Assembly (NCBI GenBank): GCA_001513385.1
Contig: LFTK01000130.1
Span: 1 to 48,175, forward strand
DNA length: 48,175 nucleotides
Direction of reading: 5' to 3'
Origin: Clostridiales bacterium DTU064
GTDB lineage: Bacteria > Bacillota > Clostridia > Oscillospirales > CAG-272
Positions 1-48,175 of the stretch are shown here, piece by piece (position 1 is the stretch's first letter; every line of letters begins with the position of its first letter). The position numbers and the translations under genes are program-made. A model generated the notes under the pieces. That model saw nothing but the letters and a program-made list of their open reading frames with translations, searched no databases and was not told where the DNA came from.

Positions 1-56
1 CGGGAAAATCGCATGTACGGTTTGATGAGGGGGCGGTGGAAACCCCACTGCTCTAC
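1..56 (+). mobile_element. possible 3' terminus of a group II intron (3' half of domain V plus domain VI); the element would continue upstream of the window
   Basis: nt 4-23 read GAAA / AUCGC / AU / GUACGGUUU. That is a GNRA loop, upper-helix 3' strand, 2-nt bulge and the conserved GUACGGUU lower-helix strand, in domain V spacing. A G/C-rich hairpin of about 30 nt ending ...CTAC follows. The 5' half is outside the window, so pairing cannot be verified. Confidence 0.35.
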
Positions 57-354
57 TCTATCGCGGCTGTAAGCATTTATTTAAGCGGGTTTCAGAAATT
101 ACATCCAAGTTGTCTACTCAACCTAAAGGGGCAGATTATGTGCAAGGGGACATATCAAGGGGGTATTTTTGGGGTGAATTTTAAGCTCAAAAATTTGCGT
201 AGTTGAGTTGACAGGTCGGATAACGGGATTTTTCCATAGGGTTGAGGAAACAGGATAAACGTACATTCAATAAACATTTGAATTCCTAAAATCCACAATA
301 ACATAGATTTATTTTTACAACAACATAAATTAAAAATGTAAATGAGGCATAAAA

Positions 355-1341
355 ATGCTCACAGAAACAAAAATTGCGAGTATAGCGAGTTTGTTCACAA
401 ATAACATTACATCTGTTAAAAATCTTAATGGATTTCATAACGCGATATATGAAGTAAGCGGAGATATTACTTTTATTCTCCGTGTTGCAGAGGGTAAACG
501 TGAAGAACAAACAAATAGCGAAATAGATTTTTTGAGATACCTCCATAAAAACTTAGTTCCAGTAGCACCACCCATAGCATCATTACAAAATAAATATGTT
601 TATTTAGTGGTTGTTGATGGTAAATACTATACGGTTTCTGCCTATCAGAAAGCGAAAGGAAAAGATTGCTGGTCAAGAGGCATTGATGGTAATGATCAAT
701 TTATAATTATTGGTCAAACATTGGGGAGAATGCACCGGTTATCTATGTTGTATAACTGCAATAAAGTGACCAAACGAAGGCAGTGGGACGAAAACTCACA
801 TTTAGTAAAGGCACAGTGTATTCTCCGCAATTACAACACCGATCTTTCGGATAAGTTTAATTCATACATATCGTTAATGCGCAGATTTCCTAGGAAGAAA
901 AGCAGTTTTGGGCTTGTTCATGGTGATTTTTTGTTTTCGAATTATTTCTTTGATGATGATAACAATATATTCATATTCGACTTCGATGAGTGTGAATACT
1001 CATGGTTCATTTACGACATAGCAGTATGTATGTACTATTATCTGCTTGGCGCTGATCCAACAGAGCTTCATGAGAAAGTGGAAGAGGCAGAGGACATGTT
1101 CTTCCACATTATGTCGGGTTATGTAATGGAGTATGAGCTGGATATAGAATGTCTACGAAACATTGATTTATTCTTTCAACTCCGAGACTATGTTTTACTT
1201 TCAAGCATTCTGGAAAGCTCGGCAAATAACCTAAGTAGCTGGAGTAAAAGTTTCGTTGAAAATGCCACGGGTCGTTTGTTAGGCGGAAAGCCGTTCATAC
1301 AGGTTGATTTTGAAAGAGTGTATAAGATGGTGCGCAGGTGA
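355..1341 (+). CDS. phosphotransferase of the APH / choline-kinase / homoserine-kinase-II fold (putative small-molecule kinase)
   Basis: 328-aa ORF. Catalytic-loop motif LVHGDFLFSNYFF (HGDxxxxN) and metal-binding IFDFDE (DFD). SD-like AATGAGG upstream of the ATG. Confidence 0.75.
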   Translation: MLTETKIASIASLFTNNITSVKNLNGFHNAIYEVSGDITFILRVAEGKREEQTNSEIDFLRYLHKNLVPVAPPIASLQNKYVYLVVVDGKYYTVSAYQKAKGKDCWSRGIDGNDQFIIIGQTLGRMHRLSMLYNCNKVTKRRQWDENSHLVKAQCILRNYNTDLSDKFNSYISLMRRFPRKKSSFGLVHGDFLFSNYFFDDDNNIFIFDFDECEYSWFIYDIAVCMYYYLLGADPTELHEKVEEAEDMFFHIMSGYVMEYELDIECLRNIDLFFQLRDYVLLSSILESSANNLSSWSKSFVENATGRLLGGKPFIQVDFERVYKMVRR

Positions 1342-1525
1342 CTGAGAACACCGGCCTTATGTTTATAACTTATAAGTTTATTCTTGCATCATAAAAGAAT
1401 AAAGAGTGAACATTAATTCTTGCCTAATTCCGCCAAGCGACCAAAGGATGGTTCATGCATTTAATAATTATTAAATTGGCAATATTTGCAATGAATTTTT
1501 ATTATTTTTTCAATCTTGCAAAACA

Positions 1526-1554
1526 TTGAAATTGATTGTTCAATACTGTATAAT
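1526..1554 (+). promoter_or_regulatory. sigma-70-type promoter (TTGAAA-N17-TGtTATAAT) about 600 nt upstream of hppA
   Basis: TTGAAA at 1526-1531, 17-nt spacer, extended -10 TG + TATAAT at 1547-1554. Confidence 0.4.
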
Positions 1555-2155
1555 AGCATTTGGCGTGTTATGTTCTATATGTTTTAAATAGCGACTGCTC
1601 CACTCGCAAGGCAAACGACTCATCGCTCATACGGCATCAGGACAGCTTTGGCGCAATCCAAACGACCATAAAGTCGAGGGATGATGTCGATGTCCGAATG
1701 GCTATGAAATATAGTTCACACAGAACACAGTATATGAGGACAGTTGATATCCCTCAAATGTAACCTTCTGTTTATCAGGTCACGTTAATCACGGCCGATC
1801 TGATTATCATAGATGAGGTTTTATCGTCATTGACGGAAAAGAAAAGTACTGTGCGCCCGATTGCTGCGCTTGCGTAAAGAAGGGCAGGTATATTTTCCCG
1901 TATGATTTTTCTGAAGAAATACTCATTTTCGTTCCATAATGCTCGCCCCAAAGGATTATTGACACCATGTATTAACTCAAGGCAAGGTTATCAGGCAACG
2001 AATCTATTATTTTGAGGTGTTCTTTCCAGGGAAATTATCGGTCATATATTTGTTTTGAGTCAATTGCAGAGAGAGCAGAACGTCTAAAGAGATTTTTTAA
2101 GTCTTGTATCAACCCCAAAGCGAAGCCCAAAGAATTAGAAAGGAATGAACGAAAG

Positions 2156-4288
2156 ATGTCTCTCCCCTGGATCATCGCAATACTGTGTGTTATTGCACTA
2201 ACTCTTGCATATGTGGTCTGGAATTATTTCCGGATTCGCAAAATGCCTGAGGGAACGGCTGAAATGGCAGAGATGGCTGCAATCATCCGTTCCGGCGCAA
2301 GTGCATTCATGAAAACCGAGTACAAAACCATTTGCATTGTTGTCGCGGTGATAGCACTGGCTTTATCTCTTTTTGTTGAAAGCACCAGCGGCATCACCTT
2401 CATTTTCGGTGCTCTCATGAGCAGCTCTGCATGCGTACTTGGTATGAAAAGCGCAACATACGCTAATGTTAGAACAGCGAACAAAGCACGTGAAACTATG
2501 TCCATTGGTGAAACTGTCAAGGTTGCTCTGTGCGGCGGCAGTATCTCCGGGTTAAGCGTGCAGGCTCTCGGTATGTTGGGTCTGGTTGTTGTTCTGCTTA
2601 TTTGGGGTGGTGTCAACCATCAGACGGATGGCGGCGGTCTTTTAGTTTCTCTTCAGGGAATCAACGCTTCCGTCATGCGCGTATCAACATACTCGCTCGG
2701 ATGTTCATTAGTCGCCATGTTCAACCGTGTCGCAGGAGGCAACTATACAAAAGCTGCGGATATTTCTGCCGATATTCTGGGTAAAATCCGGAATGATCTT
2801 CCCGAAGATGACAGCAGAGTTCCGAACGTCATTGCCGACTTCATCGGTGACAACGTTAATGATATAGCCGGTAACTGCTCCGATCTTCTTGAAAGTTTTG
2901 TCGCAACAATGTCCGCTTCCATTTTAATCGCCGTAATCCTATTCGAGAAGTTCAACATCGAGAGCATTTTTAATCCGACTGTTATTTACCCGATCATCCT
3001 TGCGGGTGCTGGTCTGTTAAGCTGCCTTATCGGGATGCTCTTTGCGAATGTGAAAAAGATGGGAAGCAATCCTTCTCACGAACTGAATCTTGCCACCTGG
3101 ATTTCTGCCGGAATGACTGTTATTCTTGGTCTGGGGGCTTCTTGGCTTGTCTTTGGAAAAGTCGACGCTACCACCTTTGAAACTTTCGGTTGGAAAGTAA
3201 GCTGGTTAAGCCCCTGGATTTGTGCCGTGCTCGGTCTTGCCAGCGGTGTGGCTATTGGTTCAATTACTGAATATTATACCTCATCTGATTTCAAGCCCAC
3301 CAAGAAGCTCGCTGATATGGCAACAGAAGGCGATGCCTTCATTATTACAAAGGGCGACGCCATCGGCAGCCGCAGCTGTCTCTTCCCGATTGTTGTAATC
3401 GGTATCGCGCTTTTCATTAGCGGTAAAGTCGGCGGTACGTATGGTATTTCTATAGCTTCTCTCGGCATGCTGTCATTTGTCGGCGCAACCGTTTCCATTG
3501 ACGCTTTCGGACCGATTGCCGACAACGCCGGTGGACTGGCAGAAAGCTGCCATTTGCCTTCTGACGTTCGTTCGATTACTGACAAACTGGATGCAGTCGG
3601 CAACACGACTGCAGCTATCGGCAAGGGCTTCGCTATCGGCAGCGCCGCTTTTGCAACGGTCAGCTTGATTGTTTCATATGTCGGTAACTTTACTCCCGCG
3701 AGTGCGGAAATAGTTCTGAACATCGCCAGCTTCACCGTCATTACCGGTGCGATAATCGGCGGCGCTCTTGTGGAATACTTCAGCGCGCTTTTAACTGATA
3801 ATACAATTGAATCCGCTCGCGCCATGGCTGATGAAGGTGATAAACTTCTGTCTGTGCCCGGTGTCTTGGAAGGCAAGGTTCGCCCGGACTATAACCGTAT
3901 GATTCAAATGGCAACACAGGGAGCTCTCCGCAAAATGCTGTTCCCCTCTGTTTTGGCTATGTTGATTCCTGTCCTCGGCGGATTTGTTTTTGGTGCCGAA
4001 TTCGTCGGCGGTTTGTTAATCGGTGCTACAATCGTCGCTATCCCGCGCGCCATCTTCATGGGTAACTCCGGCGGTGCGTTTGATAACGCGAAAAAGAGTA
4101 TAGAATCCGGCGCTGTGGAAGGCCACGGCAAAGGATCGCCTGCCCATAAAGCTGCCGTTACCGGCGATACCGTCGGTGATGTACGTAAGGACGTTGTCGG
4201 TGTTGCTCTTGACATATTTATCAAGACCATGTCCACCGTTGCAAACACATTGGTCTACATTTTCCGGAACTTCACGCTTATAAAATAA
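2156..4288 (+). CDS. hppA: membrane-bound pyrophosphate-energised cation pump (V-type/M-PPase), probably the K+-dependent subtype
   Basis: Track ORF 2012-4288. The likely start is the ATG at 2156 (MSLPWIIAIL..., first TM segment). Family motifs: GDNVNDIAG, DAFGPIADNAGGLAE, GNTTAAIGKGFAIGSAA, GDTVGDVRKD. Ala in the GNTTAA motif is the established K+-dependence marker. Confidence 0.93.
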   Translation: MSLPWIIAILCVIALTLAYVVWNYFRIRKMPEGTAEMAEMAAIIRSGASAFMKTEYKTICIVVAVIALALSLFVESTSGITFIFGALMSSSACVLGMKSATYANVRTANKARETMSIGETVKVALCGGSISGLSVQALGMLGLVVVLLIWGGVNHQTDGGGLLVSLQGINASVMRVSTYSLGCSLVAMFNRVAGGNYTKAADISADILGKIRNDLPEDDSRVPNVIADFIGDNVNDIAGNCSDLLESFVATMSASILIAVILFEKFNIESIFNPTVIYPIILAGAGLLSCLIGMLFANVKKMGSNPSHELNLATWISAGMTVILGLGASWLVFGKVDATTFETFGWKVSWLSPWICAVLGLASGVAIGSITEYYTSSDFKPTKKLADMATEGDAFIITKGDAIGSRSCLFPIVVIGIALFISGKVGGTYGISIASLGMLSFVGATVSIDAFGPIADNAGGLAESCHLPSDVRSITDKLDAVGNTTAAIGKGFAIGSAAFATVSLIVSYVGNFTPASAEIVLNIASFTVITGAIIGGALVEYFSALLTDNTIESARAMADEGDKLLSVPGVLEGKVRPDYNRMIQMATQGALRKMLFPSVLAMLIPVLGGFVFGAEFVGGLLIGATIVAIPRAIFMGNSGGAFDNAKKSIESGAVEGHGKGSPAHKAAVTGDTVGDVRKDVVGVALDIFIKTMSTVANTLVYIFRNFTLIK

Positions 4289-4353
4289 CAATACAGCGAG
4301 CCGAATGCTTTTCGCTGTTTGATGTGCATAATCATCTAAATATTGTTCCGTTC

Positions 4354-4408
4354 GCCGTCGCAGTCTGCCTGATACAGGCTAATGCGGCGGCTGCTTTTAT
4401 TTTGTTTT
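4354..4408 (+). terminator. Rho-independent terminator of hppA
   Basis: GCCGTCGCAG...TGCGGCGGC outer stem with a nested GCCTG/CAGGC stem, followed by TGCTTTTATTTTGTTTT. Confidence 0.6.
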
Positions 4409-4483
4409 CTTTATACGACATGGAGCCGATAATACCTCTGTTTGAACAGTTTTAAAACCGCCCGGCAAAAAGCCTACACTCAT

Positions 4484-4631
4484 TAACTGCAAATCAAGCA
4501 CAATGCCGAGCGCGTGGTGTTGATGAAAAGGATGTATAATAGAACGCTCGAAATACATAGTGGGGTTGATAGACGGTGTAGAAAAAAGCGGGTGGCTTAA
4601 TCGGCATCGGTCTGATAGAGGAACTTGGTGA
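4484..4631 (+). pseudogene. C-terminal remnant of an ABC-transporter ATPase (5' part deleted, one frameshift)
   Basis: Reads ..HNAERVVLMK then, after a shift, GCIIERSKYIVGL.., which resembles the ...A(D/E)RVVLMKxGxIIE... tail of ABC ATPases. There is no Walker A/B region between the hppA terminator and this fragment. Confidence 0.35.
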
Positions 4632-4851
4632 GAAGAAAATCCGAAATGTTTTGATTATTAGGGTTTTTGCTATTATAATATATATTGTAATTATATGATA
4701 CAACTTTTATTACGATTATGATTTCAACGATCCGGACGCTAATACCGATGACTGTTATGCATACAATATAAAAAAGAAAGTAAAAAGCCTAATCTTCGGT
4801 GTTACATACTGAATATTTAATGGTCATAAAACAAACCAGGGAGTTAACAGC

Positions 4852-6152
4852 ATGAGACTTGTCTTATATGAGCTTGAGAAATGCGCACGACGAAAGCTAC
4901 TGCTATATACACTCGTGCTGACCCTTGCGGCAAACGCGGCAATCTGCATATATCAGATTAATAAAGCTCACAGCAACCCTTTTTTGAAAAAATCAGATAT
5001 TGAGGCAATATTCCGTGCTTATCTTGAAAATCCTGAGCAGGTGAAATCAGACTACGAGGAATACATGACCCTTTATAATGAGTATTTGAACGCAATAGAT
5101 GATACTGAACCGGTACCGAACAAATACAGCACAAATAAAGATGTTTTAGATTACTTTCTGTATTACGAACTCTTCAAACAGGTTGACACTTGCGAAAACT
5201 ACAAGGAATACATACAAAACTTTCTTGACCGTGCGAATTATAATATAAAATCCTTTGACGATGCAGGAATGTCGTCTAATACATACTCATACCGTTATCA
5301 AAAGCGCATTATTGACCTTTATACAAAGGCCCAGTCTGGTGTAGAATTGAAAATCGAGTATGTATACGGATGGGATGAGTATTTTGACTACGATGTTGTC
5401 AATATATTCATATTTATAAGCGTCATACTCATCTGCTCGGTTGTCTTTGCTCAGGAACGATCAAGCGGATTCATCAATATAATCAGGGCATCCCGGTATG
5501 GCCGCGTCAGTACAGTGGCAGCCAAAATTTCAGCGTCAGTTATAATAACTGTTATCATCGTATTATTATTCACTTTCTCGACGTTTTTCATTTACGGTTA
5601 TATGGTTGGCTTCAGCTCCTCTGACAATGCCATACAGATAATTGAAGCATTCAGAAAAACCTATCAGACTATAACGATAAAACAGTATTTTATAATAACT
5701 GTCCTTGTGCGGCTTGCCACATTTATTGTTTTACCGCGCTCACATTAGCTGCAAGCCTTATTTTCAAAAGTTACCCGCTGATTTTTATTTGCAACGGCGG
5801 CGTATTCGGTCTTAATTTTCTTTTCTATACGCTTAAAAATCTTGCCCCGAAAGCCCCATTCGAAATCTCAACCTTGTTGCCACCGCTCATGTCACACGGC
5901 TTTTTGAACGATACCGCGCCATAAATATCTTCGGGTATCCGGCAGACTACATCCCATTCATGATATTCTCATTCGCAGTCGTGTTCACTGCCGCATCTAT
6001 TTTTATCGGGTGGAGATTTTTACACAGTGCTGTTAGTGTAGGGCAAGGTAGAATCAATAAAGCTTTAATCTTTAAAACATCATCAGAGCGTATCAAACAA
6101 ACCCTTCCAAAACGGCGCCACATTCACATATCATCGAGATGCCTTATCTTAA
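4852..6152 (+). pseudogene. ABC-2-type transporter permease 1, disrupted by at least 3 frameshifts
   Basis: ORF 4852-5748 stops at LPRSH*. Coding continues in another frame (..FTALTLAASLIFKSYPLIFICNGGVFGLNFLFYTLK..). It then shifts again to ..NLVATAHVTRLFERYRAINIFGYPADYIPFMIFSFAVVF... The first shift is consistent with T4 versus T5 at about 5724. Confidence 0.6.
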
Positions 6153-7210
6153 CAGAGACGTATAAGACACTGGTATCATCCCGCTATATAATTGCCGTAT
6201 TAGTGCTTCTTTTGGTCAAGGTGTATATTTCATCAAACGCATACAAACCGGTATCGCTTTATAGCGATGATATATATAAAGCGTACATGACAACACTTGC
6301 CGGTCCTGTAACTGATGAAAAACGTCAATATATAAAAGAAGAACGGGAATACATAAACGATGTTTTCTTAAAAGAAACTGATATACGGGATGCTTATAAT
6401 TCTGGAGCAATTAATCTTGATGAATTTATTAATTATTTAACAGAATTAAACTATGCGAGATCTCATTCACCTCAATTGTCAGTAGTTGAAAACCATCTAT
6501 CATATATAGACAGGCTTGCGTTAAAAGGAATCGAAGCCCATTTCGTATACGATACCGGCTGGAACACATTTTTCAAGACTCCTTTTGATTGGTCGCTTTA
6601 CGCAGTAGTTTTATTAATATTTAGCGGCATATTTTCATCTGAACACGAAGCAAAAACATCATCCGGCGGATTCGCCCAGATACTCCGTACTACAAAAAGA
6701 GGCAGAGCAAGGACATTCGGTGCAAAGCTTACATCATCACTTATAGTTGCACTTATTTTAGCCGTAATATGGAATGCTATTGACGCTTATTTTATCTGTC
6801 GCGCTTATGAACTTCCGTGTATCTCCTCACCGATTCACTCACTTCAGCTATTTCAAGGACTTAAAACGACAGTATCAATTAAGCAGTTTATAGTTTTATT
6901 CTACGCTCTTCGCGCGGCTGCAGTTTTATGGCTTGTACTCTTACTATGTGCATTCTCGGAAATAACAAAAAGAGCGCTTATAACAATTGGTGCTGTGGCA
7001 GCAGTTACATCCCTTCCGGCGCTGATAAGTTACTTTGGTATCAAATCTTTCGATTACGTTGACTATATTGGTGTCATGCGCGCAACACCTATGATACTTT
7101 TGTCAGCCGGCGGTGGGTCTGCTCTTATGACATTTTCAATTGTAGCAATCATAATTTGCACAGTTGCTCTTTGCCTTGCTGAAATAATGTGGGTTGGGTG
7201 CAAAATATAA
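6139..7210 (+). CDS. ABC-2-type transporter permease 2; its ATG is out of frame by one extra C, so it is now fused in frame to the tail of permease 1
   Basis: Track ORF 5960-7210. The N-terminus expected from the paralogue (M-LILTETYKTLVSSRYIIAVLVLL) is obtained if one C of ATGCCTT (6139-6145) is removed. The same correction gives permease 1 a TAA stop at 6150-6152. Confidence 0.5.
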
Positions 7211-7233
7211 AGCTAATATAAATAATTGTAATA

Positions 7234-7268
7234 AAGCCCCGTAATCATTTGTGATTACAGGGCTTTTC
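7234..7268 (+). terminator. Rho-independent terminator
   Basis: AGCCCCGTAATCA-TTTG-TGATTACAGGGCT followed by TTTTC. Confidence 0.6.
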
Positions 7269-7502
7269 GATAGCGGAGATAGGGAAATAGAAGTTTAAAT
7301 ACTATTAATTGAGTAAATTATCCGAGGCAGACTGCATACCACCGCTGATATTGACATCCTAATAAAATGTCGGACAAGCTACTCATCGTATTTAGTTGAA
7401 CGTAGGATTATTATATATGATTGAAAAGTATATTTAAGATGATTGAATTACGTTTATTGACAGCTATGTAAACATGGGCTGATACACGATGATTTATGAA
7501 TA

Positions 7503-8783
7503 TCACATCAGCCCTTCAGCTAAAGCCCAACCTTTTTTAAGCAAAAAGTGCCGGTAGAGCTCCTCTGTGGCAAGTGCCATTTTTGTAACCGAGAATTGTC
7601 CTTCCGGGTAGATATACCACGTATCTGAAAGAGCGCTAAGCTCCACACAATCGCCGTGTTTGAAGAGGTATTGATATTCAATGTGGCAGGAATAGAGCGA
7701 GGGGACTTCCTTTATCATTTCATGACGCCGCCCCTCGCGGTCGGTCACTTCCACGCGGAAGCCATTCATATCGTGGATTAATGTGCCGCGGCCTAAACGT
7801 ATAAAGCCCTTTGAGTTAGGGAGAGAATCAACCACGACCGATAAAACACCGGACGAATAGCTGCCCTCTTCCACCTCTTTACGGACACAAAGACGCTCCC
7901 ACTCATACCAGTCGGGAATGTGAGAGAATTCGGTATCACCTGAAATAGCCCTAAGCTCCCCATATTCCGTCATCTCCCACTCCTTGCCGCATGCCGTGCA
8001 GGCAATCCGGATACCTGATGAGGTCATATTCTGCTCGCTTAAGCAGTTCGGACACTTGTATAGGACGCGGTGCAGACCTTCGGCACGTTTTTTATCGCGG
8101 ATGCGAATCCCCCGTTGCTTCTGCCACGCAAAATCGTCATATTGAAATTCGTCCACGATGTACTTGTTTATAGTGTCAATGTCGAGTGTTTCAACCTGTT
8201 CTTTTGTCAGCAGTAGTTTATACGTTGCCTCGGTGGGACGTACCCCTCTGTCATGTGAGGTATTCCAGAATGGCGAGTTGACGTGATGCCCGTGGCAGAT
8301 GAGCGTAACCACCGGTACGCCCAGAAACTTAGCCAGTTTTCCAAGAGAGCGCGGTAAAACAGCGGTAGTACCGCACAGGGAATACCGTGCCTCAGGATAA
8401 ATCACGGCAACGTTCCCCATATCAACTACTTTTTTAAGATTTCTTATGAGATTTGTGTCGTTCGTAAATTTCCTCTTGCCGATACAACCTAAACTGCGCA
8501 GTAACCACTCTCTTTTAATAAACCCGTCGATTGCCACAACATAATTTGCATCGTTTTTTCCCAGCACAGTCGATGCAATGATAAAATCAAAAAACGCATT
8601 GTGATTGCACAGCATCAGAAACGGCGGTTTAAGGTTTTCAACGCCGTTCTCATACGAAATTATTGGTTTGTGCCTCCATAAGGCCGGGGCACAGAGGAGC
8701 TTCCTGATGGGCTTGAGATACCACTTTGTCCTGAGCGGTGGTTTTGTCATATCAAACCTATCTAATATATCTAAATCTGCCAA
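7503..8783 (-). CDS. lysophospholipid/1-acylglycerol-3-phosphate acyltransferase (PlsC family) with C-terminal zinc-ribbon region
   Basis: 426-aa ORF. HX4D acyltransferase motif (CNHNAFFDF). CPNC...CTAC cysteine pairs lie in the C-terminal half. Confidence 0.8.
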   Translation of the reverse strand: MADLDILDRFDMTKPPLRTKWYLKPIRKLLCAPALWRHKPIISYENGVENLKPPFLMLCNHNAFFDFIIASTVLGKNDANYVVAIDGFIKREWLLRSLGCIGKRKFTNDTNLIRNLKKVVDMGNVAVIYPEARYSLCGTTAVLPRSLGKLAKFLGVPVVTLICHGHHVNSPFWNTSHDRGVRPTEATYKLLLTKEQVETLDIDTINKYIVDEFQYDDFAWQKQRGIRIRDKKRAEGLHRVLYKCPNCLSEQNMTSSGIRIACTACGKEWEMTEYGELRAISGDTEFSHIPDWYEWERLCVRKEVEEGSYSSGVLSVVVDSLPNSKGFIRLGRGTLIHDMNGFRVEVTDREGRRHEMIKEVPSLYSCHIEYQYLFKHGDCVELSALSDTWYIYPEGQFSVTKMALATEELYRHFLLKKGWALAEGLM

Positions 8784-9722
8784 ACTTTACGCTCCTTTTT
8801 ATCGAAGAATCTCGATTTGTTTGTATTGTACCATGTTTCGACTATTTTGAAAAGAAAAAAAAATAATTCGTTTTATTTCTGTTTAAAAGTACAGCATATC
8901 AATATTGTTTATAACTGCGTCGGCGAGTATGCGTCACAAGCAACTATAACTACACAGTAAAAATACACAGGGAAAAGAAAAATACAGCATAGCTGGTACA
9001 CACATTATACGATACGTCATCACTTTAAAAATATAAAACAAAACAAAACAATATGACAAATGGCGCACAACATGGTGCTATATGGTTGAAGAAGTGTTGA
9101 CATGACCTGATAATAAAACACTAAGTGGGTGGCAAGTTCCTTCGGAGTAAATACACCGCCGGTTCTGCCGCCGATGATGTAACCGCCGGTGTAAATTTAA
9201 TCTGTTAATATCATTCTGGTAATATTTTATTATCAGACCGTTTATATGATAAAATATAAAACATAAGGGGCTAAGTCTTATAGCAAAATAAAAGATAGCT
9301 ATGGAAAAAAGGAGAATGATAATAAATGCCTAAACATGAATTTGGAATACTGCATATATTACGTGAAATTTATGGTACAATGCATAAAAAATTCATATAT
9401 GTTGAGATTAAAGATTTCATGATGGAATATATTAAATAAGCTGGAGTTTGCAAAGAGCAGTTAGCTTTGGTACGACGTTTATAAAGGAGATATTGTCCAT
9501 ACATAAGGAAGGTTCCGAAGAGTCCGTAATAGACATTTTTAACCGTGTTACATATACAATACTGTTAAACGCATATGACTGAACAAAAGCAAACATATTT
9601 TAGGATTATTGCAACATATTAACCTCAATCATAACCGCACAAATTAACTTTATTTCTATCATCCTGACGGTAGAATCAATTTTTCACTCAATTTTTATAC
9701 ATAAAAAAAAGAGGTACTTATC

Positions 9723-10184
9723 ATGACCACGAAACGACGTAACAACATCATCTCAACAATTCATCGCGTTGTCACCAGTGAACACGGAGAAAATTACTCG
9801 ATTAACGGCTGTGCAAAATATGTCATGGAGTGCCTTGGTGAAAAGAATTATGATTATTGGTTTTTCACCGGAATTACCGGAGACTTGTTTACACAGCACT
9901 ACAGTTACACAAACTTTGTAGCTGAATCTGTGTCCGACTATTTGTTTGAGGAGGACCCCGCCCGCTTTGTTGAAGAAACATTTGCTAAATGCGGATACGC
10001 TGCCACGTTTGTATCAAGCGAGGAATTAAAGAATAATACTGATATGTATCTGCAAATGCTAACAGAATACATCTATCGGGGCATCCCTGTAATCGGTGGG
10101 AACATGAGAAATGTGTTTGTCGGATATGAAGACTACGGTAAAGTTCTGCTTCAGCTTACTACACTATATAAGAGTAAACTGTAA
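9723..10184 (+). pseudogene. truncated paralogue of the C-terminal sensor domain of the AraC regulator at 20299-21744
   Basis: 153 aa. The blocks ECLGEKNYDYWFFTGITGD / FAKCGYAATFV / RGIPVIG / VFVGYEDYGKVLL align colinearly with KGLGEDCDKAMLTAISGEG / SALGWKAKYIT / RGFPVLV / VYFGYEDDGRKII of the AraC protein. The ORF stops where the homologue continues for more than 200 aa. Confidence 0.45.
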
Positions 10185-10203
10185 GGGCGGGGAGGTGAAA
10201 TAT

Positions 10204-11046
10204 ATGTCACTTTTCAGTGTAGAAGAAAGAAAAAGAATTATGGATTACATAATATCTTTCACTAAGAGTTACGAGCATATTGTAGCACTTGTCGCTGTCG
10301 GTTCGGGGTCATATGGTTTTTATGATGAGTTATCCGATCTTGATTTTGTAATAGCCATTGACAGTAATGAAAACATGGAAATGGTTATGGAATATGTAAA
10401 GTCACAGCTTGATAAATGCCTGAACTATATATACTTTAAGCAAAGTCCCCAGAAAAGGCTCCAAGTATATTTATCTGACAATTATCTTGAAATTGACATT
10501 GGTTACGGTGCTTACACCAGTGCAGCTGCCACTAAAAAGCATTGGAAAGTGCTTTTTGATAAGTCGGAAACAGTAGAGAAAGCAATGCGCGCCTCTTGGG
10601 AGGGGAAAATAGCTAATGAGAATGAGACAAATGAATTAAGCCAAAGACTTGCAGAGTGTTCGGACTCAGTCTGGCATAATCTGATGCTTGCTGCGGTTGC
10701 AATAAAGCGCGGGCAGTATTGGCGTGCATATACGGAACTTGAATTTGTGCGGAAATGGCTGATTGAGCTGCTTTGCTATAGGTACTCCCTTGATTCCGAC
10801 CGGAACAGAGAAGTGGATAAACTCCCCGAAGCTGAACTATCTGTACTCAACAAAACACTTGTTTCAAGTTTGAATAAAGACGCACTTTGGAGAAGTCTCG
10901 ATGCACTTGTTGATGCTGTATATACTGAACTTGAAAGCTATGGTGAACGTGCGTGTATTATTGTTAACCGTCAGCAGGTAAATGAATACATAAATGCGTG
11001 CAGGAATTATAAGCTTCTCTCGGAGAGTTCTTTTAATGACGAGTAA
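10204..11046 (+). CDS. nucleotidyltransferase resembling lincosamide (Lnu) / aminoglycoside ANT(6)-type enzymes
   Basis: Start moved to the ATG at 10204 (SD GGGGAGGTG). NTase motif GSGSYGFYDELSDLDF. The C-terminal helical region (WHNLMLAAVAIKRGQYWRAYTELEFVRKWLIELL) resembles the LnuB segment NLWLMGINVLKRGEYARSLELL, quoted from memory. Confidence 0.65.
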   Translation: MSLFSVEERKRIMDYIISFTKSYEHIVALVAVGSGSYGFYDELSDLDFVIAIDSNENMEMVMEYVKSQLDKCLNYIYFKQSPQKRLQVYLSDNYLEIDIGYGAYTSAAATKKHWKVLFDKSETVEKAMRASWEGKIANENETNELSQRLAECSDSVWHNLMLAAVAIKRGQYWRAYTELEFVRKWLIELLCYRYSLDSDRNREVDKLPEAELSVLNKTLVSSLNKDALWRSLDALVDAVYTELESYGERACIIVNRQQVNEYINACRNYKLLSESSFNDE

Positions 11047-11408
11047 ACGGGTATTTTCAGTTGTTTTACGAAGATTTGACGCCGGGATATTTCTTTAAAA
11101 AAAGCGGAATTATTTTGAAATGAGCGGGTGAGCAGTTATATAGATAATATCCCGGAAAACAACAATAATCCCCCTGAAGGTTAACATGAGACCTCATTGT
11201 CATATAAATTAAAGCGAAAAGAGTGGGAAAATGATGGAATGTCTGAGATTATTAAACTCGCAGGGCGAATGGAAGATAGACACAGACTTTCAGGGAACGA
11301 GTAAAAAGATAAAAAAAGCAAATATAAAGAACACCGGAACGATGAATTAATAAAATATAAGGCAGGCTTAATATTTACATATATTAAACAAATGATAAAG
11401 GTGAATCT

Positions 11409-12767
11409 ATGGCAATAACTTATAAAGAAATAGACACAGAACTTCTCGAAAATATAACGGTAAAATACGGTGAATGGGCTAAAAAGCACATTCACATAGG
11501 AAGCGACAGCTTTTCGCTTGCCGCAATATTCGACGATATACCGGTTGGTTTTATTTCTACATATATACGGAATCTTGACGAACCTCTCGCAGAAGAAAAA
11601 GACGCATACATTGATGTTATCGAGGTGGATAAAGAATTCCGCCGGAAGGGCATTGCGGCTGAGTTGATTTCACGAACCGAGGTGTGGGCAAAAGAAGAAG
11701 GACTTTTGCAAATACGTGCGTGGAGCAATCAAAGTAAAGTTGGAGCAATAAAGATGTGGCGAAGCCTTGGCTACGGGCTTTGTCCTGCGAAAATCTGGAT
11801 TGAATGGTGCCATGAAATTGTTGACGGATACTATGTTGTAAAACAGTTGAATCCAAAAAATCCATACCCCGAAATAACAAAACTGATAAAAAAGGATTTA
11901 CGCAGCGCTACATCAAAACCGATAGGGGACTTCCGGCTTACCCGTGCGAAAAGCGGTGTTTATGTATATAAGTGTTTGTATGATGGAAGCCCCGCAGTTG
12001 TCAAGTATTTTGAAAATGAAAGCGACAGGCGTGAAATCTTAAACTACCGGATATTAACTCGACACAATATTCCGACTATTGATGTGCTGGCGCTTGGCAC
12101 AGCAACTCTTGTGATGGAAGATATATCCGCATCAGACGATTGGCGGCTTGGGGTGGAGGATGATTTTTATGATGTTGATGTTACGAAATGCCTTGCAAAG
12201 TGGTATTTTACGTTTCATGAAAACGGTACATCCGTTTCAGAGCTTGAAAGCTTATTTTTTGAATATGATAGCCTGACGAAAGAGAACTTCATAATACTAA
12301 AAGAAAAATTTCCAGAAGCCAGGGAACTCTTTGATTTTGTTCTGGCACATTACGATAAGTTACGTAAGTTGCTCTATAAACCCGCCTTTACACTTGCATA
12401 TAACGATTTCCACTGGTCGAATTTTGTCGTTCGTAAGGACAAGACGTCAGCGATGATGATTGACTTCAACCTAATGGGAAAAGGGTACAGATATTCTGAT
12501 TTTCAAAATGTATGCGGTTCATTATCAGAAGAAGCAAAGTCGGCATTTATCCATGAATATGAGCGTTTATATAAGGAAAAGCATGGCCATTCACGCTCTA
12601 ATGATGAGCTGACTGAAAAGCAAATAGCAAATGTAGCGGGTAAATTATACGAGCTTGTCGTTGCATTTTTAGAAAGGGATACCTTCCCGGAGTGGGCTGA
12701 AGCCGTCAGAAACGAAGCCCAAGATGGGTCACTTTTAGCAGAAACAAAAAAACTGCTGTCGGAATAG
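11409..12767 (+). CDS. two-domain protein: N-terminal GNAT acetyltransferase fused to a C-terminal APH-type kinase
   Basis: 452 aa. GNAT acetyl-CoA-binding region (VDKEFRRKGIAAELI). Kinase catalytic loop YNDFHWSNFVV and MIDFNLMGKGYRYSDF. Confidence 0.75.
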   Translation: MAITYKEIDTELLENITVKYGEWAKKHIHIGSDSFSLAAIFDDIPVGFISTYIRNLDEPLAEEKDAYIDVIEVDKEFRRKGIAAELISRTEVWAKEEGLLQIRAWSNQSKVGAIKMWRSLGYGLCPAKIWIEWCHEIVDGYYVVKQLNPKNPYPEITKLIKKDLRSATSKPIGDFRLTRAKSGVYVYKCLYDGSPAVVKYFENESDRREILNYRILTRHNIPTIDVLALGTATLVMEDISASDDWRLGVEDDFYDVDVTKCLAKWYFTFHENGTSVSELESLFFEYDSLTKENFIILKEKFPEARELFDFVLAHYDKLRKLLYKPAFTLAYNDFHWSNFVVRKDKTSAMMIDFNLMGKGYRYSDFQNVCGSLSEEAKSAFIHEYERLYKEKHGHSRSNDELTEKQIANVAGKLYELVVAFLERDTFPEWAEAVRNEAQDGSLLAETKKLLSE

Positions 12768-12954
12768 TGTTACAAGACAAAAAAGCAAGCACGTTTTACT
12801 GAAACTTTGAGTTCACATCACATAGCAATATTCAAGTAGTTTTAATTGAGCGTAATTTCTTATAAAATTACATCAATTAATGAATCTACTTTTTTATGCA
12901 ACTATAAACTGTCAGACGCTGGTAAAGCATAAGATGTTTTATATAATTATTAGG

Positions 12955-12994
12955 AAAAAAGTGCATTTCCGGGTTTACGGAAATGCACTTTTTA
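12955..12994. terminator. bidirectional Rho-independent terminator between convergent genes
   Basis: AAAAAA-GTGCATTTCCG-GGTTTA-CGGAAATGCAC-TTTTT. Confidence 0.6.
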
Positions 12995-13067
12995 ATAAAA
13001 AGGCTTTGGTATCAATTCGATAGAAAGGAAAAAATATAAGTATCAAATAAGATTGTTAGAATATGAA

Positions 13068-13772
13068 TTAGCTTTTATTATTCTTTGGAACATCGCAGAA
13101 GAATCCGGCATATGGGAATTTATACAGCATTACAGGTGCGCCGAACATGCTGATAACCTCGCCCCTCGCCGTTCCATTAATAATCTGCTCCGCACCTTCT
13201 CTAAGCTTTGGGATTAAGTCCGGGCTGACGGGGAACGAACCATGTGATGGATATATTGTGTCAAACTCATTGATATACAAGGACAGCTTTTTCATGCTTT
13301 CGGCATACAGGGGCAGATTTCTGCGTTCCTTAAACATGAAGATGTTCCCATCCTGAACCGAATCTCCTGATATAAGCACCCTGTTATTTATATCAAGTAT
13401 AGCTATGCTGCCGGGCGTATGTCCGGGGATGAAGATTATTTTCAAGGGGCGGTTTCCAAGATCAATAATGTCATTATCATTTATAGGCACAATAGTTCCG
13501 GCACCGCCGTGGGCTCTGTAGTTTTCTTCTTCGTCAGGATGCATGTAAAAACGCTCAAAACTGCCGTTGCCTGAAATATGATCCGGGTCGGCATGTGTAT
13601 TCAGAAGCATTATCGGCAGTTTTGTGAAGCTTTCCGCAATTTGCTTTGCATCCGGTGTTCTCATGCCGCTATCAATAAGCAGCGCCTTTTCCGTTCCGGC
13701 AAGTAAGAAAAATCGTACGCCGCTATCCTCAATCCGCCATGTGGTATCGTTTATTTTGATAATCTCCGCCAT
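13068..13772 (-). CDS. MBL-fold metallo-hydrolase
   Basis: 234 aa. HxHxDH-type motif NTHADPDHISG, later GHTPGS and PSHG. Confidence 0.85.
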   Translation of the reverse strand: MAEIIKINDTTWRIEDSGVRFFLLAGTEKALLIDSGMRTPDAKQIAESFTKLPIMLLNTHADPDHISGNGSFERFYMHPDEEENYRAHGGAGTIVPINDNDIIDLGNRPLKIIFIPGHTPGSIAILDINNRVLISGDSVQDGNIFMFKERRNLPLYAESMKKLSLYINEFDTIYPSHGSFPVSPDLIPKLREGAEQIINGTARGEVISMFGAPVMLYKFPYAGFFCDVPKNNKS

Positions 13773-14063
13773 CAGTATTCCTCCACATCATCATTTATCA
13801 TTTATTTTATGATATCAATATCACGCATAAATCGCAATCATTTTCGCATAGTAAAATACTCGAAATCTTTTGCTCGTCATAAAAACGGGGGAGTGAAAGG
13901 CTATTTTAAATAATTTCAGGGGGACGAGAGGCTCATCATGGCTTAACTATTTCAATACTAATCAACTCTTACTTCTCGGCAGCCGTAAATTACAAATACA
14001 TTGTACCATATTATTGCAGAGGAATGTATAGCGTAACATGTTGTTAGTCGATTTAATTCCAAA

Positions 14064-14750
14064 CTATGCTCTCTGCAATGTCGCGGATGGTATTTTCATC
14101 TGTAAGAGCAGAGTCAAACTCAAAGGCAACATATGTCCTGTGAGCAGTGTTATATGTGAGAAGACCGTAGTTATATTTTGCTGCAGGATTTTCAACGCCA
14201 TCAATCTCATATGACTTTGCTCTATAATAAACCTTTGTAATGGCAACATTACCATGCTCAAAGGTTTTATAACTTCATAAGTACTTCCACTATAATCATC
14301 ACTTGTATCACAAAGAAGAACAAGACACCTCAAATGTGTTGCCAAATCAATCTGAGAATGATTAAACTCAGAGGTGTTTAACTCTTCTTCGGATAATTCT
14401 TCTTTATCATCCGCATATTTCTGAACCCTATTGATAAAAGTTTCTCGGCTATCATTATTTACACTTATTGTTTCTAAACACATCTACATATTAATTGCTC
14501 ATCAAGTGTCCAGCCTTCCGAAATTGTAGTTTCGATAGTAAAACCCGTAAAAATGATGCGCGCTGTTGTATTGTCATGCCATTATAATTATGCGGAAAGT
14601 GTACGGAGACAGTGCTGTAGCTATTTGCTGTTTTGTATTCAAACTTATGCGGCTCAATTTCAACAAGAGAGACGCAGGTTTTTGTGCTGTTGTGATAAAA
14701 TACCCATATATTTCTATGGTAAAATTCGCTGTCATTTTTAATTGTATCAT
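14064..14750 (-). pseudogene. hypothetical protein gene with several frameshifts
   Basis: Protein-like segments lie in three frames on the minus strand: MIQLKMTANFTIEIYGYFITT.., ..HDNTTARIIFTGFTIETTISEGWTLDEQL.., ..ETISVNNDSRETFINRVQKYADDKEELSEEEL.., ..FEHGNVAITKVYYRAKSYEIDGVENPAAKYNYGLLTYNTAHRTYVAFEFDSALTDENTIRDIAESI. Confidence 0.45.
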
Positions 14751-15021
14751 TTTGACGTTTCTTTTACTGCCCGATATATAGTGTAAAATTAAATGGGGTA
14801 ACAGGAACTGAATAGAGTATTAAAGAGAATCAGGTTATAATGTCACAGTTATTTAACCATAAGTAAAAGCACAAAATTCATTTATTATTAAGTATTATGA
14901 AACACTCACGTTGTTCTTCTAAAAAGTTGAATAAATATGTATTAGCGAAAAACCCCTTCCGTTAGATAAAAACTAACGAAAGGGGTTCAATATATTTAAT
15001 GGATACTCTATATATAGGCAG

Positions 15022-15780
15022 TTACCTATTCTCCAAAACTGTCTCCTTCACAAACGAAACGGATGCGTTAATTGCTGTATTAAAGTCCTCGCCGCCAAAT
15101 CCGTGCCCGGCCCCCGGAATCATTTTGATAGAAGCATTCGGGAACAGGCGTAAAGCTTTCTCGACTACACCCGTTGAAACAATAAAGTCACGGTCTCCCT
15201 GAACTATCAGCACCTTGCCTTTGTAGTTCGGCATGAGCTGCCACGGGTCAATTTTTGCAGCGTCACTGTCAAAGTCCGGGGAAAGCCGAACACCGAACAC
15301 ATCACGGACTCCCATAGCAAGACGATGCTTTGATGCTTCAGGTATCATCAGGGCAGGATACCATAGAATAAGCCCGCGGAAGCTTTCGGGGGACTCTTCC
15401 GCGACAAGTGTGCTTACAAGGCCACCTTGACTTTCACCCATTAAGAAAAGGTTGTCTGTATCAACATCGCTTTGTGAACGTACATAATCGACAACGAGCT
15501 TTAAATCTTCACATTCGGTGGAAATCGTCATCATTTCCGAAAGCGCGCCGTCACTTGTTGTTCTCAATCCGCCGCCGCGAAAGTCAAACATAAAGCAGTG
15601 AATACCCGCTTTTGCAAAGGCTTCGCCCCTGTTATGTAAATCGGCGCAGCATCCGTTGAAGCCATGGCTTAAAATTACCGCAGGTTTCCGCCCGCCACCC
15701 GTGGCAGGGAATTTAACTCCTCTGACTGTCATGCCGTTTTCGTGGGTAACGCTGAAGTGCACAAAGCTCACCTGATCCAT
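15022..15780 (-). CDS. alpha/beta-fold hydrolase (dienelactone hydrolase / S9-like)
   Basis: 252 aa. Nucleophile elbow GESQGG. C-terminal GAGHGF. Confidence 0.8.
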   Translation of the reverse strand: MDQVSFVHFSVTHENGMTVRGVKFPATGGGRKPAVILSHGFNGCCADLHNRGEAFAKAGIHCFMFDFRGGGLRTTSDGALSEMMTISTECEDLKLVVDYVRSQSDVDTDNLFLMGESQGGLVSTLVAEESPESFRGLILWYPALMIPEASKHRLAMGVRDVFGVRLSPDFDSDAAKIDPWQLMPNYKGKVLIVQGDRDFIVSTGVVEKALRLFPNASIKMIPGAGHGFGGEDFNTAINASVSFVKETVLENR

Positions 15781-15827
15781 CGTCGTTTCCTTTCTTTATA
15801 TTATAATTATGTTAAATTACTTCTTAT

Positions 15828-17195
15828 TTAGGATGCTGTACGAATCTTCTTCATCCATTTACGGCTGCGCAGACGGAAATAGCACCAAACGCACTTTATT
15901 ATCTGGTCAATTTTAAGAAAGGTATAAATCCAAAACGGCGGCATATGCAAGACAAGACCGGCAATAATACCGAGGGGAATTGACGCTACCCAAAGGAATA
16001 AAATATCGCCCGCCATGAGAAAACGAGTGTCTCCGCCGGCGCGAAGGACGCCTTTTGTTAAAACCGAGTTCATGGACTGGAAGATAACGATAAAGCCGAT
16101 AGCGTCCATGAGCTCCCATGCAATTGCTTTCGTTTCCTCCGATGCCTTGTAGTAATTGATTATAGGTGTGCGCATCAAAAGAATTACAACTGCTGCAAAA
16201 CAGCCGAGGATAAATCCAATACCCAAAAACGTATAGCCCTGCTTCTGGGCTTTTTCCATGTCTCCTTCGCCCATTGTGTGGCCGGTAACAATGCAGCTTG
16301 CGTGTGCCATGCCTTGAGTTAAAACGGAAGATAACTGCTGCAGAATTGTTGTTACGGAGTTAGCGGATACAAAAGTCTTACCAATGCGCCCTATTACCAT
16401 GGCGACGGCGTTGTTGCCGAGTGCTAAAAGGCCGTCGCTTATAAACACAGGTATACATACGCGGATATATTCGAAAAGCAAGTCGGCGCATCTCATGCTA
16501 ATATCTTTGATTTTGTAACTTATTCGCTTATCATAGAAAAAGAAATATCCGCATATGAATGTCAGCTCAAAAAGCCTTGCTATCAGTGTTCCAACAGCGG
16601 CACCGGCTATCTCCATCCGCGGCGCACCTAAATGACCGAAGATGAATACCCAGTTGAAAAATATATTAACGAAGAACGCAATGATAGATGAGATGAGAGG
16701 GATTCTCACCTGCCCCACGCTTCGGAGAACAATCGTACACGTAAGGGACAGTCCTATGCAAACAAATACGGGGATTTGCCAGCGAAGATATATGACGCCG
16801 TAGCTTATAATATCCTTCTCCGGTGTGTACATCCGGACAATCAAATTTGGGGCAAAGATTGTCGCCAGTGTGAACAAGGAGGATAGTATGAGGACAAACC
16901 GAAGCATGATGGTAACAGCTTTGCGAAGGGAGGGGAGCTCTTTCATGCCCCAGTATCTTGATGTTAAGACTGACGCCCCCATGCCAATCCCCATGCAAAA
17001 GATTTGATAAAGGTTTATGAACTGCCCGCCGAGAGCAGAAGCCGACAGCTGTGTATCGCCCATGGAGCTGAGCATTATAGTATCCATTAGGTTTACCCCG
17101 ACGGTTATAAGCTGCTGGGCTGAAATGGGGATTGCAATCGATAATATTTTCTTGTAAAAGTTCTTATCTCCGACGTATTCCTTTAAAGAATTCAT
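15828..17195 (-). CDS. MATE-family efflux transporter
   Basis: 455 aa with about 12 hydrophobic segments and a typical MATE N-terminus (..ILSIAIPISAQQLITVGVNLMDTIMLS..). Confidence 0.9.
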   Translation of the reverse strand: MNSLKEYVGDKNFYKKILSIAIPISAQQLITVGVNLMDTIMLSSMGDTQLSASALGGQFINLYQIFCMGIGMGASVLTSRYWGMKELPSLRKAVTIMLRFVLILSSLFTLATIFAPNLIVRMYTPEKDIISYGVIYLRWQIPVFVCIGLSLTCTIVLRSVGQVRIPLISSIIAFFVNIFFNWVFIFGHLGAPRMEIAGAAVGTLIARLFELTFICGYFFFYDKRISYKIKDISMRCADLLFEYIRVCIPVFISDGLLALGNNAVAMVIGRIGKTFVSANSVTTILQQLSSVLTQGMAHASCIVTGHTMGEGDMEKAQKQGYTFLGIGFILGCFAAVVILLMRTPIINYYKASEETKAIAWELMDAIGFIVIFQSMNSVLTKGVLRAGGDTRFLMAGDILFLWVASIPLGIIAGLVLHMPPFWIYTFLKIDQIIKCVWCYFRLRSRKWMKKIRTAS

Positions 17196-17617
17196 ATTAT
17201 GTATCCAACACTTATTTATCTTGACCGTATTAACCGAGATATTATTATTTTTAAAATAATATTTTCGCTTTTCTCATATCAAACAAAACGTTTTTCTCAC
17301 CGGCAAAATTGAACTGCAGCAACTGTACATTGCTGCAGTATTATTAAGAGAATTGTCTTTTTGATAAATCACCTTATCGAATCTATGATACCAAAATAAT
17401 AAGGATATTTCAATGTTTACGGTGTAATTTTGAGAATAATAATTCGCTTTTACGTTTTTATAATATCGTTGACCCGGGGGATTTTCTTTATTTACTTGAA
17501 AAATCAAGAGCGGCGTCCGTCTATAACGGACCCCGCTCTTTGTTGTGAAAGTATAAAACCCTATTGAATATTAGAAGAACGGCAAAGACCCGCTGTCGGT
17601 AATGTGTACTAAAAAGT

Positions 17618-18870
17618 TTATGGTATATCTACGTAAGGTACTGTGTAGCAGACAATATTTCCATCTTCTTCGTAAAGAAAATAATTAAAATTATAACCTT
17701 CTACACTCGCTTCAACATAAAGAACAGTTCCGGATGAAGAGTTGAAGGCCTGAATACTATCGATAATAGTATTCGTTGGGAAACTGTAGAAAAGCTCAGT
17801 ATTACCTTCCAATAACTTAAATATTTTACCACCAGTAGGATTCGTTGCCGATCCTGTATGTGGACATGAGCGTTCATACTCTTCCGGAGAATAACCGCTA
17901 AAGTAAATGTTGTTGCTGTCGTCGATTGTAAAACTCATACGATCTCCGGTTACCTCGGAAGTATAAAGTGTATCGGTCAGTGTGCCGTCATAGCTATATA
18001 GGTAAACACCGCTTGTTGATTGACACAGGATTTGATCGTCAAGGAGAATAAAATAACTGATTTCACCGCGGTTTATTATTTCAGTGTCGGTACCTGCATT
18101 AATATCATAAGCATGAAGAACGGATTTTATATCGTAATAGAGAACTCCATTCTTTACGAAGTATCTAACATCATCGTTTGCGAAAGATAAGACTTTTTCT
18201 ACATTATCATTGCTAGTATTGAGTTTATAAATGATAATGCCATATTCTTCCGCTTCTTCGTTGTAATAGTCTTGTGAAAAATATACATCCCCGTCACAGG
18301 CAACGAGATACCCGATTCTGTCACCCTCCGGTGTGCGGTAGTGCTCATGAAGTGTCGTGTCCATAGAATCTATGTCAAGTGAATATATTATGGTTACATC
18401 TTCACCACCGTACATAACATCCCGCCGGGCAAAATACAACTTACCGTCGGACTCGTTGCATGAAAGAGTATTGTATGTTTCATTGCCAGCGGAGCTTGCC
18501 GCACACCCTTCCTCAAAGCCTTTGTGCTTACAAAGAGGGTCGTTGCACAGAGGGAGTATAGCGCCTGTTGTTTTGTTTATGTAGCAAAGATATAGAGCTT
18601 GCCGTTCGTTACGGGCTAATAAAACAATTGCGTCCTTTGTCTCCGCTTACCCTTTTTTATAATCTAAAAGAATTCCGTTTGAGGATATCCCGGATTCAAG
18701 CGGTTGCCAAACGATTGTATCGTTAGTTGTGTCTTCAGTATTCTGGGTTTCGTCTATTTCTCCCGCCTTAACATAATTAAACTCACTGCAGGAAGTCAGT
18801 AAAAGAAGCATTAATGTAAGCAAAGTAAATGCTAGAATTAAAATTACTCTCTTCTTGATGTTCCCCCCAT
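17618..18870 (-). pseudogene. secreted lipoprotein with beta-propeller-like repeats (DUF5050-like), interrupted by an in-frame TAA and with its ATG out of frame
   Basis: Track ORFs 18647-18994 and 17618-18439 are in the same frame, separated by a single TAA (18647-18649). Reading continues ..DYKKG*AETKDAIVLLARNERQALYLCYINKTTGAILPLCNDPLCKHKGF... The lipobox signal peptide (KKRVILILAFTLLTLMLLLLTSC) is reached from the ATG at 18868-18870 only if the G6 run (C6 at 18863-18868 on +) were G7. Confidence 0.55.
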
Positions 18871-20037
18871 TCTTTAGTATAAGTTTTCTTTGGAATATTG
18901 CTAAACGGTTGAGTAAAACATTACACAGAAGTTTATCGTCCCCCTTCCTTTTTAAATAAATAGGTCTCTTCTCTTTATTCTCAGCACGTCGCATTACAGT
19001 CGAGTTAAATGGCTCACGAAGCAGAATAATAACAAATTGAATATTATCAAGACGTTTCTGTTAATTACAAATGCAGCAGAAAAGCAATGGTTTTTATAGT
19101 TTCATTCTGAAAAATATAGCTTTGTCACCCTTGCGAGGAGTAATTGCATTCATATTAATCAATAAGTAAATTAACCAGAAAGACGTACACCAAGAATGTG
19201 TGTTCTATAACGTTATGTATTTATATTAACTTGATCATTTAACATTTTTATAAATCAGGGCTTCGTGTCTGACGACAGTATGTTTATTATATTTTATGGT
19301 TTTCATACATTGCAGGTGTAAATGTGAGGTATTAAATAAAGTCGGGACGAGTCATTAATATAATTTAACTCCGCTGATAATATATTTGCTATAATTAATA
19401 AAATGTAGTTGTAGTTCAATAATATGGTATCATAGATAATTAATATTGTCAACATTACATAATTTACATAATTGTAATCTATGTATTAATAAATATATCG
19501 TACAAAAATGTTTGCGAAGTCTATAAAAAAGCTACAGTAAATAAATAGAGTTGTATTTTTTAGTAAAAAACTTGATGTGAACAATGGAAAAAACGACAAG
19601 GAACAATATTCATATATCAACGTCTAATACAATTTGTATTATATACAGTCATTATTGTTGTAATATAACAGAACGTCGGGCTTCAAACAAAAGGGAAAAA
19701 CTCGTGAAAAAGCATTGTAATTCCGGAGAAAGTGAACTATATTGTAAATTATTGTACTCAAGGATACAAGGACTGTGTATGAACGTGATATAGTTGACGG
19801 TAAACTATGTGAAATACTGACAGATAAAAAAGAAGTGAATTACTACATTCTTAAAAGATACTACGATGGTACATGGCGCTGGTTGGGAATTGATCGATTC
19901 TTTGATATTACGAGTGAATACGATACTGTGATGTCTTACATAAAAGCGCAGTAAAACATAAAACACTGTCTTTTCTTTATACCCATCAAGTAAACTGTCC
20001 TTATTGAGCTTTTTATATCTTTCTTTATAAATAAAAT

Positions 20038-20080
20038 CTCCTGTGGTGTTTTTATTGCTGCCACAGGAGTTATTTTTTTA
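20038..20080 (+). terminator. Rho-independent terminator
   Basis: CTCCTGTGG-N14-CCACAGGAG followed by TTATTTTTTT. Confidence 0.5.
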
Positions 20081-20298
20081 TTGCTCGTTTATTACGTGCC
20101 TTATCAAAATGATATAAAACTTATAAAAGTTAAAGACGAGAATTTTTTAGGGTGCGAGTTAAAAAAAGATTTAATCATGCGTTATAATGGAAATAAAGTT
20201 ATAATACAGCAGCTCTTTAACCGGACACATCTAAGCATAAAAGGACAAGAAAATAAGTGTCTTTTCTGTTAATGTAGCTTCAAGAGGGGTGGGGTGAG

Positions 20299-21744
20299 AT
20301 GTATTGGATTAAAGAAATGCAAAACGCTATTGCATTTATTGAGAGCAGAATAACTGAAGATATCAGTATTGAGGAAATCTCCCGCAGTGCTAACTCATCG
20401 AGCGCTAATTTTCAAAGAATCTTCAGTATTGTTACCGGTATGACGGTTGGCGATTATATCAGATACCGACGGTTATCACTTGCTGCGCAAGATTTAGTTG
20501 AAAAAAACTTAAAAATTATAGATATCGCTTTGAAATACGGATACGAAACTGCCGAAAGTTTTACAAAAGCATTTACTCGTTTTCATAGTGCAACCCCGTC
20601 TGCCATAAGGCGAAAAAAGTCCACTCCAAAAACTTTTGAACCCCTCTTAATCAATGTCGACATACGAGGAGGATTTGTCATGCGGAGAAAACTGATTCCC
20701 AATATACCGGAGCTACCGTATGACGGCAATAATGTTGCGTTTTTCATAACACTGCTCGAAGCTACATTAAAAGGCCTTGGTGAGGATTGCGACAAAGCAA
20801 TGCTGACCGCTATAAGCGGTGAAGGCAACTGCTTTTGCTGGGATGACGGTGAATGGGTATTCGGCAATGAACTTACAGATAGTATAAACGAAACGCCGTT
20901 TGAGACTGAAAGACGTGTGCTGTCTGCACTCGGCTGGAAAGCAAAATACATAACCGTAGAGCGGGGAAAAGACGGCAGTTTTTTGAATACGGATATTTTA
21001 CAAATCAGACGCGATTTCGTCTCCGCTATTGACAGAGGTTTCCCGGTTTTAGTGAGCCACATAAACCATGCTGATTATAACCTGAATGTTTACTTTGGCT
21101 ATGAAGACGACGGGCGGAAAATTATAGGGTATAACTACAACAACGGATACGAAGCCGGGGTTTCACCTGCTTCTGACGTTAGCGTTCCGGTAACATGGGA
21201 CAACTGGGAAAACAATATCAGCGGATATATTTTGTTGGAAGGTAAAACCGAAACACCCAGTGAAAGAGATATGGCGTTATCAACGTTTCAGTTTATTGTC
21301 GAGCATGCGAAGAGAAAAACTGAAATAAAAGGTAAAAAAGTCGGCTTTGCGGCGTGGGAATCTTTTTTATATCACCTGGAGAATGATGATTTTACTGACC
21401 TCTCACCGGAAGAAGTAAAAAACAGATTTTTCATATATTGCGACGGTCTTTGCCAGATATATGCACGGAAAAATGCGCTGCCGTATTATAAACATCTTGC
21501 AGATAAGTTCCCGAAGTGGCGGGAGTATTTAGAAAAAGCAGCTTTAGCTCTTGATGAATGTGCATCATATGGTGGCTTTTTATGGAGTCAGGGTTTCACT
21601 TTTGATGACGTGGGGTTTGAGAGATTTCGCTCTTTAAAGGCGCGAAAGATACTTGCCGATGCCGGACGAGAAGCAATGCAAAAGGATTCATATACTGTTG
21701 AGCAGTTTGAGAAGATACTTGAAGAGTCGAAGCTGGGAAAATGA
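20299..21744 (+). CDS. AraC-family transcriptional regulator with a large C-terminal sensor domain
   Basis: 481 aa. N-terminal double HTH (..ISIEEISRSANSSSANFQRIFSIVTGMTVGDYIRYRRLSLAAQDL...DIALKYGYETAESFTKAFTRFHSATPSAIRR). Confidence 0.85.
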   Translation: MYWIKEMQNAIAFIESRITEDISIEEISRSANSSSANFQRIFSIVTGMTVGDYIRYRRLSLAAQDLVEKNLKIIDIALKYGYETAESFTKAFTRFHSATPSAIRRKKSTPKTFEPLLINVDIRGGFVMRRKLIPNIPELPYDGNNVAFFITLLEATLKGLGEDCDKAMLTAISGEGNCFCWDDGEWVFGNELTDSINETPFETERRVLSALGWKAKYITVERGKDGSFLNTDILQIRRDFVSAIDRGFPVLVSHINHADYNLNVYFGYEDDGRKIIGYNYNNGYEAGVSPASDVSVPVTWDNWENNISGYILLEGKTETPSERDMALSTFQFIVEHAKRKTEIKGKKVGFAAWESFLYHLENDDFTDLSPEEVKNRFFIYCDGLCQIYARKNALPYYKHLADKFPKWREYLEKAALALDECASYGGFLWSQGFTFDDVGFERFRSLKARKILADAGREAMQKDSYTVEQFEKILEESKLGK

Positions 21745-22030
21745 GATTCGTACATTTGTTATATTTAAGGTCGGAGATAGTTCATATTACGAAGTTGAAA
21801 AACAAATAGAAGAGATAAATAAAAAAATAGGTGATATATATTTATATTATAGATATTATCGAAAAGGTGAAAAGGGAAGATCGAAATGATACAATTTCTT
21901 GCTTTAAATCATTAATATCCGATGATAAAAGCGTAATACTTCACTTTAGTTTGCCATGTATTGAGTATGACTAATAATCTGTAAAGGTTAAGAATAGCGG
22001 TTTCTGTTATTGGATATACCTTAAAATAGA

Positions 22031-22066
22031 AAGCTCTGTAATCTTTGGTGATTACAGGGCTATTTT
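22031..22066 (+). terminator. Rho-independent terminator (sequence-related to the one at 7234)
   Basis: AGCTCTGTAATC-TTTGG-TGATTACAGGGCT followed by ATTTT. Confidence 0.5.
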
Positions 22067-22582
22067 ATCGATAAATGCGTGGGTAATACGACGGACCTCA
22101 CGCATCTGCAAAAAAGACGTAAATAAGAATTAGTGTAATTAGAAATTACTGATAATCCTTTTACATTTTTACTGAATTTATGTTATAATTCTTATGCGGA
22201 TAGTTGTATTTGAAATCCGAAACTTTATAATGGGGTTGGCATCATAAATATTTGTATCAACAAACTGTTTGATTTTATGCGAAATCATATTTTGCTACTT
22301 TAGAGGTGTCTGAATATACTCACACATATGCTTTTTCTGTAAATACAGATTCGAAAGGCAAAGTGATTTTCACTCGACCATCTGAAAATTCTTTAATAAT
22401 GATAGATTTGGCGACATTGCCCGAAAATACGGGAAATGAAGTCCAAACATAATTTTTTTGAAATGAAATTCTCAATGATGTTTTGCATGTGACAGAGATC
22501 GATGATGTTGTCGTAGAATTGAACGAAATGGCTGAAAATGGAGTTTCTGTTGTGGCACTTGATAAGTAAGGTGATGTGATAA

Positions 22583-22926
22583 ATGCCCAATAATACCATA
22601 GAAGAAACTACAGAGAAACTATTCGCTACCTCTTTGCCACGTTCATCTACGTACATTCTGTCAGGTAAAGTATACATCGGCGATTTCGTTGAATCATACA
22701 GTTATGAAGTTGAATACTGCGATGAACAAAAAATACAATGGCCGAAGCCGCCTAAAAAAAGAATAGTATTTCTAAAACCGAAGCATTAAATTTTTATATT
22801 GACTATTTTGAAAGACACGGAAGAAGTCCGGAATTATACGAAAAAGTATCATCGTTAACCTACGTTTCTGCTTGGTTTGAAACGCTTCCTTCTGCTCAAC
22901 AGAGTGTTGTCATAGCAAGAAGTTAA
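22583..22926 (+). pseudogene. hypothetical protein gene with a frameshift near 22785
   Basis: ORF MPNNTIEETTEKLF...RIVFLKPKH* continues in another frame as ..TEALNFYIDYFERHGRSPELYEKVSSLTYVSAWFETLPSAQQSVVIARS*. An upstream fragment (about 22275-22575) is also split across frames. Confidence 0.3.
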
Positions 22927-23074
22927 GTAATATACCAATGGGGTGATTGTTTTGCGTAAAAATAAAGCAATTGCCCCCTACTTTTTTCTATAAAAACGAG
23001 ATGGAATTTGTAACCTTCGCCTCAGTTTTTTCGCTATAGAAGGTGAAGGCACATAGATATAAATAGGGGGCAAT

Positions 23075-23638
23075 ATGTTAAATGATAAACAAATTGTAAA
23101 TCTGTATTTCGAGCGCAATGAAGAAGGAATAAGACAGACATCGCTTAAATATGGTTTTCGACTACGTAACATCGCAAAAGGGATTTTGAATAATGATGAG
23201 GAAGTTGAGGAGTGTGAAAATAATACCTACATACAGGCATGGAATTTAATTCCGCCCAATGACCCGAGCGATTATTTTTTTCCTTTTTTAGCGAAAATCA
23301 TTAGGCATATTTGCTTGGATGTATGTAAAAAAAACCGGTCAAAAAAAAGATATGTTCAATATATTGAACTCTCAAAGGAGCTCGAAGAGTGCCTATCGTC
23401 TCCAAACGATGTAGATGAACAAATTGATTACATCGAATTATGCAAAACAATCAGTAACTTTCTAAATACTCAAACAGACGAAAAAAAATTTATTTTTCTC
23501 AGACGATATTGGTTTTTTGATAATATTTGTGAGATTGCAAAAAAGGCAGAATTATCAGAAAGCAAAGTGAAAGCCACTTTACATCGATTAAGAAATGAAT
23601 TAAAGATTTACCTGCAAAAGGAGGGGTACGTATTATGA
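23075..23638 (+). CDS. sigma-70-family (ECF-like) RNA polymerase sigma factor
   Basis: 187 aa. Region-2-like N-terminus and region-4 HTH (FIFLRRYWFFDNICEIAKKAELSESKVKATLHRLRNELKIYL). SD-like GGGGG before the ATG. Confidence 0.8.
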   Translation: MLNDKQIVNLYFERNEEGIRQTSLKYGFRLRNIAKGILNNDEEVEECENNTYIQAWNLIPPNDPSDYFFPFLAKIIRHICLDVCKKNRSKKRYVQYIELSKELEECLSSPNDVDEQIDYIELCKTISNFLNTQTDEKKFIFLRRYWFFDNICEIAKKAELSESKVKATLHRLRNELKIYLQKEGYVL

Positions 23639-24354
23639 AAGGCGAAAATTTGCTTTTAGGAATGACTCACATAGACAATAATCTGATTGATTTTGCTGAG
23701 TCATATAAAAAGAGAAAAAGAACAAGCTATAAAGCAATTCTATCAATAGCTGCTTCATTTTGTCTTATTATGAGTATAGTTATGATTTTTGCAACCAATT
23801 CGCACAAACAAAAGTATGAACTTGGTGAAGATGGCAAAATCAATATTTTGTCGATACCTGGCGCTATTCAAATTAACACATCCGACAAAGTGTTTTTAGC
23901 AGGTGAAGGAGATATTTATACGCCAGAAGATTTTGTTAATGTTCAAAAAAGCAACGGTAGTACCATTATTTATGGTTCAGCAAAAAATGTGAAAACCATA
24001 AACGTTACTGATGGCGATTTGACTTGGTATATTACCACATTTGAGATTGATGTTATTGATGCTATCAAAAGTGTTGATGAATCATCTACAATTAAAGCGA
24101 CTTCTATAAGCTGTTATGAAAATGACAAACCACATTTTATTGGCAATCTCTCCAGTAATATAATGATAGATAAAAACACAACAGGACTATTTCTTCTAAA
24201 GAGCGCACCAACCGATGAATATGAGATTAATGGAGAAAAATATTCCGCAGATATGTTCGCGAGTTATTATGTTATGAGGCAGTACGAATGTGATGGAAAA
24301 AGTTTTGATTATTATGGCACAACTATTGAGGTGGATAAACTAAGATCTCCATGA
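23635..24354 (+). CDS. putative anti-sigma / membrane-anchored partner protein
   Basis: Overlaps the sigma gene stop (ATGA). It has a short cytoplasmic N-terminus, a single TM segment (AILSIAASFCLIMSIVMIFA) and an extracytoplasmic domain. The call rests on context and topology only. Confidence 0.5.
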   Translation: MKGENLLLGMTHIDNNLIDFAESYKKRKRTSYKAILSIAASFCLIMSIVMIFATNSHKQKYELGEDGKINILSIPGAIQINTSDKVFLAGEGDIYTPEDFVNVQKSNGSTIIYGSAKNVKTINVTDGDLTWYITTFEIDVIDAIKSVDESSTIKATSISCYENDKPHFIGNLSSNIMIDKNTTGLFLLKSAPTDEYEINGEKYSADMFASYYVMRQYECDGKSFDYYGTTIEVDKLRSP

Positions 24355-24645
24355 TTTCGTGTTCATAGTATTAGCCTATCTTTCTGAGTGATTAGTTGGC
24401 GTTTAGGCATTTTGCTACTTAACCGACTTATCTACCACAAAGCAAAAAGGTTTTTGGAATCTGTAGTTTCGTCGCTGTAGGAAATATTTGTTTCACTCTT
24501 TCGTGCTTATCTGTGTTGTAACTGTATCCTACAAGCAAGGAGATATTGCGCATATCTGACCACTGTTGCAGATCATATTATTGCTCCTATCATTCCCAAC
24601 AATCCGGGTGACGAAATGGTAGAAAAGTTAGCGAATAAAAAAATA

Positions 24646-24694
24646 TGGTTCTATACTAAATGTTAGGGTGGCCAACGGATAGAGCAAAAAAAAA
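24646..24694 (+). repeat. left copy of a 49-bp inverted repeat (partner at 38583-38631)
   Basis: GGTTCTATACTAAATGTTAGGGTGGCCAACGGATAGAGCAAAAAAAAAG. The reverse complement of 38583-38631 differs at 2 of 49 positions. Confidence 0.85.
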
Positions 24695-24830
24695 GAGAGA
24701 GCATATCTGAAAGATCTGATAGAATGAAGTTACCACACAACATTCTTCGGAGAAATCAAATATGCTCTCAATTAGTTTTTTGAAAAAATCATCGGATATC
24801 AAAAAGTCATCATAAAAAACATAGAAGAAA

Positions 24831-24907
24831 CTGTAGAGTTACAATACATATTGAACAGTGATGAGAAAAAAGTAGCAGGAATAGGGCACGTAAGGTAGAA
24901 TTAAGTT
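24831..24907 (-). repeat. copy D (inverted) of a 4-copy intergenic repeat family
   Basis: The reverse complement reads CTTAATTCTACCTTACGTGCCCTATTCCTGCTACTTTTTTCTCATCACTGTTCAATATGTATTGTAACTCTACAG. It is near-identical to 33660-33734. Confidence 0.85.
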
Positions 24908-25192
24908 ACCGACATAAAAGTGAAACAAGCTTTTATGGGAGATGACCGTATGATAAGGTGTGGGTTAATTAACATGATACACGAAAATTCACAAAATGGA
25001 AGAGCGCATATGCAATAAGTAAAGAACTTGGCATATCAAAAAAGCGGGATCAGGGTTGTGCCACTGGCTGATATTTCAGCAAAAGACAATCTGACAAATG
25101 CATGATCGGCTATTTAAACCGGCGTTTTTGGATTAGAAATATCCCGGCGTTGACATCTTTTTTACAGGATGAAAGCAAAAACGGCAAGTAGA

Positions 25193-26287
25193 TTATTTAT
25201 TCTCGACCTTTTCTTCTGTCAGCTTTCGTAAAATTTCTTTGTAGCGTTCTGTATTTCTAATCGGAGCATAAGCCTCTCTTTCACTGGAAAGTAACGCTTG
25301 ATACATCAAGCGGCGTGATGAGATTTTTTCATCCGACATCTCCACCTCGTCAGGAATATCGTATACATTATAAGTTAATTCATAATCAAGATTATCGTAG
25401 TTTACAGCACAGTCGCATGCCTTTTCAAGATAATCAAGACACAAATCGTATTCTTGTTTTTCCGCATATGCTAAAGCTGCGGTTTCATAACACTCTGAGA
25501 GATCCCTATATATCCACCCACAGTCAACAAACTCTTCATATACTTTTGCCGCGCGCAGGCATTCACGTATGACGGCGTCGTAATCGCCCTTATTAAGTAA
25601 ATACTACGTCAGCCACGGTATAAGCAAAGATATTTGATAGATGCATTCATAAATACAACTTTCAATTGAATGTAGAGCATCTTCACCCGGGGCTTTATTC
25701 ATTTCGATCACCGCTGCTGTTACACGTGGATACAATCCCCTAAAACCGAATAGCTTTGCATTGTATTCCGCAGCTTTATCGTAATCTTTATGGATAAGGT
25801 TGATAGTTGTTAGAAAGTGGAGCGACCATGCGCGGCGCTTTTCATCTTCATCATGTTCCGCGACGTATTCAAAACCTTTGGCAGCCTCTGAAAGCAGCCT
25901 ATCACGTTCTTTTTTACTCTTGTATCTTGCATTTAATAATTTATGACGTGCAAGCTCAAACTTCAATTGCAGATTATTCGGATAACGAGCAAGCGTCTTT
26001 TTGATTAAAGCTTCGGCTTCATCGCCTTTTAATTCTCGTCGCAGTTCGTTTGCCTCGGCGACAATCTCCGATATCGTCTTTTGATAAGTCATATCATAAC
26101 CTAACAGATAGTCAACGGAGACATTGAATATCTCCGCGATTTTCGGCAGTAATGTGATGTCCGGATAAGCATTAGCACATTCCCATTTTGATACGGCAGC
26201 AGTCGATACACCGAGCATATCAGCAAGGCGCTCCTGCGTATAACCCTTTTCGTTTCTAAGGGTCATAATTGTTTTTCCCAGTTCCAT
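25193..26287 (-). pseudogene. XRE-family HTH regulator with TPR-like C-terminal domain (RNPP-like architecture), interrupted by one in-frame TAG
   Basis: Start at the ATG at 26287 (MELGKTIMTLRNEKGYTQERLADMLGVSTAAVSKWE...). Track ORFs 25604-26356 and 25193-25444 share a frame. The only stop between them is TAG at 25604-25606 (..LIPWLT*YLLNKGDYDAVIRECLRAAKVYEEF..). Confidence 0.7.
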
Positions 26288-26805
26288 ATTTTCTTCTCCG
26301 TACAAATTTATTGTAAGCTTACACTTATATTCTACTACCATACGGTTGAGAGTCAATGGAACGGTTTTCTATTTAGTTGAGTGTATTTAAAACCAATGGT
26401 TGAATTGCGCTGAAAAATGCATGATTGCACTACGCGACGGTAAAAACTCACGCATTTTATAAGTCATGCACTTGAATATATATTTGCACTTTTATGAAGA
26501 AGTTTTTCTTCATACCTTCAATGCCACCCGCTTGTCTTAAATATTCCTTATACCTTTATGGGTATACATGGGCAACCTACTTCCTTTTAATACAGGATCT
26601 TGTCCGCACCCCCGTTTCATGAATTGAACATCCTCAACTGTCTCAACTGTACATTTTGTCCGTGAATTTGTGTACATTTCTATCTTAGCATTTACACCAG
26701 TCTGGTTACCTGTAGATATGCCAGTGCTTGTTCGCCAAACAATATGAAATCTGGTATAATTAGACGTATGATATAAGAAAACAATAAGGGTGGAGGGATT
26801 TCTAA

Positions 26806-27147
26806 ATGAATGAAGCAGATGAATACATTAAAAGCTTTCCGGCGGAAGTGCAAGAACGATTAACTGAAATCAGGAATATTATTCATGAATTAGCTCCACA
26901 GGCTACCGAACGAATTTGTATGAGAATGCCTACATATGACTTGAACGGAAAATGGTTGGTTCATTTTGCTGGATTTAAGAATCACATTGGCTTTTATCCA
27001 CAACCTGAAGGTATTGAGGCATTCAAAGAAAAGTTATCCGGCTATAAAACCTCGAAGGGAACAGTGCAATTTCCACACAACAAACCACTTCCAACAGACT
27101 TAATTCGTGAAATTGTCAGATTCAGGGTTGATCAGCAAATAAAGTAA
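26806..27147 (+). CDS. DUF1801 (YdhG-like) domain protein
   Basis: 113 aa. MNEADEYIKSFPAEVQERLTEIRNIIHELAP...GFKNHIGFYP...GTVQFPHNKPLP is the typical layout of this family. Confidence 0.7.
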   Translation: MNEADEYIKSFPAEVQERLTEIRNIIHELAPQATERICMRMPTYDLNGKWLVHFAGFKNHIGFYPQPEGIEAFKEKLSGYKTSKGTVQFPHNKPLPTDLIREIVRFRVDQQIK

Positions 27148-27218
27148 ATTGTTCAAACTAACTGATTGCTAATAGAAAATAAACAAGGCATTCTTACGAT
27201 CAAATTCGTGTAGAATGC

Positions 27219-27365
27219 CTAATTATCTACATCTACCGTCTTGTTGGATTTGAATTTCACTGTGAATTTCTCCTCGAAGATGGTGTCTATTTCAATCAGC
27301 CAGTTGATCAGGTGCTCGTCGTGCTCAGTGGCGGTGGTCGGCTGATTCCATAGGAATGCGCAACG
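27219..27365 (-). pseudogene. possible C-terminal remnant of a large serine recombinase
   Basis: The minus strand reads ..WNQPTTATEHDEHLINWLIEIDTIFEEKFTVKFKSNKTVDVDN*. This resembles the C-terminal tails (..LIDxIxVxxxxKIxIxFK..) of clostridial recombinases. No catalytic domain is present upstream. Locally GC-richer than the surroundings. Confidence 0.3.
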
Positions 27366-27553
27366 TTAAAATTAAAGTGAAAATATAAGTCGATATGCTC
27401 CCTCAAACGGACACTTTACGAAAAAACATCTAAAAACCCGTTGATGTGTCCCCACATACAGATGGTTCCTTAAATAGTCTGTCGACATCAATACACTTTG
27501 TGATTTGATAAAAACCTCCACCGGGTATGATTTACCTCGGTGGAGGTTTTTAC

Positions 27554-27847
27554 ATGTCAAGATGTGTAAATTTTGCAGAGAAGAAGATTTATGAATTTAT
27601 TCGAGAAGGCCGTGGCCAAGGGGAGGGGGCAGATTACAAGCATTGTTTGAAAATCCATGATGTTACGTATAAATCCGACTTAGAAAAGCCGCCTTTTGTG
27701 AAACATACATCTGAAGAGCAATACTGGGCTAAGCGTAGTATCCGATGGGATACAGCAATTTATGAAAGTATCACAATAGTTTTTATTTATAAAATCACAA
27801 TAAATCAAAATGATATTATCCGTGTAAAAATAGAAATAGGCAGATGA
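27554..27847 (+). pseudogene. tnsA: Tn7 TnsA-like endonuclease gene remnant, copy 1 (only about 37 N-terminal codons are TnsA-like)
   Basis: MSRCVNFAEKKIYEFIREGRGQGEGADYKHCLKIHDV matches the conserved TnsA N-terminal block (..IKEGRGQGxGxDYxPWLxxxDVxSxGR..). The rest of the ORF has no TnsA character. Confidence 0.55.
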
Positions 27848-28344
27848 TGCCATGACAATAATACATCTTACAATCAACAATGAAACTGAATGTCTTTTTA
27901 GCAGATAGCTTCTCATCGGTTAAAATATTGAATCACTGGGGTGCAATATACAATAAAAAGGTCGTTAAATAATTTCCACTTTGTTAGACGAAGCGATATA
28001 CGAGATGTTAAAAAAAGTACAAAAAATCATTTAGAAAGGGCAGAAAGTAGGAATTTAAAAATTTATTTATGCATCATTATTGGCTGCATGATATGGACGA
28101 CCGTGATAATGGTTGCTGGCAGTAATATATAGATAGTGTTTTGTAAGCTTAAAAAAAGAATAAACATTTAACATTGATGTTTGTATGCATTCTTTTAAAT
28201 GATAAAATGGTACAATAATGGTCTCATATTATTATAGATGAAAAATGCTATTCCGAGATGCAGAATTCGAGGTGTATAATAGATATATAGAACTCGAGGA
28301 TTTAGACAGGAGAACCATCTCCCTATCAGGAGAAAGGATTACAT

Positions 28345-29055
28345 ATGAATATCAGTAATTATAATAAGTATATTACGGCAGAAACGATGATGGGACCAAA
28401 CTGCGTAAGGATTCTCGGAGAGTTATTTGATAAGTATCCTTTGCAACTTACATCAGATGATTTGGTTCTTGATTTGGGATGCGGAACGGGGCTGACGAGT
28501 CTTGTGATTGCAAAAGAGACCGGAGCAAAGGTCTATGCAAATGACCTTTGGATAAGTGCGGAAGAAAACGGGAAACGATTTGCCGAATGGGGAATTAATG
28601 GACAGGTAACACCTGTTTGCGAAGATGCGAATAATTTGCATTTTAATAAAAGACAATTCAGTGCTTTAGTTAGCATTGATTCATATCATTATTTTGCAGG
28701 TGAGCAGGGATTTTTCAGGGGAAAAATTCTTCCATTAATGAAAGATGGTGGTGTGGTTTTAATCGGTATTCCCGGCTTGAAGGATGAATACTCAGGCCGC
28801 TCCGAAGAGCTTCTGTCCGATTGGCTTGGTAAGGAATCCTATATGTTTAAAAGCCCCAAACTCTGGAAAGAGCTCATTGGCAGCCATGATAGAATTGATT
28901 CAGTGGTAACGTGGGAAATGGCTTGCTTTGAAGAAGCATGGAATGATTGGCTTGCAGTTGATAATGAGTATGCTCACATCGACAGGCAGTACTTTGAAAC
29001 AATTATCAAGCCTTATACTTGCTTTGTTGGTATATATGTAAAGTTAAAAGGGTAA
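28345..29055 (+). CDS. class I SAM-dependent methyltransferase
   Basis: 236 aa. Motif I VLDLGCGTGLTSLVIA. Post-I acidic residue (YANDLW). Confidence 0.8.
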   Translation: MNISNYNKYITAETMMGPNCVRILGELFDKYPLQLTSDDLVLDLGCGTGLTSLVIAKETGAKVYANDLWISAEENGKRFAEWGINGQVTPVCEDANNLHFNKRQFSALVSIDSYHYFAGEQGFFRGKILPLMKDGGVVLIGIPGLKDEYSGRSEELLSDWLGKESYMFKSPKLWKELIGSHDRIDSVVTWEMACFEEAWNDWLAVDNEYAHIDRQYFETIIKPYTCFVGIYVKLKG

Positions 29056-29745
29056 TGGAAGGCTAATAAGGAAATTTCAAAAGGATTGCAGGTTTTACAC
29101 GTCCTCGGAATATAGGCTCAATAAGAGTGATGCAAAAAACATGAATGAAATACCAAGAAAAAAATATACAGAAACCAGGAATTTCTTTTTCATTGTTTGA
29201 CAAAGCGGATATGTACAAAAATGTTTAGTTGATATGTTCCCTTGAACGGCGTTTTTAGAAATTACAGAACATGTTATCACGTACAGATGCTGTCATAATC
29301 GCTCACATACATTAATTCCATTAACTCGACCAATATGAAAGCTGTGGTGTTGATGCTAAAGGTGGACAAATAGAAGGTTTGAAATAAGATATAAATAAAG
29401 GGTTTCCAGGCATTGATTCTTTCTCTCAAGTTTTTACCTGAGGTGACGATGTCTGAAAATCCTTATTTTTTATAATACACTGGAACATATCAATTATCCT
29501 ACAAGTGATATGGTTGAGTTAACAATTTTAATAGATAAAGGGCGTTTTTAAAAGGATAAGTTGACAGGATGAATGTTCTTGAAGAATGTCATTGTGAATG
29601 ATGAATAGTTTTTATATAACAGGTGTTAAATAGGTAAATTGACTCATGATTTTGCTGTGTGAGAGAATTTTAATCATTTTTCATTTGACTCTTCCGTTGG
29701 GTAATAGTTTATAATATACTCATATTTAAAAGGGAGAATAATTTT

Positions 29746-30693
29746 ATGAATGAGTTAATCAAAATTAGGGATGTTTCGGCGAAGTACAATATTATCCGCC
29801 CGTACACTACGTTATTATGAGGATATGGGCTTGATTACGAGCATCCGAAGCGATGATTATGCATACAGGTTATATGATGACGCCTCTCTTAAACGATTGG
29901 AACAAATTTTAATTCTGAGAAAATTAAATATTAGCATTAAGGATATTCAACGTATATTTAATTCATCAAGTTCCGATGTTGTTTTAGAAGTGCTTAGTAA
30001 AAAGGTTGACGGTATTGATGAAGATATTGCTCTTTTACATGAACTGAAAGAAATCGTGCTGGAATTTATACATCAAATCGAGCAAGCAGATTTTGATAAT
30101 GAATCAGATATAAAACTTCTTTATGAAAGAGCAAAGGATATAAAGACGCAACTTGTGAATGTAAATTATAATGGTAACCCTTCAATAGTAAATCGTCTTC
30201 TCGAGGTTACTGAGAAGCTGGATAAAAAAGTGCCGGATATCATGATAATCAGAATACGGAAGTTTAGAGCTGTGACATCAGGACTTTTGACGTTTGAAGA
30301 ACTTTTTAGTAGTGATTTCGAGCCGTGGCAAGAGGCGCACAACTATTTATTTAAGCCGGTTGTTTTTGATTGTCCTGATTTTTTATGTGGAAAAGACGGA
30401 AAAGCTGAATGATATGGGCTGTCAAAGATGAGGTGACAGAAGCAGATACTTATCCATATAAAATAATTGATTATCCCGGAGGTTTATATGCAGTCGCGGT
30501 CAGTGTAGATGGTGACAGCGAAAGTCATGATAGGGTGATGAAAAAGATAGAGCAGTGGCTTGAAAACACAAACTTCACGATTGACAGCGGACGTGCATTT
30601 ATGGGAAATATGATTTACGTGGACGATGAAATTAAAGAAGGACTTGGCTACCATCAAATGAATCTATATACGCCTATAAAATTAAAAAAATAA
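29746..30693 (+). pseudogene. MerR-family regulator with GyrI-like effector domain, two frameshifts
   Basis: The ATG at 29746 gives MNELIKIRDVSAKYNI, then shifts by one nt into SARTLRYYEDMGLITS (track ORF 29771-30412). A second shift occurs at GAATGATATGG (30407-30417), where GKAE(W)IWAVKDEV is restored by adding one G. Confidence 0.7.
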
Positions 30694-30795
30694 AGGGTGG
30701 TTAAAAACATCGTTTCCACCAATTTGTTCCGTGCCAATACGGTTGTTTTGTGCCACAAATCGTTAAATAATTAATAATGAAAAAAAGCTTTACGG

Positions 30796-30824
30796 TTTGA
30801 TAAATAAACTCCACCGTGGTATAA
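30796..30824 (+). promoter_or_regulatory. sigma-70-type promoter of the tnsA-like remnant (conserved in both copies)
   Basis: TTGATA-N17-TATAAT, followed by GGAGG 9 nt before the ATG at 30849. The paralogous stretch lies at 27514-27553. Confidence 0.45.
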
Positions 30825-30848
30825 TTTACCTCGGCGGAGGTTTTCTAC

Positions 30849-31046
30849 ATGTCAAGATGTGTAATTTTAACAGAGTAAAAATTTATGAATTTATTTGAGA
30901 AGGTCATTGCCAAAGGGAAGGGGCAGACAACAACCCTTGGTTGACAATCCATGATGTTTCATCTAAATGAAGATGTCGTCGCATTAGAAACCCGTGATAC
31001 CGGAAAAATCCTTTATTTGTTCTCCGACGGACGATTTAACGGTTGA
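30849..31046 (+). pseudogene. tnsA: Tn7 TnsA-like endonuclease gene remnant, copy 2 (in-frame stops plus a frameshift)
   Basis: Reads ..FI*EGHCQREGADNNPWLTIHDVSSK*RCRRIRNP*, then after a shift TGKILYLFSDGRFNG*. It is colinear with TnsA ..EGRGQGxGxDYxPWLTxxxVxSxGRxxRIxxxxTGRxxxLxSDxE. Confidence 0.55.
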
Positions 31047-31226
31047 AATATAGTAAGGTAAAAGTAAAATTATAAACAATGAACTCCACTGTTATAAACA
31101 TGGATATAACCTGTTCCTGTGAAAACTGTCGTGCAACCAGTCTTGATTTCTCACAAAATATAGCGGATGTACCAACCTTGTTTTCTTCTCGTTGGTGCTT
31201 TCTGCAGAAAGGCATGGTGGTAGATA

Positions 31227-32651
31227 ATGAGCATGAGCATAACAAGTAACGAAACAAAGTATAAGTCAACCCTTATCGCAGGATTTATGGTGCCTCATCC
31301 GCCAATGATTGTTCCTGATATAGGCAGGGGAAGTGAAGCGCAGATATCAGAAACGATAAAGGCGTATGAAAAGGTTGCGAGTGAAATCGCAGCAATCGAA
31401 CCCGAAACAATAATAATCACAAGCCCGCATTCCGTCATGTATTTGGACTACTTTCACATATCACCGGGAAAGGGGGCTGCAGGAAGCTTTGCTTCTTTCA
31501 GGGCTTCGGGGGTCAAATTTAGCGAGAGATATGACGAAGAACTCGTTTACGAGATAACAAAGCTCGCGGACGCGGAAAAAATCCCGGCGGGGACGCTGGG
31601 GGAAAGAGACGCAAGGCTTGATCACGGCACGATGGTTCCGCTATGGTTTATCAGAAATAGATATAAAGGCGGCAAGATCGTAAGAATCGGTTTGTCGGGC
31701 CTGCCTTTAATAGATCACTACAGGCTCGGGATGATTATTCGTGATGCTGTCAATAATATCGGAAGACGCGCGGTTATTGTAGCGAGCGGAGATCTCTCGC
31801 ATAAACTGCAGGAGTATGGCCCATACGGATACGCGCCTGAGGGTCCCGAGTATGATAAACGGATAATGGATGTCATGAGCAGAGCGGCTTTTAGCGAACT
31901 TTTTGATTTTGACAGCACATTCTGCGAGAAAGCTGCAGAATGCGGTCACCGCTCTTTCGTAATCATGGCAGGCGCGTTTGACGGAATGTCTGTGCGCGCA
32001 GAGAAACTATCATACCAGGATATCACAGGCGTAGGATACGGAATATGCACTTTTTATCCTGATGGATATGATGAAAGCAGGCGCTTTCTTGACCGCAGGC
32101 TGGCTGAGGTAGAGGAAGAACTGCGCTTAAAACGGGACAAGTCCGATGCGTATGTCAGACTTGCCCGCAATGCAATTGAGGCATACGTGCTTAGAAGGGA
32201 AAGGATATCCGTACCGGATGGCCTTCCCGAAGAGATGCTGACAAGGAAGGCAGGAGTGTTTGTCTCAATCCACAAGCACGACAGCCTAAGGGGCTGCATC
32301 GGCACTATAAGCCCGACGAGAAGCTGCGTGGCTGAGGAGATAATCACAAACGCGATCAGCGCAGCCACAAAAGATCCGAGGTTCCCGGCAATTTTGCCGG
32401 ATGAGCTCGGTTGGCTTGAGATAAGTGTCGATGTCCTCGGAGAGCCTGAGGATATTGAGTCGAAGGATGAGCTTGATGTAAAGAAATACGGAGTCATCGT
32501 GTCATCGGGTTTGAAGAAGGGACTGCTGCTTCCTGATATTGACGGTGTAGACACGGTTGATCAGCAGGTGGATATAGCAATGAAGAAGGCCGGCATCCAC
32601 AGCAGCGAAAAGTATAAATTGCAGAGATTTGAAGTAGTCAGGCATTATTGA
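31227..32651 (+). CDS. fusion of a class III extradiol-dioxygenase-fold (LigB/Memo superfamily) domain with an AMMECR1 domain (AmmeMemoRadiSam system component)
   Basis: 474 aa. N-terminal half [15 protein letters not shown]...SPHS...GDLSHKL. C-terminal half contains the AMMECR1 signature [18 protein letters not shown]. Confidence 0.8.
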
Positions 32652-32662
32652 CGGAGGTGGGT

Positions 32663-33523
32663 ATGGCTGTTTGTGAAGTGTGCTTCAGACACTGCAATAT
32701 CGCCGAGGGAGGAGTTGGTTTCTGCGGGGCCAGAACCTGCCGGCAGGGAAAGGTAACAGCTGCAAACTACGGCAGGATCACTTCTCTTGCGCTCGATCCG
32801 ATAGAAAAGAAGCCGCTGACAAGGTTCCGCCCGGGTTCTATGATCATTTCGGTAGGAAGCTATGGTTGCAATCTTCGGTGTCCTTTCTGCCAGAACTACC
32901 AGATTTCCTGGTCAGATGTGGCACGCAGATATGCGGAAAGAGCCGATTATATTACTCCTGAAGAACTCTCCTCAATCGCGGCATCTTACCGCGGGCAGGG
33001 AAACATAGGCGTTGCCTTTACGTACAATGAGCCGCTTATCGGGTATGAATACGTACTTGACGCGGCAAAGTTGATGCATGAGATGGGGATGGTGAACGTG
33101 TTGGTCACCAACGGCACAGCAGAGCTTTGGGTGCTGAGGACACTTACGCCATACATTGATGCCATGAATATTGACCTCAAGGGATTTACAGATAGATATT
33201 ACCGGGATGTTCTCGGCGGAAATCGGAGGATGGTCATGGACTTCATAGAAGAAGCCGTGAAAAACTGCCATGTCGAGCTGACAACACTGATCGTGCCTGG
33301 TGAGAACGATACAGTTGACGAGATGCGTGCCCTGACTGAATGGGTTTCCGGATTGACAGACAGGGAAGGAAGAGTCATCGGGCCGGACATTCCGCTGCAC
33401 ATTACGAGATTTTTCCCGCGCTTTCATATGACAGACAGACAGCCAACTGATGTGGGACTGATATACAGCCTTGCTAAGACTGCGAGAGAGAGGTTGAATT
33501 ACGTATACGTGGGCAACTGCTGA
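32663..33523 (+). CDS. AmmeMemoRadiSam-system radical SAM enzyme
   Basis: Start preferred at ATG 32663 (SD GGAGGTGGG). CxxxCxxC cluster CNLRCPFCQN. N-terminal Cys-rich segment CEVCFRHC. Abuts and overlaps the AMMECR1 gene. Confidence 0.85.
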   Translation: MAVCEVCFRHCNIAEGGVGFCGARTCRQGKVTAANYGRITSLALDPIEKKPLTRFRPGSMIISVGSYGCNLRCPFCQNYQISWSDVARRYAERADYITPEELSSIAASYRGQGNIGVAFTYNEPLIGYEYVLDAAKLMHEMGMVNVLVTNGTAELWVLRTLTPYIDAMNIDLKGFTDRYYRDVLGGNRRMVMDFIEEAVKNCHVELTTLIVPGENDTVDEMRALTEWVSGLTDREGRVIGPDIPLHITRFFPRFHMTDRQPTDVGLIYSLAKTARERLNYVYVGNC

Positions 33524-33642
33524 CTGTGTTTATTAGAAGGGATATGTATGCTATTGGCGAGCCGGGCTGATGTACCAGTTATTAATTTCAATATATAAAT
33601 TTTAGGGATTTATTGTACATCATGTCTTGTTATTATATTCAT

Positions 33643-33734
33643 GCAGGGATAGGCACAAACTTAATTCTACCTTACGTGCCCTATTCCTGCTACTTTTTTT
33701 CTCACTGCCCAATATGTATTGTAACACTACACAT
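33643..33734 (+). repeat. copy A of the 4-copy intergenic repeat family (hairpin + T-tract + conserved box)
   Basis: GCAGGGATAGGCAC-N19-GTGCCCTATTCCTGC-TAC-T7-CTCACTGCCCAATATGTATTGTAACACTACACAT. Confidence 0.85.
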
Positions 33735-33917
33735 ATTATTACATATACGTTGACAATCAGTTTTTCATGAAATATATTATTAGGAAATAATCCATGTTAC
33801 AACATCTTTGGAAGGAATGACGAAGTATGAGGGTATTTTGAACAGTGATTGTCAATTCAAAAGTATATATAGATTATAAGTGGATTCCATTAAAAATTAG
33901 AGAAATTAATTACATTT

Positions 33918-33978
33918 GTGTTCTATTCCTGATACTTTTTTCTATCACTATCCAATATGTAATGTAACCCTACATATG
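33918..33978 (+). repeat. copy B of the repeat family (more diverged)
   Basis: GTGTTCTATTCCTGATACTTTTTTCTATCACTATCCAATATGTAATGTAACCCTACATATG. It ends 100 nt upstream of the ORF at 34079. Confidence 0.75.
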
Positions 33979-34078
33979 TCCAATAATAAATCGTTTTAAT
34001 AAAAAAAGAAGTATGATATAACATGAATATCATGCTTCTATTAACAAGAGAAATATAACGTAATGTAAGAGAAATATT

Positions 34079-35174
34079 ATGAAAATATTTAAAGCAATTC
34101 AAGCATTGATAAAAAGCTCTTTTTTTTCGAAAAAGGCATTTATTATCCTTCTAATTTTAAGCATATCTATCTCCTGTGCCGTATTCATTTATTTCAACAC
34201 ATCGTATTTTGATGAACTAAGAAGTTTATTTTCATCATCGCTTGAGCTTCACAGCGTTATCATTACATTCCCTGAAAATGTGGATTATAAAAGCATAGAA
34301 TCAGCCCTTGAGGTGCTCGACCACGATTTTTGCGAGTACATTATACTGGGTTATAATATAAACTATCGAAGAAATCCTTATAGTATAAATAATATTTGCT
34401 CTTTTGTTCCGGTCCGGATTAACCCTTATACATTTCTTTACTCAACGTCAACATGGGAGATATTTGAAAAAGAACCTGAGCCGGGTCACACATATTTAAG
34501 CGCCCAAATATTTTCAGATATAAAGGCAAAACGACCATATTTAGGTCAAACCTTTTCGTTAGGTGATGTGGAAGGCCGTAGGGAGTACATATTTGACGAC
34601 AGAATCGCGATTGACAATTTTGAAATGATAGTGTCCCTCGATGATTTTATAACTTACGATAAAGTTAGTTTTTTGGTATACAGTTATTCTGAGGGCACTC
34701 CCCTTTCCGTGATAGTTAAAACTAACGAGAAGTTAGAAGAGCTTTTCCCGGGAGTTGAGTGCGAAATAAAAAGAGGACTGCCTGAATCAAAAAAAAGGCG
34801 ATTACTATTCAAACATTTCCTATTTATCAATTTTTATGTTCGCATGCGTCGTAAGCTGTGGGATCATATATATTTACATAGTAGGAGAGCGTAAAAAAGA
34901 TTTTTCGGTCATGCGTCTTTTCGGTATAAAGCGGCACCATGTGTTTTTATCAATAATGCTTGAGCTTTTCATATATAACTTTATTGCCTATGCCATAACG
35001 CTGTCTTTATTCATTGCTTGGTGGCTTATAAGTAACGGGAACGTATCAATTTGGCTGCACATAAAAGATGCTCTTTTCATTATCGGTTTATTGTCTATAT
35101 TTTGTTTTATAACAAGCATAATCCTTGCCCTATATTTATCACGCAAGATACCATCCGCTTATAAAACAATGTAA
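34079..35174 (+). pseudogene. FtsX-like ABC permease, frameshifted
   Basis: Track ORFs 34079-34894 and 34836-35174 are in different frames. The shift is near the A8 run at about 34786-34793. The C-terminal part carries FtsX-type TM helices (..ERKKDFSVMRLFGIKRHHVFLSIMLELFIYNFIAY..). Confidence 0.6.
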
Positions 35175-35188
35175 AATTTTGAGGTTTA

Positions 35189-36407
35189 ATGATGACGGAA
35201 GTTAAAACAAAAACACCTGAAAAGCAACGCTTTGCATCATTTTTCAAAATACTAAATATTGAAGCTCTTCATATAAGGTTAATATTAAAGAAAAATAAAA
35301 CAATATATCTGATGCTCATCATTGAGCTTACTCTTTTAGCCTTTTCTTTAAGTACTGTTGTATCAAGCCTGTTCGTCGATATTTACAGGAAATACAGGTA
35401 TCTTGACAGAGAAATGGGACAGGATATTGCTGTTCTCTGTATAGACAGCTCTATTGATGATACGCTATTGATGCAAATCGAATACGATGGATATATAGAC
35501 CTTGTTAATGAAATAAGAGAAATAAACGGAATCACAAATGCAGGGTTTATCATAAATAACTGGGATACTGTAAAAGGCGGTGTTTCTACTGAAATACGGA
35601 TTTATCATGCATTTATCTTAGATTCAATTAGTCAGCCTTTGTCTGAGGGGAGATGGCTAAACACAGAAAGCGGAGAGCAAAATCCTCCCGAATGTGTTAT
35701 TGGCGGAGAACTTACAGATGTTTATTCAATCGGTGATATAATTCAATGCTCCGAAGGAAGGAAATATAAAGTAATCGGGAAACTTACAAAACAATTCTAC
35801 GTGCTGTCGACAGATACAAGTTCAAATAAACATTATAGTATTTCATATTTTCTTGATAATAAAGATAATGTTATTATAACAACTGATAAAAACCAAAAAG
35901 CCAGTACTACAGGTTCACTTCTTATTGAATATGATAAATCAATTTCCTTAAATGAATTAAGGGTACTCCTTTCACGTTATGGCATACTTTTTCGTTTGAT
36001 GATATGTACAATAACGCAAAATACGATATATTGAAAAAAATAAAAGACTCATTCCCATATTTAGCTTCAATTCTCGTTTCATCAATTATTATTTCAACGG
36101 GAGGGTTTTAATATCATTTCAGCGGAACATAAAAAATTATGCCATCCTGTCGCTGTATGGACAACGAAAGAGACAAATCATTATATCAATTATTTTTGCT
36201 TATTTAGTAATCTTAATTTTATCGTATTTCCTTGGGTGTATTGCTTATAAAATTAACACTTCTACAGAGCCCATCCCTGATCCAATTACATACGAGGGAT
36301 ATATTGCCACAGGCATTGTCTTTTCAATAATATTAATCATAAATTGTATAATTATTTCCGCTGTTTTTCATCGCTCGCCCCTTTCAATATATATTGAAAA
36401 CAAATAA
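35189..36407 (+). pseudogene. second FtsX-like ABC permease, multiple frameshifts
   Basis: ORF 35189-36034 ends prematurely. Downstream frames continue with ..NNAKYDILKKIKDSFPYLASILVSSIIIS.. and ..NIKNYAILSLYGQRKRQIIISIIFAYLVILILSYFLGCIAYK...AVFHRSPLSIYIENK*. Confidence 0.5.
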
Positions 36408-36456
36408 TGCGTATGTAATATAAAAGTATTATTTTATAATTATAATGGAGAAACAC

Positions 36457-36885
36457 ATGATTAAGCTTGAGGAAGTAACGAAAAATACCGCATATCAAAG
36501 GACAGGGATTTTACAGCGCTGAAAGGCATCAATTTATCGATAAATCAAGGAGTATTTGTCGCTATCACGGGAAAATCCGGCGCCGGCAAATCGACACTTT
36601 TACATATAATCGGCTGCATTGATAATGTATCGGGGGGCAGATATGAGCTTGACGGGCGGGATATAAGCAGTCTTGGCGACGCGAAACTTTCCGAAATACG
36701 AAACTCTTACTTCGGCTTTGTCCTGCAGGATTTCGCGCTTATAAACGATATGACGGCTGCTGAAAACATAATTGATACCCGTGTTTTTCTCAAAACGTCC
36801 GATGCGCGGCATATCTGAGAGGGTAAAAGCACTCTTAACAGAGGTGGGTTTGCCTGAAATGGCAAATAAAAAGGTGAAATTATAA
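36457..36885 (+). pseudogene. MacB/LolD-type ABC ATPase: two frameshifts and truncated before the LSGGQ signature
   Basis: MIKLEEVTK, then a shift at an A5 run, then KYRISKDRDFTALKGINLSINQGVFVAITGKSGAGKSTLLHIIG (Walker A)...FGFVLQDFALINDMTAAENI. A further shift gives ..ERVKALLTEVGLPEMANKKVKL*. No signature motif or Walker B follows. Confidence 0.7.
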
Positions 36886-37343
36886 CTTAACCGATTTTTT
36901 AACGTCATTATAGCTTCCTGAAATAAAAATAGATAATAAAATGCTTTATAGTATAGAGTATGTCATGCCGATTGATAATTGCCTTAAAGCGGTGTATTGA
37001 CTAAAAGTTGATTATATATCAGGAGAGTATGAAGCGTGGTATACTCCGTTAAGACATTTAAACGTGCCGCGTTGAATGGCTTATCTCTTGTTATGTGATA
37101 CTTTATATCCTGTACGCACTATGTTTGGGGTTAATTAATAAATTAAAACACAACTCCACGACACTGAACAGGTCTGCAGATAAATCAGTGTTTTTTTATT
37201 ATTGTAATTTGTAAATACCTTAAGAGGTTTATATAACATGGTCAGTCAACGATTAAGGAAAAGGATTGGGGAAGATGTACGATAGGATGACAGGCACTTC
37301 ATTTCGGTTAAATCACGTCGGGTTACTTGATTCTGCTTTATGA

Positions 37344-37398
37344 GTCCTGTTCCTGCTACTTTTTCTCTCACTGTTCAATATGTATTGTAGCGCTACAT
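37344..37398 (+). repeat. copy C of the repeat family
   Basis: GTCCTGTTCCTGCTACTTTTTCTCTCACTGTTCAATATGTATTGTAGCGCTACAT. It ends 108 nt upstream of the ORF at 37507. Confidence 0.8.
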
Positions 37399-37506
37399 AA
37401 GTACAATAGTAATATTTACATGTGGTGTTGACAACAAGCATATAATGGAATTAGATATAAACTATTATTATAAATAGGTGTTGCTATGAAATAACGCTCA
37501 CTTCTT

Positions 37507-38275
37507 TTGTTGATAACAATCGCTATAGTTGTTGCAGTTAACATAACAATGATACTCGTAATGAATGCAGGTGAGACTGAAACACAAAACACCGATAATG
37601 AAACAGAAGAATGTTTAGAAATAGAAATTGAATACGAATGGCCTGCTGCCGACTATGACCGCTGGGCCGGTGGTCGTAGTTCTAGTATAAGTTATACTCC
37701 TTCTCCGCTTGACGAGGTTTATAAAGAGTCTGAGATGGTTGTTGAAGTTGTAATAACAGAATAACTTGGTGAATCAGTAAGTGATGGACATTATTTTGAC
37801 TTTACGTATTTTAAAGCTAAAATTTAAAAACATACAAAAACACTACAGGAATTAAACAAGAAGAAGTAATAATAGCGCAAAGAGGTTGCTCTGAGATGCT
37901 TTATTGCTCTTGGTATCCGCTATATGCCCCTGGAAATCGCATGATAGTTGCCCTTATGCCATTAAAACCATTTAATATTGAAAACATTCTATATGAAGAC
38001 GCATATTTTGTCTATTACGGCTATTTAACAACGTTTTACTTATGCCAGTAAAAAGGCGTAGATTATATCATAAAAATACACGATCCTTATTATTTTGATT
38101 TATATAAACCTGTAGAAGATGAAAAACTAATATCCGAGATATCAGAGAAATTTATCAAAGATGACCCTGTTTGGATTGAAGAACCTGAGGTGAAAGAATA
38201 CAACATACCAGTGTTATTTAATAATATAACTACCAGCGAAAGCGTTGATAAGTATATTGAAAGTGTTGTGAAATA
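37507..38275 (+). pseudogene. hypothetical secreted/membrane-anchored protein gene with nonsense and frameshift lesions
   Basis: The N-terminal TM ORF (85 aa) ends at TAA 37762-37764. Protein-like reading resumes (LGESVSDGHYFDFTYFKAKI), shifts frame near 37830 (..GIKQEEVIIAQRGCSEMLYCSWYPLYAPGNRMIVALMPLKPF..), and crosses a second in-frame TAA at 38049-38051. It ends ..DKYIESVVK*. Confidence 0.4.
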
Positions 38276-38550
38276 AAAAAATTACCATATAAATGTAAAA
38301 TGCATTAAAAAGAAACAGAGTTATAAATGCGAAAAGATTATTATATATTCTAAACTAACTATTTCTCTGTTTCTTTTTTTAATGTGCGCAATAATGTCTA
38401 CTACTACGCTTTGTCATTCGGGAAAAATACCTTTTGTTAAAACATTTGACTCGGATTTTTGGACAAGTCATGCACATTTTACAGAAGCCAGTGATGAACG
38501 CTGGAGTGTTGATGAATTAGAACATACTATTTTTATTTATTCAGTCATTA

Positions 38551-38590
38551 AGTACAGATGTCCCATATGGGATTAATCTGTACTTTTTTT
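38551..38590 (+). terminator. Rho-independent terminator
   Basis: AGTACAGAT-N16-ATCTGTACT followed by T7. The T-tract overlaps the start of the right inverted repeat. Confidence 0.55.
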
Positions 38591-38631
38591 ATGCTCTATC
38601 CGTTGGCCACCCCAACATTTAGTATAGAACC
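38583..38631 (-). repeat. right copy of the 49-bp inverted repeat (partner at 24646-24694)
   Basis: The plus strand reads CTTTTTTTATGCTCTATCCGTTGGCCACCCCAACATTTAGTATAGAACC. It lies 239 bp upstream of the cas3 ATG. Confidence 0.85.
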
Positions 38632-38790
38632 GAGTTTAAAAATGCCGTAGGAGGTTATTTTGTATATATGGGAATGCAGACACATCAGTGTGCTGGTTCT
38701 TTATGTATATAAAGTGTTTGAAATGATTATCTTATTAAAATTATTATTAATTACAAAATACAATAAATTGACATAAAACCCCCATATATG

Positions 38791-38819
38791 TTGACAATAT
38801 TTGTATGAGATGATAAAAT
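38791..38819 (+). promoter_or_regulatory. candidate sigma-70-type promoter of the cas operon
   Basis: TTGACA (38791-38796), 17-nt spacer, TAAAAT (38814-38819), about 50 nt upstream of the cas3 ATG. Confidence 0.45.
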
Positions 38820-38869
38820 TGTATAAACGAAAATATTAGAAAACATTAAATAGAGTGTGAATTTAAAAA

Positions 38870-41008
38870 ATGATATATTATGCTCATAAATCTGATGACG
38901 GAAGACGTCAAAAAATGAAAGAACATGCCACCGCTGTGGCTGAGCTTACTGGAAAGTTCGCAGGCCCATTCGGCCTATCAGAATATGGCAGAATAATCGG
39001 ACTGCATCATGATGATGGAAAATATACTCAAGCATTTCAGGAAAGGCTTGATGGCGGCAAAATAAAGTACGAGCACTCGTCTGCCAGTGCTTATTTGCTA
39101 GCAAAAAAAGGAATTATATTGCGTGACCCGGTGTATATGATGCTTGCGCATATTGTTGCAGGTCATCACAGCGGGCTTCCGGATACAGGTTCCATGAACT
39201 CAAGCGAAAATGACAGTACGTTTTTCGCTAAGTATATACGAAGAGAAAAAATGCCGTATGACTTTGGTGACTATGAGTCCGAGCTTGGGGTAATACCTGA
39301 ACATTCGCCGCTACCTCAGAAGTTTGCGAACAATTACAGCCTGCAATTTCTCGGACGCATGCTTTTTTCTGCGCTCGTTGACGCGGATTTTCTCGATACG
39401 GAAAAGTTTATGTCAAACGGTGCGGTAAAGCGCAATAGTGGCGACGATATCCGCACATTAAAGCAAAAATTTAACGCGTATATGAAAAAAGAATTCTCTT
39501 GTGTGTCAGGTCCTCTTGATCAAAAACGCGCAGAAATTCTTTCTGCGTGCCGGTCGGCAGCGCAGGGTGAACGTGGAATATACAGGCTGACAGTACCGAC
39601 AGGAGGAGGTAAGACTCTATCGTCTCTTGCATTTGCTCTTGAACATGCAACAAAATACAATCTGCGGCGGATTATATATGTAATTCCTTACATAAATATC
39701 ATTAGTCAGACCGTTGATAAGTTTTCTGAAATTTTAGGGGCTGATAATGTTCTTGCCCACTATAGCACAGCCGAATATCCATTACCGGAGGGTGAGGAAC
39801 GCTCGCCGGCTGAGCTTGCTGCGGAAAATTGGGACAGGCCTGTGGTTGTCACAACAAATGTACAATTTTTCGAGTCGCTTCATTCCTGCCGCACGTCACG
39901 CTGCCGGAAACTTCACAACATTGTAAACAGCGTGCTGATATTTGACGAAGCCCAGATGCTGCCGGTGGGATACCTGCATTCTTGCATGCGCGCGATAGAA
40001 GAGCTGGCGAAAAATTATGGCTGCACGGCAGTGCTTTGCACCGCCACGCAGCCATCCCTTGATGGCCTTCTTTCTTCAGGAGTACGTGAAATTTGCCCCG
40101 ATGTTCCGGGGCTTTATGACTTTTTCCGGCGTGTCACATATAAGGTGATCGGTGAGCACAGTGACAAAGATATTGCGCAAATGATAAACTCATGCAAATC
40201 TGCGCTGTGCGTTGTAAATTCCCGGCGCGGGGCGCGTTCGATATATGGACTGATAAAAGGCGAGGGTACTTATCACCTGTCGACATATATGACACCATCG
40301 AGCATTGCAAAAAAGCTTGAAGAAATCAGGGATAGATTAAAAGAAAATCTCCCCTGTATAGTTGTTTCAACATCACTTGTTGAAGCGGGTGTTGATCTTG
40401 ATTTTCCTTATGTATTCCGTGAGGAAGCCGGGCTTGACTCGATTATTCAGGCGGGCGGGCGCTGCAATCGCGAGGGTAAAAGAGATGTTGCCGACAGCGT
40501 TGTAACGGTATTCAGACGGAACGAAAAAAATCCGAGGTTTGACGCTGTACGCGCCATAACATCTCGGATTTGCGAAGATTTTGATGATATAGCATCACCT
40601 GAAGCAATCAGAAAATATTTCAAGGAGCTCTACTATATCAACCCGTCTGATACAACGGATAAGCTTGACAGCAAAGCAATAATACCCATGCTTGAGAAGG
40701 GGTCGTTTATGTATCGCAGTGTGGATGAAAAGTACAAGCTAATTGATAAAGAGCAAAGACAGGTGCTTATACCGAACGAGAATAATGCAAAGCTGTGCGA
40801 TATGATTCGCAAGAATATACGCAACCTTTACATAATGAGACAAGCCATGAGAGACTGCGTTTCTCTTTATGAAGACGAATTTAGGGAGATTGCTAAAACC
40901 GGCGTGCTCACAGACTGCGGTGACATTGCAATTCTCGAAGACCCCGAATGTTATGATGAGAATATCGGCCTTATAGTCAAGGATACAGGGGATGCTCTTT
41001 TTGCGTAA
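38870..41008 (+). CDS. cas3: type I CRISPR-associated helicase-nuclease Cas3 (HD domain + SF2 helicase)
   Basis: 712 aa. HD-domain motifs (H..HDDGKY, HHSG), Walker A VPTGGGKT, DEAQ box (IFDEAQM), C-terminal Cas3 region. First gene of the canonical I-C order. Confidence 0.93.
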   Translation: MIYYAHKSDDGRRQKMKEHATAVAELTGKFAGPFGLSEYGRIIGLHHDDGKYTQAFQERLDGGKIKYEHSSASAYLLAKKGIILRDPVYMMLAHIVAGHHSGLPDTGSMNSSENDSTFFAKYIRREKMPYDFGDYESELGVIPEHSPLPQKFANNYSLQFLGRMLFSALVDADFLDTEKFMSNGAVKRNSGDDIRTLKQKFNAYMKKEFSCVSGPLDQKRAEILSACRSAAQGERGIYRLTVPTGGGKTLSSLAFALEHATKYNLRRIIYVIPYINIISQTVDKFSEILGADNVLAHYSTAEYPLPEGEERSPAELAAENWDRPVVVTTNVQFFESLHSCRTSRCRKLHNIVNSVLIFDEAQMLPVGYLHSCMRAIEELAKNYGCTAVLCTATQPSLDGLLSSGVREICPDVPGLYDFFRRVTYKVIGEHSDKDIAQMINSCKSALCVVNSRRGARSIYGLIKGEGTYHLSTYMTPSSIAKKLEEIRDRLKENLPCIVVSTSLVEAGVDLDFPYVFREEAGLDSIIQAGGRCNREGKRDVADSVVTVFRRNEKNPRFDAVRAITSRICEDFDDIASPEAIRKYFKELYYINPSDTTDKLDSKAIIPMLEKGSFMYRSVDEKYKLIDKEQRQVLIPNENNAKLCDMIRKNIRNLYIMRQAMRDCVSLYEDEFREIAKTGVLTDCGDIAILEDPECYDENIGLIVKDTGDALFA

Positions 41009-41215
41009 AAACGGCTGAGAACAATAGTCTCCGCCGCGATTTTTTTAGACATAATAATCCCTTAAATATTTCAACCCGCATGCAAAACTCAGCATGACGC
41101 TTTAAGTATACATAAAAATTTGCTTATGTCAATATCAAAATATTAAATATGTCTTGACATGGAAATAAATGTATACTATAATGATCCCATAAATGAAAAA
41201 ATAAGGAGGTATTGC

Positions 41216-41875
41216 ATGCCAAAGCCAATAAGAATCCGAGTGTGGGGTGACTATGCGCTTTTTAGCCGGCCCGAGCTTAAGGCCGAAAGATATTCGTACG
41301 ACATAATCACACCATCCGCGGCAAGGGGTATATATGATGCGATATATTACCACCCGGGGATGAGATGGCAGATAAAGCGGATATTTGTGGAAAAGCCGAT
41401 TCGTTTTACCAACGTGCGACGCAACGAGGTTACAAAGAAAATACTTGCTTCCGATTTGTTTTATGCTGCAAACGGCTCGGGAAAACCAATCTACATTGAC
41501 CGATCAGAAGCTATCGCCCAGCGCGCGGCAACTATACTGCGAGACGTATCGTATGTGATTGAAGCGAATTTTGTTCTGATACCGGAAAAAATGGGCGCCG
41601 ATGACAGTGCGGATAAGTTTTTTGCCATCTTTTCAAACAGGCTGAAAACAGGTAAATGCTTTACCCAGCCATATCTTGGTTGCAGAGAATTTCCGGCATA
41701 TTTTGAGCCTTTTCCAGATGACAGAGAACCAAAGACAATTGCTGAGGACCGGGATTTTGGAATCATGCTTTATGATATGGACTACTCCGAGGAAGGGAAT
41801 ATTAAGCCGACATACTTTCATGCCGTAATGAAAAACGGTGTTGTTGACCTGCGGGATTGCGAGGTGCTGAGATGA
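41216..41875 (+). CDS. cas5: type I-C Cas5 (Cas5c/Cas5d, pre-crRNA endoribonuclease)
   Basis: Start at ATG 41216 (SD AAGGAGG at 41203-41209). [51 protein letters not shown] matches the conserved Cas5d N-terminus. Confidence 0.9.
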
Positions 41876-43620
41876 TACTTCAGTCACTTGTGAAATATTA
41901 CGAAGCGCTTGAGCGTCAGGGGAAAATAACAAAGCCGGGGTGGCTTCCGCAAAGTGTGTCATATGCTGTTGTGCTCGACAGGACAGGCTCGGTTAAAAAT
42001 GTTGTGAGCCTAAAAAGAGAAGAGCAGCGCGGTAAAAAAAGCGTGCTTGTACCGTTGCAAATCAACGTTCCGGAATATGTTGTGCGCTCAAGCGGGAAAA
42101 GAGCCAATTTCATGTGCGATAATGCCGCATACATATTCGGCTTTGGTGACAAACCTGAAGATGACGCTGAAAAATTTGCGCTTGCACGAGAGCTGCACTT
42201 GAATGTACTAAAAGGCGCTGTATCACCTGCCGCAGATGCTGTGCGCGGCTTTTTTGAAACGTGGAGCACTGAGAATTTTGACTCACTCGGGCTTGATGAT
42301 AACTATAAAAAGGATTTATTGAGCGGTGCAAATCTTGTCTTTGCCGACGAGTACCTGCATTACCTGCACGACGACGAGGAAATAAGGGTTGCGTGGGAAA
42401 AATACTACTTTTCAGCAGGTAACGCGCCAAAAGAGCGCTGCCTTGTAACAGGTAATACCGATAAAATAGCTATACTTCACAACAAGATTAAAGGGGTTGC
42501 AGGCGCGCAATCGTCAGGGGCTTGCCTTGTTGGTTTTAACGCACCTGCTTTTGAGTCGTATGGCAAGGACGGTGGTCAGGGGCTTAACGCGCCTGTCGGC
42601 AGTTATGCGATGTATGCCTACACAACTGCGCTCAACAGCTTGCTCGCCGGAGCAAAAAAGACTCGAATTGGCGACTGCACAGTTGTATGGTGGTCTCTTG
42701 ACGCATCCGAAGCTGCTGAAAAGATGTTTGGTGACGCACTTTTCGGTGACAGCGGTGAGGACAGGCTTGATGACATCATGAAAAACATTTCCGAGGGTAA
42801 AATGCCTTCTGGAGATGTAGATTTAAATACCGATTTTTGTGTGCTTGGCCTTTCCCCAAACGCAGCACGCCTTTCGGTGAGGTTTTTCTGGCGCAACACT
42901 TTCGGCACACTGCTTCAAAATGTTGCGGCACACTATAAAAGACTTGATGTAGTTAAGCCGGACTTTGCAAAGAAATACCTCACACCGTATTTTATGGCTC
43001 TTGAAACCGTCTCACCTAAATCAAAAGACAAGTCGGCATCACCCATACTTATAGGAGCGCTTTTAAACTCAATTTTAAACAACTGGCGCTATCCGGAGAT
43101 GCTTTATGAATCGGTGCTGACACGCATACGCGCAGAACATGAAGTTACACCCGGCAAAGCGGCGATTATAAAGGCATATCTGCTGAAAAATAAAAATAAC
43201 GAAAAATATAGGGAGGTTCTTTCAATGGCGTTAAACGAGGAAAGCAATAATCAAGCATACGTTTTAGGAAGGTTGTTTTCGGTGCTTGAGCAGGCTCAAT
43301 ATGCGGCGAATGGATCTTCAAATATAAAAGAAAAGTACCTGACCTCAGCCTGCGCAACACCCGGTGTGGTATTCCCAAGCATGTTAATGATGGCGTCGCA
43401 CCACACGGCCAAGGCCGACAACGGCGAAATTATTGACCGCAAGATAAGGGATTTATTAAACAAACTCGACGGTGGCACGCCGTTCCCGGCAAGACTTGAT
43501 AATACGGATCAGGGTCTGTTCCTTTTAGGGTATTATCACGAAACACAAAAAAGGTTTAACAATATTAAGATATATAAAGAAAAAAATAAAAATACTGAGA
43601 ATAATGAAAGCGAGGGTTAA
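41872..43620 (+). CDS. cas8c: type I-C large subunit Cas8c (Csd1)
   Basis: ATGA overlap with the cas5 stop. [24 protein letters not shown] is the typical Cas8c N-terminus. Size is about 582 aa and the position is between cas5 and cas7. Confidence 0.9.
43225..43620 (+). CDS. cas11: candidate internally translated small subunit Cas11c (nested in frame in the cas8c 3' end)
   Basis: In-frame ATG at 43225 preceded by GGGAGG (43211-43216). It would give 131 aa ([25 protein letters not shown]...). Internal Cas11 translation from cas8c is established for type I-C systems. Confidence 0.45.
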
Positions 43621-43623
43621 AAA

Positions 43624-44502
43624 ATGAGCGAACCGATTAAGAACAGATATGAGTTTTCAATCTTTTTTGATGTTGAAAACGGCAACCCGAACGGCGATCC
43701 CGATGCGGATAATATGCCGCGTATTGACCCTGAAACAGGTTATGGTATCGTGACAGATGTCTGTATAAAGCGCAAAATACGCAACTATGTTGATACGGTT
43801 ATGGAGGGGAAGCCCGGTTATGATATTTACATAAAGGACGGGGTACCGCTTAATGTAAAAGATAAAAAAGCATACGTCGCCGTGGTCGGAAAAGACAAAC
43901 TCGACAAAAAAGATCCCGAGATTGATTTAAAACTACGCGACTGGATGTGCGCAAATTTCTACGATATCCGTACATTTGGCGCTGTTATGACTACATTTGT
44001 CAAAGATAAACTCAACTGCGGGCAGGTACGCGGGCCGGTTCAGATAGGGTTTGCACGCAGCATAGACCCGATTGTGCGGCAGGAAGTCACGATAACACGT
44101 GTGGCTATTACAACTGAAGAAGATTTTGAAAAGAAAGATACCGAGATGGGGCGCAAGCACATTATTCCGTATGCTCTTTACCGTGCGGACGGATTTATAT
44201 CGGCAAATCTGGCGCGTCGGGTTACAAAATTCAGTGAAGATGACCTTAAACTGCTTTGGGACGCGATTATAAATATGTTTGAAGAAGACCACAGTGCTGC
44301 AAGAGGGAAGATGGCTGTTAGAAAGCTTGTGATATTTAAACATAAGGACGAGCTTGGCAATGCTCCTTCGCACCGCACGCTTGATCTTGTTTGCGCAAAG
44401 AAGCGTGAAGGTGTTGACGCCCCACGCTCGATAAACGATTATGAAATAAAAATCAATTATGATGCTTGCCCTGAGGGTGTCGAGATAATATGTCGGGAAT
44501 AA
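43624..44502 (+). CDS. cas7: type I-C Cas7 (Csd2) backbone subunit
   Basis: 292 aa. NRYEFSIFFDVENGNPNGDPDADNMPRIDPETGYGIVTDVCIKRKIRNYV is the hallmark Csd2 N-terminus. Confidence 0.92.
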   Translation: MSEPIKNRYEFSIFFDVENGNPNGDPDADNMPRIDPETGYGIVTDVCIKRKIRNYVDTVMEGKPGYDIYIKDGVPLNVKDKKAYVAVVGKDKLDKKDPEIDLKLRDWMCANFYDIRTFGAVMTTFVKDKLNCGQVRGPVQIGFARSIDPIVRQEVTITRVAITTEEDFEKKDTEMGRKHIIPYALYRADGFISANLARRVTKFSEDDLKLLWDAIINMFEEDHSAARGKMAVRKLVIFKHKDELGNAPSHRTLDLVCAKKREGVDAPRSINDYEIKINYDACPEGVEIICRE

Positions 44503-45164
44503 ATCGTGAAGAAACGGATTTACAGATATCGGGACTGCAGCATTTCTCTTTTTGCCGGCGACAGTGGGCGCTGATTCATATAGAACAGCAGTGGGCTGAC
44601 AACTATTTTACCATTGATGGCAGTATAATGCACGAAGCGGCTGATGATCCTTATTTTACCGAAAAGCGGGGAGGGTTGATCGTCAGCCGCTCCATGCCGG
44701 TGAGATCGGAGCGGCTGTGCGTAAGCGGGAAATGCGATGTAGTTGAGTTCAGGGAGTCACCCGACGGCGTACCGATAGTTGGTCGTGAAGGGAAGTGGTT
44801 GCCCGTTCCGGTTGAATATAAGCGTGGTAGAAGTAAGGAGATTGATGCTGACCGGCTGCAGCTTTGTGCTCAGGCAATATGCCTTGAAGAAATGCTATGT
44901 TGCAAAAGAATTGATGAAGCTTATATCTATTATGCCGAAACAAAACGTCGTGAGAAGGTAATGCTGACTGTTGAGCTTCGAGCAAAAGTTGAATCTATGC
45001 TCATCGAGATGAGAGAGCTTTATAACCGCGGATATACACCTCATGTTAAACCCACAAAAAAGTGTGCATCATGTTCACTAAAAGATATTTGTCTGCCTAA
45101 GCTGCACAAATATGTGTCCGCAAAGGACTATACATCTCAAATTTGGACGGTGAGCACATCATGA
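44490..45164 (+). CDS. cas4: Cas4 (RecB-like nuclease with 4-Cys cluster)
   Basis: 224 aa. N-terminal Cys (FSFCRRQW), D...EYKRG nuclease motifs, C-terminal CASCSLKDIC. Confidence 0.9.
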   Translation: MSGINREETDLQISGLQHFSFCRRQWALIHIEQQWADNYFTIDGSIMHEAADDPYFTEKRGGLIVSRSMPVRSERLCVSGKCDVVEFRESPDGVPIVGREGKWLPVPVEYKRGRSKEIDADRLQLCAQAICLEEMLCCKRIDEAYIYYAETKRREKVMLTVELRAKVESMLIEMRELYNRGYTPHVKPTKKCASCSLKDICLPKLHKYVSAKDYTSQIWTVSTS

Positions 45165-45184
45165 GAAAGTTGTTAAACACTCTT
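45161..45184 (+). pseudogene. cas1: cas1 remnant (first 8 codons only)
   Basis: The ATG overlaps the cas4 stop (ATGA). MRKLLNTL matches the conserved I-C Cas1 start (MKKLLNTLYV...). The frame then runs RCKTIV* with no Cas1 sequence. Confidence 0.6.
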
Positions 45185-45185
45185 A

Positions 45186-45230
45186 GGTGTAAAACCATCG
45201 TTTGATGTTACCGATGCTTTAATTGTATAG
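45186..45230 (+). pseudogene. cas2: cas2 remnant (last ~14 codons)
   Basis: GVKPSFDVTDALIV* in a different frame from the cas1 head. It resembles the I-C Cas2 C-terminal tail (..GAKPSYDxxxxLIL*, recalled from Bacillus halodurans and Desulfovibrio vulgaris Cas2). Confidence 0.5.
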
Positions 45231-45401
45231 CGCGAACCTATAGTTCACATATATATACCGACAGATTCGCGTGTTATTATCGATACATATTAACACTTTT
45301 TATGTTTTTTAGTATTAGTTTAAGTACTAAATACAAAGTAGAATCTATGATATGCTCAAATTATTACTACAATAATATATAATTATTTGTGCATATTTGC
45401 T
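45231..45401 (+). promoter_or_regulatory. CRISPR leader (AT-rich)
   Basis: 171-bp AT-rich stretch between the cas2 tail and the first repeat. The degenerate repeat lies at the opposite end of the array. Confidence 0.5.
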
Positions 45402-46104
45402 GTCATCCCCCGCACGGGGGATGTGGATTGAAATAGGAACAATTACGTCACTGATTATGGTTTTAGTTAGTCATCCCCCGCACGGGGGATGTGGATTGAA
45501 ATTGTCAATGCTTAAATTGTCATTATAACCATTAGGTCATCCCCCGCACGGGGGATGTGGATTGAAATGTATGTTGAAATCAAAGGAAATCCTTTTGATA
45601 TAGTCATCCCCCGCACGGGGGATGTGGATTGAAATGGATAAGATGCAATTGTGCTTCCTATCATTCCCGTCATCCCCCGCACGGGGGATGTGGATTGAAA
45701 TTGGAGTAATGCAACAATGCCCCTATCACCAACAGGTCATCCCCCGCACGGGGGATGTGGATTGAAATGCCAGATGGAATGTATCTGGCTGTTGCGCATA
45801 ACGTCATCCCCCGCACGGGGGATGTGGATTGAAATAACGAACATGGAGAAAACCATGAAACCGTGGTACGTCATCCCCCGCACGGGGGATGTGGATTGAA
45901 ATAAGAATTGTTCAAAACCGGCACTCCTCATATAGAGTCATCCCCCGCACGGGGGATGTGGATTGAAATATTGACAAGTTACAGCGTTATAAATTGCTGG
46001 TGATGTCATCCCCCGCACGGGGGATGTGGATTGAAATTACATATTTACTCCTTTCTCCCGCCCTTTAGCCGGTCATCCCCCGCACGGGGGATGTGGATTA
46101 AGTA
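45402..46104 (+). CRISPR. type I-C CRISPR array, 11 repeats / 10 spacers
   Basis: 33-nt repeat GTCATCCCCCGCACGGGGGATGTGGATTGAAAT at 45402, 45470, 45536, 45603, 45669, 45736, 45803, 45870, 45937, 46005 and 46072. Spacers are 33-35 nt and all unique. The last repeat is degenerate at its 3' end (..GTGGATTAAGTA). The palindromic core CCCCCGCACGGGGG and the ATTGAAAT tail are typical of I-C. Confidence 0.97.
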
Positions 46105-46158
46105 GTTTTATCTAAATGCAATTTGCAACGCGAAAAGAGCAAAGAGGTTAATAGTTAA

Positions 46159-46578
46159 ATGATACATATTGATTTTGCAAAAGAAACTGACAAAGACTTT
46201 TGGTATAGTCTTGATAAACACCTTCCTGAAAGCGAATTTTTGAAAAAAGTTCGTGACAGGCAAGGCTATGTTTTGTTTGAAAACAACACACCGGTAGGAA
46301 TATTGCGGTATAATATGTTTTGGGACAATATCCCTTTTTGCACTATGTTGTATATTGAAAATACGTATCAAAAAAAGGGATATGGGCGCGCGTTGATGCA
46401 ACATTGGGAAAATGATATGCGAAAATGCGGGTATGGAATGGTTTTAGTGTCCACGCGGGTTGATGAAGAAGCACAGCATTTTTACAGAAAAATCGGTTAT
46501 GTTGACTGCGGCTGCTTGATAATTGACATCCCCGGGGATGAACAACCGGCAGAATTATTTATGGCAAAACAGTTGTAA
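46159..46578 (+). CDS. GNAT-family N-acetyltransferase
   Basis: 139 aa. Acetyl-CoA motif QKKGYGRALMQHW. ..HFYRKIGY.. Confidence 0.85.
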   Translation: MIHIDFAKETDKDFWYSLDKHLPESEFLKKVRDRQGYVLFENNTPVGILRYNMFWDNIPFCTMLYIENTYQKKGYGRALMQHWENDMRKCGYGMVLVSTRVDEEAQHFYRKIGYVDCGCLIIDIPGDEQPAELFMAKQL

Positions 46579-46645
46579 AATTCAACTCCGGTTTGTCAGA
46601 ATGTTCTGATTTAATAATTAAAACTTAATGGAGCAAGTACGACAT

Positions 46646-47104
46646 ATGAAAACAGCAATTGTATATGTATCAACACATCATGGAAATACAAAAAAGCTTG
46701 TCGATGCAATTGCGGCAGCCCATGACGTTGCATTGATTGATGGAACAAAAGAGAAGAAAGTCGACCTTACAGAATACGACTGCATCGGTTTTGCGTCTGG
46801 TATAGCTTTTGGTAGTTTTTATCCGCAGATGCTGGAGTTGATGAAAAATAATCTTCCTGAAAGCAAAAGGGTGTTTTTCATATATACCTGCGGTTCTAAG
46901 CAAAAGAGATATACTAATGCTGCTGCGAAAATCGCGACTGAAAAAGGATGTAGTATTCTGGGGGAGTATGGCTGCCGTGGATTTGATACGTTCGGTCCGT
47001 TCAAGATAATCGGAGGTATAGCAAAAGGCCATCCCAACGAACGTGAAATAACAGGGGCGGTGGAATTTTTCAATGGGATATTAAAACAGATTCCAGCTAA
47101 TTAG
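46646..47104 (+). CDS. flavodoxin-like fold protein
   Basis: Start preferred at ATG 46646 (MKTAIVYVSTHHGNTKKLVDAI, the typical flavodoxin-family N-terminus). GGAG lies upstream. Confidence 0.7.
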   Translation: MKTAIVYVSTHHGNTKKLVDAIAAAHDVALIDGTKEKKVDLTEYDCIGFASGIAFGSFYPQMLELMKNNLPESKRVFFIYTCGSKQKRYTNAAAKIATEKGCSILGEYGCRGFDTFGPFKIIGGIAKGHPNEREITGAVEFFNGILKQIPAN

Positions 47105-47594
47105 GCTTCGTGTAATTTACTTAAACGTATAGCCGGGTCTTCATGGTATATGTTAATAATCATAAATAATATAAGGATGTTTTTCTAAGAGTTTAACTGT
47201 AACAATTAATGGCGTTTATTGTTAACCAACATAGCAACTGGCTGTAAAAACATATTAAATAATGCCATAACGGATTATATAAACGTGAACAATCAACACA
47301 CGTTGTGTATGTAACGCAGAATGTCCCGGGCAACAGGAAGGAGAGAGATTTAATATTTATTTGCGAATGATTAACTTAAATATTCAACAATATTGACTTG
47401 ATTTTTATAACCAATATGATATATTATATACAATTTGTATTCGTAAATTTAATAATTTTGTATTGCAAAATTAAGGTGTATTATATAATTCCTTAACAAT
47501 TAAATAAATTAAAATCCACAAATGAAAGGAGAAAGAGCAAACATTCCGATTTTCACTGGTGTATTGAAATTGGGGTATCTGCGTCTAATACTTT

Positions 47595-48027
47595 ATGAAA
47601 ACAAAAATTACAAAAGTTTTTTTTCATTTTTACCGTTCTGTTCGTTCTGTTGCTCTCGACATTTGCTTCGGCAGAGGAATATACAGATGAAAACGGTATA
47701 ACGTGGACCTATACGGTAAACAGTGACGGAACTACCTGCACAATAACAGGGTGTTCATTACCAAATACCGGGGAGATAGTAACTGAAATAACTATACCGT
47801 ATGAAATAGATGTATATACTGTAACGGGGATTACCGGGGAGGATTATGACGCCAATTTTTTCGGAGGGAAGCATAATGATGCTGTCACCTCTGTATTTCT
47901 TCCAAACACCATAAATTCAATAGGTGATTATACATTCTACTCTTGCCCCTCCCTTGAGACAGTTTCTTTACCAGAAGGCTTGACAAGTATAGGTAATAGG
48001 GCGTTCCTAAAATGTGAAAACCTATAA
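47595..48027 (+). pseudogene. BspA-like leucine-rich-repeat surface protein, out of frame at a T8 tract in the signal peptide and terminated/shifted at 48025
   Basis: ATG 47595 gives MKTKITKVFF. A T8 run (47617-47624) separates it by one nt from the frame encoding IFTVLFVLLLSTFASAEEY... and LRR_5-type repeats (IPYEIDVYTVTGI.., LPNTINSIGDYTFYSCPSLETVSLPEGLTSIGNRAFLKCENL). After the TAA at 48025, another frame continues YKSEDGVVTILDS. Confidence 0.6.
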
Positions 48028-48175
48028 GTCCGAAGACGGTGTTGTGACAATACTTGACTCAATGCTCATGGTTAATTAAAGAAGCAACCAACAAACAACA
48101 AAGACAAGGATAGCCGCCCCGCTATTCCGTACAGTAGTGGAAAGAAAGAGGCGGTTAAGCCCATAGTGCTTAACT

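What the first reader, a model, noticed from the sequence alone, without database searches (positions are those of the whole stretch)
45161..45401. Type I-C CRISPR-Cas locus whose adaptation module was removed by a clean internal deletion (cas1 head fused to cas2 tail)
cas3, cas5c, cas8c, cas7c and cas4 are all full-length and tightly coupled. Only 237 bp separate the cas4 stop (45164) from the first repeat (45402), whereas intact cas1 plus cas2 need about 1.3 kb.

The sequence still shows both breakpoints. An ATG overlapping the cas4 stop encodes MRKLLNTL, the conserved I-C Cas1 start, and the frame then collapses. One nucleotide later, in another frame, GVKPSFDVTDALIV-stop resembles the conserved Cas2 C-terminal tail. 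The leader and a 10-spacer array are retained.

The locus therefore looks interference-competent but unable to acquire spacers: a frozen array with an orphan cas4. Such a state could reflect selection against autoimmunity, repurposing for regulation, or reliance on a second cas1-cas2 in trans.
Basis: partly seen in the sequence, partly recalled or inferred. Interest (0 to 1): 0.72.

Follow-up and report, generated by a model that had tools for sequence, protein, structure and literature searches.

The report
cas1-cas2 deletion in I-C CRISPR locus
This is a real type I-C CRISPR-Cas locus in an uncultured biogas-reactor Clostridia bacterium that lost its spacer-integrating genes cas1 and cas2 through one 1,260-bp deletion; the deletion is common in nature, but it is an ordinary kind of event.

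Summary
cas3, cas5c, cas8c, cas7c and cas4 are intact. Between the cas4 stop and the first of 11 repeats lie 237 bp.

Sister contigs encode the identical Cas4 and carry full cas1c (343 aa) and cas2 at this position. Aligned to them, window ≤45183 equals cas1 nt 1-23 and window ≥45184 equals the last 47 nt of cas2 plus a 100% identical leader. Exactly 1,260 bp are missing.

The same junction occurs in 19 other contigs made by four assembly methods, including an NCBI MAG (GCA_012521505.1). Two unitigs stop exactly at the breakpoint. It is therefore a natural allele, not an artefact, and it appears to outnumber the intact allele.

The "frozen array" corollary is not established. Deletion carriers have at least four different leader-proximal spacer sets. 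Erosion of a long ancestral array, recombination, chimeric assembly and acquisition in trans all remain possible.

Two spacers match viral contigs 35/35, so the array holds genuine immune memory.

Loss of cas1-cas2 from otherwise intact loci is a known phenomenon, so this is a new member of a known kind. Interest is low to moderate.

The parts
38870..41008 (+). cas3 (712 aa; HD nuclease plus helicase)
   Evidence: TIGR01596 at 90.8 bits (cut-off 43.45) and TIGR01587 at 105.1 bits (cut-off 102.45). Called as 712 aa in most sister contigs; the MAG contig L101 has a 697-aa call.
41159..41875 (+). cas5c, the pre-crRNA endonuclease subunit. Sister contigs call the start at 41216 (219 aa).
   Evidence: TIGR01876 at 170 bits (cut-off 85). 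Start alternatives.
41857..43620 (+). cas8c/csd1, the large Cascade subunit. The ATG at 41872 gives the 582-aa form called in sister contigs.
   Evidence: TIGR01863 at 374 bits (cut-off 218.65), model positions 1-583 of 588.
43624..44502 (+). cas7c/csd2 (292 aa)
   Evidence: TIGR02589 at 327 bits (cut-off 182.25).
44490..45164 (+). cas4 (224 aa), intact. The protein is identical in intact-allele and deletion-allele contigs.
   Evidence: TIGR00372 at 125.7 bits (cut-off 65); the exact sequence occurs on 61 contigs.
45161..45183 (+). cas1 remnant: the first 23 nt of cas1c (codons 1-7 plus 2 nt). Its ATG overlaps the cas4 stop.
   Evidence: identical to L001 6559-6581, the start of a 343-aa Cas1c (TIGR03640 at 478 bits).
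45183..45184 (.). Deletion junction (CTCT|TAGG). 1,260 bp present in intact alleles (L001 6582-7841) are missing here.
   Evidence: The junction string is found in 19 other contigs. Two unitigs, L108 and L110, end exactly at 45183.
45184..45230 (+). cas2 remnant: the last 47 nt of cas2, that is 14 codons (GVKPSFDVTDALIV) plus the stop.
   Evidence: identical to L001 7842-7888. The L001 Cas2 matches TIGR01573 at 78 bits.
45231..45401 (+). CRISPR leader (171 nt, A+T-rich)
   Evidence: window 45184-45401 is 100% identical to the intact alleles L001 and L010.
45402..46104 (+). CRISPR array: 11 repeats of 33 nt (the last degenerate) and 10 spacers.
   Evidence: The repeat folds as an 8-bp hairpin followed by an 11-nt tail UGGAUUGAAAU. 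Spacer 5 matches a viral contig 34/34.

Best explanation
The window carries a natural deletion allele of a chromosomal type I-C CRISPR-Cas locus from an uncultured Clostridia bacterium of anaerobic digesters. A single 1,260-bp deletion removed cas1 from nt 24 onward and all of cas2 except its last 47 nt.

Shown:
- The deletion is real.
- It is present in many independent samples.
- It coexists with the intact allele.
- It leaves cas3-cas5c-cas8c-cas7c-cas4, the leader and the array without any disabling change.

Inferred:
- The array is still transcribed from the unchanged leader.
- Cas5c still cuts the repeats.
- Cascade and Cas3 still attack matching DNA.
- The locus cannot integrate new spacers by itself, because the Cas1-Cas2 integrase is gone.
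- Cas4 has no partner, since in type I-C it acts within a Cas4-Cas1-Cas2 complex.

The junction has no shared base. It therefore looks like an illegitimate-recombination or end-joining event next to an imperfect short repeat (TA[GG]TGTAAA).

Carriers have different arrays. The causes I consider most likely are loss of spacer blocks from a longer ancestral array, recombination between strains, and chimeric metagenome assembly. This part is not resolved.
For: Intact sister alleles exist. Contigs encoding the identical Cas4 carry cas1 (343 aa) and cas2 (108 aa as called) immediately downstream. These proteins match TIGR03640 (type I-C Cas1c, 478 bits against a cut-off of 385) and TIGR01573 (Cas2).

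Breakpoints. Window 45150-45183 equals L001 6548-6581. Window 45184 onward equals L001 7842 onward. Neither match extends past the junction. The leader is 100% identical, and cas3 to cas4 is 99.86-99.94% identical between the alleles.

Not an artefact. The junction string occurs in 19 other contigs:
- metaSPAdes-style contigs (NODE_ names): L002, L003, L004, L011.
- A MEGAHIT-style contig (k127 name): L103.
- An NCBI MAG: L101, GCA_012521505.1.
- Logan assemblies: L005-L008, L102, L104-L107, L109, L111-L113.
Unitigs L108 and L110 terminate exactly at 45183, as expected at a graph branch where both alleles are present.

Frequency. The exact Cas4 is on 61 contigs in 105 data blocks. The exact Cas1 is on 10 contigs in 14 blocks.

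Interference genes. No stop or frameshift is seen in cas3-cas4 of any deletion contig; L002/L011 carry a compensated -1/+1 indel pair in the last codons of cas8c (43570/43577). Across all contigs of both alleles there are 20 synonymous and 20 nonsynonymous SNPs.

Genuine immune memory. Window spacer 5 and the first spacer of deletion contig L004 each have perfect protospacers in IMG/VR contigs.

No other cas1 or cas2 lies in the 48-kb window.

The dependence of type I-C Cas4 on Cas1-Cas2 comes from PMC6519985.
Against: - No expression or activity data exist, so interference competence is inferred from sequence only.
- Deletion carriers differ in their leader-proximal spacers, in at least four sets. 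L002 and the L003/L101/L103 type share an older TnpB-bearing unit but have wholly different leader-side spacers. That is the pattern continued acquisition would also give.
- A SNP 265 bp upstream of the junction (44918 A/G) occurs in all four combinations with the two alleles. The deletion's history therefore involves recombination, or the contigs are partly chimeric.
- The rest of the genome could not be searched for a second cas1-cas2.
Confidence: 0.88

Rival explanations
1. The deletion is real, but the array is not frozen. Deletion carriers keep gaining spacers because a Cas1-Cas2 (with or without Cas4) encoded elsewhere in the genome, or on a mobile element, uses this leader and repeat in trans.
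For: - At least four different leader-proximal spacer sets sit behind the identical junction.
- L002/L011 and L003/L101/L103 share the TnpB-bearing unit but differ in the 13 versus 3 spacers on the leader side. This is the polarity expected of new acquisition.
- Spacer 5 is 34 nt in the window and 35 nt in L003/L101/L103, as independent capture of one protospacer would give.
- A stand-alone cas4-cas1-cas2 module with its own array exists in a related MAG (L115).
- Trans acquisition is documented for other systems (PMC8092290; 10.1101/2024.10.25.620265; 10.1101/2023.06.23.546257).
Against: - No second cas1-cas2 was found, though only 48 kb could be searched.
- A loss-only model from an ancestral array of about 30 or more spacers fits all observed spacer orders with a handful of repeat-to-repeat deletions. 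This is my own reasoning.
- Metagenome arrays are prone to chimeric assembly. Logan contigs visibly collapse arrays or run from a repeat into non-array DNA.
- Both alleles coexist in some samples, so strain mixing is expected.
Confidence: 0.2
2. The junction is an assembly collapse or mis-join, and the real genome has cas1-cas2.
For: The window may itself be a metagenome assembly. Repeat-rich CRISPR loci are error-prone, and array collapse is seen in L010 and L113.
Against: - The flanks of the junction are unique sequence, not repeats.
- The same junction appears in 19 other contigs from about 18 samples, made by different assemblers.
- Contigs run 6.5 kb upstream and into the array across the junction without a break.
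Confidence: 0.01
3. The whole locus is an inert relic on its way to loss. The interference genes are no longer used, and the deletion is simply the first visible lesion.
For: - The ratio of nonsynonymous to synonymous SNPs is not strongly skewed, at 20:20.
- The region just upstream (34079-38869) looks gene-poor or fragmented.
- A TnpB element sits inside the array in sister loci.
Against: - No stop or frameshift occurs in five genes (6.3 kb) across 19 deletion contigs, despite measurable SNP diversity.
- A 20:20 ratio is well below the roughly 3:1 nonsynonymous excess expected without selection.
- Spacers match viruses perfectly, with flanks one base away from TTC (TCC, TTA). That is what PAM-escape under active interference would leave (only two cases).
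Confidence: 0.1
4. The deletion was caused by the system itself: a self-targeting spacer directed Cas3 at cas1-cas2, and the survivor carried the deletion.
For: As far as I recall, type I-C Cas3 is known to generate deletions around a target; I did not check this in the paper library. The junction lacks microhomology.
Against: None of 49 spacers collected from the window and sister arrays matches the deleted 1,260 bp or any other part of the window. The best hit is 16 nt.
Confidence: 0.03

Closest known systems
Canonical type I-C (Dvulg) CRISPR-Cas loci, cas3-cas5c-cas8c-cas7-cas4-cas1-cas2-array, for example Bacillus halodurans and Desulfovibrio vulgaris
   Same: Same gene order and families for cas3 through cas4. 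There is no cas6. The 33-nt repeat has a hairpin and an 11-nt ...GGATTGAAAT tail, and the leader lies on the cas side of the array. Sister alleles have the complete canonical locus.
   Different: cas1 and cas2 are reduced to 23-nt and 47-nt stubs. cas4 is left without the partners it needs (PMC6519985).
CRISPR-Cas loci that lack cas1-cas2 and depend on adaptation in trans (type III-B in Flavobacterium, PMC8092290; type VI-A in Listeria, 10.1101/2024.10.25.620265; type IV-A3 on plasmids, 10.1101/2023.06.23.546257)
   Same: An effector module and array without its own integrase, with spacer content that varies between strains.
   Different: Those loci lack adaptation genes as a family-level or long-standing trait, and a donor Cas1-Cas2 has been demonstrated. 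Here the loss is a recent polymorphism within one species, the scars are visible, and no donor has been found.
Lineage-specific loss of cas1 in natural populations, for example Mycobacterium tuberculosis Beijing and deleted-DR strains (PMC5310062)
   Same: A within-species deletion removes adaptation genes, and the lineage persists and spreads.
   Different: The system is a different CRISPR type (type III-A, from my own knowledge). The M. tuberculosis deletions are larger and IS6110-associated (my recollection, not checked in the paper). Here the deletion is a small blunt internal one that spares every interference gene.

Membership tests
Type I-C CRISPR-Cas | Cas3 with a fused HD nuclease and superfamily-2 helicase | tested here: met
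   TIGR01596 and TIGR01587 both score above their cut-offs in one 712-aa protein.
Type I-C CRISPR-Cas | Subtype-specific Cascade genes cas5c, cas8c (csd1) and cas7 (csd2) | tested here: met
   TIGR01876 at 170 bits, TIGR01863 at 374 bits and TIGR02589 at 327 bits. All are above their cut-offs and cover nearly the full model.
Type I-C CRISPR-Cas | No cas6; Cas5c does the processing | tested here: met
   the five genes overlap or abut, and the operon holds no additional ORF. The processing activity itself was not tested.
Type I-C CRISPR-Cas | Repeat of about 32-33 nt with a stable hairpin and an 11-nt 3' tail ending ATTGAAA(C/T) | tested here: met
   8-bp stem, 4-nt loop, tail UGGAUUGAAAU, -15.4 kcal/mol. 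The comparison with typical I-C repeats rests on my own knowledge.
Type I-C CRISPR-Cas | Adaptation module cas4-cas1-cas2 next to the leader | tested here: not met
   cas4 is present. cas1 and cas2 survive only as 23-nt and 47-nt remnants. The feature is met in sister alleles L001, L010 and L093-L100. The window is therefore a truncated member, not a different family.
Type I-C CRISPR-Cas | 5'-TTC PAM and Cas3-dependent DNA interference | tested here: inconclusive
   Only two protospacers were found. Their 5' flanks are TCC and TTA, each one base from TTC. Activity is not testable with these tools.
Effector loci served by Cas1-Cas2 in trans | A compatible cas1-cas2 elsewhere in the same genome | not testable with these tools
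   Only 48 kb of the genome is available, and it holds none.
Effector loci served by Cas1-Cas2 in trans | New leader-proximal spacers appearing in cells that lack cas1-cas2 in cis | tested here: inconclusive
   At least four leader-proximal spacer sets lie behind the same junction. Spacer loss, recombination and chimeric assembly also explain this.

The most novel reading that the evidence does not exclude
The deletion allele is old enough to have spread worldwide in digesters and to have diversified, and its carriers still renew their arrays. They would do so either through a separate stand-alone cas4-cas1-cas2 module, an architecture seen in a related MAG (L115), or by recombining array segments from the minority of cells that keep cas1-cas2. 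That would make this species a natural case of population-level division of labour between a few "adapters" and many "interference-only" cells.
Probability: 0.15. Interest if true: 0.6.

Novelty: new member of a known kind. Interest (0 to 1): 0.3.

Why it matters
The case gives a nucleotide-exact natural example of how a type I CRISPR-Cas system loses adaptation while keeping interference. Both alleles segregate in the same communities, and the deletion allele appears to be the commoner.

That could be used to measure the cost or benefit of keeping the integrase in real microbial communities. Possible drivers include autoimmunity avoidance or free-riding on existing memory.

In practice, it warns that arrays of this organism in metagenomes cannot be assumed to record recent infections.

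It does not reveal a new mechanism or system.

Tried and rejected
- Exact 27-nt search across the cas4/cas1 boundary in species-representative genomes found nothing. The closest representative Cas4 is only 72% identical, so the species could not be named beyond Clostridia.
- The same pattern in the metagenome collection gave one locus, L011.
- Protein-level search with the short remnants is uninformative. Cas1 head E = 4.9; peptides under 20 aa cannot be scanned. DNA comparison with intact alleles replaced it.
- Self-targeting or Cas3-induced deletion: no spacer matches the window or the deleted segment. Rejected.
- The repeat was searched in IMG/VR to see whether the locus or a mini-array is virus-borne. 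No hit.
- Seven spacers were searched in IMG/VR. Five gave no hit and two gave hits.
- Rfam on the whole window found nothing.
- The promoter/terminator scan of the leader found no more than the shuffled controls.
- Logan contigs proved useless for array content. They stop in the first repeat, collapse the array, or run into non-array DNA.
- Looking up the two nearest NCBI Cas1 relatives, to see whether they came from the same MAG as the deletion allele, showed they belong to other assemblies.
- The SNP table shows haplotype mixing between alleles, but contig chimerism cannot be excluded. I did not build a phylogeny on it.

Full report
**What is in the window.** Positions 38870-45164 hold five co-directional genes that overlap or abut. 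NCBIfam assigns them, all above the curated cut-offs and over nearly the full models, as follows:
- cas3, with an HD domain and a helicase
- cas5c
- cas8c/csd1
- cas7/csd2
- cas4

From 45402 to 46104 there are 11 copies of a 33-nt repeat, GTCATCCCCCGCACGGGGGATGTGGATTGAAAT. The last copy is degenerate. The 10 spacers are 33-35 nt long. As RNA, the repeat forms an 8-bp hairpin followed by the 11-nt tail UGGAUUGAAAU, which is the type I-C layout. Exactly 237 nt separate the cas4 stop from the first repeat.

The ATG at 45161 overlaps the cas4 stop and reads MRKLLNTLRCKTIV-stop. The frame from 45186 reads GVKPSFDVTDALIV-stop.

**Is it a deletion?** I looked up contigs that encode exactly the same Cas4. 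Some of them (L001, L010, and partly L009) continue with a 343-aa Cas1 and a 108-aa Cas2. Others match the window. The L001 proteins match the type I-C Cas1c model TIGR03640 (478 bits, cut-off 385) and the Cas2 model TIGR01573.

Base-by-base comparison shows:
- Window positions up to 45183 equal L001 up to 6581, which is cas1 nt 1-23.
- Window positions from 45184 equal L001 from 7842, which is the last 47 nt of cas2 followed by the leader.
- Neither match extends past the junction.
- The missing piece is L001 6582-7841, or 1,260 bp.
- Codon 8 of the cas1 stub is a hybrid (CT from cas1, T from cas2) that still encodes Leu.
- The Cas2 tail is the last 14 codons, unchanged.
- The leader is 100% identical between alleles, and the cas3-cas4 region is 99.86-99.94% identical.

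The junction (CTCT|TAGG) shares no base between the two sides. An imperfect similarity, TA[GG]TGTAAA, lies just 3' of both breakpoints. The event therefore looks like illegitimate recombination or end joining rather than clean slippage between repeats.

**Is it an artefact?** No. The junction string is present in 19 further contigs:
- metaSPAdes-style contigs (NODE_ names) from ENA: L002, L003, L004, L011
- a MEGAHIT-style contig (k127 name) from a biogas fermenter: L103
- an NCBI MAG annotated as Clostridiales bacterium: L101, GCA_012521505.1
- many Logan assemblies

Two Logan unitigs (L108, L110) end exactly at 45183. That is what a de Bruijn graph does where both alleles are present in one sample.

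Intact alleles were found in 11 contigs. By exact-sequence counts, Cas4 is on 61 contigs in 105 data blocks, against 10 contigs in 14 blocks for Cas1. The deletion allele therefore appears to be the majority. The caveat is that short contigs can carry cas4 without reaching cas1.

**Whose locus is it?** No species-representative genome contains the sequence. The nearest representative Cas4 is 72% identical and comes from an uncultured Anaerotruncus MAG. Sample names point to bioreactor and biogas metagenomes. The remaining genes in the window are chromosomal housekeeping, transport and regulatory genes, including H+-pyrophosphatase, MatE and ABC transporter parts. There is no sign of a plasmid or prophage.

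**State of the remaining genes.** Across all contigs there is no stop or frameshift in cas3-cas4 of any deletion allele; L002/L011 carry a compensated -1/+1 indel pair (43570/43577) in the last codons of cas8c. I counted 20 synonymous and 20 nonsynonymous SNPs, fewer nonsynonymous changes than neutrality would give. The deletion occurs on several SNP backgrounds.

The SNP nearest the junction (44918 A/G) occurs in all four combinations with the two alleles. That implies recombination, or else partly chimeric contigs.

Behind the identical junction, the contigs show at least four leader-proximal spacer sets:
- AGGAAC... in the window, L002 and L011
- ATAGTAC..., then window spacer 5 plus one extra T, then AGTCACG..., in L003, L101 and L103 (three separately assembled contigs)
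- TACTATC... in L004
- GGCATCAAG... in L107 and L112

The window and L002 share only spacer 1. L002 and the L003-type arrays share an older unit that carries a TnpB insertion, but they differ completely on the leader side.

Continued acquisition would give that polarity. A loss-only history from an ancestral array of about 30 or more spacers also fits all the observed orders. Metagenome arrays are notoriously chimeric, and Logan contigs collapse arrays or run from the first repeat into foreign DNA.

The window's own array ends are corroborated. Leader-spacer 1 is confirmed by L002 and L011. Spacer 10, the terminal repeat and the trailer are confirmed by L113 and L114. I therefore cannot say whether the array is frozen. 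I can say that a simple "one frozen array" picture does not describe the population.

**Is the array a real immune memory?** Window spacer 5 matches IMGVR_UViG_3300025605_000228 over 34/34 nt, and over 35/35 for the L003 version. The first spacer of deletion contig L004 matches IMGVR_UViG_3300009658_000131 over 35/35. Neither viral contig carries the repeat (for the first).

The 5' flanks are TCC and TTA, each one base from the canonical I-C TTC. With only two cases this merely hints at PAM-escape variants.

No spacer matches the window itself or the deleted segment. That leaves the autoimmunity and Cas3-self-targeting ideas without support.

**Mechanism.**

Shown:
- cas1-cas2 are deleted in cis.
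- The leader, the array and the five other genes are intact.

Inferred from established knowledge of type I-C:
- Cas5c processes the transcript.
- Cas5c, Cas8c and Cas7 form Cascade.
- Cas3 degrades targets.
- Integration needs Cas1-Cas2.
- Cas4 works only inside the Cas4-Cas1-Cas2 complex (PMC6519985).

The locus should therefore still defend with its existing spacers but cannot add new ones by itself.

**Comparison and novelty.** CRISPR-Cas loci without cas1-cas2 are well known, as is acquisition in trans (PMC8092290; 10.1101/2024.10.25.620265; 10.1101/2023.06.23.546257). Lineage-level loss of cas1 in natural populations is also documented (PMC5310062).

The added content here is a precisely mapped, high-frequency, segregating deletion in an uncultured digester bacterium. 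That makes it a new member of a known kind.

The most novel reading still open is that deletion carriers keep renewing their arrays through a trans integrase or through recombination with the intact minority. I give this about 0.15. A related MAG with a stand-alone cas4-cas1-cas2 module plus array (L115) shows that such modules exist, but nothing links one to this genome.

Noticed in passing
L002 2781-4109 (also L011; the start is visible in L003, L101 and L103): An IS200/IS605-type element sits between two repeats of the CRISPR array in sister loci. It encodes a 347-aa TnpB (NF040570, 199 bits) and has subterminal hairpins (CCCATGACTTTAGTCATTGGG and CCCCTGACTTTAGTCATGGGG). The window's array lacks it.
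   Followed up: partly
L115 3281-5993 (GCA_022791685.1, JAAVZO010000008.1): This is the reciprocal architecture in a related Clostridiales MAG. cas4-cas1-cas2 (Cas1 72% identical to the L001 Cas1) and an 8-repeat I-C-type array sit between housekeeping genes. No cas3, cas5, cas8 or cas7 is nearby.
   Followed up: partly
L092 3363-3400 and L120 4664-4701: Both perfect (35/35) protospacers found in IMG/VR are preceded by trinucleotides one base away from the canonical I-C TTC (TCC and TTA). This could reflect PAM-escape phages or a relaxed PAM. There are only two cases.
   Followed up: partly
window 45669-45735 versus L003, L101 and L103 spacer 2: The same protospacer is stored as a 34-nt spacer in the window and as a 35-nt spacer (extra 3' T, which matches the virus) in three other contigs. 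The cause is either independent capture or a 1-nt loss.
   Followed up: no
window 34079-38869: Upstream of cas3, three adjacent ORFs (34079-36034) look like pieces of one FtsX/MacB-type permease. The next 2.8 kb (36035-38869) has no ORF of 90 aa or more on the cas strand and is about 31-35% G+C. It may be decayed or non-coding.
   Followed up: no
window 48064-48175: The last approximately 110 nt diverge completely from sister contig L002 but are 99.95% shared with L113 (SRR2017753). This is a strain-specific insertion or replacement, not a chimeric window end.
   Followed up: partly
L010 5583-5615; L113 3387-3486; L096, L098 and L005 after the first repeat: Logan contigs collapse the array to one or two repeats, or run from the first repeat straight into non-array, phage-like DNA. 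This is presumably because 34-35-nt spacers share 31-mers with co-occurring phage genomes. Array content from such contigs should not be trusted.
   Followed up: partly
L102, L104, L105 and L106, first repeat: The leader-proximal repeat carries a G-to-A change in the hairpin loop (CCCCCACACGGGGG) in four contigs of one project. All four are deletion alleles.
   Followed up: no
window 355-1341 and 10111-12767: Several genes resemble antibiotic-modifying enzymes: an APH-family phosphotransferase, a weak streptomycin-adenylyltransferase-like protein, and a GNAT-APH fusion of 452 aa.
   Followed up: no
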